From contig CAWVTM010000003.1 in the NCBI GenBank assembly GCA_963933305.1, forward strand, positions 1 through 42,949: a DNA stretch of 42,949 nt, read 5' to 3'. Position numbers and translations under genes: made by a program. Below, in pieces: positions 1 through 42,949 of the stretch (its first letter is position 1; each line of letters starts with the position of its first letter). The notes beneath the pieces are model-generated. The model was given only the letters and a program-made list of their open reading frames with translations, ran no database searches and was not told the origin of the DNA. The DNA comes from an uncultured bacterium (GTDB lineage: Bacteria > Bacteroidota > Bacteroidia > NS11-12g > UBA9320).

Positions 1-437
1 GTAACAGCCTGCCCAAAGTCCTTGTCAGGAGTCATCATGTATGTAGTGAATCCTTCTTTTTCTGCTATCGTAGCGAGTGTGACTATTACATCATCGGCTT
101 CGTATCCTTCTTTTTCTATAAGCGGGATATTAAAAGCATCTATGATTTGGCGTATAAAGGGTTCAGATCGTTTTATATCTTCGGGAGTTTCGTCTCTATT
201 TGCTTTATAAAGTGGATATTCTTGTTTACGTATGTTCTCTGATTTATGGTCAAAACAGACTGCAATATGTGTAGGATCATACTTTTCTAACACTTCAAGT
301 AAAGTGGTAGTAAAACCAAATATAGCATTGGTATTCAGACCGTAAGAAGTGATTCTAGGGTTTTTTATGAATGCGTAATACGATCGAAATATGAGTGCAT
401 ACGCATCAAGTAGGAATAGTTTTTTTTCAGCTGACAT
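1..437 (-). CDS. polA: DNA polymerase I, N-terminal 5'-3' exonuclease domain (partial, runs off the window start)
   Basis: Not in the ORF track; translated by hand from ATG at 437: MSAEKKLFLLDAYALIFRSYYAFIKNP...YKANRDETPEDI...GYEADDVI..LA...MMTPDKDFGQ. These are PolA 5'-nuclease motifs. Confidence 0.96.
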   Translation of the reverse strand, partial: MSAEKKLFLLDAYALIFRSYYAFIKNPRITSYGLNTNAIFGFTTTLLEVLEKYDPTHIAVCFDHKSENIRKQEYPLYKANRDETPEDIKRSEPFIRQIIDAFNIPLIEKEGYEADDVIVTLATIAEKEGFTTYMMTPDKDFGQAV

Positions 438-447
438 GATTGATGGT

Positions 448-455
448 CAAAAGTA
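448..455 (-). promoter_or_regulatory. Bacteroidota sigmaA -7 element (TACTTTTG) for polA
   Basis: Exact TAnnTTTG match 10 nt upstream of the polA ATG. Confidence 0.6.
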
Positions 456-502
456 GAAGATTTTTGCATCAATCATATTCTTATTACGTCAATTCAAAAT
501 CC

Positions 503-510
503 TACCTTTG
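503..510 (+). promoter_or_regulatory. Bacteroidota sigmaA -7 element (TACCTTTG) for tyrS
   Basis: Exact TAnnTTTG match. The ORF-track TTG start lies inside it, so the real start is probably ATG 529. Confidence 0.6.
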
Positions 511-528
511 ACCACTTTATCTTTTGAA

Positions 529-1821
529 ATGGCATTTAAAGCAAAATACAACCTAATAGAAGAGCTAAAATGGCGGGGTCTTTATCATCAAGACGTGCCC
601 GGTACTGAGGAACTACTGATGAAAGAATCTGTAGGTGGCTATGTAGGTTTCGACCCTACAGCTGACTCACTACATATTGGTAATATGGTGCCCATTATTC
701 TACTTGTTCATCTTCAAAAAGCGGGGCATAAGCCTTATGCACTTGTAGGAGGAGCCACTGGAATGGTGGGTGACCCAAGTGGAAAGAAAGCAGAAAGAAG
801 CCTTCTAGACGTAGATACATTAAATCATAATGTGGCTAGTGTTCATAAGCAACTGCAGCAGTTTCTAGATTTTGATTGTGGTGATAATAGTGCTGAAATG
901 GTCAATAATTACGATTGGTTCAAGGATTTTAACTTCCTTGATTTTATTCGTGATGTAGGCAAGCACATCTCTGTGAACTATATGATGGCTAAAGATTCAG
1001 TAAAAAACAGATTGGAAGAAGGAATGAGTTTCACAGAGTTTAGCTACCAACTGGTTCAGGGATATGATTTTTATCATCTTTGGAAAGAGAAGAATGTAAA
1101 ACTCCAGATGGGCGGAAGCGACCAGTGGGGGAACATAGTAACGGGAACTGAGCTTATTCGCAGAAAAGGACAAGACCAAGAAGATAACAAGGGATACTGT
1201 CTTACTGCTCCTTTGATTACTAAAGCAGACGGAAGTAAGTTCGGCAAAAGTGAAGGTGGAAATGTTTGGCTAGATGCAGATAAAACTAGTCCGTATGAGT
1301 TTTACCAGTTTTGGATGAATACGTCTGACGAAGATGCCGAGCGATATATCAAAATATTTACACTTCACGACAAGTCCTTCATTGATGGACAAATATCTGA
1401 CCACCAAGAAGCTCCACATCAACGTGCATTGCAAAAGGAATTAGCAAGCTACGTAACTAAGTGGGTGCATGGAGAAGAAGGATATAATGCGGCACTAGCG
1501 GCTACGGAAATACTTTTTGGAAAAGCAACTGCTGAAAGTCTTCGCAGTTTATCAGAAAAGGACTTTCTTTCTGTATTTGATGGAGTAAAAAAATCAGAAG
1601 TTGATGATATAGAGGGAGTTAATATTATAGATATGTGTGGAGATACTGGTTTTTTGGCTAGTAAAAGTGAAGCACGTAGAGCACTCAAAGAGAATAGCAT
1701 AGCCGTAAATAGTGAAAAAGTAACGGAGGATTTCATTTTCTCAGATTCAGATTTGATCAATGGTAAATACATTTTATTGCAGAGAGGAAAGAAAAATAAG
1801 TTTTTAGTTGTTAAGAAATAA
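529..1821 (+). CDS. tyrS: Tyrosine--tRNA ligase
   Basis: YVGFDPTADSLHIGN (HIGH motif), QMGGSDQWGNI, KFGKS (KMSKS motif) and a C-terminal S4-like domain ending RGKKNKF. Confidence 0.97.
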   Translation: MAFKAKYNLIEELKWRGLYHQDVPGTEELLMKESVGGYVGFDPTADSLHIGNMVPIILLVHLQKAGHKPYALVGGATGMVGDPSGKKAERSLLDVDTLNHNVASVHKQLQQFLDFDCGDNSAEMVNNYDWFKDFNFLDFIRDVGKHISVNYMMAKDSVKNRLEEGMSFTEFSYQLVQGYDFYHLWKEKNVKLQMGGSDQWGNIVTGTELIRRKGQDQEDNKGYCLTAPLITKADGSKFGKSEGGNVWLDADKTSPYEFYQFWMNTSDEDAERYIKIFTLHDKSFIDGQISDHQEAPHQRALQKELASYVTKWVHGEEGYNAALAATEILFGKATAESLRSLSEKDFLSVFDGVKKSEVDDIEGVNIIDMCGDTGFLASKSEARRALKENSIAVNSEKVTEDFIFSDSDLINGKYILLQRGKKNKFLVVKK

Positions 1822-1823
1822 GG

Positions 1824-2669
1824 ATGTTAACATTAGACCCAAAAGAATTACCAATACCGAAACTGCATCACTATTTGTTGGGTAGTATTGGTCCAAGACC
1901 GATAGCCTTTGCTAGCACTGTGGATGCAGAAGGAAATAGAAATTTGGCACCGTTTAGCTTCTTCAATGTGTTCAGTGCTAATCCACCGATACTGATATTC
2001 TCGCCTGCAAGAAGCGGACGCACGAATACGACTAAAAATACACATGATAATGTGAAGGAAGTAGCTGAGGTGGTAATCAATGTTGTAAACTACGATATGG
2101 TGCACCAGATGAGTTTAGCTAGTTCACCGTTTGAAGCGGGTGTAGATGAATTTGTGAAAGCAGGATTTACACCTATAGCCTCAGATACTATTAGACCCTT
2201 TAGAGTGAAGGAGTCACCCGTACAGATAGAGTGTAAAGTCATAGAGATAAAAGAGTTAGGTCAAAATGGCGGAGCAGGGAATTTGGTAATTTGCGAAGTA
2301 CAAAAAATACACATCGATGAGCGTGTATTGGATGAGAATCAAATGGTAGATCAGCAGAAGATAGATCTAGTAAGCCGTATGGGCGGAAACTGGTACTGCC
2401 GAGCAAATGGTGCCTCTATGTTTGAAGTAGATAAACCAATCACAACTATCGGAATAGGAGTAGACTCATTGCCAATGAAAATAAGAACAAGTAGTCACCT
2501 GACGGGGAATGATCTTGGAATTTTGGGTAATATGGAAAGTATACCCACCGTAGAAGAAATAAAAAGGGACCTCTCGGTCATGGATACCCCGTCTTTTTCT
2601 TTAGCTAAAGAGTTACTCAGTGAAAACAAACCGCAGCTTGCATATGCTGTCTTAACACAAGTACTGTAA
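1824..2669 (+). CDS. Flavin reductase family protein (DIM6/NTAB-like)
   Basis: PRPIAFASTVD..G..NLAPFSFFN, T..NV.EV.EVVINVV and VKESPVQIECKV motifs. Confidence 0.88.
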   Translation: MLTLDPKELPIPKLHHYLLGSIGPRPIAFASTVDAEGNRNLAPFSFFNVFSANPPILIFSPARSGRTNTTKNTHDNVKEVAEVVINVVNYDMVHQMSLASSPFEAGVDEFVKAGFTPIASDTIRPFRVKESPVQIECKVIEIKELGQNGGAGNLVICEVQKIHIDERVLDENQMVDQQKIDLVSRMGGNWYCRANGASMFEVDKPITTIGIGVDSLPMKIRTSSHLTGNDLGILGNMESIPTVEEIKRDLSVMDTPSFSLAKELLSENKPQLAYAVLTQVL

Positions 2670-2670
2670 A

Positions 2671-3204
2671 ATGAATTTTCAAAAATTATTATTCAAGTTT
2701 ATAATCGTATTAACTTATTTATTACGAGTAGCTCTGCTCATACTTCCCGTAGCACTGGTAGTAGTGATTACCAAGGAGGGCGGATGGAAATATGGCTTTA
2801 CCTTTATTCAAAACAGTTTGAATGTGGCGTTCTTTGTTTCGTTTGCTATTGGATTTTTGGTAAGTATGTATCACGCCGTGAGTTTTGACGAAGTGGAAGG
2901 TGCTCCAGATCAGAATTATATGAAAAGTCACCAACAGGTTTACGTGAGTAGTGATAGAGATATTAAAGAAGTATTGGACTGGATAGTGTCTAATGAGAAG
3001 TATAAAAATGCTCATATAGAAAATGGAGTAATTTATGCGAAGAAGAAAGTTCATTTTCTTAGTGCAGATAAGGTTGAGGTTTCTAAAAGTGAAGGGGTAT
3101 TCACTTTGTCTAGTAAACCGTTTGTTAAGTGGTGGTTTATAGATTTCGCTAGAAACTATAAGACTGTAAAAGCGTTAGCCAAATACATAAAACTGAATAA
3201 ATGA
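2671..3204 (+). CDS. Hypothetical membrane protein (two N-terminal TM helices)
   Basis: Tightly packed in the operon, two hydrophobic segments, no family recognised. Confidence 0.7.
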   Translation: MNFQKLLFKFIIVLTYLLRVALLILPVALVVVITKEGGWKYGFTFIQNSLNVAFFVSFAIGFLVSMYHAVSFDEVEGAPDQNYMKSHQQVYVSSDRDIKEVLDWIVSNEKYKNAHIENGVIYAKKKVHFLSADKVEVSKSEGVFTLSSKPFVKWWFIDFARNYKTVKALAKYIKLNK

Positions 3205-3770
3205 AAGTAGGAATAATCTCTGGCTCTGCCAGAAAAGGAAATAATACAGTCAGGGTTGCAAAAGCGATTCAAAAAAGCTTAGGAAACGGAGTGATTGTCG
3301 ATTTTCAAGAGTATGATCTTCCGAATTTTGCAGAAGGGTGGATTAATCCAGGGAGCGAAACAACTTTTCAAAAGCATTTAATAAATACTATAGATGAGTC
3401 AGATCTTCTCATTGTGCTTACTCCAGAGTACAATTGGTTTCCAAGTGCAGAGATCATAAATACCATACACCAGTTGGCAGGGGCCAGCTATAAGCATATT
3501 TTTGATGATACTGTAGTAGCTAATGTGGGAGTCAGCAGCGGTAGAGGAGGACGTATGCCAGCAGTACAGTTGGGCTACGTTTTCAATAAAATTTTCAATG
3601 TGTTTGACCTCAATAGTATTACGAGTCCTCGGACCTTCGAAGCCCAGGAAGTTACCAAGTGTATAGATGAGCAAGGTAGTTTACTTGATAACGAGATGTT
3701 TAACAAAGGGTTTGAATCCTTCATTTCGTACTCAGTAAAAGTTGCTCAAAGATGGCAGGTAAGTAGCTAG
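3201..3770 (+). CDS. NADPH-dependent FMN reductase (flavodoxin-like fold)
   Basis: IISGSARKG, VLTPEYN and GVSSGRGG motifs. Confidence 0.88.
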   Translation: MKVGIISGSARKGNNTVRVAKAIQKSLGNGVIVDFQEYDLPNFAEGWINPGSETTFQKHLINTIDESDLLIVLTPEYNWFPSAEIINTIHQLAGASYKHIFDDTVVANVGVSSGRGGRMPAVQLGYVFNKIFNVFDLNSITSPRTFEAQEVTKCIDEQGSLLDNEMFNKGFESFISYSVKVAQRWQVSS

Positions 3771-3807
3771 ATTATTCTATCTTCGACCACTTAATTTGTG
3801 TGATCAT

Positions 3808-6690
3808 ATGAAGAATAATTTATGTATAGGTGTTTTTATGTTTTGTGGGCTCTTCAGCTTTGGACAAAACACCAGTTTCTTAAAAATAATAAACAATGCG
3901 AACGCTGATAAGGCGGTAGCTTCATTTCAGAAGAGTAATAGTGATTACTTCTTATTGGCGAATACCACATCTAGTGGCCAAGGCGGTATAGACTATCAGC
4001 TAACAAAAACAGATGGCTTAGGTAACAGTCTATGGTCATACACCTATGGATTATCTGATGATGACGTAGCCACTAATATGAAGCCAACTTCTGATGGTGG
4101 GGCAATAATATGTGGGTACACTACGAATAGTTTTACTGGAGAGGACGCCTTTATCAGTAAAGTTTCCTCCAGTGGAGTTCTCCAGTGGTCCAGAAGTATT
4201 GTCACTGACAGTGCTGAAAGAATTACTGATGTGGTGCAGTCTAGACAAGGAAGTTTTTATGCTACAGGCTATATACTCCAAGATACAATGGAGGAAAATG
4301 TGCTGGCTGTAATGCTTAGCAGCTCAGGTGCTGTGAATTGGGTTAAAACAATAGGTGGCGATGGCAATGAAAGAGGTGCAGCTATTTTAGAAGCATCAAA
4401 TGATGATATAATTATAGTAGGGAGTACTACTAATGACTCCGTGACCTTCGGGGGTACTGGAGATACGGATGCATACCTCGTGTCGCTTGATGTTTTTGGG
4501 AGTCTGATAAAAGCAAGAAATTTAGGCTCTAGTGTTTTTAACGAAGCTTCTCATATACTACAGACGGGTACTAACGAGTATAGTGTAGCCGGCAATATGT
4601 ACAACTCTATTTTTGCTAATATAGATGTGTTTATACAAAAAGTAGATACAAATTTTAATCTTATTTCAGGCAGTTTCTATTCCTCCGTAGGCGATGATGT
4701 CCTTATGGATTTTAGAGTTGGCTCTGGATCTAATGTGCTAATGGCAGTTAGTAGTGATTTGCCTTCATCTCCAAGGGATCTTGTTTTTTTTGAAGTGAGT
4801 GCTGCCGCTGGAGTAAGTTCAGCTATTGTAGTAGGGGGCACTATGTCAGATGGTCAGTCTGGTGCATTTATTTCAGGGACACCTACTATTGGTTTTAGTT
4901 TATTCACCTCAGGGAATTCCTTTGGTAGTACATCTTCAGAAGACTTATACTTAGCTAAGCTGTTACCTAATTATACAGTGGATTGTCTGTTAGGAGGTCA
5001 GCCTATAGACTTTGGTTCTACATCTTTTTCTACGGATACATTTGAGCATATAACGACAATTTTATCAAATTCACTGGTTACGCTAACTAGAGCATCAGTT
5101 ACGAATAGTGATAGTACGGTATGTTGCAGACTAGAAGCACGGACAAGCGGAGATACGTTATTTTTATGTTCTGGCACATCTGTAAATTTAGGAAGAAGTA
5201 CTATTTCGGGATATGTCTATAATTGGACAGCCATTGCGGGAGGCACTTTTTCTGCTAGTAATGCTAACCCTTTGGTATCACCCGCTGTGAGTACCACCTA
5301 CAAGCTAGTAGTAACTTCGGCTGATGGATTGTGTATTGCCGACTCTGCAACTGTTAGGGTAAATGTAAGCTCACGGATGACTCAAATACCTTTAATAGAC
5401 ACCTTTTTTTGTGCAGATAACACTTATACATTAAATGCCCAAAGTGGAATGATATTTTATGAATGGAATAATAGATTAGCTACATATGCCGGTGCCACTA
5501 GAGTAGTCACTGCTTCTGATACATTAAACCTAAGGATGTTAGATGCTAATGGTTGTCTGTATACTGATACGGTCATGATAGATAAGAAAGCACTGCCAGT
5601 AGTTGATTTAGGTGTGGATACTACTATATGTGATAATGTGATGATTACATTTAATGGTCCAGATAATATGGATTCTTACGTGTGGAACGGAGTTGCTGGT
5701 GTAGCTCAGACGTATACTACTATGTCCTCTCAGATACATACGCTTTTAGCTATTGATTTTTTTGGTTGTGAGGCTTCGGATGACGTTCGGGTGCTTACTA
5801 AGCCTTCATCTAGCCTAGACCTAGGTCGGGATACTGCTGTGTGTGCCGGAGAGAGTATTACCTTCTTTGGCCCTTCTTTCTTTACAGGGTATAAATGGAA
5901 TGGAGTTGCAGTAGCTAGCCCAGAGTTTGTGAGAACCACTTCAGGTGAGGTTACCGTAGAAGCTAAAAATAGTTTTGGCTGTCCAGCGTATGATACTGTA
6001 ATGCTTACAGTAAGCGAATTGCCAGAGTTCTCTTTGGGAAATGATACTGGATTTTGTGATAACGTAGATGTTACATTATTGGGGCCTGCTGGGTTTACAT
6101 ATACGTGGTTTAATGGTACTACAGATAGACTCTACCAGGCAAAAGGTGCTGGATTATTTTATCTTACTGTAGAGGATGTGATAGGCTGTGAGTATACAGA
6201 TAGTATGGTTATAGAAGAGTATACGAGTCCCAGTATTACACTAGGCCCAGACACTAGTCTTAGAAGCTTCGACCCTCTAGTGCTTACTCCTGGTTCTGAT
6301 TTTGAAGAGTACACATGGAGTACTGGTGAGAGTACAGAGAGCATATCTGTTACAGAAAAAGGAACCTACTCTGTCACTGTCATCGATACTAACGGATGCA
6401 CCGGAAGTGCACAAATGCAAGTGCTCAGTGCAGCAAATGTATCTTCTATCAATGGGGTAACGTATAAAGTATACCCTAATCCTGCTTCAGATCGCTTTAC
6501 ATTTACGAGTAGTACACCGTTGCAAGAGGCAGTTTTAAGTCTTATAGACGTAAATGGTAGAGTAGTGTCTAAGGTTGCTGTAAATGGGGACTCTGTGGTA
6601 GTTAGCGTGGTAGATATGCCGGCCGGACTATACAAACTAGTGTTGAATGATAAGAATAATGTGTTTACGTTCAGTATCTTAGTGAAGTAA
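3808..6690 (+). CDS. T9SS type A sorting-domain protein with an N-terminal repeat/beta-propeller region and tandem Ig-like repeats
   Basis: Signal peptide from ATG 3808; G..(L/V)W..T.G propeller-type repeats; repeated LG.DT..C ... Y.W ... GC units; CTD VYPNPASD...LIDVNGR...MPAGLYKL. Confidence 0.85.
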   Translation: MKNNLCIGVFMFCGLFSFGQNTSFLKIINNANADKAVASFQKSNSDYFLLANTTSSGQGGIDYQLTKTDGLGNSLWSYTYGLSDDDVATNMKPTSDGGAIICGYTTNSFTGEDAFISKVSSSGVLQWSRSIVTDSAERITDVVQSRQGSFYATGYILQDTMEENVLAVMLSSSGAVNWVKTIGGDGNERGAAILEASNDDIIIVGSTTNDSVTFGGTGDTDAYLVSLDVFGSLIKARNLGSSVFNEASHILQTGTNEYSVAGNMYNSIFANIDVFIQKVDTNFNLISGSFYSSVGDDVLMDFRVGSGSNVLMAVSSDLPSSPRDLVFFEVSAAAGVSSAIVVGGTMSDGQSGAFISGTPTIGFSLFTSGNSFGSTSSEDLYLAKLLPNYTVDCLLGGQPIDFGSTSFSTDTFEHITTILSNSLVTLTRASVTNSDSTVCCRLEARTSGDTLFLCSGTSVNLGRSTISGYVYNWTAIAGGTFSASNANPLVSPAVSTTYKLVVTSADGLCIADSATVRVNVSSRMTQIPLIDTFFCADNTYTLNAQSGMIFYEWNNRLATYAGATRVVTASDTLNLRMLDANGCLYTDTVMIDKKALPVVDLGVDTTICDNVMITFNGPDNMDSYVWNGVAGVAQTYTTMSSQIHTLLAIDFFGCEASDDVRVLTKPSSSLDLGRDTAVCAGESITFFGPSFFTGYKWNGVAVASPEFVRTTSGEVTVEAKNSFGCPAYDTVMLTVSELPEFSLGNDTGFCDNVDVTLLGPAGFTYTWFNGTTDRLYQAKGAGLFYLTVEDVIGCEYTDSMVIEEYTSPSITLGPDTSLRSFDPLVLTPGSDFEEYTWSTGESTESISVTEKGTYSVTVIDTNGCTGSAQMQVLSAANVSSINGVTYKVYPNPASDRFTFTSSTPLQEAVLSLIDVNGRVVSKVAVNGDSVVVSVVDMPAGLYKLVLNDKNNVFTFSILVK

Positions 6691-6697
6691 ATTATAC

Positions 6698-7612
6698 ATG
6701 TCTATAGTTTTACAGGGTCTAACAAAGCTGTACGGAGAGCAGCGTGCTATCGATGATGTGTCTTTTAGTATAGGCACAGGAGAAATTGTAGGTTTTTTAG
6801 GCCCAAATGGTGCAGGAAAGAGTACTACTATGAAAATCATCTGTGGGTATGTACCTGCCACTTCTGGTACTGCTTGTGTCTTAGATATGGATGTAGCTAA
6901 AGATCCTATAAAAGTGAAAAAACGTATAGGTTATCTTCCTGAGTTAAATCCGCTATATACAGATATGTATGTCACGGAGTACCTTAGGTTTAATGCAGAA
7001 ATACATAAGTTAGAAAATCCAAAAGAAGAAATAGAGCGAGTGATAGCAGCAACTGGGCTTACACTAGAACGTAAGAAAAAGATAGGCCAGCTCTCCAAAG
7101 GGTATAAGCAAAGGGTGGGATTAGCTCAAGCACTTATAAATGATCCAGATGTGTTAATATTAGATGAGCCTACATCAGGGTTAGACCCAAATCAAATGAG
7201 CGAGATTAGGCAGTTAATATTAGCTTTAGGCAAAAACAAGACAATCCTGTTATCTTCCCACATTATGCAAGAAGTGGAAGCTATGTGTAGTCGAGTCATC
7301 ATTATAAATAATGGCAAGATAGTGGCGGATGACAGTGTAGAGGCTATCAAACAGAAGCTTACAAGTAAAAATGCGGTACGCATAGTTAAGTTTAGAGAAA
7401 GTATAAATATGTCTGAGTTGGAATCTTTAGAAGGAGTCAAGGAAGTAGTATTAGAAGCTACTAACACGTATAAGGTGACGGGAGATGGTCACACAGATTT
7501 GGCTGAGATTGTATTTAATTTTGCGGTAGCTGCTAAGACCATTATTTTAGAACAGCAGGAGCAGTCAGAATCTTTAGAAGTGGTATTTCAACAGTTGACC
7601 AAGAATGCTTAG
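6698..7612 (+). CDS. gldA: Gliding motility ABC transporter ATP-binding subunit
   Basis: Walker A GPNGAGKS, signature LSKGYKQRVGLAQ, Walker B LILDEPT; directly upstream of gldF and gldG. Confidence 0.92.
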   Translation: MSIVLQGLTKLYGEQRAIDDVSFSIGTGEIVGFLGPNGAGKSTTMKIICGYVPATSGTACVLDMDVAKDPIKVKKRIGYLPELNPLYTDMYVTEYLRFNAEIHKLENPKEEIERVIAATGLTLERKKKIGQLSKGYKQRVGLAQALINDPDVLILDEPTSGLDPNQMSEIRQLILALGKNKTILLSSHIMQEVEAMCSRVIIINNGKIVADDSVEAIKQKLTSKNAVRIVKFRESINMSELESLEGVKEVVLEATNTYKVTGDGHTDLAEIVFNFAVAAKTIILEQQEQSESLEVVFQQLTKNA

Positions 7613-8333
7613 TATCTTTAAAAAGGAAATACGCAGTTTTTTGAGTTCTTTAATAGCGTACGTAGTTATTATAGTTTTTTTACTAGTAATTGGTTTGTTC
7701 ACTTGGATTTTTGCAGATGGTAATGTGCTGGCTCAGGGGTATGCTAATCTAGATATATTGTTTTTTATGGCACCTTGGGTGTTTATATTTCTCATTTCAG
7801 CCATTACTATGCGTTCTTTTTCAGAAGAGATTAAACAGGGTACGTTTGAAGTATTGAGTACTAAGCCTATTACAGATGTACAGATAGTGCTCGGTAAGTA
7901 CCTAGCATCAGTGAGCTTGATAGTATTTGCTATCTTGCCTACATTATTATACTTTTACTCTGTATATCAGTTGGGTCTTCCCAAAGGAAATGTAGATGTA
8001 GGAGCTACTTTGGGTTCATATATAGGGCTAGTGTTGCTAGGGGCGTCTTATGCAGCCATAGGGGTATTCTCTTCTGCTGTTACTCCTAATCAGATAGTAG
8101 CATTCATACTTAGTATGTTCTTATGCTTTTTCGTTTATGTAGGGTTTGATCAGTTGAGTAACTTGTCCTTGTTTGGAGGACTAGATAGTTGGGTTCAGTC
8201 ACTGGGTATTCAAGTGCACTACGAATCCATCAGTAGAGGAGTAGTAGATACCAGAGACCTGGTATATTTTGGCTCTATTGTGGTGTTTTTTTTAGGTTTG
8301 ACATTAGTAGTTTTAGATAGTAGAAAATGGTAG
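7605..8333 (+). CDS. gldF: Gliding motility ABC transporter permease
   Basis: KKEIRSF.SS.IAY, AITMRSFSEE...GT.E.L.TKP and HYESISRGVVDTRD motifs; six TM segments. Confidence 0.94.
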   Translation: MLSIFKKEIRSFLSSLIAYVVIIVFLLVIGLFTWIFADGNVLAQGYANLDILFFMAPWVFIFLISAITMRSFSEEIKQGTFEVLSTKPITDVQIVLGKYLASVSLIVFAILPTLLYFYSVYQLGLPKGNVDVGATLGSYIGLVLLGASYAAIGVFSSAVTPNQIVAFILSMFLCFFVYVGFDQLSNLSLFGGLDSWVQSLGIQVHYESISRGVVDTRDLVYFGSIVVFFLGLTLVVLDSRKW

Positions 8334-10114
8334 CTAAGACAAAATTAAGGACAGCAAATAGAAATAAGGTTATTAGAAATGGATTGTTATTCCTGGCTGG
8401 AATCATTCTTTTAAACGTTCTGGCTAGTCGCTTGTATAAGCGTATAGACCTTACTAAAGAAAAGCGTTACACGTTGTCTAGCTCTACTGTAGACCTAGTA
8501 GATAAAATGGATGATGTAGCCTATGTGACTATTTTTTTAGATGGCGACCTGCCGCTGGAGTATGATCGGCTAAAGTCTGCTACTCGAGATATGCTAAATG
8601 AGTATAAACTCATTTCTGGAGGAAAAATTAAGTTTGATTTTGAAGACGTATTAGAAGATAAAGACATCAATGAAAAGGAGGCGATACTAAAAGAGTTTTT
8701 TGGAAAGGGTTTAAAGATTGAGCGTCCAGAGACTAAACCGGATGAAGCACCGACAGATAAATTCATTATTCCTGCGGGTGTGGTGTTTTATAAAGGGAAG
8801 GAGTATCCATTAAATTTATTGAAGAGAGATTTTGGAAAACCACTAGAGGAAGAGATAAACAGTTCTATCGAATTGTTAGAGTACGAGATTGGTACAGTAT
8901 TAAGAAAAGGTATAGTTGGTAAGGATGTGAGAATAGCATTTACTGCAGGTCACGGAGAGTTAGGAGAGATGGAAACTGCGGATATATCTAGTGCTATGGC
9001 AGAGTTCTATGAGTTAGAGCGAATCAATTTAAATTTATTGGATAGTAATTGCTATAAGGTTTTTGCTAGCGACGTGGCTGATAATCCAGATAAACCAGTG
9101 TTTACGGTATTGGTAGAAGGTCTCATTCGCAAGTTAAGCGAGTATGATGGAGTTATTGTAGCTAAGCCAACTACGGAGTTTACCGAGCCAGAAAAATTTG
9201 TACTGGATCAGTATGTGATGAACGGAGGAAAAATTATTTTCTTAGTAGAAAACCTCATTGCAGAGATGGACTCTGTAGCTAAATACGGACAAGTAGCTAC
9301 CAGTAATCATAAGCATAATTTGGACGATTTACTCTTTCACTACGGAGTAAAAGTGCAACCCACACTTATACAAGACTTACAATGTCATGGTATTCCCGCT
9401 ATAAATCAGCAAAATAATCGGCCAGGTTTTTGGCCTTGGATGTATTATCCGTTGTTTAATGCGGTAGATGATAATCCAGTATCTAAAAACCTAGAAAATA
9501 TTTGGGGTCGGTACTGTAGTACGTTAGATACTACTGCTCGTAAGTCATTGAGAAAAACTGTTTTGCTTAGGTCTTCCCAGCGATCTAGGATAGCAGCTAA
9601 CCCGGTGCTTATTTCGCTGGACATGCTAAAGACGAAGCCAAATCCTGCCAATTTCACGAACGGGAATAAGATAGCAGCAGTATTGGTGGAGGGTGAGTTT
9701 ACTAGTCCATTTAGATATAGAGAGGGGGTCAAGAGGGCTTTTGATATAAAGTATAAAGAAGGGGTGATGAATAATGCCATGATTGTAATAGGGGATGGAG
9801 ATCTGATACGAAATCAAGTGCATTCAGATGGACGTGTATATCCTTTGGGGTATGATAAGTATGGTTCTGAGTATGCAGGAATAAATAAGGAGTTTGCTAA
9901 TAAGAAGTTTTTTCTGAACTGTGTTGATTTCTTGTGTGACGAGTCTAATCTCATAGAAGTGAGAAGTAAAGAAGTGGTATTGCGTCTTTTGGATAAGGAA
10001 AGAGTAAAGCAAGAAAAGGTGTATTGGCGGACGCTTAATATGGTGCTGCCTATCTTATTGGTGTTAATTTTTGGATTAGTCAATGCGTGGTACCGCAAAC
10101 GTAGATGGGTGTAG
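8327..10114 (+). CDS. gldG: Gliding motility ABC transporter substrate-binding protein
   Basis: RIDLTKEKRYTLS, GHGEL, LDQYVMNGGK, PLGYDKY, FANK.F.LNCVD.L; C-terminal TM followed by RKRR. Confidence 0.94.
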   Translation: MVAKTKLRTANRNKVIRNGLLFLAGIILLNVLASRLYKRIDLTKEKRYTLSSSTVDLVDKMDDVAYVTIFLDGDLPLEYDRLKSATRDMLNEYKLISGGKIKFDFEDVLEDKDINEKEAILKEFFGKGLKIERPETKPDEAPTDKFIIPAGVVFYKGKEYPLNLLKRDFGKPLEEEINSSIELLEYEIGTVLRKGIVGKDVRIAFTAGHGELGEMETADISSAMAEFYELERINLNLLDSNCYKVFASDVADNPDKPVFTVLVEGLIRKLSEYDGVIVAKPTTEFTEPEKFVLDQYVMNGGKIIFLVENLIAEMDSVAKYGQVATSNHKHNLDDLLFHYGVKVQPTLIQDLQCHGIPAINQQNNRPGFWPWMYYPLFNAVDDNPVSKNLENIWGRYCSTLDTTARKSLRKTVLLRSSQRSRIAANPVLISLDMLKTKPNPANFTNGNKIAAVLVEGEFTSPFRYREGVKRAFDIKYKEGVMNNAMIVIGDGDLIRNQVHSDGRVYPLGYDKYGSEYAGINKEFANKKFFLNCVDFLCDESNLIEVRSKEVVLRLLDKERVKQEKVYWRTLNMVLPILLVLIFGLVNAWYRKRRWV

Positions 10115-10123
10115 AGGTTTGAA

Positions 10124-11185
10124 TTGAGGTTTATAGTGTGCTATATCATTTGTTTTGGGATCCTTCTTTCTAGAGGACAAGATCATTCGTATGTAAGTAC
10201 TAGTTATACACCTGGGTTTTTGTTAGCGCATAGAGCGGACATTAAAAATCTTGCGGCTCATAATTATGGATTAGAAGTCTCATATGAGACGGAAAAGTCC
10301 GAATCACAGTGGGGTGCCCATTATGCTCGCCCAATCGTAGGTTATGGACTGCTGTATTATAACTTTGGCAGAGAAGAAACGGGACATGCTCTAGGAGGGA
10401 TGGTTCACGTTAAGCTGAATGTGTTGAGTTTTAAAAAATCAGATCTAAAGTTTAGGATGGGAGCTGGACTCGCTTATCTGACAGAAAAATTTGATGTATA
10501 TGACAACAGAAGAAATCAAGCCATTGGAAGCCATTTAAACGGAAGTATGCAGTTTGGGTTGGTATATCACCGTGCGTTAAGGAGAAAGGACTATATAGAG
10601 GCTGGGGTAAGTATCTCGCATTATTCTAATGCGGCTTTCAAAGTGCCAAATCTAGGATATAATATACCTTCATTTACTTTGAGATATGGGTTAGGAGTAG
10701 GAAAAGCAGATTCTGTCTCTATTCATAATAACTCTTTCAGTAAGCACACAGATTGGAGATGTACTTTTATATATGGCAAGAAGCAAAGGAACTTTGCCAA
10801 GCCAAAAGACTTTTATAATTTTGGATTGCAGTTTCGAGGTATTCGTCACGTAAGTCCAGTAAGGGCTTGGAGATACGGGATAGACTACACGCTAGATAAG
10901 ACATATAAGTATGCGGAGGATGATCAGTACCCGATGGACTCTGTCACTTTAGGAGAGCAGTCTGAGATAGCTGTGGCAGCCGGATTTCAGTGGAATTTTG
11001 GAAAGGTAGATGTAGTGGCGGAGATGGGAGCCTATATATATAAGCCGACGGTACTGAAGAATGCTCTTAGTCAGAGAATGGGCTTGGTCTATAATTTTAA
11101 TGACCATTTAAGTGCACAAGGGACGCTGCGTTTTCATAGAGGAGTAGCAGATTTTTTTGAAATTGGAGTCGGTTATACATTATGA
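10124..11185 (+). CDS. Outer-membrane beta-barrel, acyloxyacyl hydrolase / PagL-like family
   Basis: N.AIGSHLN and SHYSNA..K.PNLGYN motif (H-x-S-N as in PagL); C-terminal GVGYTL barrel signal; TTG start. Confidence 0.7.
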   Translation: MRFIVCYIICFGILLSRGQDHSYVSTSYTPGFLLAHRADIKNLAAHNYGLEVSYETEKSESQWGAHYARPIVGYGLLYYNFGREETGHALGGMVHVKLNVLSFKKSDLKFRMGAGLAYLTEKFDVYDNRRNQAIGSHLNGSMQFGLVYHRALRRKDYIEAGVSISHYSNAAFKVPNLGYNIPSFTLRYGLGVGKADSVSIHNNSFSKHTDWRCTFIYGKKQRNFAKPKDFYNFGLQFRGIRHVSPVRAWRYGIDYTLDKTYKYAEDDQYPMDSVTLGEQSEIAVAAGFQWNFGKVDVVAEMGAYIYKPTVLKNALSQRMGLVYNFNDHLSAQGTLRFHRGVADFFEIGVGYTL

Positions 11186-11919
11186 AGAAGATAATTCCGA
11201 TTATATGTGTTGTATTCTTTTGGTCGTGCAAAGGTGATAGACGAAACGATTGCATTACGGGATTAGGAGATGACGGGTCAGTTGTGCGGCAAGTATCCAC
11301 TTTTGATAAGTTGTATGTAGAAGATAGAATTAAGCTTGTAATAACTCAAGACAGTACCAGAGTTGGTGAAATAGTGTTAAGTGGTCCAGAAAACTTGTTG
11401 AGCCAAGTGCTTACAGATGTTTCTAATGGAGAACTCAGGTTAGTCAATAACAATACCTGTAATTTTGTTCGAAGCTTTGATTATGAGTTGGTAGTAAAGG
11501 TATACGTAGACAAACTTGTAAGGCTCGAGCTACAAAGCATAGCTGAGGTCACTGTAGAGGATACGCTTTTTGTGGATTTCCTAGAGATTAGGCATACGGC
11601 ACTCTCAGATATTGACCTTATGCTTGGAGGGGACGAGGTGTTCATTAGATCTAGAAATTCTGCCAGCACCAAGCTAAGAGGTAGAATAAAAACACTCAAA
11701 GGGAGTATTGAGGAGGTGTCTAGTTTAGACGCTGGTGAACTAATATGTGATAATGTATTGGTGGATACTCATACTAAGCTAGAGACCTATATCAGAGCTC
11801 AGAAGTTAATATATGTTAATATTTATAATTCTGGTAATGTGGTGTATGTAATGGATGAACCGTCCGAATATGCCATTGTTGGCATCAACACTGGAAGTGG
11901 AAGACTGATAAAAAAATAA
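11182..11919 (+). CDS. Lipoprotein, DUF2807 / head GIN domain (adhesin-like beta-helix)
   Basis: Lipobox FWSC; R.VS.F.KL; GPENLL..V...V.NG.L...N.N.CN.VRS; ends N.GSG.LIK. Confidence 0.78.
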   Translation: MKKIIPIICVVFFWSCKGDRRNDCITGLGDDGSVVRQVSTFDKLYVEDRIKLVITQDSTRVGEIVLSGPENLLSQVLTDVSNGELRLVNNNTCNFVRSFDYELVVKVYVDKLVRLELQSIAEVTVEDTLFVDFLEIRHTALSDIDLMLGGDEVFIRSRNSASTKLRGRIKTLKGSIEEVSSLDAGELICDNVLVDTHTKLETYIRAQKLIYVNIYNSGNVVYVMDEPSEYAIVGINTGSGRLIKK

Positions 11920-11946
11920 AGCGGTCTACCTCTCGGCAAACCGCTT
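11910..11946 (-). terminator. Intrinsic terminator of hsp20, possibly bidirectional
   Basis: Minus strand reads AAGCGGTTTGCC-GAGA-GGTAGACCGCTT followed by a T-rich tract, between convergent genes. Confidence 0.7.
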
Positions 11947-11973
11947 ACAATTTAACAAGGTATTAAAACCCAA

Positions 11974-12393
11974 CTATTTTATTTCAATTTTCTTGGGTTG
12001 TACAGTTTCATTTTTAGTTATGGTAAGATGGAGTATTCCGAGGTTATATACCGCTTCTACTTTAGAGCTGTCTGCTCCCTTTGGTAGTCGTATTTTTCTA
12101 TAATACTTACCATATTTGATGTCGGAGTATAGACTTGTACTGTTTTTAGGTGTGGGTTTCGTGAGTTCGCCAGAAACTGTTAAGATGTGGTCCTCAATGG
12201 AAAGGTTTATCTCTTCTTTAGCCAAGCCAGGTAAAGATACCTTAAGCAGGTAGTTTTTTTCGTTTTCTTCTAGTTCCAGTTGAGGTCTTATTGAGTTGTC
12301 TGAGCTATTCTCATTGAGCATGTCACTGATTAAGTGGCCAAAGTTACTAGTGAATCTATCCGTGAGTAAATTTTGTTTTGTATGTATTATCAT
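11974..12393 (-). CDS. Hsp20 / alpha-crystallin small heat shock protein
   Basis: LPGLAKEEINL, LTVSGE, YGKYYRKIRLP, A.Y..GIL.LTI and C-terminal IEI motif. Confidence 0.93.
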   Translation of the reverse strand: MIIHTKQNLLTDRFTSNFGHLISDMLNENSSDNSIRPQLELEENEKNYLLKVSLPGLAKEEINLSIEDHILTVSGELTKPTPKNSTSLYSDIKYGKYYRKIRLPKGADSSKVEAVYNLGILHLTITKNETVQPKKIEIK

Positions 12394-12500
12394 TTTATCT
12401 ATTTGAGTAATTATTCTTCAATTGTTATTCCGCTAGCATTTTGCGGTCAAATTGGCTGATTAATTGGAGCGAACGATTAAAAATAAGACATAAAGTCTGA

Positions 12501-13160
12501 TTATGAGGCTATAATGATTTTGTTGTAGTCTTGGAAGTTCTTTGTTTTTACGTCTTTAAACATACTTGAGAGTAGGAGTAAGAGCTCAGAATGGTTGATG
12601 TCCTCACGTTTAGTTTTTACAGTAGTGTTAAATAGTAGTGTACCACCTTTTTGGAGTGAATCCTGTAAGAAGTAGATAAATGTGTTATCGCTAAGCAGCG
12701 GTGAGTTATCCAACTCTATGAATAGATCTATAAAGATAATATCATATCTTTTTTGGAGACCTTTAAGGTACGTTAAAGCGTCTATTGCGTAAAGTTCAGG
12801 TACATTGCTGTAGTTATGTGCAAAGTGCTTTTTAAAGAGTCTTATAATTTCAGGATCATACTCTATACCGTCTATATTTTTATCGTAGAGGTATATCTGC
12901 TCCAATAAGTGCAGGATGCTTCCACACCCAAATCCGAGTATAAGTATATCCTGAGCTTGACTAATTTCTTCAGTAATGAAGTTCATACCTGTTTCAAAAA
13001 CTTTATACCCATTGCCAAAGGAAAAATTAGCTTCTTTAGTGTTAAGCATTTTTTTACCATTGGACCATACTATCTCTAAGTATTCATTTTGCGGGGAGCA
13101 AGTTTTCTCTATTGGGATATCCCATACCCAAGAGAACAGTCGGAGCAGTTTTTTATTCAT
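12501..13160 (-). CDS. Class I SAM-dependent methyltransferase (spermidine-synthase-like)
   Basis: ILILGFGCGS, IDGIEYDPEI, DAL.YL, YDIIFIDLF and L.KGG.LLFN motifs. Confidence 0.82.
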   Translation of the reverse strand: MNKKLLRLFSWVWDIPIEKTCSPQNEYLEIVWSNGKKMLNTKEANFSFGNGYKVFETGMNFITEEISQAQDILILGFGCGSILHLLEQIYLYDKNIDGIEYDPEIIRLFKKHFAHNYSNVPELYAIDALTYLKGLQKRYDIIFIDLFIELDNSPLLSDNTFIYFLQDSLQKGGTLLFNTTVKTKREDINHSELLLLLSSMFKDVKTKNFQDYNKIIIAS

Positions 13161-13165
13161 GGTAT

Positions 13166-13198
13166 AAAAAAAGCCTTCTGTAGATTACAGAAGGCTTT
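13166..13198 (-). terminator. Intrinsic terminator downstream of the large T9SS gene
   Basis: Perfect 13-bp stem AAAGCCTTCTGTA/TACAGAAGGCTTT with a T-tract on the minus strand. Confidence 0.8.
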
Positions 13199-13224
13199 AA
13201 AGTATTAAGTATTAAACTATTTTC

Positions 13225-15951
13225 TTAATGCTGTACGATAATTTTGGTTACTGCTTTCTGATTTTTTCCGAGTATCTCTACGAAATAATTACCAGTTACC
13301 AAATCTGTTGTGTTAAGCTTTATAACTCCACTATTGTTGCCAGAGACAGTTCTGACATTTTGCCCAGATAGGTTATATACTGTGAGTGTATACGCACCCA
13401 CTATTTTAGTTTCTAGGTTAATAAATAGGTTTGCAGGATTTGGATAAGCACTAATTGTTACTTCTTTTTCTAAGTTATTATCTACTTGTGGAACACTGCT
13501 GAGTAGTGACTGACTAGCCCATATACCCATACCGTGTGTGCCAGCATATACTGTAGGACCTGTACTTGAGTTAGCAGCTACTTGTATTAGGTCAAAAACA
13601 GGCACTCTTGGTAGTGGCATGTCAGCGTCTACACCTTCTAGAGCTTCTGCCCATGTTGGATTAGTAGCACTACCATTATTAGTAGCCCATATGCCAAATT
13701 CAGTACCTAGGATAATAACATCCGGATCATTTTCACTAATGACAGCATGGTAAACAGGGAAACGTGGAAGGTTTCCTTGTATACTTCTCCAAGATGGGTT
13801 GTCAGACAATGCATCTTCAGTAACGTACACGAACGTAGTACCTGAGTAGTTTCCTGCGGTAATGACCACTCTATTTGGATCCGCTTTGTCTATGGCTACT
13901 GACGTTACTGTTCGGCCACCAAGGCTAAACCCTTGATTTATTTGCTTATAGTTTAGCTTAGGAGCCATAGCATCTCTAGCTACGAGTGAAGTGGTGTCGA
14001 ATTGAGCAGTTAATAAACTATCTACTCTGTATATTCTGCCATTGTCAGTACATACAAACAGGGATTGTCCGTCTGTTGTTGGTTTCATGTAGTGTACATT
14101 TGAGCTCATGTCAGCTACTCTAAACCACCTTACTGCACCGTTATCTTTAGGGTTGGCTGGGTCGTGAGCTTTAGAAAGAGCATTTTTAACCATCCATACA
14201 CCATTATCTGCAGCATAATATAAACGTGCATCGATAAGACTGTCATCTTCAATAGTTTTGTCTCTTGACTCAAGCTCTGCTAGAATTTGAGGGTTTTCCC
14301 ATAGAGAGATTGCAGTGTTAAAGGATGAAGTAGGTCTGCTAGTACTTGTAAATGATGCTCTGATGCGATTATCCCAAATAGGTGAAAATGCACCTCCACC
14401 TGTAATGGATCTTCTAAGGTTACCATACTGACTTTCACCGAACATAAAGTTAGGGTCATACTGGCTGATAGCACATTGGAACCCATCTCCTCCTATTACA
14501 TCTACTGCTATCTTTCGCGGGAAAGATTGTCCAGAGATGATCATAGTATTATTATCTTGTGTACCACCCATAATCACACCGGACTTACTTGCAGCTATAC
14601 CAAAGAACTGTGTAGTGATGAAGTTAGTACTGATATCTTTGTACTTGTCTAGATCTGCGTTAGTAGTGCGTGCTACTCCTCCATCACTGCAGATGTACAT
14701 AATAGGATCTACACCCGTATTATCGAATGTGATAAAGTGCTTATCTGAGTGGATTCCATATGGATTTTGTGGAGAGCTGAATTTGTTACCTACTATTCTT
14801 GGTCCAGCGGCTTCTGTCCATTCTGCGAACTCAATACCTCCAATGAACACTCTATTCTTATCTCTAGGATGTACACCTAAAGCCATGTTGTATAGGCCCT
14901 GAGCTTGTAGGTCTACAATAGAAAATGGGTGAAAGAATTGACTCATTTGGCCTACTAGCCTTTCGAATGTAGCCCCGGCATCTTTAGATCTATATAGACC
15001 AGTTAATGCACTGCCGTATGCCTGTCCGTCAAAAGTTACGTTTCCAGTAGAAACCACGTAACAATAATTTGGATCTGACTCTGACCAAGCCACTACAGAC
15101 CTTCTATTTGTGGCTATATTATCAGTGATAGTCTCAAAAGAAGTTCCAACTGATGGATCTGAGGATCTCCAAAGAAGAGTCCCTATGTACGCCATTGCAA
15201 CTCCATTTTTATTGAACTTAATATCTCTACAACTACCTGGTCTAAGTAGTGACCAAGTAATACCTGCATCTTTACTCATTCTAAGACCGTTAGATGAACC
15301 ACAGAAAATCCAGTTTTCGGTAGGATGAGCGGTAAGCACATGTATATTTCCAAATGTATTACTAGTAGGAACTAATGAGAATGTTTCACCGTCTGTGGAT
15401 TTATACATCCCCATCCCTTCAAAACCTGAAGACTCTGCTCCACTTTGTTGGAAGAGTAGCTGACCATTCTCACCTGTACCGTAATAAATATGCCTATCGC
15501 TTGTTTGCGCCATACTCACTACACCAAAGTTGTCATCACCTAATGTGAGAGGATACCAAGACCCTCCGCCGTTGATACTCTTAAATAATGATCCTGATAC
15601 GCCGCCGGTATATAGTGTTTGTGGATTATCCTTATCTATAACCAGACATCTCGTTCTGCCGCCTACATTATCCGGGCCTTTAAATTCCCATTTTAGTGGC
15701 CAGTCTGCTTTAAATTTAGTGCCCGATTGTTGAGCGATATCTGCACGTACTGCAGCTACGTCTGCTGGATTTACTTCACCAGTAGCTTTATCAGCTCTTA
15801 ATTTCGTAAGGTATTGAGAATATCCTGAAGCACTTTGCACCTCTGCGGTACGCGGGCTGTATGTTTTCTCAGGACTAAATAAGCTAAAAGACACTACTCC
15901 TACTAGGAGTAGGCTAGCTGCGAGAGTTGAAAGTATTGTTTTTTTATTCAT
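13225..15951 (-). CDS. T9SS type A secreted protein with BNR/Asp-box (VPS10/sialidase-like) beta-propellers
   Basis: Signal peptide from ATG 15951; W...GP.NVGGRTR; Asp-boxes KSINGGGSW, SKDAGITW, RSKDAGATF; GGTQDN; GTHGMGIW; CTD AYPNPAN...YNLSGQ...L..GNYFV. Confidence 0.87.
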   Translation of the reverse strand: MNKKTILSTLAASLLLVGVVSFSLFSPEKTYSPRTAEVQSASGYSQYLTKLRADKATGEVNPADVAAVRADIAQQSGTKFKADWPLKWEFKGPDNVGGRTRCLVIDKDNPQTLYTGGVSGSLFKSINGGGSWYPLTLGDDNFGVVSMAQTSDRHIYYGTGENGQLLFQQSGAESSGFEGMGMYKSTDGETFSLVPTSNTFGNIHVLTAHPTENWIFCGSSNGLRMSKDAGITWSLLRPGSCRDIKFNKNGVAMAYIGTLLWRSSDPSVGTSFETITDNIATNRRSVVAWSESDPNYCYVVSTGNVTFDGQAYGSALTGLYRSKDAGATFERLVGQMSQFFHPFSIVDLQAQGLYNMALGVHPRDKNRVFIGGIEFAEWTEAAGPRIVGNKFSSPQNPYGIHSDKHFITFDNTGVDPIMYICSDGGVARTTNADLDKYKDISTNFITTQFFGIAASKSGVIMGGTQDNNTMIISGQSFPRKIAVDVIGGDGFQCAISQYDPNFMFGESQYGNLRRSITGGGAFSPIWDNRIRASFTSTSRPTSSFNTAISLWENPQILAELESRDKTIEDDSLIDARLYYAADNGVWMVKNALSKAHDPANPKDNGAVRWFRVADMSSNVHYMKPTTDGQSLFVCTDNGRIYRVDSLLTAQFDTTSLVARDAMAPKLNYKQINQGFSLGGRTVTSVAIDKADPNRVVITAGNYSGTTFVYVTEDALSDNPSWRSIQGNLPRFPVYHAVISENDPDVIILGTEFGIWATNNGSATNPTWAEALEGVDADMPLPRVPVFDLIQVAANSSTGPTVYAGTHGMGIWASQSLLSSVPQVDNNLEKEVTISAYPNPANLFINLETKIVGAYTLTVYNLSGQNVRTVSGNNSGVIKLNTTDLVTGNYFVEILGKNQKAVTKIIVQH

Positions 15952-15986
15952 TGTTACGTTATACTTGTATTCAAAAATTGAACACA

Positions 15987-16017
15987 CAAATTTAGTTTTT
16001 GATTTAACACTATCAAA
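15987..16017 (-). promoter_or_regulatory. Bacteroidota sigmaA promoter (TTTG-N19-TAAATTTG) for the BNR T9SS gene
   Basis: Both the -33 and -7 elements match consensus with canonical spacing. Confidence 0.7.
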
Positions 16018-16022
16018 CATTA

Positions 16023-16055
16023 GTTAATGAAGGGTTCTTTTTAGTTGAGTAACGC
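16023..16055 (-). promoter_or_regulatory. Putative LytTR-type direct-repeat operator
   Basis: GCGTTACTCAAC-N9-CCCTTCATTAAC with a 21-bp period, just upstream of the -33 element; resembles the repeat at 41426-41458. Confidence 0.4.
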
Positions 16056-16060
16056 AGAGC

Positions 16061-16795
16061 TTATGGTCTGTGCTTTCCTATTAGATACGAGGTATATATA
16101 CTCATAAATGCTTTATTGTTAGCTAAGTGCAATATTTCTAGTTCTTGTGGGAAATAGTCAAAACGCACTCCAGATTCCCAACTTTGAAAATAAAAAGAAT
16201 GATTCCAATTTATTGAAAGGTATGTAGCAAAGTGTAATCCGGGTTTGAAGCTAAGTTCATCCGTGCCTAAAGTCCAGGTCGCAGGTCCATAAATAAAGTC
16301 TTGATTGGCGATAGTTTCTGTACTTTGAGGAATCAGTGCAGGACTGTTACTTTCTGGAGCATTACTTTGGTAACCTATATAGTATGGCTTTAGTATACCC
16401 AAGCTAGGACCTGCACTAAAACCCCAAAAAACGGATGGCTTGCTCGTCATATGTTGCCCTATCTGCTTACTCATAGAATAGCTTAGCCTTATAGTTGCAG
16501 CACCATTTAGTTTGCCATACACGTAAGGTTTGGGGTTTACGTATCGTGCGTTTTGTACTTTAGTTTCTCTAGAGTGTTTGATATTCTGAAAACTAAGAGT
16601 TATTTCTTGGGTTTTTACTAGTTTGGTGGGAGTGAGAAGTGCGTTTAGCTCTCCGCCTATACCGTTAGTTGCTAAAGTAAGGCCGCCTGACAAGCCGTTG
16701 AAAGGAGAGTGCTGAGCATTTGTGCTCATATATAACAGAATTACTCCGGCTAACAGTGCAGCTCTTACCCGTTTTCTTAAGTTTATATATTGCAT
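16061..16795 (-). CDS. Hypothetical exported / outer-membrane beta-barrel-like protein
   Basis: Signal peptide, alternating beta-strand pattern and a YVYGKLN motif; no function recognised. Confidence 0.65.
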   Translation of the reverse strand: MQYINLRKRVRAALLAGVILLYMSTNAQHSPFNGLSGGLTLATNGIGGELNALLTPTKLVKTQEITLSFQNIKHSRETKVQNARYVNPKPYVYGKLNGAATIRLSYSMSKQIGQHMTSKPSVFWGFSAGPSLGILKPYYIGYQSNAPESNSPALIPQSTETIANQDFIYGPATWTLGTDELSFKPGLHFATYLSINWNHSFYFQSWESGVRFDYFPQELEILHLANNKAFMSIYTSYLIGKHRP

Positions 16796-16846
16796 GCCGT
16801 GAAAATAGCAAAATTAGGGTGTACTTTGCTTTTCTAAATAAAGAAT

Positions 16847-17248
16847 ATGACATCTGAAGTATCTTACCAAGGCAAACTTAGAACTGTATGTACGCATTTA
16901 AAGTCTCGATCATCCATAGAAACGGATGCACCTGTAGATAACAATGGGAATGGAGAGCGTTTCTCTCCAACAGATTTAGTAGCGACAGCTTTGGCTTCGT
17001 GTATGATTACAGTTATGGGGATCCGCGCTCAACTAAGTGGTATTCCGTTTGAGACTGTCGTGGCTAGTGTGCAAAAAAGTATGGGTATTTCCCCAAGAAG
17101 AATAACAGAAATCAAAGTAGAAATAGTGGTATACGATTCTTGGAGTGATAAGCAACGTGAGATAATGGAGCAAGTAGCTCGTGGATGCCCAGTGGCTCAG
17201 AGTCTTAGTCCAGGATTGGTACAAAACGTATCGTTTAAATACACATAA
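16847..17248 (+). CDS. OsmC/Ohr family protein
   Basis: TDAPVDN.G.G..FSPTDL.ATALASC and CPVA.SL, carrying the two conserved cysteines. Confidence 0.92.
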   Translation: MTSEVSYQGKLRTVCTHLKSRSSIETDAPVDNNGNGERFSPTDLVATALASCMITVMGIRAQLSGIPFETVVASVQKSMGISPRRITEIKVEIVVYDSWSDKQREIMEQVARGCPVAQSLSPGLVQNVSFKYT

Positions 17249-17278
17249 TTTAGAATTTTGATGGGTGTGTACCTATCT

Positions 17279-17301
17279 AAAAAGCGGCGGTTGACCGCTG
17301 C
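17279..17301. terminator. GC-rich hairpin, probable terminator between osmC and the convergent small lipoprotein gene
   Basis: GCGGCGG-TTGA-CCGCTGC with an A-run upstream and T-rich sequence downstream. Confidence 0.45.
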
Positions 17302-17560
17302 ACTGTTTCTTTTGTGATGAAACCCCCTGAGAAGAAGCAACGTCTGCGGCCAGTCTTTTTACTGTTTTTGTATAGCGTGGGAGCTGCTAACTTTCTGTAA
17401 GTGACACATTATTTTATGGACCTATATTTAAATGGGGATCAAGTGTTCTATCTAGTTCCTTGACACTGATAAAGTATCAGATACTGTGTTTAAAAATCAC
17501 TACAGCTCTATCACTGTTAAGTGCCATACTGCTTCTGCCTATGAGTTATGCATCCTGAGA

Positions 17561-17695
17561 TTAACCCACGTTAGAGACTGGCGGAGTATATATAGCGCCT
17601 ACACCTGGGCATGCATCTCTCGACCTGCAAGAGGAGAACAGTACACTGATGAATAATACTACGGCGAATAAAGATAAGATTTTTTTTGTGTTCAT
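17561..17695 (-). CDS. Small lipoprotein (44 aa), absent from the ORF track
   Basis: Hand translation MNTKKILSLFAVVLFISVLFSSCRSRDACPGVGAIYTPPVSNVG*: basic N-region, hydrophobic core, lipobox FSSC. Confidence 0.8.
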   Translation of the reverse strand: MNTKKILSLFAVVLFISVLFSSCRSRDACPGVGAIYTPPVSNVG

Positions 17696-17748
17696 TTTTG
17701 TATTTACTATTGTGCTGTACTTACTGAAACGTAAGTCACATACTTATA

Positions 17749-18924
17749 GTGCAAAGTAAAGATATTATAAAGGTTTTAGAAAATCCTGATGCAATAAGCT
17801 TCATGAATAGTCATATCAGTGATGATGTGGCTTTGCTGGCACTTAAATATCAAGGTAAAGTAGTCTTCAATATTACTGTCTGCTTACAATTAATGGCCAT
17901 TTATAGGAAGGCTAAGAAAAAACTGCCGTCTTTTTGGACACATAAATTGGCATTAGATGCTCGTAGCTATGAACAGTCTAGTTCTGAGGCCGTTGCTGCT
18001 TATAAAGCTAGTTTTATAAAAGGCAATAGTTTTTTAGATATCACCGGAGGCTTAGGGGTAGACTCCATTTTTTTATCCAAGGGGTTTTACGAAGCAGTAG
18101 CCGTAGAGCAAAATGAAGAACTCCATACTATAGCAGCCTACAATGCATCAAAAATGCACGTTCCCATTCTACGAGTTTTAGGAGATGGCGTAACCCACTT
18201 GTCTAAAGGGAAAGTGACGTGGCTCTATATAGATCCAGATAGAAGAGCTGGACATAAGCGAGCAGTAGATCTAAATTACCTGTCACCTAACGTGATAGAG
18301 CTATTACCACTTATAAATAGTCAAGCGGAACAGACATATATCAAACTATCTCCTCTGTATGATATCAGAGAGGCGTACAGACAGTTTAGTGATTTGAGAG
18401 AAATACATCTAATAGCTGAACGGGGTGAGATTAAGGAGGTGGGTTTAGTACTAAGTAAATTAAACGATACGGAGTGTCAGTTGCATTTAGTAGATGTAGC
18501 TTCTGGCTTTCGTAGTGATTTATCTTGGAGTACACTGGATGGTAAAGTGACGGCTTCAGAATATAATAATCAGAAATACTTACATATACCTAACGCACTA
18601 GTATCTAAGGCGTCTGCTGCTCATTTCTTTGCAGGGATTGGGGTAGTGAGGCACATCGAGTTTGAGCTGTTTTTTTCAGACTGCATCCTGAGTGCTGGTT
18701 TCAGAAATTTCGAGTTATTATACAGCGGTGGTATGAGTCCGAAGAGTTTGCGGAAGATCCTCCAAAACATCGGCATAAGAAGGATTAATGTTATAATCAA
18801 GGGAAGTAACGAACATGCTGATGTGTGGCACAAAAAGCTAGGCACTACAGATGGTGGAAATTACTACGCCATAGTATGCAAAGGGAAAAAGAAAGCGGTG
18901 TTTATAGCTAGGCTTATTTCTTAA
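17749..18924 (+). CDS. Class I SAM-dependent methyltransferase with C-terminal THUMP-like domain
   Basis: EQSSSE..A.YKA, DITGGLGVD, YIDPDRR and KLSPLYDI motifs. Confidence 0.85.
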   Translation: MQSKDIIKVLENPDAISFMNSHISDDVALLALKYQGKVVFNITVCLQLMAIYRKAKKKLPSFWTHKLALDARSYEQSSSEAVAAYKASFIKGNSFLDITGGLGVDSIFLSKGFYEAVAVEQNEELHTIAAYNASKMHVPILRVLGDGVTHLSKGKVTWLYIDPDRRAGHKRAVDLNYLSPNVIELLPLINSQAEQTYIKLSPLYDIREAYRQFSDLREIHLIAERGEIKEVGLVLSKLNDTECQLHLVDVASGFRSDLSWSTLDGKVTASEYNNQKYLHIPNALVSKASAAHFFAGIGVVRHIEFELFFSDCILSAGFRNFELLYSGGMSPKSLRKILQNIGIRRINVIIKGSNEHADVWHKKLGTTDGGNYYAIVCKGKKKAVFIARLIS

Positions 18925-19660
18925 GTTTAGATTTTATAAACTCTTCTAATGCAGCTACCATACTAGGATGCTCCGGTGATGGAGCGGGTATGGAGTTATT
19001 GAGACCAGCGTCTTTCAGAGCTTGATCAGTACTTTTACCCCAGCCAGCTATCGCTTTATCTTCCTGCACAAAGTTAGGAAAGTTAGCGAAAAGAGAGACG
19101 ATTCCTTGAGGACTGAAGAATACAAGAATATCATAATATACACTTGCCAAGCCAGATAAATCTGAATTTACGGTGTTGTACATAATAGCCTCGGTATGGG
19201 CGATATTCATCTCAATTAGGTAATTTGGTATTATTTCATTTCGTATGTTTGAGCAAGGAAATAAAAACTTCAATGCTTTGTGTTTTTTGAGGAGTTCTAA
19301 GAACGAAGTATCTGTTCCTTTTCCGACAAACATTTTACGCTTACGTAGCTGTGTATATTTCTGAATATAGAGAGATACTCCCTCATTGGTACAGAAGTAC
19401 TTCATGGTAGCAGGTATTTCTACCTTCATTTCTTCTACTATTCTAAAGAAGTGATCTATGGCGTTTCTGGAGTTGAAAATTACTGCATCATGATCTAGGA
19501 TGCGAAGCTTTTGCTTTCGTAAGTCTCTTGCAGGCAGACCTTGGACTTCTATGAATGGGTGAAAATCAACTTTAACTCCGTACTTTTCTGTAAGTACATC
19601 ATAGACCGTTTTTTTACTCCCTGGATGGGGTTGTGAGATTAGAATACTTTTTACGCTCAA
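18914..19660 (-). CDS. hemD: Uroporphyrinogen-III synthase (Bacteroidota type)
   Basis: VKSILISQP.P, VDF.PFIEV, SRNAIDHFFR, YDILVFFSP.GI.SLF.NFP; TTG start. Confidence 0.88.
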   Translation of the reverse strand: MSVKSILISQPHPGSKKTVYDVLTEKYGVKVDFHPFIEVQGLPARDLRKQKLRILDHDAVIFNSRNAIDHFFRIVEEMKVEIPATMKYFCTNEGVSLYIQKYTQLRKRKMFVGKGTDTSFLELLKKHKALKFLFPCSNIRNEIIPNYLIEMNIAHTEAIMYNTVNSDLSGLASVYYDILVFFSPQGIVSLFANFPNFVQEDKAIAGWGKSTDQALKDAGLNNSIPAPSPEHPSMVAALEEFIKSKLKK

Positions 19661-19671
19661 TATAAATTCTC

Positions 19672-20352
19672 TTAGCTATTCACAAAAAGTACTTTGCATA
19701 AAACCAATGCAGGTACTAATTCGAAGGTGCAAAGGTATATAAAAACAGCGAGTATAGGGTAGTCAAAGTTATTTTGCAACATGAGGATGGTCCCAAATAG
19801 ACGTAGTAAAAAATAAATACCTAGGAGACTTATGATTAGGACAAATAGGATACTATGAAGATGCAGATAAAATACGTCTGCGAGTAAAAGGGTGATTACT
19901 ATAAACGAGAACCACTGGTTTAGAGCATACTGGTAATCTAGTACACGCTCTCCTATTTCCTGTTTTTTGTGAAGATAAAAGAACAACTTATTAGCTCCTA
20001 GAGCAGACAAAAATGAGATGAAAACGGCAAGAAACAACCCGAAGGAATAACTGCTGGAATATGGATCACTATTTCCGTAATCGCCTAATTGGTAAGTTAT
20101 TATCACTAAGGTAAGTACCAATGCAGAAGAGAGGATAGAACTAGCTCTAAAAGTAAGGTTAGCAGAATATTTAGCACTTTCCCAGCTAAATCGCTGTATG
20201 GGAAGTAGGGTAAGTTTAAGCATAAATACCAGCCAGTTTTCATTGAGCACGGATACGAGTGCTATCAATACTAAGGCAGAGAGAATCCCAACACGCACCG
20301 TGATGGGTAACTCATGTCGCAGAACTAGCTGTGTGATAATTTGTAAAAACAC
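19672..20352 (-). CDS. DUF4271-like membrane protein
   Basis: Multi-TM protein ending IYLCTFELVP, directly upstream of hemD. Confidence 0.7.
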   Translation of the reverse strand: MFLQIITQLVLRHELPITVRVGILSALVLIALVSVLNENWLVFMLKLTLLPIQRFSWESAKYSANLTFRASSILSSALVLTLVIITYQLGDYGNSDPYSSSYSFGLFLAVFISFLSALGANKLFFYLHKKQEIGERVLDYQYALNQWFSFIVITLLLADVFYLHLHSILFVLIISLLGIYFLLRLFGTILMLQNNFDYPILAVFIYLCTFELVPALVLCKVLFVNS

Positions 20353-20376
20353 TTGGGTTACAAAGGTGCTTCTTTA

Positions 20377-22116
20377 TCAGAAATAATTTACTACTCCAAA
20401 GTGAAATTTGGCAGCATTCAGTTGGATAGCATTGCCTTGCTGGGTCCCTAGAGCGTATGCTAGGTTCAGTATCCCTCTACCTACCTGTATATTAGCAAGT
20501 AGCCCAAAACCGTAAGGAGTGTCATATACTAAGTCAGAGCTTTGCAGAGTGTTTTCGATAGCTGCGGTATTCACAAATAGCCCAACATTACTGTTTTCAC
20601 CTATCAGGTATCTATACTCTAGCGTATAACTAAGTACTTTACTAGCGAAAATTTCATTCTCATCAAAACCACGTAAAGTACTGAATCCACCAAAGTTATA
20701 TAACTCATTGAAGAATATTTGATTGGCAAATAGCCCATTGAAACTGAGTTTTTGATGTATGGTACCTCTCTTTTTGATAGGAATAAAAAAACTAGTGGAT
20801 ACTGATATATCTAACCGCACACTTTTTAGATTCATAGTATCATAAATGGAGATTAGCTGACCAGTGCTAGCATCGGTAAATTTTACTCTGTTTACTTGAG
20901 TATTTCGCTCTACAGTTTTTTGTCCTACGGCTACATCTGCTAATAGGGTATATCCTTTTCTGGGATTTGGGAGATAATCCAAGTCTCTGGTGTAAAGGGC
21001 TAGTCCATAGTTATCTATGTTAAATGGATTATTACTTGGTATACGTTTCAGAGACCTTACTGCAGACGTATCTGCTGAGAGCAGGTTGCTATTTATATTT
21101 TGATAATAAAACTGAATATAATTATTCCCTGCCTGCTGATATCTTAGTGATAGCTTACTTTTTAAGGTGACGAAGTTAGTATCAAACTTATTGAGGTTAA
21201 ACTCTCCATTAACTCCTATTTTAGTGTTGAAGAGGTAGGGGAAAGTAAGTCCGAGATCTAGTTTTTGAGAGTTTTCTAAGTAATTTCTCCAATGTATTTC
21301 GAGTTGTTTGCCGCTTTTGAAGAGGTTATTTAGTTCTACATTTACCTCGCCGGTTATCAGCAGATCATTGTTGCTTCTGTTATTGCTATTAGGTGCCAGC
21401 CCTACTATACCGTCTACCCGGTCAGTGACTGCGTCGTCTATGTAGAGCACAACTCGCACGAGTCCTCTAAAAAATATTACCTGCGAGCTTGCGTTTATTT
21501 TCACAAGAGGAAGATTTCTAAGGTTTTTATCTATCTCTTTTATACTTTCTTCGCTATAGAGTTTCCCTTCCTCCAGTTGTAGGTATTTGCTCAGGTACTT
21601 TTTAGAGATTTGTGCATTTCCTATATATACTAGACTGTCGTACACGAATTGGATATAGGGATATATTTTTAATCTTGCCGAAAGAGTGTCTCCTGTTATT
21701 TCCGGTTCTAGAAGTTGTACTTTCACAAAAGGGAACCCAGCGTTTTCATGGGTACTGATTATCTGTTTTTGTAGCCTATCAAATTCACTAAGTCTTAGGG
21801 TTATATTATCAGATCTAGGCAGTAAGTCACCCGTCAGGTCATGCGAAGTAAGAGTGAGGTGAGTATATTTTCTTCCTAGCTCTATAAAAGAGTAAAAAGT
21901 GTCTGCAGCATAGTGGATACTATCTGCTGAGGCGGCCAGGTATCCTTGCGTACGTTTCGCTGCCATGGTTTTGGTTAGCACTAGCTCTGCCTCATTTTCA
22001 TCTTGCACCTCTGTGTACTCCGTATCTTTGCCATCATAGATGTGCAGTATTTTCTCTTGACCATAAGATAGGATAGAGATAGCGAGTAAGCCCCAAATTG
22101 CGATAACTTTGTGCAC
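20377..22116 (-). CDS. Omp85 (BamA/TamA-like) outer-membrane protein with POTRA domain
   Basis: N.GFPF, NPRKG, FGG..TLRGFDE, EYRY, C-terminal HFG.VNYF. GTG 22116 is the likely start because the track TTG lies inside a TACATTTG promoter element (22126-22133). Confidence 0.82.
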   Translation of the reverse strand: MHKVIAIWGLLAISILSYGQEKILHIYDGKDTEYTEVQDENEAELVLTKTMAAKRTQGYLAASADSIHYAADTFYSFIELGRKYTHLTLTSHDLTGDLLPRSDNITLRLSEFDRLQKQIISTHENAGFPFVKVQLLEPEITGDTLSARLKIYPYIQFVYDSLVYIGNAQISKKYLSKYLQLEEGKLYSEESIKEIDKNLRNLPLVKINASSQVIFFRGLVRVVLYIDDAVTDRVDGIVGLAPNSNNRSNNDLLITGEVNVELNNLFKSGKQLEIHWRNYLENSQKLDLGLTFPYLFNTKIGVNGEFNLNKFDTNFVTLKSKLSLRYQQAGNNYIQFYYQNINSNLLSADTSAVRSLKRIPSNNPFNIDNYGLALYTRDLDYLPNPRKGYTLLADVAVGQKTVERNTQVNRVKFTDASTGQLISIYDTMNLKSVRLDISVSTSFFIPIKKRGTIHQKLSFNGLFANQIFFNELYNFGGFSTLRGFDENEIFASKVLSYTLEYRYLIGENSNVGLFVNTAAIENTLQSSDLVYDTPYGFGLLANIQVGRGILNLAYALGTQQGNAIQLNAAKFHFGVVNYF

Positions 22117-22161
22117 GATGTCGTACAAATGTAAACGATATTCACTTACCTAAATTGTAAC

Positions 22162-23322
22162 ATGGCTGGAATATATATTCATATCCCTTTTTGCAGAAAA
22201 GCGTGCTTTTACTGTGACTTTCATTTCTCCGTTTCACTGGGGCTGCAGACAGATATTGTGGATGCTATTGTCCTAGAGGCTAAAAGAAGAAAGTATTTTC
22301 TGGGAGAGGAGAAGGTAGAGACCGTATACTTCGGCGGCGGCACACCTAGTGTGCTTACTATCAGTGAGTGGGATCAGATACTGGGTACCTTACACGAAGA
22401 GTTTACTATTGACAAAGATGCTGAGATTACAGTAGAATGTAATCCAGACGACCTTACAGCGGAGTATCTGAAGATGTTGAAACTAATCGGTGTAAATAGA
22501 TTAAGTGTAGGGATACAGAGTTTTAATGAGGAACACCTGAAGTGGATGAATAGGAGCCATACGGCAGAACAGAGTTTAAGCTGCATCCAACTGGCTGCAG
22601 ATATAGGTTTCAAGGACATTACGATTGATCTGATTTACGGACTACCTCAGCTAGACGTAGCTGAGTGGAAACAGACAGTAAAATCTGCCTTAGCTCTTCC
22701 CATAAATCACTTGTCTGCGTACAGTCTTACATTGGAGGAAAATACTCCCTATCAGAAGCTAGTATCACAGACGAAATATAAGCGACCAGACGATGACCTA
22801 GCTTCCGAGCACTATGACCTGCTTATCACTGAGATAAATGAGCATGGCTGGGAGCACTATGAAGTGAGTAATTTTTGTAAAGCGGGTAACCACTCTAAAC
22901 ACAATACAGCCTATTGGCAAGGTAAAAAATATCTGGGTCTAGGCCCGTCTGCTCATAGCTATGACGGAGCGAGTAGGTACTGGAATATTAGTAGTAATAA
23001 AGAGTACCTTTCACTCATAGCCAGTAATAATAAGACCTACGAGATGGAAGAATTAACTGCTGTGAATAGGTTAAATGAATATTTGCTTACTGGGTTAAGG
23101 GCTAAATGGGGAGTGGATACGGACTTGCTGAAGAAGGAGCACCATTATGATATAGAAATACTGTATGCTGAGGAACTTAATTACTGGTTATCCATAGGAT
23201 GGATAGAGAGAAGCGGCACTAAGATAAGCCTCACGGATAAGGGATTGTTGTTTGCAGATTTTATAGCTAGTGAGCTGTTTAGTACGGAGGATGAAGATTA
23301 CTCATCCCAGATGTCATCATAG
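22162..23322 (+). CDS. hemW: Radical SAM heme chaperone HemW
   Basis: YIHIPFCRKACFYCDF, YFGGGTPS, NRLSVGIQSF, YEVSNF and HN.AYW motifs. Confidence 0.94.
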   Translation: MAGIYIHIPFCRKACFYCDFHFSVSLGLQTDIVDAIVLEAKRRKYFLGEEKVETVYFGGGTPSVLTISEWDQILGTLHEEFTIDKDAEITVECNPDDLTAEYLKMLKLIGVNRLSVGIQSFNEEHLKWMNRSHTAEQSLSCIQLAADIGFKDITIDLIYGLPQLDVAEWKQTVKSALALPINHLSAYSLTLEENTPYQKLVSQTKYKRPDDDLASEHYDLLITEINEHGWEHYEVSNFCKAGNHSKHNTAYWQGKKYLGLGPSAHSYDGASRYWNISSNKEYLSLIASNNKTYEMEELTAVNRLNEYLLTGLRAKWGVDTDLLKKEHHYDIEILYAEELNYWLSIGWIERSGTKISLTDKGLLFADFIASELFSTEDEDYSSQMSS

Positions 23323-25763
23323 TTTTTAGTTTCTGTTGCCTCCTCTTTGAGTGAGGCCTTTCCTTTTAGAGCTTTGATGAACTTCTTTTTTTCATTTATT
23401 ACCTCCTCTTTAACATTTTCTTTTACCGTGGCTCTATCGTAGCGAATCTTCAGGTTATCTGAAGGTCCCTCCATAAGTACATATGCAGTCAGGCCACCGT
23501 TTGAGTTTTTTTCTATTCTTTTTTCAGCCTTACGAGCTATCCAGTTAGCTTTAGTAGCTAGCAGTTCCGCTACACTTAATCCCATACTGTATTTCATATA
23601 GCCGTCAAAGGTGTGCGTACCTTCTATTTCTATATTCATAGCATTGTTTTCTATTCTCATTTTAGGGATAAAAATAGTTTGGTCAAATATTTCTATTGTA
23701 TTTGTTAAGGTTTTGAATCGCACGTTTTTTAGATCTTCTATGTTTACGAAACTTGAGAGTTCTTTTAGTGGGTCATAATTAATCAGTGCACCACTGTTTA
23801 TGGTTACATTAGCTTTGGCATATAGCTTGGGCAATACCGGCTCAAAGGTTTTATCCAATATGATTTTAGCTAGAATAGTCCCCTTTAGTGTTCCACTTAT
23901 GTTTTTATCAGTGATTTCTGTTTGCTCAAAATTGTTAAACTGATTGAATAGGTCGGTGATATTTATGTCACTCAGTTCAGCGGTAATGTCTAGCAAATGA
24001 TTGTCTCCCCATTTTTTAATTACTATAGCAGCTATAGTCTTCCCTCCTAGTGCATCTATTTCGCATTTTGGCATGCGTAGAGAGGTTCTATTAGAGATTA
24101 GATCACCTTCCATCTTATGGGCTACGAAGTCATTAAATCTGAAATCAGTAAGTGTCGTTTGTAGGTTTAATTTTATGGGCAGTAGCTCTTCTGAGCTATT
24201 TTCATTTTGATTTATTGCATTATTAGCACCATAGAGTTCATTTACAGTTAGATTGTTCACAGTCAGTTTTCCTACTAGCTCAGCAGTACTATTTTTATTG
24301 AGAAGAGATGTGTAATCTTCTATGTACCCTTTGAGTGTTCCAGTAGTATTATTATATGAGAAAGAAGCACTATTTACTACCATTTTAGTATTGTCAGCGC
24401 TGATGTCAAAGGCTATATCTTTCACATCTATGGCGGGATCTGCTAGTTGCCCACTTAGGTTATTTAGTTCTATTTTGCCAGCATATCTCAAGGTATTAGG
24501 GACAGGAGCCCCGCTAGCTATATCTACAGTAAGTGCTAGCTTACCGTCTACCTTAGCTGTGCCAGACTGAGTAGTGAACCCAATACCGTCTATTAATCCC
24601 AATACGAATGCTGCATCTAGAGTGGCTTTGCCATTCCAGGCAATAGCTGGTTTTGTAAAATCTGATACGGATATATCGCCGCTTATTGTATTGTTATCAC
24701 TGGATGCATTTTGGATATTGCACGTGGCTTTAGCTGATGCTAGCTGACTAAGTTTAGGTATGTTGAGGTTTCCCTTTGCCTCCACACCTTCTAGTTTTAG
24801 CTGCCCTCCTTTTATGGCTACACTTGCTTTTTGGAGGGTAAAGTCAAAACCGAGGCTAGGTTCATGATTACCGTGTGTTTTTCCTTTAAATTGACCATCT
24901 ATGACTACATCTCCTTGCAAGTTTATTTTATCCAGTGACGAGATAAAACTTGCAGGAAGTACGCTAAATAGTGATTTAGCTGAAGTGTTATCGTTAGAAA
25001 ACAGTAGGTTAATGGCAGAAGTTTCACTGTAATCTACAGAGCCACTTACTGTTAGACTTACTTCTTCCACTTGTAGGTCGGTAGGTGAAACTTTTACGAC
25101 TTGCTTTTCAGTGTTTACTTCTACTTTGGTGTTTATTTTTAAGCTCTTTTTGACAATATATGCGACTCCTCCAGATAGTAGAGTGGTGTTATCTAGTGAT
25201 GCCTTGATGTTAATATTGGTAGTGGCTCCAGTGTACTTTAGTCCTATGTTAGTAATAGGGGTGATGGTGTTGCATTTAAATTTACTTGGTCTGTGCTCGT
25301 AGAGTACATCACAGTCTATTAGTTTTAATTCTTTTATCTCAAAACTTACAGGAGAGGATGAGTTGTCTGCAATAGGTTTAGTAATATCGTAATTGGTACC
25401 ATAGTTTAGGTCGGCTACACGCAGTTTTCCCTCTCTTAAGAGTACTTTGTCTATCACATATTCTCCTTTATACAGTTTCCAGATATCTACGAATAGATTT
25501 AGTTCACCTGCCTGTAGAAGTTTTTCTTTGTAATAAGGTGTGCTTTCGTTTATAGATACATTGGTGAGTTTTATTCCTAGATTAGGAAAATCTCTTAGTC
25601 CTGACAGGCTTATCTCATCCACGGCTACTTCTACAGCGAGTGTTTTGTTGATTTCGGATACTAGGATTGGTTTGATGTTTTTCTGAAAATAAAGAGCAAC
25701 ACCAGCTACTGCCAATATAAAAACGGTAAGTAGTACAAGTGCTATTTTCAGAAACTTCTTCAA
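23298..25763 (-). CDS. AsmA-like (TamB/YhdP superfamily) protein
   Basis: N-terminal TM anchor after the probable TTG start at 25763; long beta-rich body; C-terminal IPKM.IENNA.NI.IEGTHTF....Y. Confidence 0.8.
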   Translation of the reverse strand: MKKFLKIALVLLTVFILAVAGVALYFQKNIKPILVSEINKTLAVEVAVDEISLSGLRDFPNLGIKLTNVSINESTPYYKEKLLQAGELNLFVDIWKLYKGEYVIDKVLLREGKLRVADLNYGTNYDITKPIADNSSSPVSFEIKELKLIDCDVLYEHRPSKFKCNTITPITNIGLKYTGATTNINIKASLDNTTLLSGGVAYIVKKSLKINTKVEVNTEKQVVKVSPTDLQVEEVSLTVSGSVDYSETSAINLLFSNDNTSAKSLFSVLPASFISSLDKINLQGDVVIDGQFKGKTHGNHEPSLGFDFTLQKASVAIKGGQLKLEGVEAKGNLNIPKLSQLASAKATCNIQNASSDNNTISGDISVSDFTKPAIAWNGKATLDAAFVLGLIDGIGFTTQSGTAKVDGKLALTVDIASGAPVPNTLRYAGKIELNNLSGQLADPAIDVKDIAFDISADNTKMVVNSASFSYNNTTGTLKGYIEDYTSLLNKNSTAELVGKLTVNNLTVNELYGANNAINQNENSSEELLPIKLNLQTTLTDFRFNDFVAHKMEGDLISNRTSLRMPKCEIDALGGKTIAAIVIKKWGDNHLLDITAELSDINITDLFNQFNNFEQTEITDKNISGTLKGTILAKIILDKTFEPVLPKLYAKANVTINSGALINYDPLKELSSFVNIEDLKNVRFKTLTNTIEIFDQTIFIPKMRIENNAMNIEIEGTHTFDGYMKYSMGLSVAELLATKANWIARKAEKRIEKNSNGGLTAYVLMEGPSDNLKIRYDRATVKENVKEEVINEKKKFIKALKGKASLKEEATETKNYDDIWDE

Positions 25764-25953
25764 TTCTTTTGTTTTTATTTTGAGCAAATGAAGGTAGAAA
25801 TTTTCACTGCTAATAGTACAACGAATTAACAATACACATTGATACTTGCAATAGTGTATTGTTTCTGTGAATGATTTTAGGAGTGTTGTTTTGTCCCGGC
25901 ACCTTGAAATGATCAACAGGTATAATACTATTTAAAATTTTAAAATAAATTAC

Positions 25954-25983
25954 TTGGTAGTATCCAAACCGAAATTATATTTG
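25954..25983 (+). promoter_or_regulatory. sigmaA promoter of tRNA-Val (TTG-N19-TATATTTG)
   Basis: Consensus -33 and -7 elements with AT-rich upstream sequence. Confidence 0.75.
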
Positions 25984-26001
25984 CAGCCCTTTAAAGGAAG
26001 A

Positions 26002-26076
26002 GGGCGATTAGCTCAGTTGGTTTAGAGCACCTGCCTTACAAGCAGGGGGTCGTTGGTTCGAATCCAACATTGCCCA
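26002..26076 (+). tRNA. tRNA-Val (TAC), CCA not encoded
   Basis: Acceptor stem GGGCGAT/ATTGCCC, D-arm GCTC/GAGC, anticodon arm CCTGC-CTTACAA-GCAGG, T-loop GTTCGAATC. Confidence 0.97.
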
Positions 26077-26082
26077 CAACAC

Positions 26083-26111
26083 AAAGTCTCGCTTCGGCGG
26101 GACTTTTTTTT
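26083..26111 (+). terminator. Intrinsic terminator of tRNA-Val
   Basis: AAAGTCTCGC-TTCG-GCGGGACTTT followed by a T-run. Confidence 0.88.
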
Positions 26112-26270
26112 GTTTCAAAACGTGTGTATTTGGTCAGTTAATTGGCCTCGATACATATCCTCAACATAGTAATCCGATAGGTATAGCACGCTAGTAGTCA
26201 TTTTATTACGATTGCGAGCAAGAGAATAACTATGTCACAAACTATAGAGAGTACTTCTAGTTATAATAAA

Positions 26271-26309
26271 TCCTCAACGTCCCTTGCAGGAGACGTTGAG
26301 GGAGTTCAA
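26271..26309 (+). repeat. REP-like palindromic repeat, copy A
   Basis: TCCTCAACGTC-CCTTGCAGGA-GACGTTGAGGG-AGTTCAA with a perfect 10-bp stem. Confidence 0.85.
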
Positions 26310-26695
26310 GTCTGGTGGTAGAATGTATCTCTATTTGTGTTTAAATATATGTAGGCCCCAACAAAATCTGCATATCCGTCACCAATAAAAGGCTCTTGGT
26401 ACCCAGCTATATTAGACGGTACTGTAGCTCTATTTTTGCCACATCTATGAAAATGGTCTGTGGTGCCAATAGTGGGACTGTACCAACCTATGGCCGCACC
26501 CAACTGATGCCAATCTGTAGGGCAATTGGATATATTGAAGTCCCCATTAGGTACGAGATTCTGTGCGTAAAGATTGCTTATTGGAAAAGTTAATAGAGTT
26601 ATAATCAAGAAAATGTCTCTTACATTTCTGTCTGTAAAAAAAAATCTAAAAGGTGTCAAACTGTTAAACACAATTTTTGAAATGTACATTTTCAA
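26306..26695 (-). pseudogene. 3'-truncated N-terminal fragment of a secreted protein (QNLVPN... module seen in T9SS/OmpA-type Bacteroidota proteins)
   Basis: Signal peptide plus QNLVPNGDF...CP...W.SPT.GT.D.F..C...VP.N..GYQ.P..G.GY. The stop codon is supplied by the end of repeat A; the start is uncertain. Confidence 0.6.
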
Positions 26696-26704
26696 TGAAA
26701 GCTA

Positions 26705-27067
26705 CTATCGTCTTTTGACTAATTTATAACCAGGTAACTGTCTAAATTTTCGTTTATAAAGAAAAATATCTTTCAGATCTGTGGCGTGGATTGCAACTTT
26801 TATAGAATCACCAGAACGAAATCTACTTCGGAAAGTCCTAGCAGGGAATTTGTAATGATAGAGCCCAATAAATGTGTCATTTTTATAAACGTATTGAAAC
26901 TCAACTTCCTGTAAGTATTCATATTTTTTAACCAGTTTTAGGTTCTCAGCATTTGTTACAATTCCATCTTTTATTACATAACTTTTGTAAGATCGATCAG
27001 TTTGTTCTGAAAAATCACAGCCATAAATCACTAAGTATAAACTTAAAATAAATAATTTCATTTTCAT
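26705..27067 (-). CDS. Hypothetical lipoprotein (DUF3592-like pattern)
   Basis: Lipobox IYGC and a G.V...F.Y.Y...F.G...GD.I.V pattern; AT-rich. ATG 27067 is preferred over the track GTG. Confidence 0.6.
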   Translation of the reverse strand: MKMKLFILSLYLVIYGCDFSEQTDRSYKSYVIKDGIVTNAENLKLVKKYEYLQEVEFQYVYKNDTFIGLYHYKFPARTFRSRFRSGDSIKVAIHATDLKDIFLYKRKFRQLPGYKLVKRR

Positions 27068-27075
27068 ATCATAAA

Positions 27076-27189
27076 TTACCACAGTTTTGTTCCATTTCGA
27101 TTTAAACGCATTTTGTTACCATTTGAATTAATGTAGGATTTACCTCCGTTTGGGCCTGTCTTAATTGGTCTGTATTCCCCTTTTATAGT
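27076..27189 (-). pseudogene. Start-less C-terminal gene fragment with a TGPxGGKxYINSNGNK motif (PBCV basic adaptor-like)
   Basis: Hand translation TIKGEYRPIKTGPNGGKSYINSNGNKMRLNRNGTKLW*. The frame is closed upstream by a TGA inside the adjacent repeat. Confidence 0.55.
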
Positions 27190-27251
27190 TCAACACCCTC
27201 AATGTCTCCTTTTTCACCACCCTCAACGTCTCACGCAAGGGACGTTGAGGA
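27189..27251 (-). repeat. REP-like palindromic repeat: half copy (27189-27210) plus full copy B (27220-27251), inverted relative to copy A
   Basis: The reverse complement of copy B matches copy A at 30/32 nt; the half copy matches 26288-26309 at 19/22 nt. Confidence 0.85.
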
Positions 27252-27330
27252 ATCCCTTGCAAAAATCCAAACATAATTACTATGCATCTCAAGGTGTTCA
27301 AATATAAATCTTTTATGCCAATTATTATAT

Positions 27331-27377
27331 CTCAACACCCTCAGCATCTTCTTTTTAGGGACGTTGAGAGTGATGAG
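27331..27377. repeat. Degenerate copy C of the same palindrome
   Basis: CTCAACACCCTCAGCATC...GGGACGTTGAGAGTGATGAG, an imperfect long hairpin sharing both arms. Confidence 0.65.
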
Positions 27378-27560
27378 TAGTACTTCATTTAATCTTTTGC
27401 TTATCCCTTTCCTATCGCAGTCGAAATCCCATTTCTAGCTGGTTAAAGTAGCGTTACTCTGAGGATTCTTTAGTCGCATAAATCAAAGATAGTGAGAAGA
27501 GTATAAAAAAGTGCAATGCAGCGTATACTATAAATGGTTTGGATCCATTATACTTGTGTT

Positions 27561-28010
27561 ATGAGAGCATTGGTACAGCGAGTGAGTGAAGCTCAGGTGA
27601 GGGTAGATGAGATAATACAAGGACGGATAGATGCGGGACTCTTGGTGTTTTTAGGAATAGGAGAACACGATGTAGAGGACGACTTAAATCACTTGGTAAA
27701 AAAAATAACGCAGCTCCGTATTTTTTCTGATACGGAAGGGAAAATGAACAAAAGTGTGATAGAGATAGGTGGTTCATTGTTGATAGTCAGTCAGTTTACA
27801 CTTTTTGCCTCGACTAAAAAAGGAACACGACCGTCATTCATTAAGTCTGCTAAACCCGAAATAGCTATTCCTCTATACGATAGATTTGTAGAAAAATGCA
27901 GGCGTTTGCTTCCCGTCAGTACGGGGATCTTTGGAGCTGATATGAAGGTCAGTCTGGTAAATGACGGCCCTGTCACTATATGGCTTGATAGTAAGGAGAG
28001 GGATTATTGA
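27561..28010 (+). CDS. dtd: D-aminoacyl-tRNA deacylase
   Basis: MRALVQRV, LRIFSD..GKMN.S, VSQFTL, RPSF and G.FGADM.VSLVNDGPVT motifs. Confidence 0.96.
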   Translation: MRALVQRVSEAQVRVDEIIQGRIDAGLLVFLGIGEHDVEDDLNHLVKKITQLRIFSDTEGKMNKSVIEIGGSLLIVSQFTLFASTKKGTRPSFIKSAKPEIAIPLYDRFVEKCRRLLPVSTGIFGADMKVSLVNDGPVTIWLDSKERDY

Positions 28011-28058
28011 ATTGATTAGGGCGGATAAAGGCCAGTTTTATATTGCCTTGCAAAAGGC

Positions 28059-28066
28059 TAAATTTG
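28059..28066 (+). promoter_or_regulatory. sigmaA -7 element (TAAATTTG) for hppD
   Basis: Exact TAnnTTTG match 22 nt upstream of the ATG. Confidence 0.55.
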
Positions 28067-28088
28067 CAACAATAAAATTAGAAGAATC

Positions 28089-29222
28089 ATGGATACCAAT
28101 ACAATAGACCTTCCTAAGTTATACGACGAAGCTCAAGATTTTATGCCTTTGCTAGGTACCGATTATGTTGAGTTTTATGTAAGTAACAGCAAACAAGCAG
28201 CCCATTTTTATAAGACAGCTTTTGGGTTTCAAGATTTGGCATATGCTGGATTAGAGACCGGTCTTAAAGACCGAGAAAGCTATGTCCTAGTGCAGGATAA
28301 GATTAGACTAGTGCTTACTTCTCCGCTCAAAAGTGGAACAGATATAGGCAAACACATAGAAGCTCACGGGGACGGAGTGAAGGTGGTGGCACTCTGGGTG
28401 CCGGATGCTACGCATGCCTACAACGAAGCGGTGAAACGCGGAGCCAAACATTACATGAGCCCTACTACTGAAGAAGATGCCAGCGGTAAAGTGGTCCGTT
28501 CGGGGATATATACGTATGGTGAGACTGTGCACATATTCGTAGAGAGAAAGGATTACAGCGGTATATTTTTACCGGGTTATAAGGAATGGAAAACTGCTTA
28601 TAATCCCGCACCTGTAGGTCTACAGTATATAGATCACATGGTGGGAAATGTGGAATTAGGCGAAATGATGACGTGGTGTAATTTCTATAAGGATGTTCTG
28701 GGTTTTGCACAGATAGTATCCTTTGACGATAATGATATATCCACGGAGTACACTGCTCTTATGAGTAAGGTGATGAGTAACGGAAATGGTAGAATCAAGT
28801 TTCCTATCAATGAACCAGCGGAGGGGAAGAAAAAATCTCAAATAGAAGAGTATTTAGATTTTTATGATGGCCCTGGCGTACAGCATGTAGCAGTAGCTAC
28901 GAATGACGTGATAGCTACCGTAAGAGAGCTGATAGCAAGAGGAATAGAGTTTCTAAGAGTGCCAGATAATTACTATGATGTTCTGCTAGATAGAGTAGGC
29001 GAGATAGATGAAGATATAGCACCACTTAGAGAGCTAGGTATCCTTGTAGATAGAGATGATGAAGGGTATTTGCTTCAGATATTTACCAAGCCTATTGAGC
29101 CAAGACCTACATTATTCTTTGAGATTATCCAGCGAAAAGGAGCTACTTCTTTCGGTAAAGGAAATTTCCAAGCCTTGTTTGAAGCGATAGAACGTGAGCA
29201 AGAACTAAGAGGCACACTTTAG
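28089..29222 (+). CDS. hppD: 4-hydroxyphenylpyruvate dioxygenase
   Basis: HGDGV, IDHMVGNV, KFPINEPA.GKKKSQIEEYL, GVQH.A, GYLLQIFTKP, FFEIIQR.G..SFG.GNF.ALF. Confidence 0.97.
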   Translation: MDTNTIDLPKLYDEAQDFMPLLGTDYVEFYVSNSKQAAHFYKTAFGFQDLAYAGLETGLKDRESYVLVQDKIRLVLTSPLKSGTDIGKHIEAHGDGVKVVALWVPDATHAYNEAVKRGAKHYMSPTTEEDASGKVVRSGIYTYGETVHIFVERKDYSGIFLPGYKEWKTAYNPAPVGLQYIDHMVGNVELGEMMTWCNFYKDVLGFAQIVSFDDNDISTEYTALMSKVMSNGNGRIKFPINEPAEGKKKSQIEEYLDFYDGPGVQHVAVATNDVIATVRELIARGIEFLRVPDNYYDVLLDRVGEIDEDIAPLRELGILVDRDDEGYLLQIFTKPIEPRPTLFFEIIQRKGATSFGKGNFQALFEAIEREQELRGTL

Positions 29223-29245
29223 AAACTTAGGAAGTTAAAATATAG

Positions 29246-29281
29246 AAGTGGCTTGAGGAGTATTCTTCAAGCCACTTTTTT
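29246..29281 (+). terminator. Intrinsic terminator of hppD
   Basis: AAGTGGCTTGAGGA-GTAT-TCTTCAAGCCACTT followed by a T-run. Confidence 0.85.
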
Positions 29282-29310
29282 GTACTTTGTCTTTTTATAA
29301 ATAGGAGTGT

Positions 29311-30192
29311 CTATACTTCATCTCGTCTGTCCGCACCCCAGAGGAGCTTATTTCGGATGGTTTCCATATAGGTAGTGCCTGAGAGTTGAATCATAGTGAA
29401 GTTAAACTCGGCTTGCTTGAGGCTTAGCTTAGTATTAGCAGGAACTATAAATGAGCGTGAATCCAAAGTAATAAGTATAGTATCCGCTCGTCCGCTTGTT
29501 TCTATTTCCAAGGCAGTATTATCTGGGATTACTATAGGTCTCACAGTCAGATTGTGGGCAGCTATAGGCGTGATTACGAACGATTTACTTCCAGGAAAGA
29601 TAAGTGGTCCACCACAGCTAAGTGAATATCCTGAAGATCCGGTAGGTGTAGCTACGATCAGCCCGTCTGACCAGTAATTATTTAAGAAATGTCCGTTTAA
29701 GCTGGCCTTCACGGTAATCATAGCTGAGGTGTCACGTTTCTGAACTACAAAGTCATTCAGAGCATATGGAAACTCATTTATTTCAGCTATATCGGATTCA
29801 ATTTTTAGTATGACACGTTTTTCTATAGTGGTGTTTCCTTGCTTCAGAGCGATGAGAGCTTCCTCTACTTCGTCCATTTTAATATTAGCTAAAAAGCCAA
29901 GTCTACCAAGATTTACACCCATCACTGGTAGTCCGCTATCTTTTACTAGCAGTAGTGTATCTAGCGCTGTTCCGTCACCACCTAGGCTTATTAGACAAGT
30001 GAAATTTTCCGGTGTTAGGCTAGAGTCTGTGCATGAGTCACACGTTATTCCATAGCTATCTTTTAAGAATGCTCCATAGCTTGTACTTACCTCGTAGTCA
30101 ATATTTTGCCTGGCGAGTATAGACGTAAAATTTTGGTAAAAAGCTTTGAAATTTTTAGTTTTTATGTGTCTACCGTACAGTGCTACTTTCAT
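29311..30192 (-). CDS. nadK: NAD kinase
   Basis: SLGGDGT, GVNLGRLGFL, ALND and DGLIVATPTGSSGYSLSCGGP motifs; probable start ATG 30192. Confidence 0.95.
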   Translation of the reverse strand: MKVALYGRHIKTKNFKAFYQNFTSILARQNIDYEVSTSYGAFLKDSYGITCDSCTDSSLTPENFTCLISLGGDGTALDTLLLVKDSGLPVMGVNLGRLGFLANIKMDEVEEALIALKQGNTTIEKRVILKIESDIAEINEFPYALNDFVVQKRDTSAMITVKASLNGHFLNNYWSDGLIVATPTGSSGYSLSCGGPLIFPGSKSFVITPIAAHNLTVRPIVIPDNTALEIETSGRADTILITLDSRSFIVPANTKLSLKQAEFNFTMIQLSGTTYMETIRNKLLWGADRRDEV

Positions 30193-30193
30193 A

Positions 30194-31579
30194 TTAAATC
30201 GCTTTTTTAAAGTGTACAAAGAAACCACCTTCTTGTAAACTGTTCAAACTATATTCTAATCTGAGTAGTCTATCATTATATATCAGTGCGTTTATACCTA
30301 GCCCAGCGGAGTACAGTACTTCATTAGGGAGTACGTTACTAGCATGGACATCATTGAGGTGAGCATACCCACCGTCAGAATAGGCTTCTAAGTATATTTT
30401 GAGGGGTAGTTTTTTGTAGTTATTTGAAGGAATGAAAGGGAGTGCGACTACACGTTCTAGAGCAAGATAGCGTATCGCAGCATTGATCTTTAGGCCTAGA
30501 GTGCCATCTACCACATAATACTCGTATCCTCTTATGGTGGAGTTGTACCCTAGCATTTTACGATCAGAGTAGGGTGCATCAGGATTACTGTTTAGCTCAG
30601 TTTGGAGTGCTATTGCAGTACTTATTCTTGTTGAAGACTGATTAAAAAGCTGTGCATTGGCAGCTAAGAAAATATTGGATTCAGTAGTGCTATTTTGCCA
30701 TGTATTAGCCCCACCTTGTATAGAAATATACCTGCCATTTGTAGGGTAAAAAATATTATCGCGGTTATCGTTTTCTATCTTGAGATAAGCGGTGTAAGTA
30801 CGCTGATAGCGTAGGTTATTGATAAAGTAATCGTTGGTAAATACACTTGTATCTAGCTGTCCGTAGTCATACGCTATTCCATAAGATGTACGGGTAAATG
30901 GCGTTAATCTTTTAGTTAACTCTAGGTATGCCTTGGTGTTGGATATCAGATTAGTGCGGCCATTTTGAATAAACTGAAGTCTGTCATTTATAGTCTCATA
31001 CCATACTTCATTTTGTGCAGAATACTCTATAGCGGTATTGATTCCCCATTGCGTGTTTTTGCTTAGAAATGGAATCCTATATTCTAGGGCTATTTTAGTG
31101 TTGTATCCAGTCTTTAGCTTTGTTTTGAGCGTATGATTTCTGCCAAATAGATTATAATTAAACATATAGAGACCATAGTTTGTCCTACCTGGGTCAAAGG
31201 CTAAGTTTTTCCACACATTAAAATTTCTATCACTAAATTCTACGAACGGGATTGGCCAGACATACCATTTTTCCACTACTTCCACAAGTACGTGGCAATT
31301 TGTGCTAGGGCTTTCGTTTGTATTTATTGTTATGTTGACTTCGTTAAAGAGGTTCAGATTTAGAATGCGTTCTTCAGATTTACGTACTAATTCAAGAAAG
31401 TTGTCTGAGCCGTCGTCTGGATATTCTTTTCCTGTCTGAACCAGCATTTCACGGAGTATTACAAAGTCCTTGGTCTGCTTATTACCGGTGAGACGTATTT
31501 CAGCTACGAAATAAGATGCAGAAAAACCCTGTAAACCAAGAAGGAGAAGGACACTTAATATGAAAAGTTTATTGGTCAA
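30194..31579 (-). CDS. Omp85 (BamA/TamA-like) outer-membrane protein with a single POTRA domain
   Basis: I.LTGN.QTK..VI.RE POTRA, V.V.EKWY.WP.P, RDN..YPT.G, IRGYE.Y.VDG and a C-terminal barrel signal. Confidence 0.85.
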   Translation of the reverse strand: MTNKLFILSVLLLLGLQGFSASYFVAEIRLTGNKQTKDFVILREMLVQTGKEYPDDGSDNFLELVRKSEERILNLNLFNEVNITINTNESPSTNCHVLVEVVEKWYVWPIPFVEFSDRNFNVWKNLAFDPGRTNYGLYMFNYNLFGRNHTLKTKLKTGYNTKIALEYRIPFLSKNTQWGINTAIEYSAQNEVWYETINDRLQFIQNGRTNLISNTKAYLELTKRLTPFTRTSYGIAYDYGQLDTSVFTNDYFINNLRYQRTYTAYLKIENDNRDNIFYPTNGRYISIQGGANTWQNSTTESNIFLAANAQLFNQSSTRISTAIALQTELNSNPDAPYSDRKMLGYNSTIRGYEYYVVDGTLGLKINAAIRYLALERVVALPFIPSNNYKKLPLKIYLEAYSDGGYAHLNDVHASNVLPNEVLYSAGLGINALIYNDRLLRLEYSLNSLQEGGFFVHFKKAI

Positions 31580-32219
31580 TATAGTTCATTAATGACTGAA
31601 AGCGTCGCTCTACATTTTCTGTATAATCGTCATCTCCAAATGCTGCAACAGTTTCGTAGCCATAGCGTTGAAGTCCATTTATGATTCTTTCTGCATTTTG
31701 AGTATTGAGCTTAAGGCTGGCTCTTATTCTTCCACTTTCTGCTAGATTGGTAAGCCAAAGTCCGAGCAGTTGAGAGCCTTCACCCTCTATGATGCGTGCT
31801 ATTTCGCTGCTGGAGTATTGATGTGAAGCCATTTCTACTATGATTACAGCACCAGATTGCTCTACAGTGAGTGATTTGGCTAGAGTTTCGAGTACGATTG
31901 TTTTTGTAATTATACCTACCCATTCTAAGTTCTCACCCAACACGCAGCATACATTAGCTTTAGATTCATTAAAGATGCGAAGGACATCCAGTAGGTGTGA
32001 ATTGTGGTAAACGCTGGTGAAACCGGGTTCTACGAGAGTAATGATGGTATCTTCTTGGCTATGTATACACTCGTCTAGTTGCACAGTACCATAGAGTTTA
32101 CCTGCACGCATTACGGGCAGTTCATAGCACAGATTATCAAACATAGCTTCTATGCATTTCGTTCTGCTCGATGTTTCCTCAATGGTTAGGGTCGGTGATA
32201 TGTGGTCTGCTACTATCAT
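31569..32219 (-). CDS. CBS-domain-containing protein
   Basis: CBS pair (LPV...L.G; G.IT) and C-terminal YS.SEIARIIE ... L.RYGY ... RF.SLMNY. Confidence 0.78.
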   Translation of the reverse strand: MIVADHISPTLTIEETSSRTKCIEAMFDNLCYELPVMRAGKLYGTVQLDECIHSQEDTIITLVEPGFTSVYHNSHLLDVLRIFNESKANVCCVLGENLEWVGIITKTIVLETLAKSLTVEQSGAVIIVEMASHQYSSSEIARIIEGEGSQLLGLWLTNLAESGRIRASLKLNTQNAERIINGLQRYGYETVAAFGDDDYTENVERRFQSLMNYIDQ

Positions 32220-32236
32220 TTAGTTGGTATAACAAC

Positions 32237-32830
32237 TTACATTCTGGCAAGTTTAGTACTGTGCAAAGTAAAGGAAGATAGCCAATTATCTATAATAGTA
32301 AGTCCATGCGATGTCAAAATAGCTTCAGGATGAAACTGCACTGCCCAAATAGGAAGGCTCGCATGTGCAAGGGCCATCAATTCGTTCTTCTGCGTATAAG
32401 CTAAGTCTACTAGGTTTTTGCCCTCTATTTCGGTAAGTATTAGAGAATGATATCTGCATACGTGAAGAGGTCCCGTGATCTGGTTAAACATGGGATGTGT
32501 TTCGGTGTATGATATTTTATCTTGTTTACCGTGCATAGGAAAAGACGCGCGCACGAGTTTTGCTCCAAAATAGGTGCCGATGGCTTGCATGCCTAGGCAT
32601 ACACCAAAAATGGGTAATTTGTTATGGTACAGGTGTATCACATCCATTAAACTACCAGATTCTTGAGGTGTTCCAGGTCCTGGTGATAATATTATTCCAG
32701 TGTATTTATCTCCGATGGTGTTTACCTCTATCTCGTCATTTCGGATGACCTCTACTTCAGCACCACACCGTACGAAATAGTCGTAAAGATTATAGGTAAA
32801 TGAATCATAATTATCGAGCAAAAGAAGCAT
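32237..32830 (-). CDS. Anthranilate / aminodeoxychorismate synthase component II (class I glutamine amidotransferase, TrpG/PabA)
   Basis: LDNYDSFTYNL, LSPGPG.P, GVCLG.Q, RYHSL, VQFHPE. A TATTTTTG -7 element lies at 32835-32842. Confidence 0.93.
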   Translation of the reverse strand: MLLLLDNYDSFTYNLYDYFVRCGAEVEVIRNDEIEVNTIGDKYTGIILSPGPGTPQESGSLMDVIHLYHNKLPIFGVCLGMQAIGTYFGAKLVRASFPMHGKQDKISYTETHPMFNQITGPLHVCRYHSLILTEIEGKNLVDLAYTQKNELMALAHASLPIWAVQFHPEAILTSHGLTIIDNWLSSFTLHSTKLARM

Positions 32831-32896
32831 AGTGCAAAAATAGCCTGACTAATTATGTTCAGCTACCAATATTTCCGTTTATTTCGTGAACTTAAT

Positions 32897-34873
32897 ATGA
32901 ATTTTGAAAAGTATAACCAGTATGATGCTGGGGAGCTAGCAAGAATATATGCGGCATTAGTAAAGCCTCGTATGATCGAGGAAAAGATGCTGAAACTTCT
33001 TAGACAGGGTCAGGTGAGTAAGTGGTTTAGCGGCATAGGTCAAGAAGCTATCGCTGTGGGTGCTACTTTAGCATTGGAAGCAGATGAGTATATTCTGCCG
33101 CTGCATCGTAATTTAGGTGTATTTACTGCTCGCGGGATACCGTTTGAGAAATTGCTTCATCAGTGGCAGGGAAATATTGGTGGCTTTACCACGGGTAGAG
33201 ATCGGTCTTTTCATTTTGGCACGAGTGAGTATCATATAGCAGGCATGATATCTCATCTAGGGGCTATGCTCAGCGTAGCAGATGGTGTGGCACTTGCAAA
33301 TAAATTAGATAATAAAGGGAAAGTAACCCTAGCTTTTAGTGGAGATGGCGGCACGAGTGAAGGGGAGTTTCATGAGGCAGTGAACCTTGCTGCTGTATGG
33401 GATTTGCCTGTTATCTTCTTGGTAGAAAACAATGGATATGGTCTGAGTACGCCCAGTAGAGATCAGTTTAGGTGCGAAAACATAGCAGATAAAGGCATAG
33501 GGTATGGAATAGACAGTAAGACTATAGATGGTAATAACATACTTGAGGTATGTACAGAAATTAGTGAGATAGCTAGCGACTTACGTAAAAACCCAAGACC
33601 GTTTTTGCTAGAATGTAAGACTTTCAGAATGAGAGGTCATGAAGAAGCCAGTGGTACTAAGTACGTGCCAAAGGATCTAATGGATGAATGGACAAAAAAG
33701 GATCCGATTACAAATTTCGAAAACTACCTTTTAGTTCATAAACTAGTATCTGCGGCTGAGATAGTGAAGATTAAAGAACGTATCACAGACGAGATAAATG
33801 AGGGAGTAAAAATACTCAGCCTTCCAGAGAAAATAGAAGTAAATACAGCGAAGGAGATAGCAGAGGTATTTCAGGCGTATATACCTGAGGTGGCTCCTCC
33901 TGCAGGACCTAAGAAGGAGATGCGGTTTATAGATGCTATACAAGATGGAATGCGATTAGCCATGCGTAAGTATGATAATCTAGTACTTATGGGTCAGGAC
34001 ATAGCAGAATATGGAGGAGTATTTAAGATTACGGACGGTTTTGTGGCTGAGTTCGGGCTAGGAAGAGTCAGAAATACACCTATTTGTGAAGCAGCTCCAC
34101 TAGGAGCAGCTTTGGGACTATCTATGGGTGGAAAGAAAGCTATGGTAGAAATGCAGTTTGCAGATTTTGTGAGTTGTGGATTTAATCAAATAGTGAATAA
34201 TTTAGCAAAGACCTATTACCGGTGGGGGCAAAATAGTGATGTGGTGATACGTATGCCTACCGGTGGTGGATCAGCTGCAGGACCGTTTCACAGTCAGAGT
34301 AATGAGGCTTGGTTTTTTCACGTAGCGGGACTGCGAATAGTCTATCCGAGTACTCCGTCAGATGCTAAAGGTCTTCTTTTAGCAGCCTTTGAAGATCCGA
34401 ATCCAGTGTTGTTTTTCGAACATAAAGGGCTGTACAGAAGTATAAAAGAAGAAGTACATACTGCAGAATATACGATAGAAATAGGCAAAGCAAATGTGTT
34501 GATGCAAGGAGACGATATTACCTTCATTACCTACGGTCTAGGGGTGCAGTGGTGCACAGAAGTCATAGAGGATCAGAGAATTAGTGCTACTCTAGTGGAT
34601 TTGCGGACGCTATTGCCTTGGGATAAAGAGACCGTGAGAGAAGCAGTAAAAAGTACTGGGAAAGTAATAGTAGTGCATGAAGATACCCAAGAAGGGGGTA
34701 TAGGTGGAGAGGTAGCTGCTTGGATAGGCGAGCATTGTTTTACTAGTCTAGATGCACCTGTGATGCGAGTAGGCAGTCTCGATACGCCGATTCCTTTTAA
34801 TGCAGATTTGGAAATTAACTTTATGGGTAAGAGTAGATTAGAGGACAAGGTGAATGAGTTGTTGGAGTGGTAG
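32897..34873 (+). CDS. Fused alpha/beta E1 component of a (branched-chain) 2-oxoacid dehydrogenase
   Basis: TPP motif GDGGTSEG.FHE..N.A...ENNGY; RMRGHEE; beta part GQDIA.YGGVF, RNTPI.E, EMQFADF, GPFHSQS. Confidence 0.92.
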   Translation: MNFEKYNQYDAGELARIYAALVKPRMIEEKMLKLLRQGQVSKWFSGIGQEAIAVGATLALEADEYILPLHRNLGVFTARGIPFEKLLHQWQGNIGGFTTGRDRSFHFGTSEYHIAGMISHLGAMLSVADGVALANKLDNKGKVTLAFSGDGGTSEGEFHEAVNLAAVWDLPVIFLVENNGYGLSTPSRDQFRCENIADKGIGYGIDSKTIDGNNILEVCTEISEIASDLRKNPRPFLLECKTFRMRGHEEASGTKYVPKDLMDEWTKKDPITNFENYLLVHKLVSAAEIVKIKERITDEINEGVKILSLPEKIEVNTAKEIAEVFQAYIPEVAPPAGPKKEMRFIDAIQDGMRLAMRKYDNLVLMGQDIAEYGGVFKITDGFVAEFGLGRVRNTPICEAAPLGAALGLSMGGKKAMVEMQFADFVSCGFNQIVNNLAKTYYRWGQNSDVVIRMPTGGGSAAGPFHSQSNEAWFFHVAGLRIVYPSTPSDAKGLLLAAFEDPNPVLFFEHKGLYRSIKEEVHTAEYTIEIGKANVLMQGDDITFITYGLGVQWCTEVIEDQRISATLVDLRTLLPWDKETVREAVKSTGKVIVVHEDTQEGGIGGEVAAWIGEHCFTSLDAPVMRVGSLDTPIPFNADLEINFMGKSRLEDKVNELLEW

Positions 34874-34888
34874 AACATTGTCACTATC

Positions 34889-34907
34889 TTTATTTAATCC
34901 AAATAAA
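34889..34907. promoter_or_regulatory. AT-rich palindrome upstream of feoA, putative iron-regulator operator
   Basis: TTTATTT-AATCC-AAATAAA (7-5-7) next to a CATCTTTG -7-like element at 34912-34919. Confidence 0.45.
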
Positions 34908-34929
34908 AATACATCTTTGCGGTAAGCAA

Positions 34930-35169
34930 GTGAAACTTTCCGAATTACACATAGGGCAAATCGCCAGAATACGATCTGTAGCTGAATCTCCTTTCAAGGA
35001 GAAGCTGCAAGAAATGGGTTGTATCCCAGGTTCACTTATCAAGCCCATACGGAAAGCTCCATTTGGAGATCCGATAGCCTATGAGTTGGAAGAATATACG
35101 CTCAGTATGCGTAAAAATGAGGCTGAAACCATCGAAATTCGACCTCTTGACCCACTTTTTTCTAGTTGA
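34930..35169 (+). CDS. feoA: Ferrous iron transport protein A
   Basis: KLSEL..G..A.I, L.EMG..PG, APFGDPI, LSMR..EA; probable GTG start 34930. Confidence 0.93.
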   Translation: MKLSELHIGQIARIRSVAESPFKEKLQEMGCIPGSLIKPIRKAPFGDPIAYELEEYTLSMRKNEAETIEIRPLDPLFSS

Positions 35170-35181
35170 CCTATACACACT

Positions 35182-37041
35182 ATGTCAGATAATAAAGAGT
35201 TAAAGATAGTATTGGCTGGCAACCCTAATTGTGGTAAGTCATCGCTATTTAATAGTCTCACAGGTCTGAAACAGAAGATCACCAATGTGCCAGGGACTAC
35301 TATAGAAAATAAGGTAGGAAGTTTCTCAGTGGAGGGACGTAAAATACAGCTCATAGATACTCCTGGTACGTATTCCTTTAATCCAAAGAGTCTCGATGAG
35401 AAAGAAGCTGTAAAAGTATTCTTTGATAATCCGTTACCAGATGCCATTCTGTATGTAGCAGATGCAGCTAATCTAAAGAGGAATCTGTTTTATTTCAGTC
35501 AATTAGCACAGCATAATATCCCCATGGTGCTAGTTCTCACTATGCTGGATATTGCAGATTTCAAAGGTTTTGAGATAAATGTTGATAGATTAGAAAAAGA
35601 GCTTGGTATCCGCGTTTTTAAGGTAAATGCACGGGAAGACGAAGGAATAGCAGAGGTGAAAAAAGCATTGGCACAAAGTCAGTTTGTGCCGCATTATGCG
35701 TTTGGTAGTAAAGAAGATCATACACACGAGAGCCACTTTGTCTCTATTAATAAGTTGCTGAATAAGACGACGACTCTAAAGTCCAAAAGGGAATTAGTTT
35801 CTAATAAAATAGACGTTTGGGCAACTCACCCTATTTTGGGTTACCTGATGTTTTTGGTGGTGCTGTTGATTATTTTCCAAAGTGTATTTAGTTTGGCTTC
35901 TTACCCCATGGACTGGATAGAGAATGGTTTTAGTCTACTCAGTGAATGGCTTACAGCGATACTTCCGGATGGGTGGCTTAAGAAGTTGATAATAAATGGA
36001 TTAGTTGCTGGTATAGCAGGAGTGGTGGTGTTCGTACCTCAGATAGCTATTTTATTTTTCTTTATGGGACTCTTGGAGGATACAGGATATATGGCACGTG
36101 TTAGCTTTATCATGGATAAAATGCTACGGGGCTTGGGACTTAGTGGGAAGTCTGTGGTGCCACTATTGAGTGGAGCTGCTTGTGCTATCCCGGCTATCAT
36201 GAGTACCAGAAATATAGAAAATTGGAAAGATAGACTGATTACTATAATGGTGACTCCTTTGATGAGTTGCTCTGCGAGATTGCCAGTATATACGCTACTT
36301 ATTAGCATGGCAATACCGAGTGACAGGTTCATAGGTATAGTAAGTGTACAGGCGTTACTAATGTTGGGAATGTATGTACTGGGTACCGCAGCAGCTCTAG
36401 TAGCAGCGGTAGTATTTAAATGGATAATAAGACAGAGTGTTCCGTCCTACTTTATAATGGAATTGCCGGTGTATCGCGCTCCTAGATGGAGTAATATTTG
36501 GATAAATATGTGGCAAAAATCACGCAGTTTCGTGGCAGAAGCGGGTAAGGTGATATTAATAGTATCAGTAGTGCTTTGGTTTTTAGCCAGCTACGGGCCT
36601 ACAGCAAATCAATCGTTTAGTATACAAGAGGCTCCGAAGTTAGATGAAAGCTATGCAGGACACTTTGGAAAGGCCATAGAGCCTGCGATTAAACCAATAG
36701 GCTTTAATTGGAAAATTGGTATCGCATTGATTACGTCCTTTGCTGCAAGAGAGGTTTTTGTGGGCACCATGAGTACGATCTATAGTGTGGGTGACGAAGA
36801 AAACTTTGATCAGATACGTGACAAAATGAGAAAAGACACCTTGGCCAATGGTAAACCGGTGTATTCTATAGGAGTCGTGCTCTCTCTTATGGTATTTTAC
36901 GCATTTGCGATGCAGTGTATGGGCACGTTAGCAGTGGTATATAAAGAGACTAAGTCCTGGAAGTGGCCGGCCATACAGTTCGTGTATATGACAGTATTAG
37001 CGTACATAGGAAGCTGGGTTACCTTTAATCTGTTTGGGTAA
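35182..37041 (+). CDS. feoB: Ferrous iron transport protein B
   Basis: G1 GNPNCGKS, G2 N.PG.T, G3 DTPGTYS; membrane motifs LEDTGYMAR, ACAIPAIM, MSCSARLPVY, FIMELP.Y, AARE. Confidence 0.95.
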   Translation: MSDNKELKIVLAGNPNCGKSSLFNSLTGLKQKITNVPGTTIENKVGSFSVEGRKIQLIDTPGTYSFNPKSLDEKEAVKVFFDNPLPDAILYVADAANLKRNLFYFSQLAQHNIPMVLVLTMLDIADFKGFEINVDRLEKELGIRVFKVNAREDEGIAEVKKALAQSQFVPHYAFGSKEDHTHESHFVSINKLLNKTTTLKSKRELVSNKIDVWATHPILGYLMFLVVLLIIFQSVFSLASYPMDWIENGFSLLSEWLTAILPDGWLKKLIINGLVAGIAGVVVFVPQIAILFFFMGLLEDTGYMARVSFIMDKMLRGLGLSGKSVVPLLSGAACAIPAIMSTRNIENWKDRLITIMVTPLMSCSARLPVYTLLISMAIPSDRFIGIVSVQALLMLGMYVLGTAAALVAAVVFKWIIRQSVPSYFIMELPVYRAPRWSNIWINMWQKSRSFVAEAGKVILIVSVVLWFLASYGPTANQSFSIQEAPKLDESYAGHFGKAIEPAIKPIGFNWKIGIALITSFAAREVFVGTMSTIYSVGDEENFDQIRDKMRKDTLANGKPVYSIGVVLSLMVFYAFAMQCMGTLAVVYKETKSWKWPAIQFVYMTVLAYIGSWVTFNLFG

Positions 37042-40000
37042 TAATCGGTACTACTAGTTTTACTTCGGTTCCCTTACTTCCATCTTCATAACTAAGGTCG
37101 TTGACTTTCACGTCAAAATTACCTTGACCTTCACTTAATATTTTTAACCGCTGCTGCGTAAGATTCATACCAGCGGACGTATGTTTACTGCTGCGTTTTG
37201 CATTCATCTCGCTTGCAGCTTCACGGCCGATACCGTTATCTGTTATAGTACAAAGGAGATATTGTTTTTCACAAGAGATTAAGATGTCGAGTTTTCTGTT
37301 TTCTTTCTTGGGTAATAGACCGTGTATGATACTATTCTCTACGAATGGCTGTATGAGCATAGTAGGCATATTGGTGTTTTCTAAATCTGCTATGTTTCTG
37401 GTTTTTATGGTATAGTCTAGGTTATTGTCCATTCTCAGTTTTTCCATTTCAAGATAGAGGTCCAGTCCTTCTACTTCGTCTGCTACACTGATGTACTTTA
37501 GTCGACTGTTTTGAAGTATTTTTCGCATTAGACTAGCAAATTTGCTGAGATAGGTATATGCCTCACGAGGCTCTTTTTTGAGTATGAAATATTGGATGCT
37601 ATTCAATGAATTGAATATAAAGTGAGGATTCATCTGACTGCGAAGTGCGGTAAGTTCTGAATCGACTAGTTGGAGTTTGTATGATCGTTCTATGGCACGC
37701 GTACGATATTTGAACAGGGCGTATATTAAAGTAGCGATGGTTAGGATGCTCACCAAAACAAACCACCATTTCTGCCAAAGCGGAGGATTAACGATTATCT
37801 TAATATCATCTGATGAGGTACCCCAGTTGCCAAATTCATCTTCAGCAAGTACTTCAAAAATATATGAGCCGGGACTGAGTCTAGGATATACAGCGGTATT
37901 GGTCCCAGTAGCAGATACCCAGTCATTGTCATATCCACGAAGTCTATAGCTATAATTAATGCCTTCGGGGTTTATATAATAAAGGGAAGTGAAATCTATT
38001 TCTAGTCTGCTATTTAGGAAACTGAGAGAATAGGAGTTTTTACTGAAATCAGTGAATTCACCCCTAACGCCGGTAATGAAAATAGGAGAGCCAGTGGTAT
38101 CAAAGTTTATCTGGTTAGGTTTAAAAAAATTAAGTCCATTTACTCCGCCGAAATAATAGGTGCCATCACTTGACTTACAAAAAGCTCCTTCATTATACTC
38201 TGTACTCTGCAGGTAGTGTACAGGTTTAAAATTGACAAATGATTTAGTGTAAATATCGTATTGGACTATTCCGTTGTTCGTTGAAAGCCAGCATTTTCCG
38301 TTTCCCTGGTAGAGTACACCGTACACTACGTTATTTACCAATCCTTCAGTTTCTGTTATCGCTGAAAATTGCTTATTATTGAGATCAAAAAGATTTAAAC
38401 CACCTCCATAAGTACCTATCAAAAGGGTGTCATCATTGACCCATTCGAGAGACATTAGGTTATTACTATTAATGGTTAATGAATCATTTTCGTCACTTTT
38501 GTACGTCTCAAAAGTTTCCGTGGTTTTGTCAAAGATTTGGAGTCCTCCTCTAAAACTAGCTAGAATAAGTTTATTCTCCGTAGGATGTTCGGTGATTTGA
38601 TAGATGGAGTTATTGGCGTGTGACTTATCTGATATGTATTTTGTAAATGTTTGGTTATCTGGTGATTTAAGATAGAGTCCTAGGGGAGTTCCTATCCATA
38701 AGTTGTGGTCTCTGTCTTCATAGAAGTGTCTTGTGGTCCCAAAGTCTACATTGCCTTTTTCGCGGTTTGCTACTGCTTTGAATTTTTCTGTTTTTCTATC
38801 AAAAAGGAAAATACCGTCCATGCTAGTACCTATCCAGAAATTGCCTTTAGAGTCTTCAAAGATGCTTCTTACAGAATTACTTTCAAATGGACCATCTACT
38901 ATTCTAGGATATACTTTGGCTATAGTATTATCCTCATTGAGTTTAACTAGTCCTGAAGCTAGAGTTCCTAGCCATATAGTGCCTTTTTGGTCTTCATAGG
39001 TGCAGTACACATTGTTACTGTACGTTTGGTCTCCTATTTCAAAATATTGCAGTAATCCGAATTTATTGAGCTGTGGAGCGTATGTACTGACTCCCGCTAT
39101 AGTGCCTATCCATAGTAAGTTGTCTTTATCTACAAATAGATCAGATATATCATCGTTTACTAAGGAGTAAGGCCTCTGTACATTAGACCGGTAAAGACTA
39201 AATAATCCATGTTCTAATTTTAGAAGGCCACCACTAGTGCCTATCCAAGCTACGCCACGTTGTACAGCGATAGTATTTATTTTATTAATGTATCGTTTAC
39301 GCGGAGGGACGTTTAATTTGGTCAACTTTTGGAAGGTTAAATCCGTTTGATACAGTCCGTTTTCAGTGCCTATTAAATAGTGGTTTTTATAGCGTGTTAC
39401 GTCGGTGATGAGAATATTTTGATCATTAAATAAAACTGATGTAGTATTAAGATCTGTGCGGATTATTTTGTGAGCAGTGGCTAGTAAAAGTGAATTGTTT
39501 TCGATTTTTAACTGTCTTATACTTTCATTATCAATGTCTTTGATTTGGACTCTTCTGGCTTTATGTAGTACGGGGTCATACTGCCACAGTCCACCGCCAT
39601 CAGTATTTATGATTATCCTATCTTGGTGTACCAGCAGATGGGAGATAGAGTAATCAAAGGTGCTATCATAGTTTCGAAGATCTAAATATCTTGTAGAGTA
39701 GTCTAGCTCACTGATTATATCTACAGTACCTAAATTTGTTCCTACATAGAGGTTGTGATCATATGAGAGTATATCATGAATATAACTATCAGATAAAGAG
39801 TTGCTTACACTCTCAGAATGTTTGAGAATTTTAAAGTGTTTCCCATCGTATCTATGAAGTCCCTCCGCAGTAGCTATCCATATGTATCCATTATGGTCTT
39901 GTTCGAAATCAGTGATAGTGCTCATCGAGAGACCATCGTTTACAGTAATATTTTGAAAACGGATAAGCCCTTGAGCACTAGCAGAGAGGGCTGAAAGTAC

Positions 40001-40045
40001 ACATAGTACGGTGACTACAGAATATTTTAATAAGTTATTATGCAC
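37025..40045 (-). CDS. LytS/YehU-type sensor histidine kinase with periplasmic beta-propellers and Y_Y_Y domain
   Basis: Signal peptide; repeated ED..G..WIGT..GL blades; Y.YRL.G.D..W Y_Y_Y domain; TM after PPLWQKWWF; ALRSQMNPHFIFNSLNSI; IQPFVENSI.HG; DNGIG. Confidence 0.93.
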   Translation of the reverse strand: MHNNLLKYSVVTVLCVLSALSASAQGLIRFQNITVNDGLSMSTITDFEQDHNGYIWIATAEGLHRYDGKHFKILKHSESVSNSLSDSYIHDILSYDHNLYVGTNLGTVDIISELDYSTRYLDLRNYDSTFDYSISHLLVHQDRIIINTDGGGLWQYDPVLHKARRVQIKDIDNESIRQLKIENNSLLLATAHKIIRTDLNTTSVLFNDQNILITDVTRYKNHYLIGTENGLYQTDLTFQKLTKLNVPPRKRYINKINTIAVQRGVAWIGTSGGLLKLEHGLFSLYRSNVQRPYSLVNDDISDLFVDKDNLLWIGTIAGVSTYAPQLNKFGLLQYFEIGDQTYSNNVYCTYEDQKGTIWLGTLASGLVKLNEDNTIAKVYPRIVDGPFESNSVRSIFEDSKGNFWIGTSMDGIFLFDRKTEKFKAVANREKGNVDFGTTRHFYEDRDHNLWIGTPLGLYLKSPDNQTFTKYISDKSHANNSIYQITEHPTENKLILASFRGGLQIFDKTTETFETYKSDENDSLTINSNNLMSLEWVNDDTLLIGTYGGGLNLFDLNNKQFSAITETEGLVNNVVYGVLYQGNGKCWLSTNNGIVQYDIYTKSFVNFKPVHYLQSTEYNEGAFCKSSDGTYYFGGVNGLNFFKPNQINFDTTGSPIFITGVRGEFTDFSKNSYSLSFLNSRLEIDFTSLYYINPEGINYSYRLRGYDNDWVSATGTNTAVYPRLSPGSYIFEVLAEDEFGNWGTSSDDIKIIVNPPLWQKWWFVLVSILTIATLIYALFKYRTRAIERSYKLQLVDSELTALRSQMNPHFIFNSLNSIQYFILKKEPREAYTYLSKFASLMRKILQNSRLKYISVADEVEGLDLYLEMEKLRMDNNLDYTIKTRNIADLENTNMPTMLIQPFVENSIIHGLLPKKENRKLDILISCEKQYLLCTITDNGIGREAASEMNAKRSSKHTSAGMNLTQQRLKILSEGQGNFDVKVNDLSYEDGSKGTEVKLVVPIITQTD

Positions 40046-40748
40046 TGGCTAATGCCGCCAAAAACATGTCCTTTCTCCGTTTAGAGACTCCTACGTTATC
40101 TCCGTTAGACATTACTGCATGGCTGCCTTCTCCACGAATGTATGTTTTTATTTCGGCAAGATTTACTAGGAAAGATTTATGGCTTCTAAAGAAGTTGAAG
40201 TCTTTTAATCTGTTTTCGTATTCTTTCAGATTTTTAGAGGTAGTAATACGTTCTCCATTTTTTAGAAAAAAGTATGTATATGCTCCATCTCCCTTGCAGT
40301 ACACTATGTCTTCAGTTTTGAGAAACTGGAGACCTTTGTTAGTAGATAATGATATTTGCTTCTTAGCTTCGGGTAGGTTACTTGCAGCATTGGTGCGTAC
40401 ACGGACTCTTTCTACAGCATTTTGGAGGTGCTCTATGCACACAGGTTTTAGAAGGTAGTCTACTGCGTCAGACCGGAATGCTTTTACTGCATGCTCTTCG
40501 TGACCAGTTACGAATATTACGTTTTGGTCTTTGTTTTTCAGAGCTTCAAGGACTTGAAAACCATCTCCGTTGGCCAAGTGAATATCTAAGAAAACTAAAT
40601 CGGGAGTGTGCCTTTCTATGGCGTCTATTCCTGTAAGTACTCCATCAGCCATGCCTACTATTTCTACTTTCTCTACAAATGAGGTCAATAGCAATTCTAG
40701 GTTTTCTCTACTCTTTCTTTCGTCATCGATAATTACGGCTCTTAGCAT
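40038..40748 (-). CDS. LytR/AlgR family response regulator (REC + LytTR)
   Basis: IIDDE, FLDIHL, FVTG, DYLLKP; LytTR motifs I.YC..DG.YT, FFR.HKS.LVNL, VSKRRK. Confidence 0.94.
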   Translation of the reverse strand: MLRAVIIDDERKSRENLELLLTSFVEKVEIVGMADGVLTGIDAIERHTPDLVFLDIHLANGDGFQVLEALKNKDQNVIFVTGHEEHAVKAFRSDAVDYLLKPVCIEHLQNAVERVRVRTNAASNLPEAKKQISLSTNKGLQFLKTEDIVYCKGDGAYTYFFLKNGERITTSKNLKEYENRLKDFNFFRSHKSFLVNLAEIKTYIRGEGSHAVMSNGDNVGVSKRRKDMFLAALASA

Positions 40749-40780
40749 AGTTTTCTTTTTACTTTAGGTTAAACAAATGG

Positions 40781-41383
40781 TTATCTTTTGATAAACCTGC
40801 GAGCCTCTAGGTGGTCCGCATATATCAAATTTAGTATATAGGTGCCGCTTGGCAGTTCTGTTACGTCTATTCTGTTAGAGTAGCCCTCCTCTCGGTGGTT
40901 TTTACCCGTCACATCTATGACACGTATGCTCTGTGGCGTTACATCCGCTTTTATGGTGATGTAATCTGTGGTAGGATTAGGGTATATAGTAAACTCTACT
41001 CTATATTCCTTGCGAAACACTTGATTATAGAGTTCTTTTGGATTTTCTGAGATGGCTTCGTTTAATTGACCATACTCAAAACCAGTATTATCTCCATCTA
41101 CGTCTGCGGAGCCTTCGTTAGACTGGCCTATTCCGCCATCATCGTCACTTCCTCCACCTTGTCCGTCCCAGTCTTCAAATACGAGAGTATCATCCACGTG
41201 ATTAGCTGCGTTTACATCTAAATTAGTGTTTGCACTGTCACTAGGTCCTACAGTTAGCTTTTCTTTTTCCTTAAGTTTTTCTTTTTCGTCATCATCACCG
41301 CCTTTGGCAAAAGAGAAACCAGTGCACATCACCAAAGCAATGATACAGATGGTTACCCTAGTTATTTTTTGATGCTTGATCAT
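40781..41383 (-). CDS. Small T9SS type A substrate: signal peptide, acidic low-complexity segment, CTD
   Basis: Signal peptide ending FSFA; about 105 aa rich in Asp, Glu and Gly; CTD IYPNPTTDYITI...IDVTGK...IDV.ELPSGTYIL...FIKR. Confidence 0.87.
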   Translation of the reverse strand: MIKHQKITRVTICIIALVMCTGFSFAKGGDDDEKEKLKEKEKLTVGPSDSANTNLDVNAANHVDDTLVFEDWDGQGGGSDDDGGIGQSNEGSADVDGDNTGFEYGQLNEAISENPKELYNQVFRKEYRVEFTIYPNPTTDYITIKADVTPQSIRVIDVTGKNHREEGYSNRIDVTELPSGTYILNLIYADHLEARRFIKR

Positions 41384-41425
41384 AATGTAAATATAACCAC
41401 AAATGTTCTGGATTCTGTGTGTAGG

Positions 41426-41458
41426 ATTGAGAAACGGGTATTTTGAATTGAAAAGCGG
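41426..41458 (-). promoter_or_regulatory. Putative LytTR direct-repeat operator upstream of the peptide-RR-HK operon
   Basis: CCGCTTTTCAAT-N9-CCGTTTCTCAAT: 10/12 identical, 21-bp period, 30 bp upstream of a TATATTTA -7-like element (41388-41395). Confidence 0.6.
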
Positions 41459-41513
41459 CTGTAAAATACTTGAATTTCATAAGTTATGCCTCTGTTACAG
41501 TGTTTTTAGTAGT

Positions 41514-41537
41514 AAGGGAGCCTTGAGACTCCTTTTT
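41514..41537. terminator. Hairpin, possible terminator between the TonB-C gene and the LytTR operon promoter
   Basis: AAGGGAGCC-TTGA-GACTCCTTTTT, an imperfect stem. Confidence 0.35.
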
Positions 41538-41612
41538 CCTACTCTTGTTAAAAGCGAAGTGTATAAAAACTTTTTACCGAATAAGCCTGTAGTATTTTTA
41601 TAAAGGAATCAG

Positions 41613-42314
41613 CTACCAATTTATCTGAATCTTGATGGGTTGTCTCATGCGTACTTTTGCTTTTTCCCCTTGGTGTATTCCAGCTTTCCATTTTGGCATG
41701 TTGGCATACATGCTCTTTGCTTCTCGCTCTATACCAAAACCAGGTTTATTGCAACTAAGTATTTGTACATCAACGACATCTCCGTTTTCATCTATGACAA
41801 ATTCTACTACTACGGTGACATCGTCAGCAAAGTCATAGATACGACTAGGAATTTTAAAATTCCGGTCAATGAACGCATTAAGGGCCTTTTCGCCTCCTGG
41901 AAATTCTGGCATATTATCTGCATAAGTGATCGCTTGATTGGGCTGTTCTACTTTTGGAGGTACTATTATCTGTTTCATTAATCCGGGATTGGGAAATTTA
42001 GGGAGTGCTATTATCTCATCTTTAGTTTCAAAAAGATCATCTGCAATTTTGATAATCGCAGTAGCATCAAAGAAAGAAGCCTCTACTAGCTCTTGTTTGT
42101 GGAGTTCAGGCTCATTGATTACTTGTGGTTCAACAAACTCAGTATATTGATATGCCGGGTCGTAGAGTAGACTTTCTGGTGGATCAAAGATGCAAATAGG
42201 GTCCGCACGGTACTGAAGGTTTAGGCCCCAATTAACAAACAGAAGAGATAGGATTAATCCAACTTCGAGAAGGATAATACGGTCTGGGTTTTTACGGTTG
42301 GTTTTTGATTGCAT
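41613..42314 (-). CDS. Energy transducer TonB C-terminal domain protein
   Basis: N-terminal TM, Pro/Glu-rich linker, MPEFPGG..AL..FI..N, V.VEFVID..G.V, MPKWK.G...G. Confidence 0.88.
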   Translation of the reverse strand: MQSKTNRKNPDRIILLEVGLILSLLFVNWGLNLQYRADPICIFDPPESLLYDPAYQYTEFVEPQVINEPELHKQELVEASFFDATAIIKIADDLFETKDEIIALPKFPNPGLMKQIIVPPKVEQPNQAITYADNMPEFPGGEKALNAFIDRNFKIPSRIYDFADDVTVVVEFVIDENGDVVDVQILSCNKPGFGIEREAKSMYANMPKWKAGIHQGEKAKVRMRQPIKIQINW

Positions 42315-42468
42315 AACTATTACTTTTTTTAAGTGAATACAATGCAGTAACCCTAAGGTAAACGGATGTTATATGAAGACTAGACGAAAAGGGGGCTTGG
42401 GTTTAGGAACGGGGGAAGAAGTTTAAGATTAAGTCAAAGTGTAAGACTAATAAGTTGCTGATTCGGTC

Positions 42469-42536
42469 CAGGCAAATTTGTATCGGGAAGACTATCCTTG
42501 CTTGTCTTTGAATCTCTCTTTTACTATAGTCGGGAC
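42469..42536 (-). repeat. Diverged duplicate of the thioesterase 3' end and 3' flank (partner 42589-42656, offset 120 bp)
   Basis: 42492-42533 encodes PTIVKERFKDKQG*, the same peptide as the gene end at 42612-42653, with 10 nucleotide differences. Confidence 0.9.
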
Positions 42537-42611
42537 TTCGGTATCCTCCTGCGGCAGAGGGCTATTCCGCTATTGTGCGACGCTCAGTCAGACAAACGAG
42601 TAGCGAGAGGA

Positions 42612-42949
42612 TTACCCTTGTTTATCCTTAAAACGCTCTTTGACTATAGTAGGGATAGGAGTAGGTTTTCCTTCTTCATCTATACGCACAAAGGTAGTAT
42701 TGGTAGTCACTACCACATCTTCCTGCCCAGTATATACACTTACTTTTCGAGCTTCTATTTTGAAAGTAAGAGAGGTATTGCCCATTTTAGCAACTTCAGC
42801 GTATATACGGATTACAAAACCTTCTTTTACCTTCTTTTTGAAAACAAGCTCATCTACCTTTATGGTCACCATATTGGGCGTGTGGCAGATACTTACAGCC
42901 ATAGCACTTGCGGCTTCGTCTATCCAGGCCATCATTATACCACCAAAGA
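42612..42949 (-). CDS. Acyl-CoA thioesterase, hotdog fold (YciA-like), 5'-partial
   Basis: The frame stays open to the window edge (FGGIMMAWIDEAA); MVT..VD...F, GNTSL and FV.IDE.GKP.PIP motifs. Confidence 0.9.
   Translation of the reverse strand, partial: FGGIMMAWIDEAASAMAVSICHTPNMVTIKVDELVFKKKVKEGFVIRIYAEVAKMGNTSLTFKIEARKVSVYTGQEDVVVTTNTTFVRIDEEGKPTPIPTIVKERFKDKQG

Follow-up and report, generated by a model that had tools for sequence, protein, structure and literature searches.

A putatively autoregulated LytTR-type two-component operon headed by a gene for a small predicted T9SS cargo protein in uncultured Bacteroidia

In the Firmicutes, operons such as comCDE and plnABCD combine a peptide gene with genes for a kinase and a LytTR regulator under LytTR direct repeats, the pln operon having two LytTR regulators (as do distant relatives of the cassette described below). 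It is common for a kinase gene to lie beside that of a small secreted accessory protein. In Bacteroidota, LytS-type kinases with a propeller sensor and LytTR regulators are abundant, and a literature search combining LytTR, kinase and quorum sensing with T9SS found no study of propeller LytS-type kinase-LytTR pairs. The general LytTR site is given in PMC4847170 as direct repeats of 9-11 nt with spacers of 11-13 nt.

A sequence-only reading of the window (i.e. the whole stretch of 42,949 nucleotides that was analysed) had proposed that one of its loci is an agr/com-like signalling circuit built on a T9SS peptide, or else a sensor of T9SS function. Comparison with related genomes inclines us to regard the locus as a positively autoregulated LytS/LytTR-type two-component operon headed by a small T9SS-exported protein, with this protein (encoded by pep) being the main co-regulated cargo, i.e. 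an output, rather than the primary signal of the kinase. Judged by sequence, the autoregulated LytTR circuit is the well-supported part of this reading.

The cassette and its distribution within the genus

The cassette lies on the minus strand in the order pep, LytTR regulator and LytS-type kinase with a propeller/Y_Y_Y sensor, as identified from the open reading frame list and Pfam (Table 1). A 32-bp gap separates the pep stop from the regulator start and the regulator and kinase genes overlap by 8 bp, which matches the co-oriented arrangement and the spacing first read from the letters. The cassette consists of these three genes only, flanked by FeoB and a TonB-like gene, and is not part of any polysaccharide utilisation locus. 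RNA-library contigs cover parts of all three genes, bridging the pep-regulator gap in three runs and the regulator-kinase overlap in two, which is no proof of one single transcript, DNA carry-over being possible.

Table 1. Positions of the features of the locus in the window
Feature	Position	Strand	Description and basis
pep	40781-41383	(-)	predicted T9SS cargo protein, 200 aa; ORF, Pfam, alignment, AlphaFold2
Regulator	40038-40748	(-)	LytTR-family response regulator (REC + LytTR), 236 aa; Pfam
Kinase	37025-40045	(-)	sensor kinase, 1006 aa, GTG start; Pfam
TonB_C-domain membrane protein (neighbour)	41613-42314	(-)	separate transcription unit, outside the cassette; Pfam TonB_C
LytTR-type box	41427-41458	(-)	distal half-site 41448-41458 (CCGCTTTTCAA), 10-nt spacer, proximal half-site 41427-41437 (CCGTTTCTCAA)
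GTTATnTTTAC element	41389-41399	(-)	5 nt before the pep ATG; conservation 0.85 over 23 loci
Short linear motif VDDTLVFEDWD	41165-41197	(-)	pep residues 63-73; invariant in the alignment

The regulator matches Response_reg (E 4.2e-20) and LytTR (E 8.5e-18) and is 77-94% identical to its orthologues within the genus and 46-58% to those in other genera; three other LytTR regulators are encoded in the genome. The kinase matches Reg_prop, Y_Y_Y, His_kinase (PF06580) and, weakly, HATPase_c. Its topology comprises a signal/TM1 segment (~10-28), a periplasmic double propeller with Y_Y_Y (~29-758, i.e. ~730 aa), a second transmembrane segment (759-780) and a cytoplasmic PF06580 His_kinase and HATPase part, in which 22 orthologues all keep H808 and the DNGIG box. 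The periplasmic domain matches the hybrid kinases of the BT4663 type (4a2l, E 1.3e-70; 3v9f, E 4.8e-61). The organism has a T9SS: SprA scores 2239 bits and GldM 339 bits, and each exceeds its curated cut-off.

Among the 24 same-genus genomes, 17 have pep, always with the regulator next to it and in 16 of the 17 with the kinase too (i.e. wherever the contig allows). The remaining seven have neither pep nor a regulator orthologue (the best regulator match being only 27-29% identical), and in six of these FeoB directly adjoins the TonB-like gene. Within the genus, the three genes are present or absent as one cassette, a unit that this comparison of gene content establishes. In the FeoB tree the pattern needs two label changes, or perhaps one, which points to one or two losses of the cassette, nested among the genomes that bear it.

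The pep protein and its invariant motif

The only Pfam match of pep is Por_Secre_tail (PF18962; residues 133-190, E 1.6e-11), which, together with an N-terminal signal peptide, gives the architecture of a T9SS type-A cargo. The hydrophobic N-terminus (signal peptide, residues ~1-26) shows an ...SFA/KG site in the sequence; after it come an acidic stretch predicted to be disordered (27-~130) and, as residues 131-200 (nt 40784-40993), the type-A CTD. The mature part outside the CTD (residues 27-132, 106 aa) holds 27 D+E, 10 K+R and 14 G, and AlphaFold2 assigns a pLDDT below 50 to residues 24-111 and of 95-98 to the CTD. The protein had been described beforehand as a signal peptide, about 105 low-complexity acidic residues and a T9SS CTD, with no catalytic domain; this holds, except that the acidic part holds an invariant motif and is not merely of low complexity. 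Across the 29 sequences of the alignment (A1), D65, T66, V68 and D71 of this motif do not vary, and at least 90% of the sequences have L67. A DDTLVFEDW-type motif recurs in ten further loci beyond that alignment, is triplicated in one genus (g14) and duplicated in one locus (L066), and occurs nowhere else among the genome's 3223 open frames. The N-terminal part has 11 database relatives, all of which are ~200 aa long, match PF18962 only and are 'hypothetical' or nameless; distant members of the family match PF18962 as well. The locus also defines an unannotated protein family with a signal peptide, an acidic disordered chain with a single invariant motif and a T9SS tail.

As to the partner of this motif, it could be a strand resembling a TonB box, which would pair with the TonB_C domain of the neighbouring protein and so couple pep to energy-dependent transport or signalling. 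DTLV is indeed common to the pep motif and the Ton box peptide of E. coli BtuB (PDTLVVTANR; PMC5413942). Of the 16 same-genus loci with a contig that extends far enough, 15 have a TonB_C gene directly upstream, and several other genera also show a TonB match there (L057-L059, L066, L107-L109). Against this, the organism's own TonB-dependent receptors use SEVMVVGYG, NAVVVS and NEVIVTG, the regions before the plug domain in 16 Plug-domain matches having EV(M/I/V)V-type boxes rather than DDTLVF. Moreover, no TonB-like gene is found upstream of pep in genomes G002 and G070, the TonB-like gene remains where the cassette has been lost, and it has a terminator-like hairpin of its own (sequences with a hairpin and a T-run lie behind it in relatives). 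Little credence is therefore given to this pairing, the least probable of the readings weighed here.

The LytTR-type box and a second site

A 12-bp direct repeat with a 21-bp period, claimed from the letters to lie upstream of pep, was found with 10 of 12 positions identical (CCGCTTTTCAAT, 41458-41447, and CCGTTTCTCAAT, 41437-41426), the general repeat search having missed the pair for want of an exact 6-mer seed. From the window alone the repeat is suggestive at most and barely above chance, because an equally good or better pair turned up so often when the 229-bp intergenic region was dinucleotide-shuffled 2000 times (in 1.3% at a period of 21, in 5% at 19-23 and in 27% at 12-40); its significance comes from sequence conservation in relatives. 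The phylogenetic footprint is a pair of 11-nt half-sites (CCGYTnnTSAA) with a period of 21 bp. Across 10 genera, 32 of the 36 usable loci have an upstream region that fits CCGYT..T.AA-N10-CCGYT..T.AA, with a distance to the ATG that is fixed within groups of genera (here the box ends 43 nt upstream). Over 23 loci, spacer columns are conserved to 0.56 and flanking columns to 0.54-0.55, versus 0.89 for each half-site.

Between box and gene lies the GTTATnTTTAC element, which we take to be a putative Bacteroidota -7-type promoter box, a reading that implies a very short leader; in distant genera the ATG is preceded by a CTATCTTTAC-like relative of it. The arrangement of the box itself agrees with the published LytTR layout, 11-nt half-sites with a 10-nt spacer being equivalent to a 9-nt core with a 12-nt spacer, and the half-site core CCGTT(T/C)GT resembles the AlgR 9-mers CCGTTCGTC and CCGTTTGTC given in PMC4064291. 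By its sequence, the conserved repeat is thus a LytTR-type box and the putative docking site of the regulator.

A genome-wide scan for such pairs with a PWM returned three of at least 25 bits at a spacing of 21, versus none at each of 28 other spacings. The box upstream of pep is the best pair of the genome (35.3 bits, the PWM having been built partly from this same site), and the second sits 161 nt upstream of the gene for a 440-aa protein, the sole Pfam match of which is a T9SS CTD. Even the closest relative does not share the third strong pair, so pair matches in a single genome can be chance. Of 11 cassette-bearing genomes, 10 have a second site of 23-32 bits (the exception, G002, has a weak one of 14.7 bits despite its cassette). 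In all five cassette-lacking genomes it scores 18.3 bits or below zero, although their 440-aa proteins are no more diverged than the rest. For the codon analysis, 6 of 11 loci with the cassette and 3 of 5 without it could be anchored; in the six with the cassette, third-codon positions are conserved to 0.91 inside the second site versus 0.70 outside it. A pattern search (exact or with one mismatch) found both sites in five of five cassette-bearing genomes. The contrast between genomes with and without the cassette rests on at most two independent events, since the cassette was lost only once or twice. Conserved beside a promoter-like element and with a second copy that decays on cassette loss, the LytTR-like box of the sequence-only reading holds up; comparison thereby also links box and cassette, in a pattern that fits autoactivation by the regulator.

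It seems highly improbable that the repeat instead serves another factor, or that something else keeps it conserved, with the three genes being linked only by descent. The three other LytTR regulators of the genome, the small number of cassette losses and the 27% of shuffles that equal the pair at some period between 12 and 40 within the window would allow such a reading, but conservation is limited to the half-sites and to an exact period of 21 bp across 10 genera, the architecture is typical of LytTR sites, and the second site decays with cassette loss. In addition, the box precedes the orthologous operon of a sister genus (g5; 30.6 and 19.0 bits), which lacks pep.

Role of pep and comparison with known systems

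On the preferred reading, with pep as output, the kinase would sense a periplasmic cue with its BT4663-like double propeller and phosphorylate the LytTR regulator, two molecules of which would occupy the two half-sites directly upstream of the Bacteroidota-type promoter. We infer that such binding activates rather than represses, so that pep, regulator and kinase would be transcribed together with at least one further T9SS cargo gene (that of the 440-aa protein). The pep product would then be exported via Sec and subsequently T9SS, as a disordered acidic chain of ~105 residues that displays one invariant docking motif (DDTLVFEDW).

In family f1, pep is the first gene in 39 of 39 loci from 10 genera, in the order pep-(x)-regulator-kinase, and more distant genera have two LytTR regulators per operon. 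The three-gene order and the repeat, which were to be followed across Bacteroidota, are conserved (39/39 and 32/36 loci) over 10 genera, but the pep family is restricted to one family-level lineage of uncultured Bacteroidia. The host group is described as uncultured marine Bacteroidia. In the sister family, pep is present in none of the 12 loci that carry an orthologous kinase-regulator pair, and since this core (in g5 including the box) occurs without it, pep is an add-on rather than the ancestral signal.

The output-only reading leaves the binding partner of the motif unexplained, and pep may feed back on the kinase: its place as first gene in the regulator's own operon across 10 genera is a tighter linkage than that of an ordinary target and might reflect an action of pep on the kinase. 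It is a tentative possibility that the DDTLVFEDW motif is the ligand of the kinase propeller, in which case the operon would report its own exported product, either gauging T9SS export capacity and thereby setting cargo expression, or giving a diderm a cell-density signal made of protein. Somewhat less likely still is that pep serves as a sentinel or accessory for T9SS load, whereby a lag in export would raise the periplasmic pool of pep, and the motif would dock on the propeller and tune the kinase, making cargo expression track export capacity. The position of pep ahead of the kinase in every one of the 39 operons agrees with this, as do a single invariant motif in a fast-evolving disordered chain (as a docking site would show) and the fact that the only other supported member of the regulon is also a T9SS cargo. 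However, the pairs of the sister family operate without pep, and the motif is invariant while the periplasmic domain of the kinase drops to 38-40% identity.

For one of the propeller-type kinase-regulator systems, the locus supplies a candidate operator sequence, a putative regulon of two promoters with T9SS cargo genes only, and natural cassette-loss genomes with a decayed second operator, while the fixed place of pep at the head of a sensor operon makes secretion-sensing feedback directly testable. Binding of the motif to the kinase would amount to a new route by which a diderm monitors secretion or cell density and, in either version, to the first loop of signalling with a T9SS substrate at its core; if the motif does not bind the kinase, it still marks a conserved partner at the cell surface.

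The Firmicutes operons agrBDCA, comCDE and plnABCD likewise unite a peptide-encoding gene, a kinase and a LytTR regulator under direct repeats with a period of ~21 bp, autoactivation being predicted for the present case. This shared gene logic (with comCDE or plnABCD), the two LytTR regulators in operons of distant genera and the supported architecture of positive autoregulation speak for a circuit in which pep or a fragment with the motif is released outside by T9SS, accumulates with cell density, re-enters the periplasm and activates the kinase in a positive feedback. Such a cell-density circuit is nevertheless very unlikely. The precursor is 200 aa long, starting with a Sec signal and ending in a T9SS CTD, and the expected mature part of ~105 acidic residues (further processing being possible) has no evident route back through the outer membrane of this diderm host, whereas the Firmicutes precursors are short and processed. 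The three-gene cassette has no processing or export gene of the AgrB or ComAB type, and the kinase has two hydrophobic segments (10-28 and 759-780) around a large periplasmic propeller instead of being a polytopic peptide receptor. Where their peptides vary by pherotype, the pep motif is invariant, and the orthologous systems of the sister family work without pep. With no processing/export gene, a non-polytopic kinase and a 200-aa precursor, most of the features that define the agr/com-like circuit originally proposed are absent.

With the LytS/LytTR systems (S. aureus LytSR; E. coli BtsSR and YpdAB; P. aeruginosa AlgZR) the cassette shares the PF06580 His_kinase and HATPase core and the REC-LytTR regulator. 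In both, the operator (here a candidate one) has two direct repeats of ~9-11 nt placed roughly two turns of the helix from each other (PMC4847170). Their sensor, however, is a polytopic 5TM-Lyt domain, whereas here it is a periplasmic double propeller with Y_Y_Y (~730 aa), and unlike theirs the present operon begins with a T9SS cargo gene. That periplasmic Reg_prop/Y_Y_Y sensor is in turn shared with the hybrid systems of Bacteroides (BT4663 type; PDB 4a2l and 3v9f), in which HisKA, HATPase, REC and an AraC-type HTH are fused, whereas here the sensor is joined to PF06580 and HATPase and the LytTR regulator is separate.

Gene content and distribution of the block

The gene for the 200-aa T9SS-tailed protein (pep), the LytTR regulator gene and the propeller kinase gene are co-oriented, with 32 bp between pep and regulator and an overlap of 8 bp between regulator and kinase, just as the sequence-only reading had described them. 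FeoB is encoded convergently, and its gene overlaps that of the kinase by 17 bp at the 3' ends (37025-37041). The sole Pfam match of pep is the T9SS sorting domain PF18962 (residues 133-190), the regulator comprises Response_reg and LytTR, and the kinase Reg_prop, Y_Y_Y, PF06580 (His_kinase) and a weak HATPase_c. Given its two hydrophobic segments (residues 10-28 and 759-780), about 730 residues of the kinase would be periplasmic, and this part matches the sensor-domain structures 4a2l (E 1.3e-70) and 3v9f (4.8e-61) from Bacteroides hybrid kinases. The host genome, a MAG of 1.99 Mb in 221 contigs with a completeness of 74%, contains a T9SS (SprA 2239 bits, GldM 339 bits). No pep-like gene was found at its other LytTR loci (contigs C6, C131 and C192, two of them short). 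RNA contigs (four libraries, from three studies) were found for parts of each of the three genes; three runs have contigs across the pep-regulator gap and two across the regulator-kinase overlap, which is compatible with co-transcription. These contigs leave 41393-41548 uncovered in all four runs and are uninformative on transcript starts and expression levels.

Features of the window and of related loci (C, contig of the host genome unless a genome is named; L, locus in another genome)
Feature	Location	Strand	Basis or remark
pep	40781-41383	minus	ORF, 200 aa
Response regulator gene	40038-40748	minus	ORF, 236 aa
Kinase gene	37025-40045	minus	ORF, 1006 aa, GTG start
FeoB gene	35182-37041	plus	convergent with kinase gene
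Distal repeat unit CCGCTTTTCAAT	41458-41447	minus	sequence upstream of pep
Proximal repeat unit CCGTTTCTCAAT	41437-41426	minus	sequence upstream of pep
GC-rich hairpin	~41517-41532	minus	between TonB-like gene and box
Second box	C55:4535-4566	plus	27.1 bits, PWM pair scan
440-aa T9SS cargo gene	C55:4728-6050	plus	sole Pfam match T9SS CTD
Weak pair	C97:2659-2690	plus	18.1 bits
pep with three tandem motifs (EDTLVYD.., DDTLTFGD.., DDTLIFADDE), genus g14	L094:6176-6739; L100:6116-6676; L111:1081-1644	minus; minus; plus	
Small PF06580-only protein genes	L108:4764-5354; L095:4754-5344; L092:2392-3009; and equivalents	minus; minus; plus	
435-aa T9SS-CTD protein gene, genome G037	L105:2601-3908	minus	distant paralogous system
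FeoB-thioesterase interval, genome G017	L033, C1:2319000-2329000		cassette-lacking

A full-length pep homologue (30-64% identity) was found in 17 of the 24 same-genus genomes, followed by the regulator in all 17 (77-94% identity) and then by the kinase in the 16 whose contig extends to the kinase position (51-83% identity), the neighbourhood being FeoB> <kinase <regulator <pep <TonB-like <thioesterase. From the other seven genomes pep is absent and the best regulator match is 27-29% identical; in six of them FeoB directly adjoins the TonB-like gene and the thioesterase, and in G017 the TonB-like gene is absent as well (here ~1.1 kb separates FeoB and thioesterase). By this presence/absence pattern across the 24 genomes, pep, regulator and kinase are gained or lost as one precise cassette. 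In a FeoB tree the six genomes form one clade (100/100) with G017 apart, and the cassette label needs two changes, where one would be possible. Because sister genera carry the cassette, its absence from the seven genomes is more simply read as loss.

The reach of the arrangement was assessed by searching the regulator against 191 genomes of the order and inspecting the resulting loci. In the family of the window (f1) pep heads the operon at all 39 loci examined (window included), which cover ten genera (g1, i.e. the window's genus, g13-g17 and g19-g22). The order pep-regulator-kinase is found in g1, g13 and g16, whereas the operons of the more distant f1 genera (regulator 46-58% identical) run from pep through a ~197-aa protein, the regulator and the propeller kinase to another LytTR regulator. 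The soluble protein, of ~190-210 aa across these genera and the sister family (f2), has PF06580 as its only Pfam match, without membrane or sensor part; both it and the second LytTR regulator after the kinase are absent from the window's genus. In g14 the small His_kinase-like gene is separated from the regulator by an additional SIMPL/DUF541 gene. In f2, no pep was found at ten orthologous loci (regulator 46-52% identical) and two more distant ones, a six-frame search of the f2 loci for the pep motif gave no match, and tblastn of these loci with 29 pep-family members matched only the CTD of the 435-aa L105 protein. The latter belongs to a distant paralogous system (regulator 40% identical; kinase, regulator, then the 435-aa T9SS-CTD protein), another instance of this kinase-regulator type adjoining a T9SS cargo. 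Judging from the loci inspected, the pep-headed arrangement extends past the genus and is restricted to one family of uncultured bacteria; conservation across Bacteroidota, which the sequence-only reading had proposed to check, does not hold.

The LytTR-type box and its second site

The direct repeat with a 21-bp period that had been noted upstream of pep is real, its units being identical at 10 of 12 positions. Judged from the window alone it is weak (an equal or better pair came up in 1.3% of shuffles at period 21, and in 27% at some period from 12 to 40), and an exact-seed repeat search missed the pair, which shares no 6-mer seed. In the genus alignment both half-sites are conserved, with no gaps between them, followed by ~26 variable bases and a conserved GTTATnTTTAC at 5 nt before the ATG. 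The pattern CCGYT..T.AA-N10-CCGYT..T.AA was matched in 32 of 36 usable upstream regions (the other four are degenerate at the same place), and over 23 loci the majority-base fraction reaches 0.89 in both half-sites and 0.85 in the promoter-like element, versus 0.54-0.56 in spacer and flanks. Between box and ATG, g1, g13 and g16 have 43 nt, g17 and g19-g22 have 45-51 nt, and g14 and g15 have 56-61 nt. GTTATnTTTAC is a putative Bacteroidota -7 box, in which case the LytTR-type box would abut the -33 region, the usual place of an activator. A sigma-70 and terminator scan, unsuited to Bacteroidota promoters, gave nothing above shuffles. The GC-rich hairpin between the TonB-like gene and the box, which is followed by a T-run in relatives (L015, L019, L021), looks like the terminator of that gene, the window's own copy not being flagged by the terminator scan.

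The layout agrees with that of LytTR sites in general, i.e. repeats of 9-11 nt with 11-13 nt between them (PMC4847170), and the AlgR 9-mers CCGTTCGTC and CCGTTTGTC (PMC4064291) resemble the core of the box. Together with the half-site conservation, this layout bears out the proposal of a LytTR-like box. In genus g5 of the pep-less family f2, the orthologous operon carries the box immediately upstream of its first gene (30.6 and 19.0 bits), and the box is thus to be assigned to the regulator's operon, not to pep itself. Positive autoregulation of one operon by a LytS/LytTR-type system through this box is a well-supported prediction from the comparative evidence, on which the regulatory half of the sequence-only reading has held up.

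With a PWM built from 40 half-sites of 20 loci, the scan of the host genome for half-site pairs returned three pairs of at least 25 bits at a spacing of 21, and none at each of 28 other spacings. The top pair is the pep promoter (35.3 bits), a site that itself contributed to the PWM. The second pair (27.1 bits), here called the second box, is situated within the final codons of an SDR gene, 161 nt upstream of the gene for a 440-aa protein (AlphaFold2 mean pLDDT 41.8, with the CTD alone confident). At orthologues of the 440-aa gene, 10 of the 11 cassette-bearing genomes have a site of 23-32 bits (14.7 in G002), including those whose protein is no more than 55-56% identical, versus 18.3 (G017) or below 0 bits in all five cassette-lacking genomes, whose proteins are 63-65% identical. 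Third-codon conservation is 0.91 inside and 0.70 outside the site in six anchored cassette-bearing genomes, and 0.73 and 0.65 in three cassette-lacking ones (7 of 16 loci, where the anchor pattern was unmatched, were omitted). A pattern search found both sites, before pep and before the 440-aa gene, in all five cassette-bearing genomes tried. The second box appears to be an operator kept within coding sequence. Its decay where the cassette is missing is supportive but not decisive, with at most two independent losses underlying the contrast. In G017 the box has decayed only in part, which would fit a separate and more recent loss of the cassette.

The third pair, of 25.7 bits and within an 864-aa ORF on contig C15, was rejected as a chance match, its best score among 26 relatives being 8.3 bits, and serves as a negative control. 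The weak pair on C97, ~50 nt before the gene of another TonB_C-domain protein, is outside the regulon count; its AAAAAGTATTTACCTTTT part is kept genus-wide, with or without the cassette, while the pair scores low, and may be the promoter of the TonB-like paralogue itself.

The T9SS-tailed chain and its possible role

Pep had been described as a low-complexity acidic chain with a CTD. It is indeed acidic (27 D+E and 14 G among the 106 residues 27-132) and predicted to be disordered (AlphaFold2 pLDDT below 50 at residues 24-111, 95-98 in the CTD), with the CTD as its only domain, but the chain holds an invariant motif, DDTLVFEDW(D/E). In a 29-sequence alignment with a mean column identity of 31%, four residues (D65, T66, V68 and D71) never vary and L67 hardly does. 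The motif recurs in ten further pep loci outside the alignment, is tripled in g14 and doubled in one g19 protein, and occurs once among the 3223 open frames of the host genome. When DTLV[FY][ED]D[WFY][DE] was scanned over one genome per species (185,579 species), 58 matches were obtained, 25 of them confirmed pep relatives, all titled as uncultured Bacteroidia/Bacteroidota genomes. Against 5.8 billion proteins, the N-terminal part of pep gave 11 matches, all of ~200 aa with PF18962 only and named 'hypothetical' or left nameless; a look-up of this part in the ESM Atlas gave no usable match. Alignment and structure prediction together give pep the hallmarks of a flexible acidic tether that bears a short docking motif, and not those of an enzyme.

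Docking could in principle be to TonB, since DTLV is common to the motif and the BtuB Ton box peptide (PMC5413942) and a TonB_C gene lies upstream of pep. However, the host's own TonB-dependent receptors bear EV(M/I/V)V-type boxes, the TonB-like gene survives loss of the cassette, and in relatives it is followed by hairpin and T-run sequences, which leaves the TonB-box idea with a low probability.

The best reading, held with slightly more confidence than doubt, is that of an autoregulated sensor system that would drive a small regulon of T9SS cargo and in which pep would be the main co-transcribed product. Sensing of pep or its CTD by the propeller, whether as a peptide feedback loop or as a monitor of unexported cargo, is unsupported and, for both versions jointly, rather unlikely; it is weakened because orthologous systems exist without pep. 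The arrangement is restricted to one uncultured lineage, and its predictions are unusually clean for testing.

Comparison with known systems

No description of the pep-regulator-kinase arrangement was found in the literature, supplementary files aside. The proposed agr/com-like loop is matched in its operon logic, which the cassette has in common with agr, com and pln, but not in the three features that define those systems: a short processed peptide, a dedicated processing/export gene and a polytopic receptor kinase. With LytS/LytTR two-component systems, on the other hand, it has the kinase core, the regulator and the operator layout in common, which makes it a member of that class, albeit one whose sensor is of the Bacteroides hybrid-kinase type.
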